Source: Lama guanicoe (taxonomy: Eukaryota). Taken from it: a DNA stretch of 64,000 nt. The stretch lies in NCBI GenBank assembly GCA_013239625.1, contig MU057069.1:1298018-1362017 (forward strand), in the 5' to 3' direction. The position numbers and the translations under genes are program-made. The notes under the pieces are model-generated. The model was not told the origin of the DNA. It saw nothing but the letters and a program-made list of their open reading frames with translations, and did not search any database. Below are positions 1 to 64,000 of the stretch, piece after piece. Each line of letters opens with the position of its first letter. Within the stretch, counting starts at the first letter, position 1.

Positions 1-1256
1 TTGCCAAGTTCAGACCAGTTCACGGCCTGCAAACAGAGCCCCAAACCAGATGCCAGACAGCCCTGCAGCCTGTCCAGACGGTGTCCCAGCCCCTGCAGCC
101 TTGCACACAAGCCTGGGTTAACTGTGCTGAGTTGTGAGCACTTTCCCATGTGGAAAGGGTGCCCCCCAAACCTGGACCCTCCCCCCCTCCCTGGGCAGGG
201 GCTTCAGCACATGGGGCTTCTCACACCTCCTCCCCGGGGGCCCCATGCCCCTAACGTTTCCCCACGATGACCCCTAGGTTGTTTACATCACCGGCACATG
301 TGCTGTAACACAACTTCAATTAACTGAACTTACTAAGAAACGTGTTTCCAGAAAAGAGAGGAGGAGAGGTTTTGTGTTCCACACGCTGCAGGTGGATCTG
401 TGGTCCACTGGGGATGGGCTTCTGAGTGTTGGGTGGGGTTGGTGTCCAGGTGATGTTTGCTTCCAGGTGGGCGGCCACCTGGCCAAGTGCCGTTTCCCAA
501 AAACCTCCCTCCCTGCAGTGGCCCCATGCCCCCAGCGGGTGGTCTGTAGCACAGGGGCCTCTGCGTCTGGGCTGTTCTGTCCACCAGCTTGTCTGTCCCG
601 TGCACACACATGTGCCTTCATTACGTCACTTTCTAGGTGTGTTTAAATTGCTCTCAGTGGTGCTCTGTGCAGAGGTCTTGCACGTCTTTTGTTCAGCAGT
701 TTGCAGGTTTTGAGACTAGTGCAATACATTGTTGGAATTTCATTTTCCCCTTTTTGCTGCTTACGTGCACAAACATAGCTGACTTCTGTTTTTTGAGCCC
801 GTATCCGGGGCCCTGTGTCCACTCACGGGGTCTCAGGGCTCACGCCGGCATCTGGCCCACACAGGTGCACATTCGGTGTTGGTGTGCCTTCAGGTCCCTG
901 TGATTCTGCTTCTTCTTGCCTCGTCAAGCCTGGACCAGAAGTGGTGTGGGGTGGCGGCACCCTGGCACCACATGTGTGTCGTGTGCTATCTGCCCTGGCT
1001 TACTCAGCAGTGGGGCGGGAGCAGGGCCCCTTCCCCGGGACCCGGCACCTGGGCCAGTTGTCTTACCACGTGTGCACCGCCTCGCCCTCTGGTCCCCATC
1101 GGGCTTGTCTCCTCTGGTTTCGTGCCGAGGGGAGCCAGCAGCTTTGGGCAGGTGGAGGGAGGCCCCCTGTCCTTGGTGGCTTGGGGTCCGGGCGGGAGGA
1201 CGGCTGGTGCAGCTCGGGGAAGCAGCCAGGGCCGCAGTCTCCATGACATCCTGCAG

Positions 1257-4200
1257 GTGAACCCGGACACCGGCTACATCAACTATGACCAGCTGGAGGA
1301 GAACGCCCGCCTCTTCCACCCGAAGCTGATCATCGCAGGTGAGAAGCGCGCAGCACTCAGCAGACCCCGTGCCTCGTACAGATCGAGGACCTGGCCCTGC
1401 CCCCACACCACCCTCGCTCCCTGCTGGTCTCTGCTGTGGGCGCTGAGCTGCTGGGGTCTAAGTGCATCCTTTCGTCTCAGGACAAGTGTCCCGTTTGCCA
1501 CAGTGGGTCTAGGCTGCTCTTGAGAAGCATCTGGACGTGTTAACCGACTAGTTAGGGTGTAACGGCTGGGGACCCCCCAACTACGTGACCTGGGGCAGAG
1601 CAGAGTCGCCTTTGCACAGAGACGTTTTGCAGGGGTCCCTCCTTTCTGTTCTCGGAGGTCTCAGGGGGACAGACCAGCTTGCAAATGCGCCCACCCAAGG
1701 CAGCCCTGTGCTTGAGCCAGCCGCTGGCCGTGAGTGGCTCTCACCCGTGTCACCTCTGCCGCCTCAGGAACCAGCTGCTATTCCCGGAACCTGGACTACG
1801 CCCGGCTGCGGAAGATCGCAGACGACAATGGGGCGTATCTCATGGCTGACATGGCGCACATCAGCGGGCTGGTGGCGGCCGGCGTGGTGCCCTCCCCCTT
1901 TGAGCACTGCCACGTGGTGTCCACCACCACACACAAGACCCTGAGGGGCTGCCGCGCCGGCATGATCTTCTACAGGAAAGGTGGGCTGCTGGGTGTGGGC
2001 GGGGCCCTCCTCCGCGGGGCTCACACTCCATCGAGGGAGCTGGGGAGACTGACCAGGGACCCCGGGGGTGTTGGGGTCCCTTCAAGAGCTCCTTGGCAGG
2101 GGCAGCAACAGGCCTCAGGGAAGGGATCTGGAAGGAAGCCCTGAGCGCAGCCCCCTGGGCCCTGGGTAGGGAGGAGGAGGAGGGACATCGTGCTGGTGCC
2201 GGTGTCCTGTGCCACCTTTCCTCCCCATGAGAGGACCCCGCAGGGTGACAGGAAGGTGTGCGCAGGTGGCCGGGGGCTCCGGGCGGCCCCGCGGCGCGGC
2301 GTTGTTCCGGGGAACTTACTACAGCATGTTTCTCCCAGAGAAGGATCCACAGTAGTCAGACTATGAGATGCTGAGGTGCAGATCTCTACCACGGTGTCAC
2401 TTAGTGAGGAATTTCTCCTTCCAGCAACAGCTCAGCTCGCGTGTGGTGCTCCCCTTCCCTGGGAGTCCCACTCCAGAGCTGAGGGCCCCGGGGCCCAGCA
2501 GCCTAGCGTCAGGGAGGGAGTAGCCCCTGGTGACCGATTTCTCTTCATCCCCCGCGGGGTCTCCTCACCCAGGCCCTGTTGCCCGCTTGGCTTCTCGGGG
2601 CCCTTCCTTAGCTGGGTTACGGCTTCTGAGGCAGGCAGCCTCGCCCCAGATGCTCTGTGTGACCCTGGGCCAGCCACGCAGCCTCTCTGTGCCGTCTCCT
2701 CACCTGCTGAGCAAGGGCCTTGTAACAGTACCCGCCCCTCCGGCTGGCCGCTGGCCGAAGTGAGGATTAAGTGATGCCCTAGGGGAAGCCCTGGCTCACG
2801 GCAGAGAGGCTGGTGCATTATCTTCTTCTCGGAAAGGAAGCTCCTTCCCCGCCTCCTTGGAGGGCGTCCCCGGGGAAGGCTACCCTCTTGGGCGCTCCTC
2901 TGAGGAAGCATGCCCTGGCGTAGTCTGTTCCAGCCTCAGAGGAGGGAGAAGTTTGTCCTTTCGTCCGTGGACGGTGGTCCACCCTCCAGAAGCCGGTGCC
3001 CCGTCTGCTCTGCAGAGTTTCTGACCGGCCTCGCCTCTAGGAGGGGGGGGCCCGGCTGGGTCTAAGTCCAGGGAGGAGGAAACCCAGGCGGGGGACAGCG
3101 GGGGCGGCCGTCTGACGTCTCCCTTCACCCAGGAGTGCGCAGCGTGGATCCCAAGACAGGCAGAGAGACTCAGTACAACCTGGAGCTGCTCATCAACTCC
3201 GCTGTGTTCCCAGGCCTGCAGGGTGGCCCCCACAACCACGCCATCGCTGGTAACGTGTTGCCCGCCCAGCTGGAGCCCCGGCCCGCGCACTCCAGTGGGC
3301 CTCCCGTGTGGCTTGCCCCGTGGCCCGCTTCCCGTGTTGGAGACGCTACCAGGGAGAGAAGGAACAGAGAGGGGCAGCTCTTGCACTGGGTGGGGCCAGG
3401 CCTCCTGTGCAGCGCCCCTGGGAAGCCACGAGGAAGGGCCTGACAACAGAGCAGGGAACTCTGGGCAGTGGGTGGGCCCCCTTCCAGCCCTTCCACACAG
3501 ACCGGGCTCCTGTGCTGGGACTCGGCATACGCTCTGCCTCCTCCTCCATCATCTGTGCCCCTTCAAGCTGCCCTGGGGACAGAACAAGGCAGCAGATGAG
3601 TGCAGCGCACGCTGCGTGACTGGGCATCTGAGCAGCAGCAGGGGGTGGCTGTGTCCCTCACACCCACTGGGCTTAACAAGGATGTGAGGTCCATGCTGGG
3701 GACAGCTCCCCTGTGGTAACTGCACCAGCATAGACTTCGCGCTGGAGGTGGAGCCGGGTGACTGCAGGGCTAAAATACGTCACCTGGGAGGGAGTGTCAC
3801 CCACCCCCTCGGTGACCTTGGGAAGCAAGGAGGCTGGATGAAACTGAGTGTTTCTGCCTTTGGACCCTGTCCTGACGTCTTATCCCTCCCTCCCAGGGGT
3901 CGCCGTGGCTCTGAAGCAGGCCATGACTCCGGAATTCAGAGTCTACCAGCGCCAGTTGGTGGCCAACTGCAGGGCGCTGGCCGAGGCTTTGATGGGACTG
4001 GGCTACAAGGTGGTCACAGGTACGACAGGGACCCAGCCCGGGAGGCAGCCCTACTCCCTGGGGCTGTGTGAGCCTCACCCATTCTGTCGGGGTGTGGCTG
4101 CAGCCACGGGGGAGTCGGGACCACCTCAGAGGCGTCAGCGAGGCCCTCGGCCCCCTTCCGTGCACAATACCTCCGTGGCTGGACCACAGACAAGGGTGAT

Positions 4201-6674
4201 GGTGGCTGCCCTCTGTCCCCACCTGTGGGACCACCGTCATCGGCCAGCTTTCTGAAAGGGCCCCCCGAGGAGGGCGAGTCAGGCACCAGCAGTCACAGCG
4301 CAGCGGTGGGGGGCAGGGGCAGGAGAACTCTGTCCCTCGGAGTGTCCGCAGCCACCTCGGGTCAGGTGCAACACTGGACGGGGACCTGAGTGACCCCGAG
4401 TGAGGTGGGCTTCTCAGGTGAGGCCCGACCTGGGGGTCCCCACAGGTCACAGTTAGGGCAGCGTTTCCCTGGCAGCAGTGCCGTCTCAGTCCACTGGCCC
4501 TGGGTGGCCCCGTGTGCGGGGGAGGGTGCGTGTCTCTAACCAGCACCCAGGGAATGCCGGTTTGGGAAGCAAGCTTAGTGTCCCAGGGACGCAGGCCAAG
4601 CTCTGTCTCGCTGCGGGCGCCACGCAGCAGCCCTGGCAGCCGGCGCTGCTCCCTGGGGCCCACGCCATGGGCGGCGGAAGCAGAGGTGGTGGACCCCGCG
4701 TCGTGCCCGGCTCTGGCCAACCGCTGTCTGCACAACCTCACTCACCTCACGACAGCCTTGCAAGTTATTGGTCTTATTTTGCAAATGGCCGCCTGAGGTC
4801 CCCAAGCGCTGAGCTGCCTGACCAAAGCCTCGTGGCTGAGGGTGTACGGTGGGTCCAGAGCCAGGTCGGCTCAGCCCACGTGCACCTCTCAAGTTGCAGC
4901 TGTCACCCGAGGCAACGCCTGGGATAGCGGGAGTTCAAAGTGAAGGTCAGGTGCTCGGAAGATTCCTGGATGGCCTCTGGCCATTCTAGAAAGTTCCTGT
5001 ACCTTCTGCACCCTCATCTGCACCACTATGAAGATACCATCACCCTCGCGGGATGAGGGATAAAACACGCCGCGGGCTGGCAGTGCCCCCCTACGTCCGC
5101 GGTGGTTACCCCCTGGAACGCCCAGTGCCTGCCGCTCTGAGGCCGCCTTGGAGGGAGCCTTGAGGATCAGTTTAGAGGCAGTGGGGGACATTCTCAAGTG
5201 CTGCTGTCACCCCGACAGGCTCCCAGGCACTGCCTGGCCCCTGGTGTGTGGGCAGGTGGCGGTGGGCGGCCTGGGCTGGCCGCTTTCCCTCAGCCTCACG
5301 GCCCATCCACTTCCCCAGGTACCCTTTTTGAACTACTCCTTCCTCTCTGACTCTCAGGCCCTGGGGCACCTGGTCATTAGCAGGTGATGGAAGCCTTCCA
5401 GGACGCGTGCTGGGGGTCACCTTCCTCACCTCATCTGGTGTAGCCCCCTGCACCCCACCCCAGTTTCTTTGGAGGAGATTCTGTTTTCCCACATGTCCAA
5501 CCCGGTTTCCAGGTGGTTCTGACAACCATCTGATCCTCGTGGACCTCCGATCCAAAGGCACGGATGGCGGCAGGGCCGAGAAGGTGCTGGAAGCCTGTTC
5601 CATCGCTTGCAACAAGAACACCTGCCCAGGTGGGCCTCCTTGGTCCTCTCTTCCATGCCTTTCCGTCAGCGCTCCTCTTGGCCGATGGTGACATGGCTCT
5701 GGGGACAGGCATCAGATGATCTGGGGCAGACCTCACAGTGGACGGCAGCTGGGCCGTGGCTCTCCCAGCTGCCCCCTCCCATGCGGCTCTGACCCTCAGT
5801 GGTGGAGAGAGGAGGCTGAGGTCAAGTGCTCAGAGGTGAGAGGGCACCTGAAGGTGAGGCGGCTGCCTCTGGAAAACTGGCTGGATTTCTCAGTGGGTTG
5901 CAAGTAAGATGCGGGCAACGCACCTCGAACCTGGATAGACGCTGGCCTCATCGACAGAACAGGATCTGCATGGCAGAGGGTGACTTCCTTACTGTCTGAA
6001 GTAGAGCAGCCCACGCAGGCCTGCTCCTGCCCGCAGCGGGACCGGCTGTACCTTTGGCCCAAGTGCCCCTTCCTGGCGCATGGTGGGCAGTGGTGAGATG
6101 GCTGAGGCCCAGATGGCCTGTTACTCTTGTAGGTGACAAAAGTGCACTGCGGCCCAGCGGGCTGCGGCTGGGGACTCCTGCGCTGACGTCCCGGGGACTT
6201 TTAGAAGAAGATTTCCGAAAAGTCGCCCAGTTTATTCACAAAGGTAAGGGGAGGGGTGTGGATGCTGGCTATGCCGGGTCATGTATGCAGGGCCCCACTC
6301 AGGACCGAGCGGCTGGACTGGAGGACGGCCCTGCTCCAGGCCGAGCACTGGGCCAGGCCAGAACCGTCACTGCAAACCGTGGGGTCTGGGGTGGCGGCTC
6401 ATCCTGCCCATGTGAGGGGCATCTAGGAAGCAGGTCTGGGGGAGTGCCGAGGGCACGCAGGCAGGAGGGTCCGGGGACTGGCTTGTCTCCTGCCTACACA
6501 GGGATACAACTGACCCTGCAAATCCAGGATGCCGTGGGAGGCAGGGCCACCCTGAAGGAGTTCACGGAGAAGCTGGCGGGGGAAGAGGCGCACCGGCGGG
6601 CCCTGGGGGCTCTCCGGGCAGAGGTGGAGAGCTTTGCCTCCCTCTTTCCTCTGCCCGGCCTGCCTGACTTCTAG
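1257..6674 (+). CDS. SHMT1: Cytosolic serine hydroxymethyltransferase, 3' part (last 7 coding exons; 5' exons lie upstream of the window)
   Basis: GT-AG exons 1257-1338, 1768-1980, 3133-3249, 3897-4019, 5513-5629, 6133-6243, 6502-6674(TAG) join in frame: [28 protein letters not shown]...[12 protein letters not shown]...TTTHKTLRG (PLP-binding Lys, codon 1935-1937)...[11 protein letters not shown]...GGSDNHL...[11 protein letters not shown]. Confidence 0.98.
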
Positions 6675-7384
6675 AGCTGACGTCTGAGGGCCCAGTGCCG
6701 TTCTGGGGCCCCACACGGATGGTCGGCTCCCTCCAGTCCTCCGAGAGGCTTTTTTTGGACTTTGCTACGTTACCGTCTTCACAAGTCAAAATTTAAGGCT
6801 CATTGTTAGTAATTCTGGGACAAGTTATTAGGGAGTTTAAATTTGAACCTCACTTTCTCACTGCTACATATATATGGTTACTCTGGAAAAATGAAATACA
6901 ATTTAGCCATTCAATCTTAATTATCTAGACCGTAGAGCAGAGCAGAGCTACTGGGAAGGTTCCAGTAATTTTACTCACTCTGCTCTTAAGAGTCCCTGGG
7001 CTTCCTCCAGACTCGCCACGGCAGATAAGGAACAAAGTCGAGCTTGTAAAAGCTGCCCGTTGACAGCTGTTCCCCAAAGGGGGGCTGAATTAACAACCGT
7101 TGCAGTCGAGGCAGGAAAGTCCTGACCCTTCTGCCATGTGCCTTTGATCTGAATCCTAAGTTACAAAGTCTATTCCAGGTGCCACCCAGCTCGCTGGGAG
7201 TCCCTCTCTCCGCACCTGGGGACACATGTAGTCCCCTGCCCCAGACCCCAAGACAGGTGGGCAAGCCGGGGGAACCTAGTTCCCATCCTCTGTGCACGTC
7301 AGCTGGGGCCTTCCTGCCCAGTGCGAGGTGCCCACCCCCACCTCCTCTGTAGTTGGGAAGCCAGACGTCACCTTCCCACAGAAA

Positions 7385-7390
7385 TTTATT
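7385..7390 (-). terminator. Poly(A) signal AATAAA of SMCR8 (about 3.5 kb 3'UTR)
   Basis: TTTATT on +; the first canonical hexamer I found on - downstream of the SMCR8 stop at 10896. Confidence 0.7.
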
Positions 7391-7520
7391 TTTCACAAAG
7401 CTGAAGTGCAAAACAGACGACCCTTTGTAATATGCACAAATTTTAACCACGGAACATCTACAAGAATGATAGCTTTAAAAAATACAACTGACTTTTGTGT
7501 TTCAAAAATAGCTTAACTCA

Positions 7521-7526
7521 AATAAA
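7521..7526 (+). terminator. Poly(A) signal AATAAA of SHMT1
   Basis: First AATAAA I found on + after the SHMT1 stop, in an AT-rich patch. Confidence 0.75.
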
Positions 7527-10500
7527 TTAATTTCTTTAAAAGTACTCTCCTCACACCACCTGTCTGGCATTCCTCTGGTCAAAGTCCGGCGTAGCTGTGC
7601 CTGGCGCTGTGGGCCTTGCTCCTCGCTGGAGCCTTGCCGGGTGGGAGCCCCGGAGCCAAACAGTCACTCCCAGGAGGCCGGGCACAAACCAGCAGCTTAA
7701 TTCACTACAAAGCGCTCCCAGCCTCCCGCCCGCCACGGCCACACCCCAATCATAATCGCAGGGCCAGAGGCGGCTGGCACGCAGGGGGACGGGCTCAGGA
7801 AAGCTGGGTGTGCTGAGGCCCCATCAGCCGCTCCTTTCTCAGTCTGTTGGTGCCATCTCTCCCTTGAAGAGTCCAGTGTGGCCAGTGTCTATGAGTGCTG
7901 GGGAAAAGCCAGAACGCTCACTGGTTTGCCTCAAAGCACGAACCAAGGCACTTTCTTGAGCCTCTAGGAAGACAGCAGGTAAAATGTGATCGCTGGCTTG
8001 GGGGACTGGCACCCCCGAGGGCTGAGGAGGGCCGCCACCTGTGCAGACAGCACGGCAGCAGTGTGCGAAGCTGGCCAGCGGGCAACAGGAGGCCGGGAGA
8101 TAGGGGCACGCGCCTGGCGCTGGCAGGAGTGGGCAGCACGCGTGCAGGCGCCGGCCTCCAGGCTGAGTGGTCTCCAGGGGTGCGAGCTGCGGGGCCCTGG
8201 CCTGGGCAGGAGCCACCGGCCCTCGGAGGACCTGAAGTGGGACTGTTGCTTGTTTAGGTGTGAAGCCTATGACACTGTGAACATAGCAACTGGTCCGAAA
8301 CAATTAAAACTAGGTGGGGAAGACAGGAGAGCCATTCACGGCTTATTTCCGGTCCCTGGTGCACCGTGTGTAACTTCAGCCGGTGCAGTGCATCGGGGAA
8401 AGTCTGCTTCTAAAACCCGGGTTCCACTCAAGGAGCAAGGCCCTAGGACCCGGGTGCTGTGAAGGGTTTGGCTGATCTCTAAGCTGGAGGTCACCGCTGC
8501 AGAATCGCTCGTCCGAGCGGGCTCTTCTTGACCTGGCCTTACCTGGACCTGCTTTCAGAGGGGGGAGGGCAGGAAGTGGAACAAACCTCAAAACTTGGGT
8601 GCCTACGCCTTCAGCGCAACCCTCAGGATGGAAGGAAGTAACAAGGGGCACAGGTCCTCTGCTGTCTGCGAGGGTTTGAAGTGTTCAGACGCTTGCTGGC
8701 CTGTGACGTGAGGAAAACCTGCAGTGAAGACTCCCGGGGACAGTGGCCCGCTGCCGGCCCAGCACCTGGGCTGCAGATGCACTGGGGGCTTCCGGTGGGC
8801 CCCGCCCTCAAAGCGGCGGGGTCAGGCGGCTGTCTGCCCAGTGGGCCCAGGGCTGGTCCTCCTGCAGGACCCCTTTGAGGAGACGCACATGGGGTATCAA
8901 GCAGTCCTTCAAAACTGCCACACTGCAAAGTTAAGGTTTCGACCAAAATTTCCGTGCAGGAATTCAACCACTAGTCAGTGAGGCCGACTCGACTCAGTGA
9001 AGGAACGGCTCTGAGAGAGGCTCCTGAGTGCCCTCTGTGGCCACCCCGTGGCAGTCTGTTCTGCTCTCACCCCAGCGTCCTCGGGGCCTCCTGACCATCT
9101 GAGGCGAAGCTTCCGCACAAAGTCCTCAGAGTGGACGTGTGCCTGACTCAGCCTTTTCCAGCTTCCCAGGGGAGCAGTGCCACCTGCGGAGTCTGGGCTG
9201 GCAGCCCAGTCATTGCTTCCATCTGGGCTTTTGGCCCCAAGGGCCGCTCTTCCCTCTGAGACAAGATGTCACAAGCTCGTGCCCCTGGAGCCCAAGCAGG
9301 CGGCCACCAGCCCCCTACTTAGAAAGCAGAGCAGCATCTGAGCTGGACGGTGGGTGACAGGAGGGCAGCCTTCACGCTGGTGCACGCTGCCCATTCAGAA
9401 GCTGCCGGCACGTCCCTGGAGATGCCTCTGCGGACAAACATGTGACGCCAAGGAGACGGAAGCAGCAGCGCTGCCACAGACCAGGCTCGGTCACACCCTC
9501 CGACGGGAATGGGGACCCTGACCAGAAGCCCAGGCAGGGAAGGGCTGCACGGGTGGCGCAACGCAAAGCCTCCCAGTGCGCCAGGGCTCTCTGCGCCCTC
9601 CGGACACTGTGCTGTGTCACGGAGCAGGCGGCAGGACCCCACCGACGTGGACCCAGGCCCCGCAGACGTGCACACGTGCTTGGGAGCAACCACTGTGGCT
9701 GGTTCAGGTCTGTTTTATCACAATTTGGGGGAACAAATTAAAAAGCAGGAGTACTAAGCATTCTCCCTAGAGAAAAACAGCTTAAGAAAAAAAGGTACGG
9801 AGTTTCCCAGGTTGCAAGAAACCGTCCATCAGCACACCAGCGTCACTGTGAAGGGGACGTGGGGGGGTCCTGGTGGGTGAACTGGGGAGCAGCTCCTTCA
9901 CAGGGGGAGGTGGACTCAGCGGGGGCCAAGGGAGCTCCTGTGAGCTGCGTGCACCCCAGGCCGGCATGGCCTCCCCAAGGCAGATCACGAAATTGGCCAC
10001 ATGCAGCCTTCCCGGAGGAAATCGCAGCCCAGCAGGCCGACCAGAATCCAGCTGCCACCGTATCCATGAGAGCCCTCGAGGTAGTGAAGTGGTTGCAAAG
10101 GTTTGCTGTGGGTGAGGACTTGGGTGACCCCTGCTGGGCTCCAGCACGTCTACAGACCCTCCCCGAGAGTACGGTGTAAATACTCTGGCCACAAAAGCTG
10201 GGGGAAGGGCTGGGAGCCTGCCAGCTCCTCCTAGCTCTCATGGGGGGACATCTCATGGCCCCTGGCTCCCCACCACCGAGAGCAGTTCTGACAAATGGGG
10301 ACTCTGGTCACTCCTGCTGACCCCAGGAGCGACTTCCAAGGGCGCTTGGTAAGAAAGCGAGGATGGGACAGGGCTCTGTGCTCTCCCTGTGGCCGTGGGG
10401 CCTGGCTGCACTTTCTCCCTGCACCTCACTTGCTCAGGGCCCCCAGGGATGGTTGCTCTGTGATGCTGAACAGAGGGCGCCACTGGGGTCTGAACGAGGC

Positions 10501-10895
10501 GATGGCTGTTCCACAAAATCCTTCAGTGAATAGCTGTGTCCCGAGTGCTCAGAGGAGTGGCCGGCGGCCCACGCAGTCCTCCCAGGCGGCCCCGCCTTCT
10601 TGCACCACAGTGCACCATCAAGGCATCCTGCCCTGGCTCCCGGTCCCTGGGCAGCCGGGAGCCCCCGCCTACCCCAGGCTGCTCCTCTCCGGGGGGCGGA
10701 GACTGTCACCATCTTTCCAGGCACCTCCAGGGGGCCAGCCCCCACGACCCCCGGAGCCACCTGGGACCCAGGGCTGCCCTCTTGGTTTCCTCCCTGCTGC
10801 TGCCTGAAGTCCACACGGCTGAGAGGACCCCACTGGTCATGCCACTCCTCCCCAGACTGAATCACAGGTCTTGGTCATAGTGGCCGGGAACAACC

Positions 10896-13800
10896 TCAGA
10901 TTTTGTACAGAAAGCTGGGGACGTAGTCAAACCTGAGCGTGGGCTGAATGGCCCCGGGGTGCTCCTGTGTGTAGTGCAGCCTCAGCAGCTCGGCCAGGTA
11001 CTGGACCACCTTGACGTCTTCGTTCACCAGGCCCAGGCTCAGCTGCAGGAAGCTGGCCTGGCGGCTGGCGGCTGCCGCCTCCGCCTCCCGGCCGCGGGTG
11101 GGCAGATGCAGGTGGTGGCAGAAGGTGTAGAGGAAGGCCTTGGCGCACAGCTGGGCGAGCACGCTCTGCACATGCATGTAGTAGGTGCTGCCCCGCCGGA
11201 TGTGGGTGCGGCGGTCTGCCAGCCGTGGCACCAGGGTGCCTCTGTACAGGGGGCAGCGCAGCGTCTTCCTGTCCAGGTCCAGGACGCTCGTGTAGCGGCT
11301 GTAGCGGCTCAGGGCGTGCAGGGCGCCGGTGCCGGCGGGGGACGTGGCTCTGAAACACACACACATGTCAGGAGGCAGGAGCCCAGGAGGGGAGCCCAGC
11401 CCAGTGGCCACTCTCTGCCCATCACCACATTCGGACGCTCCTCACCCTCCACGACCAAGGGGAGAGCCCGGGAAGACCCACGAGGCCCCAACGACTCGCC
11501 TCCTGCTGGCCTCTGAGGCCCCATCTGTGGCTTCCCGGTGACTCCCTTGCAGCCACGCCAAGCTTTCCACAGGGCCGCAAAATCGAGGGCCTGTCTGCTC
11601 TGCCCGGAACACCCGCCCTCCCTCCTGTACTGGCTCACGCCGATGTCAGACCCGTCCAGCCTCCCTGAGCCCCAAACCCGTCCTTGCTCTTCTGCCTTCC
11701 TGCTCTGGCCTTGGTCCAGCGCCTTACCTTCTGAACCTCATTTGTGAGGTAGAGAATGGTCCCAACCCCGTGGGTCACTGTGGAGGCAGAGGGAGTTGTG
11801 CTCAGGACAGCACAATCACCTCAGCCTGCCACTGACCAGTGGGGCGGCTCAGGACCATACCCCATGCTGCGCCCGGCACGTTGGAGGCAGGCAGGCAGAG
11901 TTCATTCGGCGAGGCAAGGAGGCTGGAGTGTCCAGCCTCAGGAAGCCGCCCCCAACAACACCCTCTAGACCAGGTCTCCTGGAGGATCAGGGATTACCCT
12001 GAGGAGCTCGGCAAATGGCTGCTGACCAGCGATTCACCCACCAGGAGGCCAGCAGACCTCGGGCAGCCGTGATTTAAAAAAATTCTTCCAATTCATTCTG
12101 ACACAGTAGGGCGCAGACCAGGGCTGGCATTAACTGAGGAACTGCAGCCCTCAAGAGACGGAGCGGGACGTGGGCCCAGGACGGGGAATGATTTCCCAAA
12201 AGCGACTCAGTGGGTAGGTGCTGGGCCCGCCTGGAAGCCAGGCCTCCTGGTTCCGGGTCCCTCACACCGATCTGTGAACCTCCCTGAGAGGGACGTCCAT
12301 CGGAAGCCTCCTCTCCACCTGGCCAGGGCCCATCCCCACCACCCGGAACCAATTACCTCTGCAGGCCAATAAGCTTCCACTTCTGAAAATCCGAAATATG
12401 CAGCGGAGAGGAGACCCAGTGCTTCACAGGTTTCGCACAGCAGCCGTAGTTGGGGACAAAGATGGACAATGCTGTCACGAGTTTCCTGACCATGGCCTCT
12501 TCCTCCCCCAACACCACAAGTGTCCTCCCGCTGAGTAGGGAGTAGATGGCCGGGTGGGCAAAGGGGTACTGGCGGATGAACTTTAAGGCGTTCTGGCCGG
12601 CCCTCTTCTTATGCCTCTCGGAAGAGGGGCCGGTGGGGTGAGCGGAGGAGGGCGTCCTGTCCGAGCTGGTGGAGGCGGCGCTGCTCACACAGCTGGTGCT
12701 GTCCGAGTAGTTGTCCAGGCTGGTCTTGCTGCTGTCCCGGCTGGCCAGCAGGTGGCTTGGGTCTAGCTCATAGGCAGGGAAGCCTTCGGAACTGTGGTCT
12801 CGGGAAGAAAGGTTGGAGTTTTCCATGGCGAAGTCCACATGGAAGCCCTGGTCCTTCTGCCTGGAGCGCTGTGGGGGGGTGCTCACGACCCCCTCCTCGT
12901 CAGAGAGTGTGAGGGCTGGAGGGGAGAGGGGCACCTGCGAACCCCTGGTCTCCTTCCCGATGCAGCAGGAGGCATCTGTCTGCAGCGGTGTGTTTTCCAC
13001 GCTGCCCTCCTCGGCCTCCCCTGGCTCTGGCGGGCTGGTGCCTACCTGGAAGTGGATGGCTCCCTCGCCGTCGTCCGCATATGACTCTTCCTCGTTAATG
13101 GCACTTGGGTAGCTGGCCTTAAAATCGTCAGGGATGAGAGCCTCAGAAGGGCAGGTGCTGAGGACTTCAATACTGTCCTCGCTGATGGTTCTGTGGCTGA
13201 CTGCTTTGCTCCGGACCACCTGCGGGCTCAAGGACACCGTCAGGCTGCCCTGGCTGTCAGACTTGAATAGCACAGAGGTGTCCTTCTCGGTGCCCAGAAC
13301 CTCAATGCTTTCACCGCTGCTGATGCTCCCTTTCATGTCCATGTCCTGGCATTTCAAGTTGTCCTGGGGGTCAAAACTGCCCGATTCTGTTCCCTCCACT
13401 TCCTTGTACTCCTCATCACCAAGCTCCTGCTCCATCTTGATCAGCACAGACTCCACGCTGGACCTGTAGGAGCCCACGCTAATTAACACCTGGGGAATTG
13501 GGCATTTCTCCAGAGACCTGGAAGGTGGCCTATCTTGGCTAGGCTCAGCGGGTGCACTCTCCTGTCTCACTACCGCCCTGTCGTCGGCCTCTGCAAAGTC
13601 TTCAAAGAGAAAGTTGGTCACGTGCTGCTGCTTCAGGAGGGCTCTGTCGATCTGGCTGGTCAGGAGGTAGCACAGGTCTCCTCTGAACATGCGCTCAATG
13701 TGGCTGAGCTGAGCCAGCGTCTGGGTGAAATAGTCGGTGTCACAGAGCTCCTCCAGGGTTTTCAACTTTTTGTCAAAACACTTGGTGGACTTCGCTTTGA

Positions 13801-14719
13801 TGAGTTTCGGGGTGTAGGCGGGTCTGCAGGTGTATCGGTCTGTGTCAGCGGACTCTTCAGGGTCAGAGGTAGTGGCTGCCTGGCTGGGACGGTCCTGGGT
13901 GTACTCTGTCTCCCGGGAACACAAATCGGACCCCTTGGACTTCCGACGAGGGTATGAGCGGATCTGCTTCAGCAAGTCCTGGTGTTCAATGATGGACTTC
14001 TCCACGCTGGCCAGCTCGTTGGCTTTCTCGATGGCCTGAGAGGAGTAAAAGCCTTTGTCATTGGCTTTCTTCTGGATCTCCGTTTCCGTGTGCAGCACTG
14101 TCCTGGTGTAATCCAAGTCTTTCAGTTTCTTCTCGAGTTCCCCAGCAAATGCCTTCCTGTTGCCTGTTTTTAAGCACTCTGAAGCTTTGGAAAATTCAGC
14201 CGAAAGCTCCTGGAACTGCTGCATGATTTTGTGCTGGTCGGCCGAGATATAAGCCATACAAAAGGGCCTAACAAAGCCACGGGCCTCCAGGTCGTACAGG
14301 GTGAGGTGGTGCACATAGGCAAAGGCTCCCTCTTTGGAGTCTCCCAACACGACCTTGGAGTCCTCCACGAAGTTCAGCTTGGGGTAGGCAGAACCAGGGG
14401 GATGGCCCACGAAGGATGCCTGGTAATCCACAGACATGATCCGCAAAGAGAAGTAATTGAGATCGAAAGTACCAAAAACTTTGGTGTCATTGGGGATGGT
14501 CAGCAAGGGCTGGGGTCCCACCTGCTCAGAGAACTCGGAAATAAGGATAAAGTCCCGAGAGAACTTGGCCCCGGACAGTTTGGACCACGGATTGGCTCCT
14601 TGGCTGGCGAAGGGAAAGAGTGGCACGGAGTACTCCTCCGGCAGGGCCGGCTCATTGTAAGGCTCCTCCTCGTACTCGTCCTCTTTGGTGAAGGCCACCA
14701 CGTCAGGGGCGCTGATCAT
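10896..14719 (-). CDS. SMCR8: SMCR8, DENN/longin-domain subunit of the C9orf72-SMCR8-WDR41 complex, 938 aa, 2 coding exons
   Basis: Exon 1 CDS 14719-12357 (MISAPDVVAFTKEDEYEEEPY...KWKLIGLQ, donor GTAATT); exon 2 11349-10896 (ATSPAG...FDYVPSFLYKI*). Phase-2 junction gives AGA; total 2817 nt. Confidence 0.98.
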
Positions 14720-14819
14720 ATTTCCAGATATACGGAGAGAGCATTGAGAGGAAGTGGGAAACAATGCGGATGTAGCTAACGCGGGGAAGCCAGGCCTCTG
14801 GAGGAGGAAGCAAACTCCT

Positions 14820-16200
14820 TGCGGTCTTCTTTGCGCCCTCGGGGGTACGAGCTGCCTGTCACACACCCGAGGACTCAAATTCCCGAAGACCCTCAGAACT
14901 GTAGTCCTCCAGGGCCCTCGGAGGCCTCATGAACTCCGCTGATCGGGAAGACTAGGGAGGCCGGCTGCCCTTCTCCTCCTCCTCCGGCGACCGCGGCCGG
15001 CGCAGAGCACCTGCAGCGAGGTCACTGGCGCTCCCCCTAACCCACCGCGACGGCAACAGCCCCAGCCTGAGCGGGTGCCCAACGCGGGGCTACGGGCCGC
15101 CGCACGACCACCCAAGCGTGGCGGCCCCGACGGCCCGAGAACAGAAACCGTCGAGGCTCCTCGGACGCAACAACCAAGAGTAAGCTACCGCGGCGCCGCC
15201 ATCTTGGCATCACATGACTTGCGGAGTCGCACCGCGTGACCCGGAAGCGTCCGCGTCGACTTCCGATCCAGTGTGCGGCGTCTGCCCAGTGCAGAGCTGA
15301 AAGGGAGGGAAGTGCTGCGCGAGTGGCGCGGAGCGCGGGGAGCCCTGGGAGTTGTAGTTCGCGGCTCGCGCCCGCGGAAGCGGGCTGGGAAGGTGGCCGG
15401 AAGCGGGCTGCGCGCGGGGCGGCGGGAGACTCCAGGGCCAGGGGTGCCGCCTCACCATGCGCGGGGCCCGGGGATGATCCTCCCGGTCGCCCGCCGCGCG
15501 CTCCGCTGGCTGCCGCGGCCCGGGGTCCGGACCCTGACCCGCGCCGCCATGGAGGTGGCCTTCCGGGGCGTGCGGAAAATCCTCTGTGTGGCCGAGAAGA
15601 ACGACGCGGCCAAAGGCATCGCCGACCTGCTGTCCGGCGGCCGCATGCGGCGGGTGAGGGGCTCCTTGGCGTCGGGGAGCGTAGCGGACGTTTCGCTCGC
15701 GTGCTTGGAAGCCTTGGGTGCGCCGGGCACGGCGGGCCGCCGAGCTCGTCCGGGCCCCGGAGCCCCGGGGCGGCGCCTTTCTGGGTCCGGGGTGAGCCGG
15801 GGCGTCTGCACCGTCACGTTCTGTAGCTCTGCCGGGTTGGGGCCGCGCGCCAGACTCCTCCAGCCTGCCCTCGGCCTGCGGGATCCTTCCCACGAGGCGC
15901 GCCGTCCCCGCCGCCGCACGCCCGACCCTGCGGCCGGGGCACGGACGCGGCGACGCCGGGAACGCCGGGCTGGGAGGCCGCGTCGGCACAAACGAACCCC
16001 GTGAGACGGGCGGGCTCGGGGTGCGGGGTGTTCTGGACACGGAGGCGCGAAGGAGCGGCTCGGGGAGAAAGGGTTTGTGAAGGAGGGTCACGGAGGGCCC
16101 TCCGAGGCCCTGCCGCCGCTCCTGGGACTCTAATCGCCCAAGGAGAAGGAGCCTCTGCTTCGCTCGCTGCTGTGTTCCTCGGGCCTGATACGTGTCTGGG
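14820..16200. promoter_or_regulatory. CpG island / bidirectional promoter of SMCR8 (-) and TOP3A (+)
   Basis: Dense CpG; start codons are 755 bp apart, head-to-head. Motifs: YY1/TISU CAAGATGGCGGC (-, 15195-15206), E-box TCACATGA (15210-15217), ETS/GABP CCGGAAG (15241, 15397), ZNF143/THAP11-type ACTACAACTCCCAG (-, 15345-15358). Confidence 0.9.
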
Positions 16201-19200
16201 ATACACGAGACTCCGGCGGTATTTGTTGGCTGGATGTTTGGGTTCAGTCTCGAAGTTTCACCAGGCAGTGGAAGTGGCACGTATAAAGGACTTGTGCCTT
16301 GAAACAGTTCGGCATGTTCAAACCTGAGAAGTGGGCGTGCGGGATGGTGGGGGGAGGAGCCAGTGGCAGTAAACACTATTTGAGCGGATTAGGGATTAGT
16401 GTGTTTTGTGTGTTTACCGCCTCGCAGCACACAGATCAGCATTTGGTACCTTCCCGGGGTTGTGTGTCGGTCACTTCTATCTCATACCCGGTTTGATCAC
16501 AATGAAAGGAGACCCCGGAGCCGTTACGCAGTCACTCTCCATTCCCCGGTCCTCCCAGCAGCTGTCCCCGAAGATTTGTCTGTTCTGGGTATTTCATATG
16601 AAAAGATTCGCATCACACGTGGCTTTTTTGTGTCAGGCTTATTTCACTTAGCATTTTTGAAACCCATTCATGCTGTGGTGTGTATCATTACTTCATTCTT
16701 TTTCAGGGCCGAATAATACCCCGTCGGATAGAGAGCATATGTGTTTATCCGTTCTTCACTTGGGTTGGCCCCGCCTTTTGGCTGTTGTGAGTAGAGCTGC
16801 CGTAAACCTTCGTGTACAGGCTTTTCTTCGGATAAGTGTTTTCACTTCTTTTGAATAAGCTCCTCGGAGGGAAGTTGCTGGGCCACAAGTAACTCTATGT
16901 TTAACCTTCTGAGGAACTGCCAAACTGCTTTCCAAAAGTGGCCGAAACATCTTGCATTCTAACCAGTTCCTTTTTCTCCACATTCTGTCAACACTTGTTT
17001 TTTTTTTTTTAATCATCTCCAGCCTAGTGGGTTTGAAGTATCTTGTGGTTTTGACTCTGAGCACCTTTTCATGTGCGTTCTGGCCACTATGTCTCCATCT
17101 TCTTTGCAGAAACGTCCATGTCTTCTGGCCATTTTTGAATTGGATTGTTGGTCTGCTGAGCTGTAAGCGTGCTTTGTGTATTCGGGATATGAGGTCCTTG
17201 CTAGATACGTGATTTGCAGGTACTCTGTTTCATGCTGTGGGTTGTCTGTTTGCTTTCTTGGTAGTGTTCTTTCACGCACAAGAAGTTTTAATTTTGATGA
17301 AGTACAGTTTATCTATTTTTCCTTCTTTTGTTGGTTAGACTTTTACTGTCATGTCTAAGAAGCCATGGCCAGAATGAAGATCAGGAAGATTTGCCCCTTC
17401 TTCTAAGAGTTTTAGCTCTTATATTTTAGTCATTGATCCATTTTGAGTTAGTTTTTCTCGGTAGTGTGAAAAGTCCAACTTCATTCTTTTACACGTGGAT
17501 GTCCAGTTTTTCCCAGCACCGTTTTTTGAAAAGGCTGTCCGTTTCCCGTCGGATGGCCTCGGCATCCTTGTCAAAAATCAGTCGACTATAGATGTTCCTT
17601 TCTGGACTGCCAGTTCCGTCCCGTTCTTCTGTGTGTCTGTCCTCACGCCAGTGCCACGCTGTTGGCTTTGCTGTGGCTTGGCGGTAAGTTTGGAGGCCAG
17701 GTGGTGTGAGTCCTCCAACTTTGTCTGTCTCTTTGAAGGCTTTTTTGACTGCTTGGGGCCCTTGGCAGTTCCGTATGAATTTACCATCGCGATACCAAGT
17801 CCTCCAGTCTGAACACAGCCTGTCTTGCCGCCGATTTAGGTCTCTCAGCAACGAGCTGTAGTTTCCATTGTGCTTTTGGATGCTGTTGTAAACGGAACTG
17901 TTTGCTTAGTTGCCTTTTCAGATTGTTCACTGCTGTCGGTTTCTGTCTTTCTGTGTTATTTTCTTCATTGCTGTTGGATTTTGCATGCCGACCTCGTATC
18001 CTGCAACTTTGCTGGCTTTATTGGCGTGAAGTTTCACTGTGGCTTCTTGAGGATTTCTACCTGTAAAGTCATGCTGACTGCAAGGGGAGAGAGTTCTGCT
18101 TCTCCCTTTCCGATCTGAATGTCTTTTATTTCTTTTTCTTGCCCAGTTGCTCTGGCTGGAAGTAGTGATCCCAGGTAACGACGGTGGAAACGGGCATCCT
18201 TGTTTTGTTCCTGAACTTGGAAGAGGAGCTTCCGCCTTTGACCACTGAGTGTGATGTTCACTGTGGGTTTTTTGCAAATGCCACACTTCACTTTGTCGTG
18301 AAGGGTGCTGCATTTTTACCAAATGCTTTTTCTGCATCAGTTGAGAAGGACTGTAGGTACTAAGTACGGGGTGGAGGGGCAGGGATGGTCATATTTGTGC
18401 TTTATGAAGTCTCCCTGGCAGTGGGGCACTTGGAGAATGGAAGGCTTCTGCACATGGGGGTCAGAGGCCTGAAGTCTAGGGACCTGGGGGCACTTTGCAG
18501 GGGGGCAGAGGGAAAGGAGAGGCAGAGTGATGGAAGCAGTCGGCGTGGAAGGTGGAGGTTCACTGTGCGCTCACACATTCTGGTCCTTCTTCCTGGAATG
18601 ACATTTTGCCTCATCTCTCCTGATGAGCTCTCTTGTCTTTTGAAAGAAAACAGGGGGAGCAACTTAAATGTAACCTATTTGTGACATCTTTCCTCAGCGT
18701 CCTCTGCGACCATTTCCTTCACTCGGTGATGGCGGTCATGGTCGTCACGGGTCCCGGGATCTAGTTGCCTGTCCCCCTCCCGCAGCCTGTCACTCCCCGA
18801 GACAGTGACAGGGCCTGCTCATTTGTTTATCTGTCCCTCACAGAGTTTGCTTTGAATGACAAAATCCCTACCTTGAAGAGACTGGAATTCTGATAGAGGA
18901 GCCAAGACATCCACACACACAGCTCGGAATCAGAGGATGGCCCTGAGCTTTGTAATAGCAAAAACCTGAAATAACAAGCACTAGTGACGGCCGTGGATCC
19001 TAAAATAAACTGTGCTTTCTTTGGTAGATAGTCTGTTGTGGAGAAGACTTTCAAACACATACACAAATATATGTACATTTGAGAGAAATTGACCAGAACA
19101 CTAACAAGAGGTGGAATTTTTCTCTTTTTTCTTTAACTGTAGTACTTAAACAGTGGTAATTATTGCAGAAAATTCAGAGGACGCAGATACGCATCAAGTG

Positions 19201-22200
19201 TACCGTCCCTACTGCCCTCAGTAGCCCCTGTTAATAACTTACAGATCTCGAGGACTTTTCTATGTGTGCACCATTTTTTCATGGTTTTATTTTTATGTTT
19301 AGAAGAAGGAATCCTAAGACAGAGTCTTGTGGCAGACTGAGTGGCAGCAGTGCGATCTGTCCCCACAGTGCTGAGTAAAGGCGGACCCGCTCTGGTTTGG
19401 GTTTTCGTTTTAATAGTGGGGATGGATGGCCCTGTAGGAAGAAAACAGATGCCACATTCTTGGTCAGTCTTCTGGGTCTTTTTCTTTCTCTAGGCTCCAA
19501 GACTTCCGTAATTAGGGGGCCACCCTTCCCGTGAGCACCTCACCCCGGAGGTGGAATTGCACATGGTTGAGTACCCACTTCAGTTGGGAGTTACAGAGAG
19601 GCAGGTTTGAGGTGCCAGGAAAGACATCTTACTTCCTCAAGACTCTCCGCTGGCAGAGGAGGCTGCCTGGGAGAGCCTGGACCTGGGCCGCACGCGTGCT
19701 GTTGGACAGGTCTTCCCCTGGAGAGGATTAGAGCAGGTTCCAGACTCTTCCCGGGAGAGCCACTTGGGGTGAGCGGGGAGAGGCTGAGTTAGCAGCAGCT
19801 CGGCCTTGTCACAGCCAGAGGGCTTCAGCCCTGCTGTGTTCCAGAGGCCGTGTGAGAGTCTGGGAAGGCTTCGGTGCTCTCTTAAAAAGAGGTGGTAGCC
19901 ATTGGCTGGACAGTTGCTCTTCTCTAGTATGAAAGGGGCTTGACCAGCAACTGGAGTTTGTAGAGGGGGGTTTCTTTCCTTGGCAACACTAGAGCGGTGC
20001 CCTTGTAGGGATCAGATCCTGAAATAAATTCCTTTTAAGTTTGCTGTTACCCCTCAAAGAGAGCCCTGCTCAGTGGTCTACACTGAAAACTTGTCTCTGT
20101 GAGGCGGGGGGAGAGTCTTCTCCACGTGACACGTCTTGGTCCTGGAAGGTTTCCCCAACTCCCGCCTGGCCTGCGTCTTGTCTCCTGTGCAGAGTGGGTG
20201 TGAAACTCACATGCTTAGCTACTTTTAACGCCTTTGTAGAAGGTGGGGTCTCCCCTGAGGGGGTCTGGTTCTCCCGCAAGTGCAGGTAAGGACGTGCTTT
20301 GTAGCCTGGCTCCCAGGCCCGACTGGGGCTTGCAGCGTGACTGGATTTCAGAGCCAGAGGGACCTTACAGGCAGCTTTACTCAAGGATCAGGTGAGGTTC
20401 AGGAAGGTGAGCGCCCTGCCTCTGGTCAGCTTGATAGTGCAGCTGGTGTGCGGCCAGAAAGCAGAGTTGTGGGGAGAAAGGAGAAGGTCTCGAGAGGGTG
20501 TCCCAGTCCCCCGTCTGCCGTGTGGCCTCGGGCGAGTCTGTTCTCATCTGTAGAAAGCTGTTACGTAGTTTTAGCTGAACGCAAGGTCACCTTCCAGCAT
20601 AAAAACTCTGTGGGCTCTACCAAGTGCATGCTGCTAAGCGTGTTCTAAGGGACCTCTTAATAAGCGGTCTTGGTGATTTTGCCCAGTTTTTATCCGTGGG
20701 AAATGCTGTTGCATTTTCAGCATCCCCACTTGTCTGGGTTGTGCTGGATCTCTGTGCTGAGGAATCTTTTGTTTCTTTATGTAATTGTTATCTTTTCTTT
20801 CTTTTTGTCTTGTGTAGAGGGAAGGACTTTCTAGATTCAACAAGATCTATGAGTTTGATTATCACCTGTATGGCCAGGTAGGTGCTGCGGCGTTCCTGTC
20901 GTGTGGCTCACGTGTGCTTTCAGACCCTTGTGCCATTTTGCTGTTTTTAGTTACGGCTAAAAAGAGCAGCTGTTTACTACAAACCCTCCCTAAACTGCTT
21001 GTGTTTTGGAGTTTTTTGGTCAAGAAGAATTAGTCAGCCTGGCCACTGCCGAGTAGGTTGCTGTCTTTTAAGAGGACCTTTTGTTAGGACCTCCAGATCC
21101 TTGGTGGCAGGTGATCATTTCATGATTTATAAGGAAGTCTCTTTTTTGCAGAATATGGTCCCAAACTCAGCTCTTCAGTGCAAGAAAGCAGCTAACGACA
21201 GTAGTTTGAGGATATTCTAAGTGCTGCAGAGGCGTCTTGGTACCAGAATGAGAATGGGGATTGAGCCACTGTGCCTTTTGGCTTTAAGAGCTGTATCTGT
21301 TTTTTTCCCCCAGTCAACTGTTTTTGTTTTTAATAGGCTTCATTGTTTTAGAGCAATGTTAGGTTCAGAACAAAATTGAGAGGAAGGTACAGACATCTCC
21401 CCCACCTCCGCCCCTGCACGAGCACAGCCACGTCGTCAGCAGCCCCCTAGGGCTGCTCGTTGCAGCTGGCCAAACTGCGCCCACGCACGTCACCCAGAGT
21501 CCACAGTTGGCGTCGGGTTCCCTCCCGCGGTGTGCATTCTGTGGGTCTGGGTGAACATAAATGACACGGACCTGTTGTCTTCATGTCACGTGGACTGTTT
21601 CCACTGCCCTGACAGTCTTACACTCAGCCTGTTTATCCTTCCTCCCCTCCACCCTTCAGTAGAAGTTACTCCCTTTTATTTGAATGATTTGGCAAAATCT
21701 AATCGCTGAGAGACTAACTTGAGTTTTGTTGTCATTCAGAACGTTACCATGGTAATGACTTCCGTTTCTGGACATCTGCTGGCCCACGATTTCCAGATGC
21801 AGTTTCGTAAATGGTCAGTAGGGTCCCTGGGGAAGAGCTTTCTGATTATTATGGTGAGCTGTAATGTATCACAGGAGTTTCGAGGCGTGTTGGTGTCACT
21901 GTGTGGCTTATAATAGTAAGGTGACTAAGTCTATTCGGCTGCTGTGACAAAACATCACACGCCAGCTGGCTTTTAAACCACAGAAATTTGTTTCTCTGAG
22001 CTATAGAGACTAGAAGTAGGAGTCAGGGTGCCAGCGTGGTCTGGGGAGGGCCTGCTGACCTCTCAGCGTGTCCTCACCTGGGGGAGGGTCTGGGGAGCCG
22101 GCTGGGTCTCTTGTAGGAGGCTCCACCCTCACCAGCTAATCCCCTCCCACAGGCCCTGCCTCCAGCACCATCACGCTGGTGTTAAGATTCCAGCGTGTGA

Positions 22201-25200
22201 ATTTGGGGGCACACAAGTCATAGAGACCATAGCAGTGACCTAGGTTTGACTGATACATTGTGCATTTTTACCATGTGTTTAGAATAAACAGCCACTTTTT
22301 TCAGGTGTGTTCCCCAAAATAGGCAGGCCTTTCTCATACTGCCATCAGACTGTTTGCCCCGCTGCAGATGTGCGGGAAGAGTCCCAGGATTTCCAGTTTG
22401 CAGCCCCTGTCGGTCATCCTGGGAAGCGCATTGTGCAAGGGTCCCGGCCTTGTCTGTAATCCTCTGTGTTTTCACGGGGGTGGGGGCTATCTGTTCGGGA
22501 CGTAACCGTGAGGGCAGTTTCTTCCCCTTAAAACAGGACTTTCTGTCACGTGCTTGGGTAGGAGATTTTGCGTTTTTGCTTCTTTTCCAGGCAGAGCTGC
22601 AATCCTCTTGTCCTCTTTGAAGCAGGAATTGAGAAGTACTGTCCGGAGAACTTTGTAGACATCAAGGTAGGATGGTTTGGAAGACGTAGGCACTGGAGTT
22701 AAACCACCACCGAATAATTAAACCAAGTGATTTCTGTATTTTGAATGCATGAGAATTTAGAGATAAGGGTTTCCACCGGACTAAGTACTATGGTTTAAAA
22801 TGTTAGTCCCACCCGTGTTGTAAATGAAGCCATTTAAGCTTAGTGGCCGAGAGACTTCTCAGGGCGAGTGGCTGTTTGAACCCTCGGCTTGAGTGTGTTA
22901 GCTCCCTGGTTCCAGCTCCCCCAGCCCCGGTGGGAGGGAAGAGTGCGGGTGGGCGTACGACAGGGGATTGTGAACGCTGCAGCTCTCTAGGCACCAACCC
23001 TTACTTCACGGCTAATTAGGAGCCCTTGGGATGAAATGCAGTTAGGGTTTTTTTGTTTTCTTTTAAGCCAGGGCTTGATGAGAACCCCCAGAGCTATAAG
23101 TGTGTGTTAGAGCTGTGTTTCAGGTCCATCAGGCTGGGCTAGTTGTGTTAAACCCCCAGGCTTCCGGAAGCTAATTGGTGGGGCTGTGGTTCCAGGCTAG
23201 GGGCGGGTCTAGTGACTTCGCACCCTTACCATGGTGGGGATAGTTTTCTTGGCCTCTTCTTCACCGAGTTGGCTTCCTCCAAGAGCCTCCAGTGCTGGGT
23301 CAGAACCCGCACAGGGCTGTCCCGGGACCGCTCACTGCTCTTTCCCCACCGGCAACTGCAGAAAACTCTAGAGCGAGAGACCCGGCAGTGCCAGGCCCTA
23401 GTGATCTGGACCGACTGTGACCGAGAAGGAGAAAACATCGGCTTTGAGATTATCCACGTGTGCAGGGCCGGTGAGTGTCTGTGCCAGGTTACCCACGTGT
23501 GCGAGGCCGGTGAGCATCTGTCCAGATTACTCACGTGTGCGGGGCCGGTGAGCGTCTGTCCAGATTACTCACGTGTGCGGGGCCGGTGAGCGTCTGTGCC
23601 AGATTACCCACGTGTGCGGGGCCGGTGAGCGTCTGTGCCAGATTACCCATGTGTGTGGGGCCGGTGAGCGTCTGTCCCGATTACCCACGTGTGCGGGGCC
23701 GGTGAGTGGCGGCTCCTGAGTGTCTGTGCCAGATTATCCATGTGTGTGGGGCCGATGAGTGATGGCCCCTGAGTGTCTGTGCCCTGGACACGGGATGGGA
23801 GGGGCTCTCCCATCTTCTCTGTGCGTGGCTGTGCCTGAGCCCCTCCCCATGTCCCCTCCGCACCAGGTCCCTCTGCCAGGCCTACCAGTTGAGTGGCAGT
23901 GGCTGGACCCTGTGCCCAGGGCTGGTCCAAGTAGATTGCCAGCTCCCTGAGCAAAGACTTCATATTCTGTTTTTAAAAGTTATATATTGAATATTAACAA
24001 AGAGTGTACACACCACATGTAAAGTGTGAAGAATAGTTTTAAGATATTCTGTTTGGTTTTTTTCTTTTTCTCCTGTACGCTTTGTACAGTGTCTGAACAG
24101 TAATAAACGATTGTTACAATGAGTGTGATGATGTCAGATAACTTAGAGAAAGATGCGCAGGCCATTCTTGGGCTGCGAGAGCAGGGGGTTCTCTCTTCCC
24201 TAAGTGCTTTTGTCTGAAGCTAGAACAACTCCGGGACTAGATACGTTAACTTTCAGGGACAGTGTGTATATCCCATATTTCCGTAACAGGACATGAAATT
24301 TCTCCCCCAGGACTTCTCTTTTCTTTTCTTTCTTTCTTCCTTCCTCCCTTCCTCCTTTCTTGTTATATTGATGTATAGTCGATGTACAGGGTTGTGTTAG
24401 TCTCTGGCGTACAGCATGGGGATTCAGTCACACACACACACATTCTTGTTCATCGTAGGTTATTACAGGGTACTGACTATAGTTCCCTGTGCTGCACAGT
24501 GGAACCTTGTTGTTACCCATTTTGTATGTAGTAGTGAGTGTCTGCAAGTCTCAAACTCCTAACGTACCCCTTCCCCCTCTCCCTTAGAGCCTGTAAGTTA
24601 ACGACACTGCCCTTCTCCTGGGCGATCTAAGGGAAGCGAGGTTGGTGTCTCGAAAGCTCACCAGGAGAGCTGAGCTCTCTGCTCAGCCCCTCTGCCGCTC
24701 CCGATGACATTCAGCCGGTCACAGTGAGGTTTCCCTCTCGCAGTGTGTCGCTAACTTGACAGAAGCAGGAAAACAGGACTCCTCGCGGCTTCTTGACCTG
24801 GTTCTCTCTCTGTTCAAGGTGCTTCAAGATGGGCCCCTGAGTGAGGAGAGGGTGGTGAGCCTCGTGCCTTGACTCGGCCCCGCTGCCTCTTTCTGTCCCA
24901 CAGTGAAGCCCGGCCTGCCGGTGCTGCGAGCACGTTTCTCTGAGATCACCGCCCGCGCTGTCCAGGTGGCCTGCGAGAACCTGACGGAGCCCGACCAGAG
25001 AGTCAGCGACGCCGTGGACGTGAGGCAGGAGCTGGACCTGCGGATCGGTGAGGGGCGGTGGGCCGGGTGGGCGCAGGCTTGGCGGAGCAGCTGACTTTGA
25101 CCTTGCCATCTGTCCTCTCCTCCCTCCCTCCCTTCTTCCCAGGGGCCGCCTTCACCAGGTTCCAGACCCTGCGGCTGCAGAAGATTTTCCCCGCGGTGTT

Positions 25201-28200
25201 GGCGGAACAACTGGTCAGTTATGGCAGCTGCCAGTTCCCCACCCTGGGCTTCGTGGTGGAGAGGTTCAAAGCCATCCAGGCGTTCGTGCCAGAAACCTTC
25301 CACAAGATTAGAGGTGAGACTGGTCGTGGTGCAGAACCCGAGGACCTGGGGTGGCGAGGCTCAAGGGGTGTCCTGGGCACTCGTTCAAAGTGCGGTCTGA
25401 GCCTCACTGCCCTCCCCCCCATCACCATGTTCAGAATCCCCTTCAAGTGTCCACAGTGGCCTCCCCAGTTTCACGGTTCTTGGCTTTGACCATGACAGAC
25501 CTTTTCCTCTGAGCCACGGCCTTCCTATGTCTCCCATACAGTGACTCACGACCATGAGGACGGGACGGTGGAGTTCAGCTGGAAGAGGCACCGTCTCTTT
25601 AACCACACGGCGTGTCTCGTCCTCTATCAGCTGTGCATGGAGGTGAGGCCTCCCGTGGCTCCCCGGCCACACCTGCCGTCTGTTGGCAGCTGTGGTCCTG
25701 TCCCCTCTCCCGCTGAACGGTAGCCTTCAGTGTGTGTCTCAGGACATCACTTTGGGGGTGCCAGTGAGTCTAGAACTGCACGAAAACAGCACTGAAGACA
25801 GGCCAGGAAAGACCTGCAGAGCTTGCAGGTAGTGCCAGAAATGCCGAGAAGCCCCTCCCCGAGGCAGTACACTCTTAGCAGCGGGGAGTACGGACCAGCC
25901 TGGACCGTGGACTCCCAGAGCCGGAGGGAGCGCGGACGGCCTCTGGCCCAGTCCCCGCCCCGGGTCAGACGATGAAACCCATACACGGGAAGGGCGCAGC
26001 TGAGGGACCAGGTTCACGCGGTGATAAGCACTGAAAGGGAAGTGGGGGAAAGGGCCAGGGAACGGCTGGGGGCAGGGATCTGCTCTCGGGGTGACCTCTG
26101 AGTGAAGGCCGGGGGGGACCAAGACCCGCTCAGGCTGCAGGCTGGTGTCTGAGTCACCCTCGGACTGTCCGCTTTGTGAAGTGGCCACCACTGCACCTAG
26201 TGACCTGCTGTAACCCCAGGGCTGCACACGGTGGGACCGGGACTAAACTCGGAGACCTCTAGGCGTGCTGAGTCGGCTGTAGCCCCCGCAATTCACGATG
26301 GGTTTGGCAGCAGGGAGTAACCACCACGGACACTGCTGCACTCCGGGCACGCAGTGTGTCATGTTATTCGTCTGGTGCGGACTGTGCCCCTGGGGTGGGG
26401 CCACCGCCGTGACCGCGCGGACTCTGCTCCCCGCGCGTCTGCTCCCCCGTTCCTGAGGCCACCAGCCTCTCAGGACCACCTGTCTCTGCTCTGCCCTTTG
26501 ACCCTGGAGGGTACACAGCCGGCATGTCTGGGACTCGGCGTGTTTATCTGTTCAATGAAGATGAGGATGTGGTGCAGGGAAGTGTGGCAGGTGGGCTCCT
26601 TCCCGCTCTTTGCTGGGAACACCCGGCCCCCAGTCTGTCTGCAGAGAAAGTTGGGTTCTGATGTATAAACACCCTCATAAGCAGATCTCTTAAGCTGAGT
26701 CCCTTGTCCGTCTGTGTTCCTTTGAAGTGAGGTTGGTCTCAATACGAGCGGCGTTCTCCAGCCTGTATCGTGTCATTTCTCCTGTTTCTAACTCTATCGT
26801 CATCAGTTTTAAAAAGAACGGTAATACGCACGCGCATAGATAGGAAACGGCCTCGGAGAAGGGCCCTCGGGCCTGGGACCACGCCCTCAAAGTCTTGCTT
26901 TGAGCGGGAAGCTGGTGCCGGCCGCTGGCGCAGGGCATGGTGCCCGGGGTCCTGCACTGGGGGCAGGGAGCTCGTGGGCAGGACTGGGGGCAGCCGCAGA
27001 AGGCCAGTGAAGGTGCCCCAGTGGGGTAAAGTGGCTTCTGCTCTTCTTGGCTTTCTAGGACCCCAGGGCGACCGTGGTGGAGGTCAGGTCCAAGGCAAAG
27101 AGCAAGTGGAGGCCTCAAGCTCTGGACACTGTGGTATGTCTGGGGGCTGGGGGGGTGCTGGGCCAGAGCCCCAGGAGCTCCACTGCAGACGGTGCCCAGT
27201 GGTGGGCCACCTCGCTCTTACTGGTGCTGCGTGGACGCCCTGAGGGAAAACAAGCCCCCAGAGCGCGGCCGGCTTGGCCCGTTGACAAGGTAGCAAATGC
27301 AGCATGACTGCTTTACGCGGGGCTTAGGAAACAGAGGAAGAGGTCGTCTGTCACCTTGCCCTCCCTCCGTAACTGCTGAGGTAACTCTGGTGTCTTCCTC
27401 CATTTTATTCCGTGCCATTTTTTACGGCATTATAATTGGAATAGCTAGTTTTTTTCCACCTCATTTTTTTTTTAATGCTTCTGCATCATCCACATAACCT
27501 TCATTTTAAACATCCACTTCATGAGCCTACCCTAGAATAGGGCTTCTCAAGTTTTTGGCCCCAGGAAGAGACACCCATTGGGACTCAGGGTGCCCCTTTC
27601 CAGTCACCGCTGTGCAGGAAAATCTGGGTGCAGTTACTGTGGGGTGGCTCTGGAGGATGGATGCGCAGAATGTTCAGGGCCATCCTCTCAGGGTATGTGG
27701 GGGGGGCGTGGTGAGGGGTAATGGGGGACAGTTATGGGTTGGTTGCACACAGTGGGCTGTTTTATCCCTCACTGGTTAACATGCTTTGACATGTAGCCAG
27801 CAGCATTGTCGGGGTGTCACCAAGGGGAAGGGACAGCTGGTTGTCCCCAAGGGTAAGGGGGTTCATCACCCAGGGGAACATCCCGGGGTTCGTCACCCAG
27901 GGGAACATCCCAGGGTTCGGGTGGCGTTCCCAAAGTGCGGCTCTCAGATTGCCGGTATTACAGTCACCATATTAGACACTTGTGGAAAGTGCGTATTTCT
28001 GGCCCGTCTCCCAGCCCTCCTCTGTCAGCATCCCCGGTGCTCGGGGCCCAGGGACCTGCTTGCTTCCTGGTGAATCTTGCTTCTGCACCTCACAGTCTGA
28101 GGACCCAGGGCCCGGGTCTGGCTCTGCCTAGCAGGCCGGGAACTCTCTCTTCGGCACAGCCTTTGAGACACGTGTGAGGACAGCTGGGGCACGGGGCCAG

Positions 28201-31200
28201 ACGGCTCTGAGGAGGAGGAAATGACGTGTCATGCCCTCTGACTCACGCCCTGTGACCTCACACACTTGTCCACACATTTAACAGGAGCTTGAGAAGCTGG
28301 CTTCTCGGAAGTTGAGGATAAATGCTAAGGAAACCATGAGGATTGCTGAAAGGCTCTACACTCAGGGGTAAGTATTAGTGTGTGTTTGGGCGTGGAGTTC
28401 AATGCATCGGTATCTGGGTGAGATATTTTAGAAACAGAGCCCGTGGGAACACAGACTGTCTAGAAATGACTTGAGCCCAGAGTAGGAGAATTCTGGCACT
28501 GGCTTCTCTCTTCTGATGCAGGATCACTTACCTCCTCCCGTGAGAGCCCACGGGGTACATTCATGTCCTGCTCTCGACCTCTCAGCAGACAGGGTGCTGC
28601 CAGGGTGGGCCACTCCTTCAGGAGTTGTTTGCCTGCCATGAACCATCCAGCTAGGGTCAGGAGCACCCAGCGCCATCCGGGGACAGCATGGTCCACACTG
28701 CCCAGTGTGGCCACTGTTGAGCACGTGGTTTGGGTTGTCCGAACTGAGAGGTGCTGCAGGTGTCAACGTGTAGTGGGTTTCGAAGTTGCAGATGAGAGAG
28801 GATGTAAGTGGTCCCAGGAGTGTTTAAGTGGCTAATAGAACATTGAAGATTACACTCAGGGCCCACGTTGTAGTTCTTGGGCAGTGTCATGGAGCACACG
28901 CTGCTGCGGCGGTCAGGGCCGCAGGCGCGTCCTGGGGTGGTTCTGTCACTGAAGTGGGGAGCCCGGGAGGGCCCCAGGGCCAGGGCTGCAGGAGCGCCGG
29001 GCAGCCCCGCACCCGCTGGGAGTCACACCTTGGGTCTCTCCCCGGCAAGGTGAAGTCCTTACCTCCAGGCTGGCTCAGACTGGCTGCAGCTGGTGTCACC
29101 AGTGTTTTCAAGCTAATTCTGACATTTACAGGTAGATTTAGCGATTTCTCGTTCTGTTTGTTTGGCTTTGTTTTAGGTACATCAGCTATCCCCGAACTGA
29201 AACAAACATTTTCCCCAAAGACTTAAACTTGACTGTGCTGGTGGAGCAGCAGACCCCGGATCCGCGCTGGGGGGCCTTTGCCCGGAACATTCTAGAGCGG
29301 GGTGGCCCCACCCCACGCAATGGGAACAAGTCTGACCAAGCTCACCCTCCCATCCACCCCACCAAGTACACGGACAGCTTGCAGGTTGGTTTCCGCAGTG
29401 GGCTCTGTTCCGTGCAGCCCTCACTCCTCCAGCCCCGCCCTGAGCTGCTTCCCTGACCCTCTGCACACAGCAGGCAGCCTGTTCCCTGAGCGCCTACAAA
29501 GCCCCCCGCACCTGGCTCGGTTTCAGTTTCTGTCGCCTTCCTGAAACCTCAGGGCCACCTCTGGGCCCGCTCCGGCCCCATGGGCCTCCCCACGGCCTGC
29601 TCCCCAGCCCATCATCCGCGCCTGCCATCCGCTCCTCTGGGCTCCCGCTCTGGGGCCCCGGCTGCAGACTTACCATCTTGTTGCTCCTGATTCCAGAAGT
29701 GATACATGTTTATTTCAGGCCGTCTACAAAATAAAAAGATCATAGGGAAGGGAAAGTGGGCTGTAATCTCACTGCCTCCTACCGAGAACCCCATTTTTCT
29801 CTGTGTGTATTTAATTTTCTTACAATTAAATTGTAATCTTAAGCAGCTTTGTAAACTGCTTGTTTCATCTTGTATCACGAGTATAACCGCATATGCTGAA
29901 GTGTTTTAGTGATACTTGATGATTGCATAGATCCGTTGAAGTTATCTTGCCGAATCTGTTTTTGAAAGATTAAGTCGTTTCCGACTGTTTGCCACGTGGT
30001 ACACCGTAGTCAGCGCCTGACTGGCTAGCTGCGGGGCCCCCTCCCCCCAGCGCAGATGTGCTCGGGAGGCTGCTGGCCGCGAGAGTGCGCTCTGTGGGCC
30101 CTGTAGCTGGAGCCTCACTCAGTCCGCGATCACGGGGTTGGCGGCAAGTCCCTACGAGCCCTGTGCTCCCAGAGTTGGTCTGAGGCCGCCGCACCTTCAC
30201 CCTGTGTGTCTCCAGACAAGGGGTCTGTCAGTAACTCTTACGCTTTTGCCTTGCTTTCTGCCTAGACAGGGTTTATACCCTGGAACTCCCTTGCCTGCTT
30301 CTGCCCGACGAGGGTGGTGAGGCTCACGGACACAGACCCACAGCTCGCAGGGGATCTGCCCGCCCTGGGCGTTGGCAGGCCGGGAGCTGTGTGCGCGATG
30401 ACGCGGGGCCCCGGGCTTGGGCAAGGCTGTGTGCGGGGGCTCAGCTCCCTCTCCTCGCAGGGCAACGAGTGGCGGCTGTATGAGCTCATCGTCCGCCACT
30501 TCCTGGCCTGCTGCTCCCGGGACGCCCAGGGCCAGGAGACCACCGTGGACATCGACATCGCGCGTGAGCGCTTCGTGGCCCACGGCCTGGTGATTCTGGC
30601 CCGGAACTACCTGGACGTGTACCCCTACGACCACTGGAGCGACAAGGTGGGAAGGCACAGGTCCGGGCAGGGGCCTGGGCCTCGGGGTGGGGGGTGGCGG
30701 GGAGACAGGTGTGTTGCCAGTCCGGGGGTTGGAGCGGAGCTGGGGTCTGGGCCGAGTGCCGAGCGGGGGTCTGACCGATGCGTCTGCTGCCCCTGTAGAC
30801 CCTCCCCGTCTACGAGCAAGGCTCTCGCTTTCAGCCCAGCACCGTGGAGCTGGTGGATGGGGAGACCAGCCCACCGCAGCTGCTCACTGAGGCCGACCTC
30901 ATTGCCCTCATGGAGAAGCACGGCATCGGTCAGTGGTCGCTGGGGGTTGGGGGGCCGCATCTCTCCGTCTTCCCTGCAGCTCTCCTGTGGGGCCGTGCTC
31001 TTCTCCCCGCTGGCATGAAGTGAGGCTTAGGGAAGGGAAGAACTCGTGATTAAGGTCACAGAGTGCGTGAGTGAGGAGAACCTGGGCCCAGGTAACTCGC
31101 AGACGATGCCCTTAACCACGGCTCTGCACCATCCACGCGCGGACGTAGCTGTTTCTGTCACTCAGGGGTCTCAATGGGGGGCCGTCCTGCTCTGGTCCTG

Positions 31201-34200
31201 TCCAGAGACTCAGTATTTTTGGTCTACATAAGAGTTTGTTGTTTTTATTTTATTTTTAACAAGGTACTAACGTTTAAAGTATCAGGAGGTCTGGCAGTCC
31301 TCGCCCTCACCCAGGGGACGATGGGTGGGCTTGGAGTGGTGGCCGTTCTCTGTCCCTCATACTTGGCTTCGCTCACTGGCCCGACACACGCCAGGCCCCA
31401 TGGAGTCCGAGTCTGCCACCCTTCCAGGGCCGAGGGCGGTCATGTGCTCAGTTTTTGTTCAAGCATCTCCCATAATTGTTCAAGAGTCAGAAAAAAAAAT
31501 TTTTTTAAAGGGTGGGTGGGTGCAGAATTATTTTCCCCAGTAAGTCCCATGGCCCAGGCTTTACAGATGGGCCCCCTATGGCTGATCTGCTGTCCCCTCA
31601 GTGTTCACCAGAGCTCTTGGGACCGTCTCTGGCAGCAAGTCCAGGGGGTCTGGCCCGGGGGGCGGGGCGGGTCCGGAGGCACCCCGTTCGCTCCGCACAC
31701 AGCACTGCGCTGCACGGTGAGTGCTGTGTCCTGTGACCCAGGAGGACGTGCCCCTCCCTGGGGCCTGCCACCATCACTGTGCCTTCCAGACAGCCTGTGA
31801 TTTAGGCAGACTTACAGGTAGTTCACTCAGCGTAACTTGTTTATAAAAAATAACAAATTGTGTTCTGGGGACACAAGAGTAATGGAGCCTAGTCTTCCCT
31901 TCAAGGGCTCGTCAAGTGGTAGAAGCGAGTCAAACCCTGTGTTAGATGCGGCTGGTGGGGGCGGTTCACTCCTGGTGAACGAAGGCAGAGCCAGCGGAGG
32001 CGGGGCCGGGGGATGGGGTGCACGTGCTGTTGGCGGGGAGCGGGGTCTGGAAGGCGAGACCAGGAACAGGATTTGAGCCCAGCTCGGCGGGGCCTGGTGC
32101 ATTTGGCTGAGGGCCTTGGGTGTGGTCCCGCGGTCAGCAGAGAGCAGGCTGAGATTTCCAAGAAAGCAGCACAGAGCTGCGTTTTAAGAGAATGGTAACA
32201 GCTTCGCTGAGACTGAATTTGCGTGCCATGTGGTTCACTGAGGCTCCATGCACACAGTTCAGTGTTCAGTAGACTCTCCTCGGTCAACACTGGGACACTT
32301 TCACACCCATTAGCGGTCATGGCCCTCGCCCACGCCCCTCCTCTGCAGCCCCCAGCCCTGGGCAGTCGCTCATCTTTTTGGCTCAGTAGATGGCCTGTCT
32401 TGGACATTCCTTACAAACGGACGTTCATGGCCTTCGTGCCTGGAGTCTCATGCTGCACGTCCCCAGGCGCGTCAAGGCTGTAGCGTCTCAGTGCTTCCTT
32501 CCTGTTCCTTCCCAAATCCTCTTCCATCGTGTGGGGACCTCGTTTCCTTTACCTGTTCATCCTCTCGCGGGCGTCTGGGTCGTTTCTACCTGTTGGCTGC
32601 TGTGAACACGTCCGGACAGGTTTTTGGTGGATGGGCCTCAGTTCTGCTGGGCCCACGCGTAGGAGCAGGCTCGCTGGGCCCTTTGGTGACTGACGTTTTG
32701 AGGCACCGCAGACTGTCTTCTACGGCAGCCATACCATCTTGGAATCTGCCAGCACTGTGTGCGGGCTGAGGTTTCTCCACGCCCGCCCCGGGGTTTGTTT
32801 TCTTCTGCTTGGTTACACTCATCCACGTGAGCGTGAACGGCTGTTTCTCTGTGGTTGTGATTTGCATTTCCTTGACAGCAGAGCTGCATCTTAGAAGCTC
32901 CCCTCGGTCAGAGCATAAAAAGCGGGGTGGGCAGGGGAGGAAACGGGCGCTGTGATGAAGCGGATGAGAGGCGGGGGGCTCTGACCCGTGGGTGGGACAC
33001 AGGGAATTTCAGAGCCGGAATTGGCAGCTTGAGGGAGTAAGTGGGTGCTGAGGAGAGGCAAGGTGGCCCTTGTGGTTTTGTCATGGGCCAGATGTGAGTG
33101 GAGGTGCCACCTGGAATGGGGATCCAGGTGGAGATGGGGCCCTGGGGAGTGCAGATCAGCTGAGTAACCAGGAGGGGCCCGCAGGCACGGACGCCACGCA
33201 TGCGGAGCACATCGAGACCATCAAGGCCCGGATGTACGTTGGGCTCACGGCGGACAAACGCTTCCTCCCCGGGCACCTGGGCATGGGGCTCGTGGAAGGT
33301 GAGAAGGCGGGGCCTGCGGGGGTGGGGGGGTCACTGAGGCTTCCAGGCGTGTCCGGGCCACACTGGATGCTGCGCTCTGCCCACAGGTTATGACTCCATG
33401 GGCTACGAGATGTCCAAGCCTGACCTGCGGGCCGAGCTGGAGGCTGACCTGAAGCTCATCTGTGAGGGGAAGAAGGACAAGTGTGCTGTCCTGCAGCAGC
33501 AGGTCCAGAAGTACAAGCAGGTGTTCATCGAGGCGGTGGCCAAAGCTGAGAAGTGAGTGCCGGGCCTGCTCTCCCACAATCCTGTCTGCTCCCCACGCCC
33601 CCTCCAGGCCTCCCTTCCCCAGAGCCTGGCAGTGCAGGAGCAGGAACCAGGAAGGCCCGGTCCACTCCTCTGGGGCTGCTGGCCCTCGGGTTGCCAACCT
33701 CTCGATTTCAGTTCTGCCTTCAGTTAGGAGGCTGCACAGTCTCGTGCGTCAGTAACCGTGCTGGCGTGCGACCACTGCCCTCTGCAATGTTTAGAGATGG
33801 CTGGGACAGACAGTGTGTGTTTTCCTTTAGAGAAAACGCATTTCCCAGCTGGTGCCAATTTTGAAAAGAAATGCGTGAGCTGTTGAAACTTGGATCCAGA
33901 TAGACCAGTGTGTGTGAACCCTGTGCGGTTGTGCATCTGAGGCGGGGTCCCCCCAAGAGCTGCGGGGGCCAGCCCAGCTTCCCGCCTGCCCCATTCTCCG
34001 TGTCAGGCCTGCGGCTGAGCAGCCCGTGGGTGCCTCGGGTCACGGTCGTGTGCTGTGCACGTAAGGATGCCATCTTGTGCCATTTCCTCAGGTTGGATGA
34101 GGCCTTGTCCCAGTACTTCGGGGAAGCGGCAGCGGCGGCCCAGCAAGAAGCCCTGTACCCGGCTGTGCCAGAGCCCGTCAGGAAGTGCCCGCAGTGCGGC

Positions 34201-37200
34201 AAGGACATGGTCCTCAAGACCCGGAGGGGCGGCGGGTCAGTGTCCGGCTGTGCCCCTCTGCCTGCCAGCCTGGCTGGATGCCCTCTGCAGGGCGTGCTGC
34301 TGTTCGTAAGGGCAGGGCTGCTTTTCCAGCCCTGGTAAAGGTGTTAGGAATGGGACAGTGGCCACGGAGGTGTGAGGCTGGGAACTCAGAGGAGGGGCTG
34401 GTGGGGCAGGGCGTGTGTCCCCTGCGGGTAGACATTGCGCAGCTGGTGTGTGGAGAGCAACGGACCCCACTGGTGCCCCGCACGGGCCTTGGGCCCCAAG
34501 GCGGGTTACTACCCACTCTGAGCCCCGGTGTCCTCCTCCAGCATCTCCCTCGGGCTGTGAGGCAGGTGGGGACAGAGGTTTCCTGTGGTTCATGCAGCCT
34601 TGGCAGGTATCCAGGCCACTGCATACCGGGGCTGGCTCAGAGAGCAGGGCTGCTGGTGGCGCCCTCCATGGGTCCTGAGGGTGGGAGCGCTCAGCCCCCG
34701 GCACTGCACTGCCACGGTGGTTTGTGAGTAAGGGGGCCACTCACTGTCGGAGACCGTGTCCCGCACAACCACCAGTGTCTCCTTTCGTCACTGAAGACCT
34801 TTCTTCGCCAGACGCAAGGTGCCTCCCGACAGTTCCCGGGGGCTGGCGGCTCCGGCCTGACCCCAGCCGTCCTCCCCAGGTTCTACCTCAGCTGCACGGG
34901 CTTCCCGGAGTGCCGGTCGGCTGTGTGGTTCCCCGACACCGTGCTGGAGGCCAGCAGGGATGGGAGTACGTGTCCTGTGTGTCAGCCGCAGCCCGTTTAC
35001 AGGTGAGCCAGTGCAGGACGGAGCACAGCTGGGCATCTCCCACGGCCCTAATTCTTTGGCACCTCGGGGGTCGCTCGGCACCTAACTCTGTTCTCATCCG
35101 GTCGCTGCCGTTGTGTGTGTGGAAGCCAGCCCTGGAGGTCCTAGGGGAGCCCACCCTTCCCCTGCCCTCGCCCACCGGTTGTGCCGAGGCTGGGGACGGC
35201 CGTGTCCAGGAAGCCCAGAGCCCTCGTGGACGCCTCAGTACAGAACTGGTGCTGTCGGAAGTCACGGGGGACCCCAAAGGGCTCTTCTCGTGGGCTGTGT
35301 TTATTGGGCTTCGCCACGTCCTGGAGGGGAGGGGGGAGCTCAGTGGTAGAGCACATGCTAATGTGTATGAGGCCCCCGGTTCAGGCCCCAGCACCACTGG
35401 TAGAAACAAAACAAACACCACGAAGGTTTATGTTCTAAATGAAACCAGAGGTATCTTTCAAAACACGCATTAATGTGTTTATAACATGCAGTGTATGTTA
35501 ACGTCAATAAGCATGTTTTTAGGATAAAATGTACCTATTTTCCAAGGCAAAAAAATAAGAATGCATTGTTTTCCGTTTTTGCCAGTTTAACCTCTGGCTC
35601 CCTAGGAGAAGCGGGGCTCTCACCTGCGCACCTGTAGTCAGCCTGTTGGGTTTACTGCCTGTGCTGGGGCCTCTGGAGGGTCTAGCGCCCATGCATGGGG
35701 CAGCGAGAGCAGAGACGCGCTTCTCAGCCAGTCACCAAGCAGCGTAGCCTTGTGCAGGGCCCAGCGGCCCCCAGAGGCCCTGGGCCACACTGACCTGCGG
35801 GCACAGGAAGAGCCTGTCAGAGGCTCTGCTATTTTGGCCATTAATTGGGGTCTTGGAGTTTACCTCCTCCCACTCTGCACCCTTGTGACGACCGAGGGGC
35901 TGGGGTTGGTGTGCTTGGGTGGGTTTCCTGGGCAGGGGGCTGGCCTGGGAGGCTTGGGGTGGGCCCAGCCCTCCGAGGGCCAAGGAGAAGACTGTCGCAC
36001 CCCGGTGGGTAATTTTTTTTTATCATTTTCTGGCCTCGCTAGGTTGAAGTTAAAGTTTAAACGTGGCAGCCTTCCCCCGACCATGCCTCTAGAGTTTGTC
36101 GGCTGCGTCGGCGGCTGTGATGAGACCTTGAGGGAGGTCCTGGACCTCAGGTTTTCACGGGGGCCCCCCAGAGCCTCCCAGCCAGCCCGCCAGCCCCCCG
36201 GCTACCTGCAGGCAAGCCAAGCCCTAGACAGAACGGACGGCAACCAGCCCAGCCACCCCCAGCCTCCCGGCACCAGGCCAGCCAGGCCCTCAAGGCCTCT
36301 GGCCGGGGCCCTGCCTTCGCCCGCTGCTGGTGGTGACAGCAACTCGGTGACCTGCAACTGCGGCCAGGAGGCGCTGCTGCTCACTGTGCGGAAGGAGGGG
36401 CCCAACCAGGGCCGGCAGTTCTACAAGTGTGGCAGCGGGGGCTGCAGCTTCTTCCTGTGGGCCGACAGCGGCCGGCCAGATGCAGGCGGGCCTCCGTCCT
36501 TGGCGCCCAGGCCCTGGGGCGGCCCAGGGAACCCCCCGGGGACTCTTGGCGACAGTGGTGGCGGCACGTCCTGCCTGTGCTGCCAGCCGGCCGTCACCCG
36601 CACGGTGCAAAAGGATGGGCCCAACAGGGGGCGCCAATTCCACACGTGCGCCAAGCCCCGGGAGCAGCAGTGCGGCTTCTTCCAGTGGGTGGACGAGAAC
36701 GTGGCCCCAGGTGAGGCTGCCGGTGCGCTCCGCTGCCCAGGCCTGAGGGGGCGGGCTGGGGGCGCAGGGTCCCTTGCTCCTCCCCCTCGGTCACTGCCCA
36801 CAAGGTCTCGGGCACTTGCTGTGTGCCCGGCACTGAGCCGTCGCCCTGTTCACGCGTCCTCTTCTGTCGGGTAAGCGTCGTGACTACGGCTGTGCAGACC
36901 AGGAAGGTGCACCCTGACTGATGGGGTGACTTGCCTGGGGTCACACAGCCCAAGCCTTGAACGTGGGCTGCCTGATGCCACGGCCTGTGCAGCCTTTGTG
37001 AACCTGTAGGGTCTATACTGTGAGCCTCGTTTCTTACGGTGAAGGCCCTGGCCCTGATGTCGAGAACCTGCCCCAGGTTACAGAACTTGGGTCTGGGGCC
37101 CCAGAAGTGGGGAGAGCAGCCACTTGGACACCAGGTCAGCATAGATGATACACCTGGAGGCACCTGCTCCCCCGGGACACAGCGGATGCCTCACCACACA

Positions 37201-37773
37201 TCTAAGGGTGACCGAGAGGCCCGGTGGGATCTTTGTGGTGAGACAAGGCTGGTTCCCAGGCTGCATGTGTGACCTTGAACGGATGGCTTTTCGGCCTGTT
37301 TCTGCAATAGGATGGGCGCCCCCTGCCTCTCTCGGAGTCCCTGTTCACTTAGTGTCAGACTGTGATTCTGGTGCACGTGTCGCCACGGTCGTTTGTCAGC
37401 CCCGCAATGCCTGGAGGCATCGGGGTTCCTGCAGGGAAGGCAGAAGCAGTGCCGCCTCCGCACGCCCTCAGGCGGCTGCTGGCGGGGCCCCCCTCCCTGG
37501 GGCAGTGCGCCGTGAGGCTGTCAGGGCTCAGGGTCTGTCTGGACGGCCGCGAGGGGCCCTGCTACACTCATCCTTGCCCCCGCTCTCCCCACAGGGACTT
37601 TGGGAGGCCCAACCTGGTCAGGAGGTGGAGGAAGAACCCAGGGGCCGGAGGCCAGAAGCAAGAGAGCCCGGGCCGGTTCCTCAGACGCGGGGTCCGTGGC
37701 CAAGAAGCCCCGGAAGTGCAGCCTTTGTCACCAGCCTGGGCACACCCGCCCCTTCTGTCCCCAGAACAGATGA
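15474..37773 (+). CDS. TOP3A: DNA topoisomerase III alpha, 996 aa, 19 exons (Met1 mitochondrial isoform; Met26 at 15549 nuclear isoform)
   Basis: Exons 15474-15653, 20818-20877, 21740-21813, 22591-22666, 23362-23470, 24904-25047, 25143-25313, 25542-25642, 27059-27133, 28285-28367, 29177-29384, 30461-30646, 30799-30928, 33185-33298, 33387-33552, 34092-34235, 34880-35002, 36043-36710, 37595-37773 total 2991 nt in frame. TOPRIM motifs [11 protein letters not shown] and DCDREGE; catalytic GYISYPRTE (Tyr 29187-29189); C4 zinc finger, two GRF zinc fingers, terminal CCHC knuckle. Confidence 0.98.
16490..18350 (-). mobile_element. Degenerate LINE-1 (L1M-type) ORF2/3' fragment in TOP3A intron 1
   Basis: Minus-strand translations resemble L1 ORF2p: [10 protein letters not shown]...[13 protein letters not shown] (RT region) and KVGGLT...TAWHW...LIFDK...[10 protein letters not shown]; frames are interrupted by shifts and stops. 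Confidence 0.9.
21330..21650 (-). mobile_element. Old L1 3'-end fragment (L1MC-like)
   Basis: Resembles the L1M 3'UTR tract TTTTAGAGCAATGTTAGGTTCAGAACAAAATTGAGAGGAAGGTACAGA; recalled, not aligned. Confidence 0.6.
21925..22240. mobile_element. MaLR solo LTR (MLT1-like)
   Basis: GGCTGCTGTGACAAAACATCAC...AAACCACAGAAATTTGTTTCTC...CAGGGTGCCAGC and terminal GTGAATTTGGGGG...ACCATAGCA, typical of MLT1 LTRs. Confidence 0.7.
23447..23783 (+). repeat. 38-39 bp minisatellite, about 8 copies, spanning the TOP3A exon 5/intron 5 junction
   Basis: Unit approximately AGATTACCCACGTGTGCGGGGCCG|GTGAGCGTCTGTGCC; copies start at 23447, 23486, 23524, 23562, 23601, 23640, 23678, 23731. Confidence 0.95.
24315..24585 (-). 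mobile_element. L1 3' end with T/C-rich (antisense poly-A-derived) tail
   Basis: TTGATGTATAGTCGATGTACAGGGTTGTGTTAGTCTCTGGCGTACAGCA...GATTCAGT resembles the laurasiatherian L1 3' terminus, preceded by a CTTT/CTTC tract. Confidence 0.7.
27858..27919 (+). repeat. 27-bp tandem duplication (about 2.3 copies)
   Basis: GGGGTTCATCACCCAGGGGAACATCCC / GGGGTTCGTCACCCAGGGGAACATCCC / AGGGTTCG. Confidence 0.9.
27920..28085. mobile_element. MER5-like hAT DNA transposon relic
   Basis: GTTCCCAAAGTGCGG...ACTTGTGGAAAGTGCGTATTTCTGGCCC...GGGGCCCAGGGACCTGC resembles MER5A from memory. Confidence 0.55.
28680..28870. mobile_element. MER3/MER33-like DNA transposon relic
   Basis: GTGGCCACTGTTGAGCACGTGG...CCGAACTGAGAGGTGCTG resembles this family; highly diverged. 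Confidence 0.4.
32200..32880 (-). mobile_element. Old L1 (L1MB-like) 3' fragment in TOP3A intron 13
   Basis: CCTGTCTTGGACATTCCTTACAAACGG and GTGGTTGTGATTTGCATTTCCTTGA, characteristic antisense L1M phrases. Confidence 0.7.
35326..35415 (+). mobile_element. tRNA-derived SINE (Vic-1-like, camelid)
   Basis: GGGGAGGGGGGAGCTCAGTGGTAGAGCACATGCT...GGTTCAGGCCCCAGCACC has A-box and degenerate B-box, followed by an A-rich tail AAACAAAACAAAC; stems are too degenerate for a functional tRNA. Confidence 0.8.
35440..35650. mobile_element. Charlie1-like hAT transposon fragment
   Basis: AT-rich CTATTTTCCAAGGCAAAAAAA...GCATTGTTTTCCGTTTTTGC...CTCTGGCT resembles a Charlie1 internal segment from memory. Confidence 0.5.
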
Positions 37774-38739
37774 GGCCAGGGTAGGGGCCAGAGAGCCACT
37801 TCCTCCACCTGCCCCTTCCACCTCCAGAAGTGGTGGATCCTGAAGTCTGGCCTATATGCTAAGAAGTCAGGATCCAGACCACGCTCTTGAGAAGTGGCCC
37901 TCTGCCTGGGGCTCAGGAACAGCCGTGGCCCCTGCCGAGAAGTCATGGAAGCTGCTCCTGTGGTCCCCTGGGGGCTGTGCTGTTAACGCGTTGGCAAAAG
38001 TCAGCGCGCCCAGCAGCTGAGCCTGCGGCCTGGGGTTGGGTGGCCTGCACGGGGCCTCCCTCCACAGACGTCCCAAGGAGGGGACAAGGCCAGGCGGTGG
38101 CTCTTGTTCTGAAGCTGCACCCACAGAAGCAGGTTCATTCCCCTTTACCAGGGAACTGCTGCGGCCAGGACGCCCGCAGCTCGTGTGCCTTAATGAAGGA
38201 TTCTGCCCCTTGACCCCAGCAGGTGACAGTGTGGCGTCTGGTGAATATTGGCAGGAGCCATGGGTACGGACATCACCCAGAGCCTGGCGGCCCTCCCGCC
38301 GTCTGCTGGCCCACATGGCCTCCCTCAGCCCGGCCCCGCTCCCTGTCCACGTGGTCGGCAGTGAGTCCAGCTCTCCTGGCCCCACCGTGGTCCTATGGGT
38401 CAGAGAGGAGCTGGTGTGAGATTCAGATCTCTCCACACCGTGCAGAGCCTGCCACATGCCTCATGTGTCCTCACAAAACCTCGGGAACAATACGTAGCCA
38501 TGTTGGCTTCGTTCTGTGGTTTGGACAACACACAGGAATAGGCTGTGAGTTGCGCAGAGTCATGTTGCTCATGGGTGAAGCAATGAACTGTCCTCAGGCC
38601 TTGGGACTCCAGGCTCCTACCCTTCCTGGATACCAGCGCTCCACCCTGGCTGGACAGCAGGATGCCTGGACTCGCTCCAGGAGCGTCTGGTCGGCGGGTG
38701 TGGGTCACGGCCCTGCGGCCCAGCCTGCTCCATCTACGT

Positions 38740-39300
38740 GGTTTCATCTCTTCTGAATGTTCCATATACGTGGAGCCATATGGGACGTGGCCCTGTGTCT
38801 GCTGCTTCCTCTGGGCGTCGCGTCTTCCAGGGTCACCCCTGTGGTCCTGTATTCAGTGCTCTGTCCTTTCTATGACTGAGTGATGTTCCATGGTGTGGCT
38901 GGACCACAATTTGTTCATCTGTTCTTCAGTTGATGGACACTTGGGCTGTTTCCACCTCCCAGCTGTCATGAGCAGTGTTGCTATAAACCTTGTACGAGCG
39001 TTTAAACACCTGTCGTGTTCCTTTAGGTCTGTACCTAGGAGTGGAGTTGCTGGGTCATGAGAGTCTGTGTTTAACTTTTGAAGAAGCACTAAACTTTTCC
39101 AGGGCAGCTGCACCGTTTTGCGTGCTCAGTGGCCCTGTGAGAGGGCTCCTGTTTTTTCACGTCCTTTCCCACGCTTATTTCCCGTTTTTTCCTTTTTTAA
39201 AAAAAATTTTGGCCATCCTGGTGGGTGTGCAGTGCTGTCTCGTGGTTTGGGCTTGTTTTCCTAACGGCGGTAGATGTCGCACAACCTTTGGGTGCTTCTT
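38740..39300 (-). mobile_element. Old L1 3' fragment downstream of TOP3A
   Basis: CAGTTGATGGACACTTGGGCTGTTTCCAC...TACCTAGGAGTGGAGTTGCTGGGTCAT; the minus translation ATPLLG...FIATLLMTAGRWKQPKCPS resembles the ORF2p C-terminus. Confidence 0.85.
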
Positions 39301-39539
39301 TGGCCTTTGGATTTCAGTCCCGCCTCTGAACACAGTCCCTCCCTTCTCGGCATTAACCACGAGGCTTCCGTGGGGGAACAGGCTCCTTCCTTTTCGCCCC
39401 TGGCTGCGCCCACACACCCTCCAGCCCCTTCAGCTGTCTCCGTGCGGCCAGCCCCCATCCTCTCGAGTCTGTCGCCTGAAGCCCCAGTGTTGGCACCCAG
39501 ACCCCGCACACCTGCAGATGCACACCTTGGGCTGGGTGT

Positions 39540-39905
39540 GCGGTGGGCTGGCCCGGGCCAGCTGTGCTGGTCTCTGTTCTGCACATCGGCCGCTGCGCAC
39601 TCCTCCGAGCCCAAGGCTCCCTCTGCCCCTGTTGGGCACCCTGAGCTCCCCGCCGGTGGATGGGCCTCCAGGGTGAGGCCCTGTTCCCCTCTCATCCCCC
39701 TCCCAGGGGCGCAGGTCCTGTCCTGATTCTTTTTCCCTTTGTCCTACCCGGTTACCTGGTGATCTTTCCTGCAGTTTTGGTTTTATGAGATTTCTTGCCA
39801 GCATTCAGCAGGAGTTCTGTGAGAACTGTTCCACGTGTAGGTGTATTTCTGGTGTATTTGTGGGAGGCGGTGAGCTCAGCGTCCTCCTGTTCCACTGTCT
39901 GGATC
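39540..39905 (-). mobile_element. L1 5'UTR-like fragment
   Basis: TGTATTTCTGGTGTATTTGTGGGAGGCGGTGAGCTCAGCGTCCTCCTGTTCCACTGTCT resembles the antisense 5' terminus of laurasiatherian L1s. Confidence 0.5.
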
Positions 39906-42810
39906 CGGCCCCTTGCCTGTCTTCCAGGCGTTGGTGTGTTTGGTGTTGAGCTGCAGGGTGCTAGACGCACTTGTGGATTTTAGTCTTCCTGCAGGTATCT
40001 CCTGTGTGCTCAGGGCCAGGACTGCTGGACGAGATAGGGCCAAGGGCAGCCACACGAGGGTCTGCCTGCCCACCGCCTGCTATGCCTTCGCCACTCGAAG
40101 CTGTGCGGAGGTCCCCTCGCGACGGCGGGGCTCAGTGCAGGGAGAAATGGGCCCGCCCAGCTGACGACACTGGGACGGTCTGAGCCGCCCATTCCCGAGC
40201 CCTGGGTGCCCCTGGGTTCACGCAGCGCTTCTGGCTCCCAGCCCCCCTGCAGGGAGCAGGCTGCAGAGGTGAACGCCCACCCTCTGAGCAGCTGAGCTGG
40301 GACTGGGGTGACGTCTCGGGGCGACGTCTCGGGACACTAGGTGGAGGCCCCGCTCTCCTCGGGGTGAGTCGCCTCTGCCTCCAGGGCCTCAGACCCCAGG
40401 ATCACAGGAGGTCCAGTTCAGCTCGCAGGCAGGAGAGGCCATGGTGCACCAGCAGCATTCGTGCTGGGAGGGCCACTGGGTCAGCCTGGAAAGTTCGCTG
40501 TGAGGTCACATAAGCGAATATGCCTGAGCCCCAGCAGTCTGACCTGCTGTGTCAGGAAACGGGCAGCAGTGCCAGGAGGACCCAAACCGCGTCCAGAGCC
40601 ATCGTGCTGGCCTGGTCGCAGCCTGGGGTTCGTCACCATGCCTCAGCGTGTGTCCTCAATGAACTAGGTGCAACCAAACTGTGACATTACTGGGTTTTTT
40701 TTAAAAAGATTATCTTTATTTTTCTGATTACAAAAGAGAAATGCAAAGGTGTCAGGCTTCTGTGACACATCAGGTTGAAGGCCACTTGTCTTGAAGGGAC
40801 GCAGGCAGACGTAGGGCAGGGGCCCTGGCTTAGGGGCTGCTGGGTGAACCGTGACCTGACCCCGGGCCCTCCCTGTCCCCAGAGGAGGTGCCCGCGGGCT
40901 CTAAGGCTCAGCTCGGTCCCAGGCTGGAGGAGAAGGGACCTTTGGGATCAGAAGTCGGGAAGGGCTTTCCACGTGCGGCTTGTCCACCAGCTGGGGCGGG
41001 TCTCCGGACAGCCTGCCCTAAAGATCTCCCAACCAGGTGGGGTCTCCCAAGAGGAGGCTCGGGAGCAGGTGTCGCGGCTGCCTTTCCCATCCTGCTGCAG
41101 CCCGGCCGGTCGGGGCCCTGGTACTTTGGGGCTGGTTTTTCAGCCTGCTGACTGCAGCCCCCCAGGTTTGGCAAGATACCTGGGACCCTGAGCCACCCGT
41201 GTGCGCTCGCCACACCCACAGCCTCCAGCGAGAAAGCTCATGCAGGCTTTCATCAGGGCCTCTTCTGTTCAGTGACCGCACAGCTGAGCCCACAGGACAG
41301 GCCCGCTTTGCGGGTGAGGGCTGGTCTGCAGCTGAGCTGTCCTGCGGGGCCGTGCTCGGGAGCAGATGCCCAGGAGTCTGTCTTCTGTACCTAAGCTTGA
41401 GGCGTGTTAGGGTGGAGGAGACACAGGCGGTGCCTTGTAAATCAGCTTCTGCTTGCTGCTTTGGGGTCACTTCTCTCATCCACGTGGGCTGCCAGGCCAC
41501 TCTGGCAGGTGGCATCACCGCCACACTCCCAACTCCTGGTCACTCGGTAAAGCCAAGGACGAGGGTTGCCTGGCTTTGCACCCCAGCCGAAGGGCCTGCC
41601 ACGCTGAGCTGGAACCATCCTTTGTTACAAGGGAGACAGCGACGCAGCAGCGGCCCCACACAGCCAGCCTGGCACCCAGGAGCCCACGGGAGGCCCCGAC
41701 GGGACGGCGGGTCCGGGCCTGTGCCGGACGCTGGCCTTGTCAGGGTCTCCCCACAAGCATCTGGCTTCTTCCTTGGTCCATCCTGGCTGCTTCTTACTAA
41801 AATCATGGTGTGAGGGGAAACTGAAGCATGAGGCTGCCACAGGCTCCCACGTGTGGGGTCGGATCATCTAAGGAGGGCTCTGACCCCAGTGCGTCTCATC
41901 TGCTCCCCGGCCAGGCCTTCCCCAGTTGGCACCCGAGGCCCCCGCCCCCGGTCAGACACAGGCCTGCAGGGGGAGCCCTGACCGCCTGGGTCTCGTGTCC
42001 GAGAGCTCTGGTTTGGGGGCAGTTCACCTTGTGCCAGGCTCCCACTGCCACTCTAGAACCACTTTATAGGGGAGAAGGCCATGGCTGCCTCTGCCTCCAG
42101 CCTGTCCCCTGGCTGACCCTCCACTGCTCACAGCTGTGTGCCAAGAGCACTCAGGGAAGCCAGTCTCCCTCCTTCTGACCCCCTGTGGAGCCTGACGGAG
42201 TGCCCCCGAGGCAGAGCCCTCTGCCCTGCACTGCCCTGCACAGGCAGGTAGGTACACACAAGCATCTTGTCTGCCCTGTGCGCTGGCCCTCGGATGAAGG
42301 CGGCTCCTTGGTGTACATGGGGTGGAGGAGGAAAAGCCAGAGGGCCCTGGCACAGCGGTGGGGCCTCAGCTCAAGTGCCCCAAGCCCTCCCCAGGCCTCA
42401 CCTGCCATCTGTGGTGACAAGTGAGCCCAGCCACCGTTCCTGTGGGGACAGACACACCTGCTGCCCTACCTGTGCACGTCAGGGAGCCTGCCTTCGACTT
42501 GTGGGGTCACGTTTCTCTGCCACCCCACAAGGCTGGCTGAAGGGCTCCGGGCAGCACCTCCCATCCCAGGAAGCACAGGGGCTCCAGGGGTCAGGCTTCC
42601 GGGAAGAAACGAGACCCTAGCCAGTCTGTTCCTGTGACTATAGCAACACGTCACCTCCAGGAACCGTGTAACATTCTTGCTCCACAGAATCCACTTTTCC
42701 ACTGAAATCCATCTCCTCCAGGCTGAGCCCGAGCCCCTCCAGCGAGATTACAGAACTGGAACATTGCATATAAGAGCCCAGTGTGTCCTACGGATGCTTA
42801 AGTTTTTGCT

Positions 42811-42816
42811 TTTATT
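42811..42816 (-). terminator. Poly(A) signal AATAAA of MIEF2 (proximal; a second candidate lies at 40715-40720)
   Basis: TTTATT on +, about 690 nt downstream of the MIEF2 stop. Confidence 0.7.
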
Positions 42817-43500
42817 CTTGTTCACAGTTCTCGAGGCATAGCTTTGCTTCAGGAGGAAGGATACGAGACAGGAGATAAGCCCAGGAGGGGAGGCAGGCCC
42901 CTCCCCAGCCCCCTCCCCTGCCAGGCCTCAGGGCGAGCACAGGGTCAGCTAGCAAAGCTGGTATTGGCACCGCAGGGCGGGCCCAGCAGGGCCAGGGGAC
43001 ACCCTCCGCTCGGGGCCCAGTGGGCGGCACAGAGAACTTCAGCTCAGGACTTGTGCAGCCGTGGCAGCGGGGGGGGGGGCGGGGGGGGCGGGGAGGCCTT
43101 CCCTGAGGTGTGACGTGAGAGCCCCCGCTCCAGCTACAGAGCTGGGCCAGCAAACCGGACACACGTGGCCTTTAAATCAGACGAAAGCTGCATTCCGCGG
43201 GTTCTAGGCAACTCCGGTCCTTGGGGGACAAAACACGCACAGCGTCCACCGAGGCTGGCACCCGAGGAAAGCAGGACTCCCTCTGGACAGAAAATCAGCG
43301 TGGCCTTATCCCGTGCCTAGGACAGTAGGAGCTTTGTTCTGTCTGTGGATTCCCTGCTGGTGATGAGGCCTCAGGGTCGGCCCCGAGGCCGGGTCGGGGC
43401 AAGCGGGGGCCCCGCTCAGGCCTCCCACAACATGAGCTAAGCCATCCTCTGGCTAAAAACAGAAAGGTGCTCTGGAACCCCTGGAGGGAGCACGTGCAGC

Positions 43501-45498
43501 TCACCAGCGTTTGTGCCCCACGCCACCCCAGAGCAGCCCCTCGGGGGCCTGCAGGCCATAGTACAGGGCGTAGCCCAGGTCCTCGACTTCCTCCTCCCGC
43601 AGGCCGCCCAGCAGGTTCACGCCGGGGTTGAAGTGGCAGGGCAGGCTGGCCTGCTCCAGGCTGCCAATGAGCAGCTCCAGGGCCTGCAGGAAGCGCTCCC
43701 CCAGGGCCTCCTCAGCCCAGTCCGCCTCCTCCTCCCCTAGGCGCAGAACCACCTGGGTCAGGTGGCTGCGACCCAGACGCCACAGGACAGAGTGGCCGCG
43801 GCAGACACCGCAGAGCAACAACAGTAGCCGCCGGCGGGTCCCAGTGTCACCAGCATCCAGGGCCCGCAGCCTGGCGGCCTCCGCCGGGTACAAGTCCTGC
43901 AGCCAGAGGTTCCCCGCCAGCCCCTCCAGGGGCCAGGCCAGCAGGAGGCGGTCTCCGGCCTGGGCCCCGGTGACGGCCAGGAGCACAGCCACGGTGAGCT
44001 CCAGGCGCTCGTGCTGCACCTCGAGCAGCAGCTCCTCCGAGGCCACGCGGGGCCGAATCAGGCACCCGAGCAGGCTGCCAATGGCCGGCCAGTTGACGGA
44101 GGCGGTCAGGGCCTTGCGGAGCAGCTCCAGCAGCACCCGGGAGGACAGGTAGCCGCCTACCAGGAAGCGGTCCCAGGGGCTGCTCCCCCGGGGGTGGAAC
44201 TCCAGCTGAGTCCTGCGCACCGCCCAGCAGCGAGGGTCCCTGGCCACAGTGTCCGTGCCAGGCACCAGGCTCCACAGGCCTGGCTCCAGGGCCAGGGGCA
44301 CCAGGAGGCGCACAGGGTCGGCAGCCCCCGCCTGCAGCCCATCAAAGAGTGGCCCGCCGGGCACGACTGCCCCAAAAGGCAGTGCGGGGAACTTGCTTCG
44401 CAGGTAGGCCTGCAGCTCCAGAGCAACATCGCCAGCCAGCTGTTTGGCCAGAGCCACATGGGCCACAGGGATGGTCACATGGTCCTGCTCAAATGCCAGC
44501 AGCTTCTCCTGGAACGTCAGGCACGGCGGTGCTGGGGAGCTGAGCCGAGGCGCCCCTGGAGCATCTGCACCTGCGGGCCCCGCTGGGAGGAAGGGGCCGG
44601 GGACCAGGTCAGGGGCTGTCACCAGCCAAGAGAGCTCTGCCCAGTTACTAGCTGCGTCCCTCCCTGGTAATGACACCTGAGAAGGCCCTTAGCCAGGTCC
44701 TCACGGACAGCAGGGCTCTGAGGCTGAGCCTGCTTCACAGAGGGTGGGAGACAGGCTCCAGGTCTTGTGTCCCCATCTGAGGTCCCCCCACCATCAGAAT
44801 GCTGCCACCCCCCATGGCCCACACATCCTGGTGGCCACAGTGCCACCCAGGAGGTAGAAAAACAGAGAAACATGACACCATTAAACATGCAGGAACCTGC
44901 GTGGTCACGCTGTCGGTCAGTGGCAGAGCCTGGGCCGCATCTCCTGAATGTGACCACCAAAGGGGGGCTCATCCAGGGCAGAGGAGGAGTGCCGCTCACC
45001 TGGGGCGGAGGGTGAGCGGGCCGGGAGCGGCGTGGGATGACTGAGGGCAGCAGGTGGGGGCCGCGGCTGCAGGCGTGGCGTGGCCTTGAGCAGGCTCAGT
45101 TCCTTCCAGCTGTCCTCCAGGCATGTGGCGTCCCCCTTGACATCATCCTCGTCCCGAGAGCTGGTGGCCCTGTCGATGAGCTGCAGACAGAGGGACACAG
45201 ACAAGAGCGTCTAAAACCTGGGTGGCCACAGCAAAGCCAAGGGCAGAGCAAACCAGGCCACTGGGGTGGAGGCAGCTGCAGCCTCGGGCAGCCCCACTAC
45301 CCCTGGCCCTGCTTGGGGAGCCCCAGGGTCCCCAGGCCACCCCAGCCTTACCCGTTTCACAGCCAGGGTGGCGATGCCCAGCACGGCAGCCCCGCCCACA
45401 CCCAGCACCAGGCGGGCGTTGGCCAGGAGAAAGTCCACAGCGCCACCCAGCACTTCACCATCCCGCCGCTTGCCCCGATTCTGGGAGAGCTCCGCCAT
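43501..45498 (-). CDS. MIEF2: Mitochondrial dynamics protein MiD49 (DRP1 receptor), 469 aa, 3 coding exons
   Basis: Exons 45498-45352 (MAELSQNRGKRRDGEVLGGAVDFLLANARLVLGVGGAAVLGIATLAVKR, TM anchor), 45180-45000 and 44582-43501 total 1410 nt in frame. A probable non-coding exon 1 ends at 47109 (donor GTACGG). Confidence 0.96.
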
Positions 45499-47885
45499 GG
45501 TGGATCCAGCTGCAAGAGAGCCAGGATGCAGGGACCACTCAGCGAGGGGGCGGCCAGCAGGGCAGCAGGGCAGGCACTCTGGCTGTCGTCCTGCTGGGGT
45601 CAGAGTTGAGCCCACGAGGGGGCTTCCTGAGAATTTCTCGGGAGAAAGGGACACCTTTCAGGGTTTCCTGGGAGGAGGTTGGGAGCTGCCCAAGCCCCCT
45701 CCCCAAACCTGCAAACAGCCTACCCCCTGGGAGGGCGGGGTCACGGAGAAAGGCCCTCAGATTCATGGCAGTTCAGGGAAAGGGGAGCATCTTCCCCACC
45801 CCACCCTCCAAGACCTCTGATACCACCAAAGCCCGTGAGGTGGGTCTTACCGTCACCAAAGCCCGTTTGACAAAGAAACAGGCTGCTTGGCCACACAGCG
45901 AGTGGCAGGGACTGCAGACCCTCACCCACACACACACGGCCAGGCCCCAGGGGCAGCCCCCATTCTGGGTCCTAACTGGGGCTGGCACAGCAGGAGGAAA
46001 CCAAGGCCCGGAGAAGACTGCGGCTTGGGGTCCTATGCAGCCTGCCCCAGATAGCCTGTCATACCTTTGGGGGGACCCTGGTAAAGCTCAAGAGGCCACA
46101 GTTACCCCCCCCAAATCTCAGCAGCCCCCAGAGGCAGAGCTACCAAGTCAGAGGACAGAACAAGGGCGATGGCCCAGGCTGCCCAGGGGGCGGGAGCTGG
46201 CTGTCGACAGGTATGTGCCAGACCAGGCTGAAGGCTCTGCTGGGGGAGCGGCAAAGTGTCCCTAAAGACACCAAGCAGGGCTGGCCCACTGCCTTGGACA
46301 GGGGCCTCTCGGGCCTGGGACAGTGGTGGGAGGGGAGCCATCCTCAGCTGCCAGGAATCCAGACAACAGAGGGCAAACTAAGGGCCCAAAACCCCACTGT
46401 TTGCTCGCCTACAAAACAGCACAGGTGTGGTGAGAAAGGTTAAAGGGGGGAGCCCAGAAGTGTGGGGCTGGGAGGACGGGCATCTCTGCCAGGGACCGTG
46501 GGCCAGGCCCAGCCCTGGGTTTTTCCAGGGGACTGCTGCTCTCAGATCCTAGGCGCTGAGGGGGTGTGTGACTAAGGGACAAGCCCAGGGGACCAGTCAG
46601 GTGGCCAGGCAGGACTGTCTCACTGAGGGCACGCAAATGACCCTGAGCTCAGAGCCAACTCAGCTCCAAGGACTTCTGCCTGCCCTGCTGCAGCGGGTGC
46701 CTCAGCCTGCTTGCCAGGTGAGGCCTGCAGCCCGGCACCGCCGCCCGCTCCCGGGCTAAAAATAGGAAAGAGGGCCAGGGGGTGACCCAGCACGGCCCTG
46801 TGGCCGGCTTCCTCGTCCGGGATCAGTATTGCCACCCGCCTCCAAACTGTAAAGCGCTCGAAGACCCCACCTGTCTGACCGGGGACGCCGCCCAGCCTCC
46901 GGGTCGCGCAGACCCCAGCCCGGGAAGAGGAGAGGGCGCAGCTGGGCCTCCCCTCCTCCTCCAAGCCGCGGCCAGCGAAGGAATCGGGGCCCTGGGGACG
47001 CCGGGATGGACCCAAGACCGGCCCCGAGCTCGGTCCTTCCCCAGTGCCCCCTTTCCGGGCCGGCGCCGCGCGCCCGGCGGAGGCCACGCCCCCGCGCTCC
47101 GGCCGTACCTACGTCGCGGCTTCGGCGCACCGGCCGGCGGACGCAAGGGGCCCGCTAAGGCCGCGCACCCCGGGGCCGTCTGGGAATGTAACGTGGAGGA
47201 CTCGGGAACCGAACGCCGAGGCCCGGGGGGCGGGCTCGGGCCCGGCGCTCGCTGACCGGCAGGCGCTGGCTCCAATCGGAGCGCTCGAGGTGCCTTCCCA
47301 CGTGCCTCCCTGCCGCGCGCTCGGCCAGTGGCGACGGCGCGCTCCTCGGGGGTGGTGCTCCCCGGCGCGCTCTGCCTTAAAGGCGCAGGTCTGCGCTGCG
47401 CGCTCGGCCGGCGGGAAGGCGAGCTTCCTCCGGGTCCCTTGGTCACTGTGGCCTGCGGCCGCTTACCATGAAAGGGACACGGGCCCCGTCACCCACTGCG
47501 ACCGCCCTCTAGGGTGACGAGCGGGCATGTAACCGCGCACCCGGCATCCGAGCAAGGACGCCGAGGAGCTCGGGCTGCGCCCCGGGGAGCGTCTCACCGG
47601 AGGGAGGGCCCGCGGCTCCCGCACGAAGACCCGGGCGTCCTACTGCCGCTGCCGCCGAGCGCCCGGGCCGGGGTCCAGAACCACCGGGGTCCCGCGCACC
47701 GGCCGGCGGAGGGGACAGCGCCCGCGGGCCGAGAAGGCGGTGCGCTCATCCGCCAGGGCGCGTCCCGAGCCGGGGGCCGAGGGGCGGGGCCGCGCTCTCC
47801 CCGCCCCGCCGACTCCGCGGTCCCCGCCCTTCGCGCCCCGCCTCGCCGGCCGCCCGCTCCCCGCTCCCGGCAGCCGAGCGCCGCC

Positions 47886-59677
<11,792 letters not shown>

Positions 59678-59852
59678 GGCGGTGTCTCCAACCCACGCCT
59701 TGCCCTGCGGAGGGAGAGGAAGGGCCTGTCTGCCGCCCCGGCCAGCAGTGGCTACCCTGACCAGTGGACCCCCTGCAGTGTGAGCTCACGGATGATGCTC
59801 TGCCCGCACCCCCACCAGGGATAAAGCAGATGAGGTTGCCCTTTAAAGAGAT

Positions 59853-59903
59853 ATTAAATGCTTTTATTTTCAATATTAAAAATCAGTATTTTTAATATTA
59901 AAA
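59853..59903. terminator. Shared bidirectional polyadenylation zone of FLII (+) and LLGL1 (-)
   Basis: ATTAAA on + at 59853, 59875 and 59897; AATAAA on - at 59863-59868. Confidence 0.85.
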
Positions 59904-60025
59904 CCGCTAATTTTAACAAAACGATAGGAAAAAAAACCCCAGGGTATAATCTACAGGGAAACCCATCCTGCCCCACCCCCTCACCCCCATCCTGCACACA
60001 CTCGACCAGGCCCCGCTCCTGGGTG

Positions 60026-60060
60026 TACACACACACACACACACACGCACGCACGCACGC
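60026..60060. repeat. (CA)n(CGCA)n microsatellite in the LLGL1 3'UTR
   Basis: TACACACACACACACACACACGCACGCACGCACGC. Confidence 0.95.
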
Positions 60061-60940
60061 TGGGGGGGCGGCTGGGGGGGCTGGCCCAGGAACAAGTACC
60101 AAAATAGTTTTAGAAATGACTGTTTTGCCTGGCACAGGCGTTAGAAAAATACTCTTTGCAAGTGGAGAGGACCAATGGCACGTGGAGTGGGAGGTGGCCT
60201 GGGCTTTCGGCCCCAGCTGGCCGCTGCCCCACCCCCTGCCCCCGAGTAGCCACCGCCTATAGGAAGGCTGGTCTGAATCCACCCGAGGCACTGCACCAGG
60301 GCAGGCAGGTCCTGCTGGAGGCCAGGTTAGCAGGTGAAGGGCCAGGCTGGAGCCAGGGGTCCTGGATCCCAGCTCAGAGCAGAGCAGGCAGTGGCCTGGT
60401 GGCTCTGGCCTTCCTGGTAAAGGAGGTGAAGAGGAGTCAGCGTAAGGCCGAGGAGATGCAGAGGGGCAGGCGACCTGGCCACACAGTGCCACTCAGCCTC
60501 CCCAGAGTGCCAGCCTGAGATGGCCTTGCTGAGTGAGCCTGACCGCATCCGGCCCTGAGGGCAGGCGGGGGCCGCAGTGTCTGCTGCTGCTGGGAGAAGC
60601 TACTGGTTAACAGGCAGGGTGGGCAAGCCCACCAGCCCCACATCTGGGTGGGGGCGGCACGAGACTGGAGTAGGGGGCCAGTCAGCCCCGGACAGTGCCC
60701 GAACCCCTGTGCGGAGCTGATGTCACCTGCAAAATGGGCTTGCCAAACCAGCCTCTAAGGGGTGTGGCCTGGTCTTGTTTCAAACACCAGCCGTGACAGC
60801 TGGAGGCTGACTGGCTGGCCCTGGTTTTCTAACACCCAACCATGAAAACCACATTTGTGGGTTCCCCCAGCCCTGCCGGGACAGTCCTGGGGGGCTGAGC
60901 AGAGAGGAGGGGGGAGACCTGGGCCCGCACCTACAGCGCC

Positions 60941-62955
60941 TCATTTGATCAGGATGGCACAGGCAGGAGATTCGTCCTCCGACAGGTTCCGCAGGTTCCT
61001 CTCAGAGTCCTCTGACGAGCTGGGGGAAGGGGTGGTGATCAGAGGTCTGGGGTCTGCCTGGCCCCTCCTTAGTCCTCCATGCCCCGCGTGACACAAGGTT
61101 GGCGAGAGGCCGGGGAGCCGAGGCAGCCCCTCCCATGGCCCCATCCAGCCACCTCACCCCAGGAAATCTTTCACGTCCTCCACCGTGACGTCCCCCGTTG
61201 TGTCCAGTGTGGTCTCGGCACTGGTGGCCGAGTCAATGGACATGGGTGAGAGTGTGGCCTCGGGCGGCTCCGGGGTGTCTGCAGGGGGGATGTGATCAGG
61301 GCCTCAGGGACACCCCCCCACACCTGGGGACCTGGGCACCCAGTCGCACATCTAGTCAGTGGTGGAACGCGGCATCGACAGCCCCCCTCGCCTCCTGCGT
61401 GGCACCCCCCCCCCAGGCTTCCAGCCTTAGCTGGCCTGCCGCCTCCCACAGAGGCCTGCCTGAGGTCTGGGCTGCTCCACTCTCATGCCCAGCCCTCCTC
61501 ACCAGCTCCCGTGCTGAGGACAGGATCGGGGCTTCCATCACAGCTCTGGGGGGCCAGGACGATGCCCGGGGTCCCATTAGCCTGGCTCAGCTTGGGCGAC
61601 TCTCGGAGCCTGCAGCTGCAGAGACGGGGCCGTGCTAGGGGCCATGGGCAGGCAGCTCACGGCTCAAGGGCAAGAACCCTGCCCTCCCGTTACCGAACCC
61701 TCGGCCCAAAGAGGGCTGTCCTGGCTTCTTGCAGATCTGGGCACAGACCTCTGGGGCCAGGGGCTACCTCTCCACACACCTGGCATGGGGGGCATCACGG
61801 GGCCAGCTAATATCCAGAGAGCAGAGCGGCTCTGTGATGTTCCGCGCACTCAGGGAAAAGCGTTCAAACTCCGACGGGGAAATCAAGTAAAAGCCTGCTC
61901 GGGGAGGAGGGGCAGAGTACAGTGAGGGAGGAGCCCCGGCGGGCAGCGTCCCCACCTGGAGGGCCCTTCCGCTGCCTCCCCGGCAATCCTCCTGGCCCCA
62001 CACAGGTCCCCGTCCGGAGGCCGCCCTGGCCCCCCGGGCCGCCCCCTCACCCTGGCCGTGCTGCGTGAAGACGCAGGAGGCGATGCCGCTGATGTCCTCC
62101 TTACGAATGCAGGCGTAGTGCACCTGGGGCCGCAGGCCGGGCACTGAGAAGACGTGCACGTCGCCCAGGTTGGTGAGGCAGGCCAGGCAGGTCTCAGCGT
62201 AGTCCTCGCAGGCCACGCTGGCAAAGGTGGCCAGAGCCACCTTGCGCACACGACAGCCTTCATGGGCCGTCAGCTTGAACTTGGTCTTGGCACTCACCTT
62301 GGGCAGTGTGAACACCTGAAGGCAGGTGGTGGCTGGTGAGCAGCGCCCCCACCCCTAGCCCAGGCTGCCGCTCAGACCCGCACCCTGGCCACACCACGTC
62401 CTCTGTCTGCACACTGCCCGCCCTGAGCTGCCGTCCTGACCTGACCCAGGCTCCACACCGGGGAACCTCCCAGCCCCTCCATGTGTGACAGAGCTGGTCA
62501 CGAGCTCCCGCCAGACAGCCGGGGAGTGTTTCCAAGGGGGCCTGCGGGGCACTTGGGTCCCTGGGGGTCTCAGCAGCAGGGGTGCAGGCAAGGTGGGTGT
62601 TCTGAGGGCCTTGTGGTGTCTGGGAGGCGGGGGCCTGGCGGGGACTCCTGGCGGCTCACCTTGAACTGCTCCTCAGATGCGATGAGCACGGCGTGGCCAC
62701 CCTGCATGTCAGGGGCCTGCGCCAGGTCCCGCGAGGCCTCGTAGGGCTCCGGCAGCGGGCGGCCACGTCCGTCCAGCACAGCGATGGCCACCACGGGGGC
62801 GCGGTGCATCAGCTGCACCTCCTTGCCCAGCACGGCCTCCACCGCACGCTCCGGCCGTTTCTCACTGCCTGCCGTGGCCGCGGGCACCTCCAGCGCGTAG
62901 GCAAACACAGAGCCCGAATTGGTGCCTGCCCACATGGTGGGTCCATGGTGGGCCG
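60941..62955 (-). CDS. LLGL1: Lethal(2) giant larvae homolog 1, C-terminal 6 coding exons (gene continues beyond the window end)
   Basis: Exons 62955-62660, 62315-62051, 61894-61780, 61615-61503, 61278-61158, 61019-60941(TGA) join in frame: [23 protein letters not shown]...[25 protein letters not shown]...[18 protein letters not shown]...[33 protein letters not shown] 3'UTR intron lies at 60930-60727. Confidence 0.97.
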
Positions 62956-64000
62956 CTGCGGGGTGATGGGCCAGTGAGGCGGGCGTCTGCAGTTGCCTCC
63001 CCACCCTCCTGATGCCCAGGACCCAGGGCCAGTTCTCTCCTGCCCACAGCCCTGGTGACCTTGGGCCGTCCTCCTGCAAGGGCAGCAGTGCCCTTCAGGG
63101 CATCTGCACAGGAAGTCAACCGGCCCTTAAACTGGACCCGGCTCTCCCATACGCCCTCCAGCATCCCGGCAACGTGGCCACAGCGCAGAGCCCCAACACA
63201 CCCCCATCCTGCCACTAGCCCTGCCAGCAGGCTCGGAATTGGGCCCCCACCCTGCAGGTCCCCTGCTGGCCCCTGCGATGCCCCCACCCCTTCTCCACGT
63301 GGCACCCAGGTGCCAAGTCCTGTGCCTGGGCTGAGATACGTGCTGTCCAGCCTGCTTCCCCTGTGAGCTGGGCCGCTCTTAGGAAAAAAGAGGATTTTTT
63401 AGTGGAAAATCAGCTAAAAACAGGCGTGCGGATGGATGGGGTGCTCACTGCTCACGGGGTGGGGACAAACCCCAGGGAAAGTTAGTGGGCAACTCAAAGC
63501 CATGTTCTCTGAAGCCCAGCTCACTGGGACTTGGGCCCTGATAACTTCCTATGGGGACCGTGGAACCAGGTACAGACCCCAGGGCTGCCACATTCAGACC
63601 AGAGGGAAGGTCTGCCGGACAAAGAGGCCCCCAGCCAATAAATGACACCAGAAGTGGGGGCTCCCCTCCCAGATGGTGACTGAAAGACGCACCAATGAGC
63701 TGCCTCGTGCAGATGACCAGGACGCCAAACCCCTAGCTCTGAAAAGGCGTTTGGAGCTGCCCCTGGGCCGAGTGTGACAAGAAACCCTGGGGTCGGCATC
63801 CACTCCAAGGGGAGCCAGGCAGGCTACAGATTACATCTGCTAAACACGGAACTACTCACATTCGGGCTTTCGTTCAGAGCGCCCCACAAGACAGGGGGGT
63901 CCAGCAGCAGCAGCAGCCGGCCGGCATGGTCTGTGCTGTGTACGTGGCTGAAATGCCCCGTTGTAGCTCAAAGCAGTCAGGGACTTGGTCCATAAACCCG

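Follow-up and report, generated by a model that had tools for sequence, protein, structure and literature searches.

The closest described system to the arrangement considered here is that of RNASEH1, in which an upstream open reading frame (uORF) reportedly restricts initiation at the first start codon, Met1, an effect said to have been tested by mutation. In C/EBPalpha and C/EBPbeta, an out-of-frame uORF ends at the first main AUG, and restart at a downstream in-frame AUG produces a shorter isoform. Translational reinitiation also underlies the C. elegans gene tars-1, from which, according to PMC10196762, both the cytoplasmic and the mitochondrial ThrRS are made. For human TOP3A, dual initiation at Met1 and Met26 goes back to Wang, Lyu, Wang 2002, as summarised in PMC12585908; there, the Met1 isoform is mitochondrial and carries the mitochondrial targeting sequence, and the Met26 isoform is nuclear, in agreement with the roles that a preliminary description of our sequence had given to the two codons. 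According to the same source, the products of one mRNA separate daughter mtDNA molecules and dissolve nuclear Holliday junctions. An N-terminally extended form of human TOP3A, initiated at an upstream AUG that adds 32 residues (PMC12718117, Table S2), has its presequence masked and its product diverted from mitochondria. Several starts, short leaders among them, have also been reported for the human gene, with the short-leader forms shifting under hypoxia (PMC12611764).

We analysed a stretch of 64,000 nucleotides from Lama guanicoe, here called the window. The coding part of TOP3A exon 1 occupies positions 15474..15653 of the forward strand, with a GT donor next to it, and the coding exons of the gene extend to 37770. 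Its translation is 100% identical over 60 residues to TOP3A of Vicugna pacos (P0001) and differs from the Camelus proteins at residue 18. The tblastn alignment of P0001 to the window spans 15474 to 37770 and consists of 19 segments; the protein comprises Toprim, topoisomerase and zinc-ribbon domains, the Toprim domain spanning residues 37-181. By a search of its own genome, TOP3A is single-copy, and the same search yielded no retrocopy that could mark the 5' end of the mRNA. Head-to-head with TOP3A, an ORF and domain search located a 788-residue ORF with a folliculin-family domain on the reverse strand (12353..14719), which we take, from sequence and synteny, to be SMCR8. In this head-to-head stretch (12353-15474), the start codons of the two genes are separated by 755 nt and share a CpG island. 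Within intron 1, the stretch 16670-16786 resembles, at 97%, the alternative first coding exon of the predicted alpaca isoform P0143; an isoform of that type would be a TOP3A without the presequence and without the beginning of the Toprim domain.

The uORF comprises six codons (MRGARG*) at 15457..15477 of the forward strand, in frame +1 relative to TOP3A. Its start codon, the uATG at 15457-15459, lies in the context ctcaccATGc, with A at -3 and C at +4. Its stop codon, TGA at 15475-15477, shares the four bases ATGA (15474..15477) with Met1 at 15474, whose own context, ccggggATGa, has G at -3 and A at +4. The nuclear start, Met26, follows at 15549..15551 of the same strand in the strong context gccgccATGg. 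Between the two starts lies a 25-residue presequence (15474..15548, forward strand), a predicted mitochondrial targeting sequence with six arginines and no acidic residue. The uATG is the only forward-strand ATG from 15240 to Met1, and the window sequence contains no further ATG between Met1 and Met26; the next one after Met26 is that of Met58 (15645), whose context is weak. Two features of RNASEH1-type control are present here, namely a pair of in-frame AUGs flanking a mitochondrial presequence, and a short out-of-frame uORF that runs over Met1 and ends before Met26. The preliminary description had given the uORF with its A at -3 and its ATGA overlap, the lack of a +4 G at Met1, the strong context of Met26 and the arginine-rich presequence exactly as we find them. 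Its position for Met26 was likewise right, and its figure of 72 nt for the gap after the uORF counts from the last base of the stop codon, with 71 bases lying between.

We give a probability of roughly 0.5 to the reading that the six-codon uORF constitutively damps the mitochondrial form of TOP3A in the manner of RNASEH1, in addition to conserved leaky scanning. Most transcripts would begin upstream of 15457, and part of the scanning ribosomes would initiate at the uATG, read across Met1 and terminate on it. Those ribosomes would be lost to the mitochondrial form, a fraction of them restarting 71 bases on at Met26, and leaky scanning would apportion those that miss the uATG to Met1 or Met26. 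The expected net effect is less mitochondrial enzyme with the nuclear enzyme largely spared, which would amount to a modest constitutive bias and no switch. In a toy scanning model, whose inputs are assumptions and not measurements, the nuclear:mitochondrial ratio rose 1.0- to 6.8-fold over 36 assumed parameter sets and about 1.75-fold at middle values. The A at -3 of the uATG and the lack of a competing ATG, both from 15240 to Met1 and from Met1 to Met26, likely favour a damper, as do the conserved contexts of the two main starts, the spacing of the uATG from the proximal GGAA codon and the ATG-compatible site in relatives, all given below. Against it stand the C at +4 of the uATG, the frequency of the pattern by chance (6-11% of shuffled leaders) and the short leaders reported for human transcripts. 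Further points against it, also given below, are the excess of ACG over ATG in the island, the dispensability of the ATGA, the ordinary RNA folding and the lack of a TOP3A row in human small-ORF files.

That frequency was obtained from 5000 dinucleotide shuffles of each of three leaders, 64, 124 and 234 nt long, with the sequence from Met1 onwards held fixed. Any uATG occurred in 45-80% of shuffled leaders. A uATG terminating at the ATGA occurred in 11-18%, falling to 6-11% when a purine at -3 was required as well; among shuffles having any uATG, 23-30% terminated on the ATGA. The uORF pattern is real, yet not rarer than chance by the usual thresholds. Overlap with Met1 is unsurprising because the +4 A context of Met1 is conserved and the stop is thereby fixed for uATGs in the +1 frame. 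Since the ATGA stop is set by the context of Met1, the overlap is no separate evidence of design. Of the earlier proposal that ribosomes bypass Met1 and restart at Met26, what holds is that the geometry predicts both events and that RNASEH1 reportedly offers a precedent; the overlap itself adds nothing to it.

To examine the contexts of Met1 and Met26 more widely, 257 TOP3A proteins were collected, one of the searches contributing the 120 listed of its 144 matches, and 239 of the proteins have an anchor motif. They contained 95 distinct Met1-type N-termini, or 93 mammalian ones once two bird rows were removed, and these rows are related, not independent. Residue 2 is isoleucine in 89, asparagine in 2 and leucine in 2, and never valine; read from these residues, the base at +4 of Met1 is A in 91 of the 93 and G in none. 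Residue 36, by contrast, is valine in 58 and isoleucine in 34, showing that the two exchange freely. Met26 occurs in 92 of the 93, preceded by Ala, Asp, Thr or Val and followed by Glu or Ala, and these flanking residues imply a purine at -3 together with G at +4 in every case (92/92). More distant vertebrate-type rows, compared by eye, likewise have a residue 2 that excludes G at +4. In P0112, from Echinops telfairi, leucine replaces Met26 and a methionine occurs two codons further on; the nuclear start seems to have moved in this protein.

A weaker first AUG followed by a strong second AUG is the arrangement of the leaky-scanning type (ELAC2, TRNT1, GARS1), and both elements are conserved here, with Met1 being only moderately weak, as it has G at -3. 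This conserved Kozak asymmetry points to leaky scanning past Met1. It already accounts for both isoforms, and the uORF is therefore not needed for two isoforms to arise. Of the earlier suggestion that the uORF could set the isoform ratio, what survives is an added damper on the mitochondrial start, which we consider likely. Two of the 93 N-termini have Leu2, and the ATGA is therefore dispensable. Residue 2, with Ile or Asn in 91 of 93 rows and never Val, is more conserved than the arginines of the presequence, and its constancy suggests selection on the base itself, keeping G out of +4 and Met1 leaky.

For the uORF to act as a damper, it must lie within the mRNA. A motif scan of the CpG island found promoter-type motifs at 15347..15422 of the forward strand, namely a ZNF143-type site at 15347, ETS-type GGAA elements at 15375 and 15398, and a GC box at 15417. 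The scan found no TATA motif in this stretch, and CpG observed/expected values in the island are 0.9-1.15. Transcription would be expected to start near or just downstream of these motifs. In the reading frame of Met1 the leader has no stop over 78 codons (15240..15473, forward strand), and it contains nine in-frame CTG or GTG codons, of which CTG at 15345 and GTG at 15393 have the strongest contexts, with a purine at -3 and G at +4. Initiation at such codons could give candidate presequence-masking extensions, a further route to nuclear enzyme. Part of the stretch is contained in 18 of the 24 sequencing runs listed, with the RNA runs containing 0.22-0.35 of its words, which gives no evidence on the transcription start.

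The uATG might fall mostly outside the mRNA, or too close to the cap, and so be rarely used. The island is TATA-less, its last GGAA and GC-box motifs lie only 35-60 nt upstream of the uATG, and human TOP3A has short-leader isoforms (PMC12611764), all of which suit such a start. Human transcripts, however, must include 96 nt or more upstream of Met1, because an AUG 32 codons before it gives the extended isoform (PMC12718117). From the proximal GGAA codon to the camelid uATG is 57 nt, the same spacing as for the translated human upstream AUG when that is placed via a bat-type ORF whose anchoring alignment is weak (E 0.04). We consider it unlikely that the uATG is largely missing from the mRNA, and in our judgement most transcripts quite probably hold it in usable form.

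Conservation of the uATG was assessed from in-frame protein extensions, using five database ORFs that extend more than 10 codons upstream of Met1 and the 32-residue human extension. The alignment was made by eye, and a protein frame cannot separate ATG from ACG at the aligned site, the decisive base being silent. Read in the main frame, the camelid uATG site is His-Ala, six codons before Met1. P0155 and P0156, whose ruminant-type lineage was inferred from exon 1, have Asp-Ala at this place and are both colinear with the window leader (E 5e-13 for P0156). The aligned site is His-Ala at -15 in P0040, His-Val at -14 in the bat-type P0041 and, by eye, Asp-Ala at -15 in the human extension (PMC12718117); in all three it is followed by 8-9 codons that are absent from artiodactyl leaders. 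P0243 is uninformative, since it begins at the site's second codon. Thus all four database ORFs that cover the site (4/4), and the human extension, have an ATG-compatible pair (His or Asp, then Ala or Val), these being homologous sequences. In the +1 frame the site reads A, then C or T, then G in four other lineages: ruminant-type, bat-type, P0040 and human. Pairs of this kind are uncommon in the leaders concerned (3/80, 2/62 and 1/55).

The distance from the GGAA codon to Met1 is 74-84 nt in artiodactyls versus 150-162 nt in two other ORFs. Compared with two other mammalian leaders, those of camelid and ruminant type (15436-15473 in the window) are some 70-90 nt shorter and have no counterpart of the segment in which the human in-frame AUG lies. 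A reading in which human lacks the uATG, with Arg at codon -6, was rejected as a misalignment, the artiodactyl leader missing 8-9 codons before Met1. That the leaders of the database ORFs are open in frame was considered as a sign of a conserved extension and rejected, since the search can show open frames only. An ESM Atlas search with the +2 frame returned only signal-peptidase matches, under 0.9, and was set aside as meaningless. For comparison at the DNA level, a metagenome scan for mammalian TOP3A gave 7 loci, none of them mammal-like or reaching past the conserved core, and orthologous DNA was found in 0 of 601 candidates among genome contigs and 0 of 27 among viral contigs.

ACG outnumbers ATG by 27 to 8 over both strands of the CpG island, and the aligned site in the relatives may be ACG, with the camelid T being a CpG change. 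The uATG could then have arisen recently in camelids by a CpG-to-TpG change and have little selected function, in which case leaky scanning would set the isoforms and the uORF would be tolerated noise. We regard this reading as possible, if doubtful. It is in keeping with ACG as the commoner of the two triplets in the island, with the 6-11% of shuffles that reproduce the pattern, with the conserved Kozak asymmetry and with the much shortened artiodactyl leader (74-84 versus 150-162 nt), so that no rigid element is involved. It sits less well with the retention of the A and G of the site in four other lineages, the human one as given in PMC12718117, despite deletions on both sides. A rough estimate, made with assumed rates, places the chance that the ancestral site was ATG at 0.41-0.85, and a uATG with A at -3 should reduce the use of Met1 even if it is young. 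Whether the ancestor already had the ATG is about even, and the uATG may be old. The wider proposition, that the uATG is ancestral in placental mammals including human, as part of a +1-frame uORF ending on or just before TOP3A Met1, we put forward only tentatively; such a uORF may have been kept despite the deletions that shortened the artiodactyl leader.

Information on where the +1 frame ends came from an antisense-frame search, which gave 2 matches among 89 candidates and one cluster mate. These three antisense ORFs, which by eye are of carnivore and squirrel type, terminate two codons beyond Met1 and do not reach the uATG site. Because they end there, their stops fix the sense codon -2 as TTA, CTA or TCA; codon -2 is Leu in the remaining ORFs. 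For the carnivore- and squirrel-type lineages a +1-frame stop 5 nt ahead of Met1 is therefore probable, and the stop on the ATGA looks like an outcome of the artiodactyl deletion. Either position would be too near Met1 for restart there.

This geometry bears on another reading, in which ribosomes stopping on the ATGA restart at the overlapping Met1 by stop-start coupling, leaving the mitochondrial form unreduced. A four-base overlap of stop and start is typical of viral termination-reinitiation, and that is the geometry seen here. In mammals, stop-start coupling requires special upstream RNA elements; general folding of four stretches gave z values of -0.80 to +0.59, near 0 throughout, and found no special RNA structure in any of them. 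With the +1 frame probably stopping 5 nt earlier in the carnivore- and squirrel-type ORFs as well, we hold such coupling to be highly improbable.

The preliminary description had further proposed a stress-tuned switch of TOP3A between its mitochondrial and nuclear forms. The ternary complex is needed for restart once a short uORF has been translated, restart can be limiting over a spacing of 71 nt, and C/EBP isoform ratios are tuned by uORF restart. An ATF4/GCN4-type pair, a permissive followed by an inhibitory uORF, is nonetheless absent, there being one uATG from 15240 to Met1 and none from Met1 to Met26. Met1 lies beneath this single uORF and is out of reach for ribosomes whose restart is delayed; if restart were slower, they would instead miss Met26 and arrive at Met58 (15645), which has a weak context and lies inside the Toprim domain. 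Stress would mainly cut restart at Met26, and from eIF2-alpha phosphorylation we would expect a small loss of nuclear enzyme and no switch. The terms "switch" and "stress-tune" are thus unsupported, and a stress-responsive uORF is very unlikely.

A constitutive damper would offer a single changeable base that shifts the mitochondrial/nuclear share of TOP3A. If it is conserved in human, the leader would be a place to seek variants and uORF-blocking oligonucleotides. If the uATG is ancestral, TOP3A and RNASEH1 would share a uORF throttle on the mitochondrial form, unreported for TOP3A, and human leader variants or start-site shifts, as in hypoxia, could alter mtDNA decatenation with the nuclear enzyme untouched. 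A camelid-only uATG would be a small case of leader turnover, of little wider weight. No description of a TOP3A uORF was found in the literature searched, which lay mainly outside subscription journals and included one small-ORF catalogue. The human frame corresponding to the uORF would have at most 15 codons, and the portion of the human small-ORF catalogue PMC10032668 consulted, six supplementary files from which gene symbols are possibly absent, has no TOP3A row.

Set beside the known systems, the C/EBP genes have isoforms that differ in transactivation, not location, and their regulation has been shown. The tars-1 gene, like TOP3A, gives dual-location forms from one gene, although it is another gene in another phylum. 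Human TOP3A is the same gene as that in the window, with the same starts and presequence, and the part of PMC12585908 considered here names no uORF. The human upstream AUG, like the camelid uATG, sits in the TOP3A leader, and it draws product from mitochondria as the camelid one would; the human AUG, however, is in frame and 32 codons upstream, whereas the camelid uATG is out of frame and the human segment is absent. RNASEH1 resembles the TOP3A locus most closely. In each case one mRNA carries a mitochondrial presequence between two AUGs that share a frame and are separated by about 25 codons, and both enzymes serve mtDNA replication. In RNASEH1, as proposed here, a short uORF would restrict Met1, with restart or leaky scanning leading to the nuclear AUG; its uORF was reportedly shown by mutation, and that of TOP3A is known here from sequence. 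The mechanism is one already described for RNASEH1, and the TOP3A candidate is likely a further case of it.
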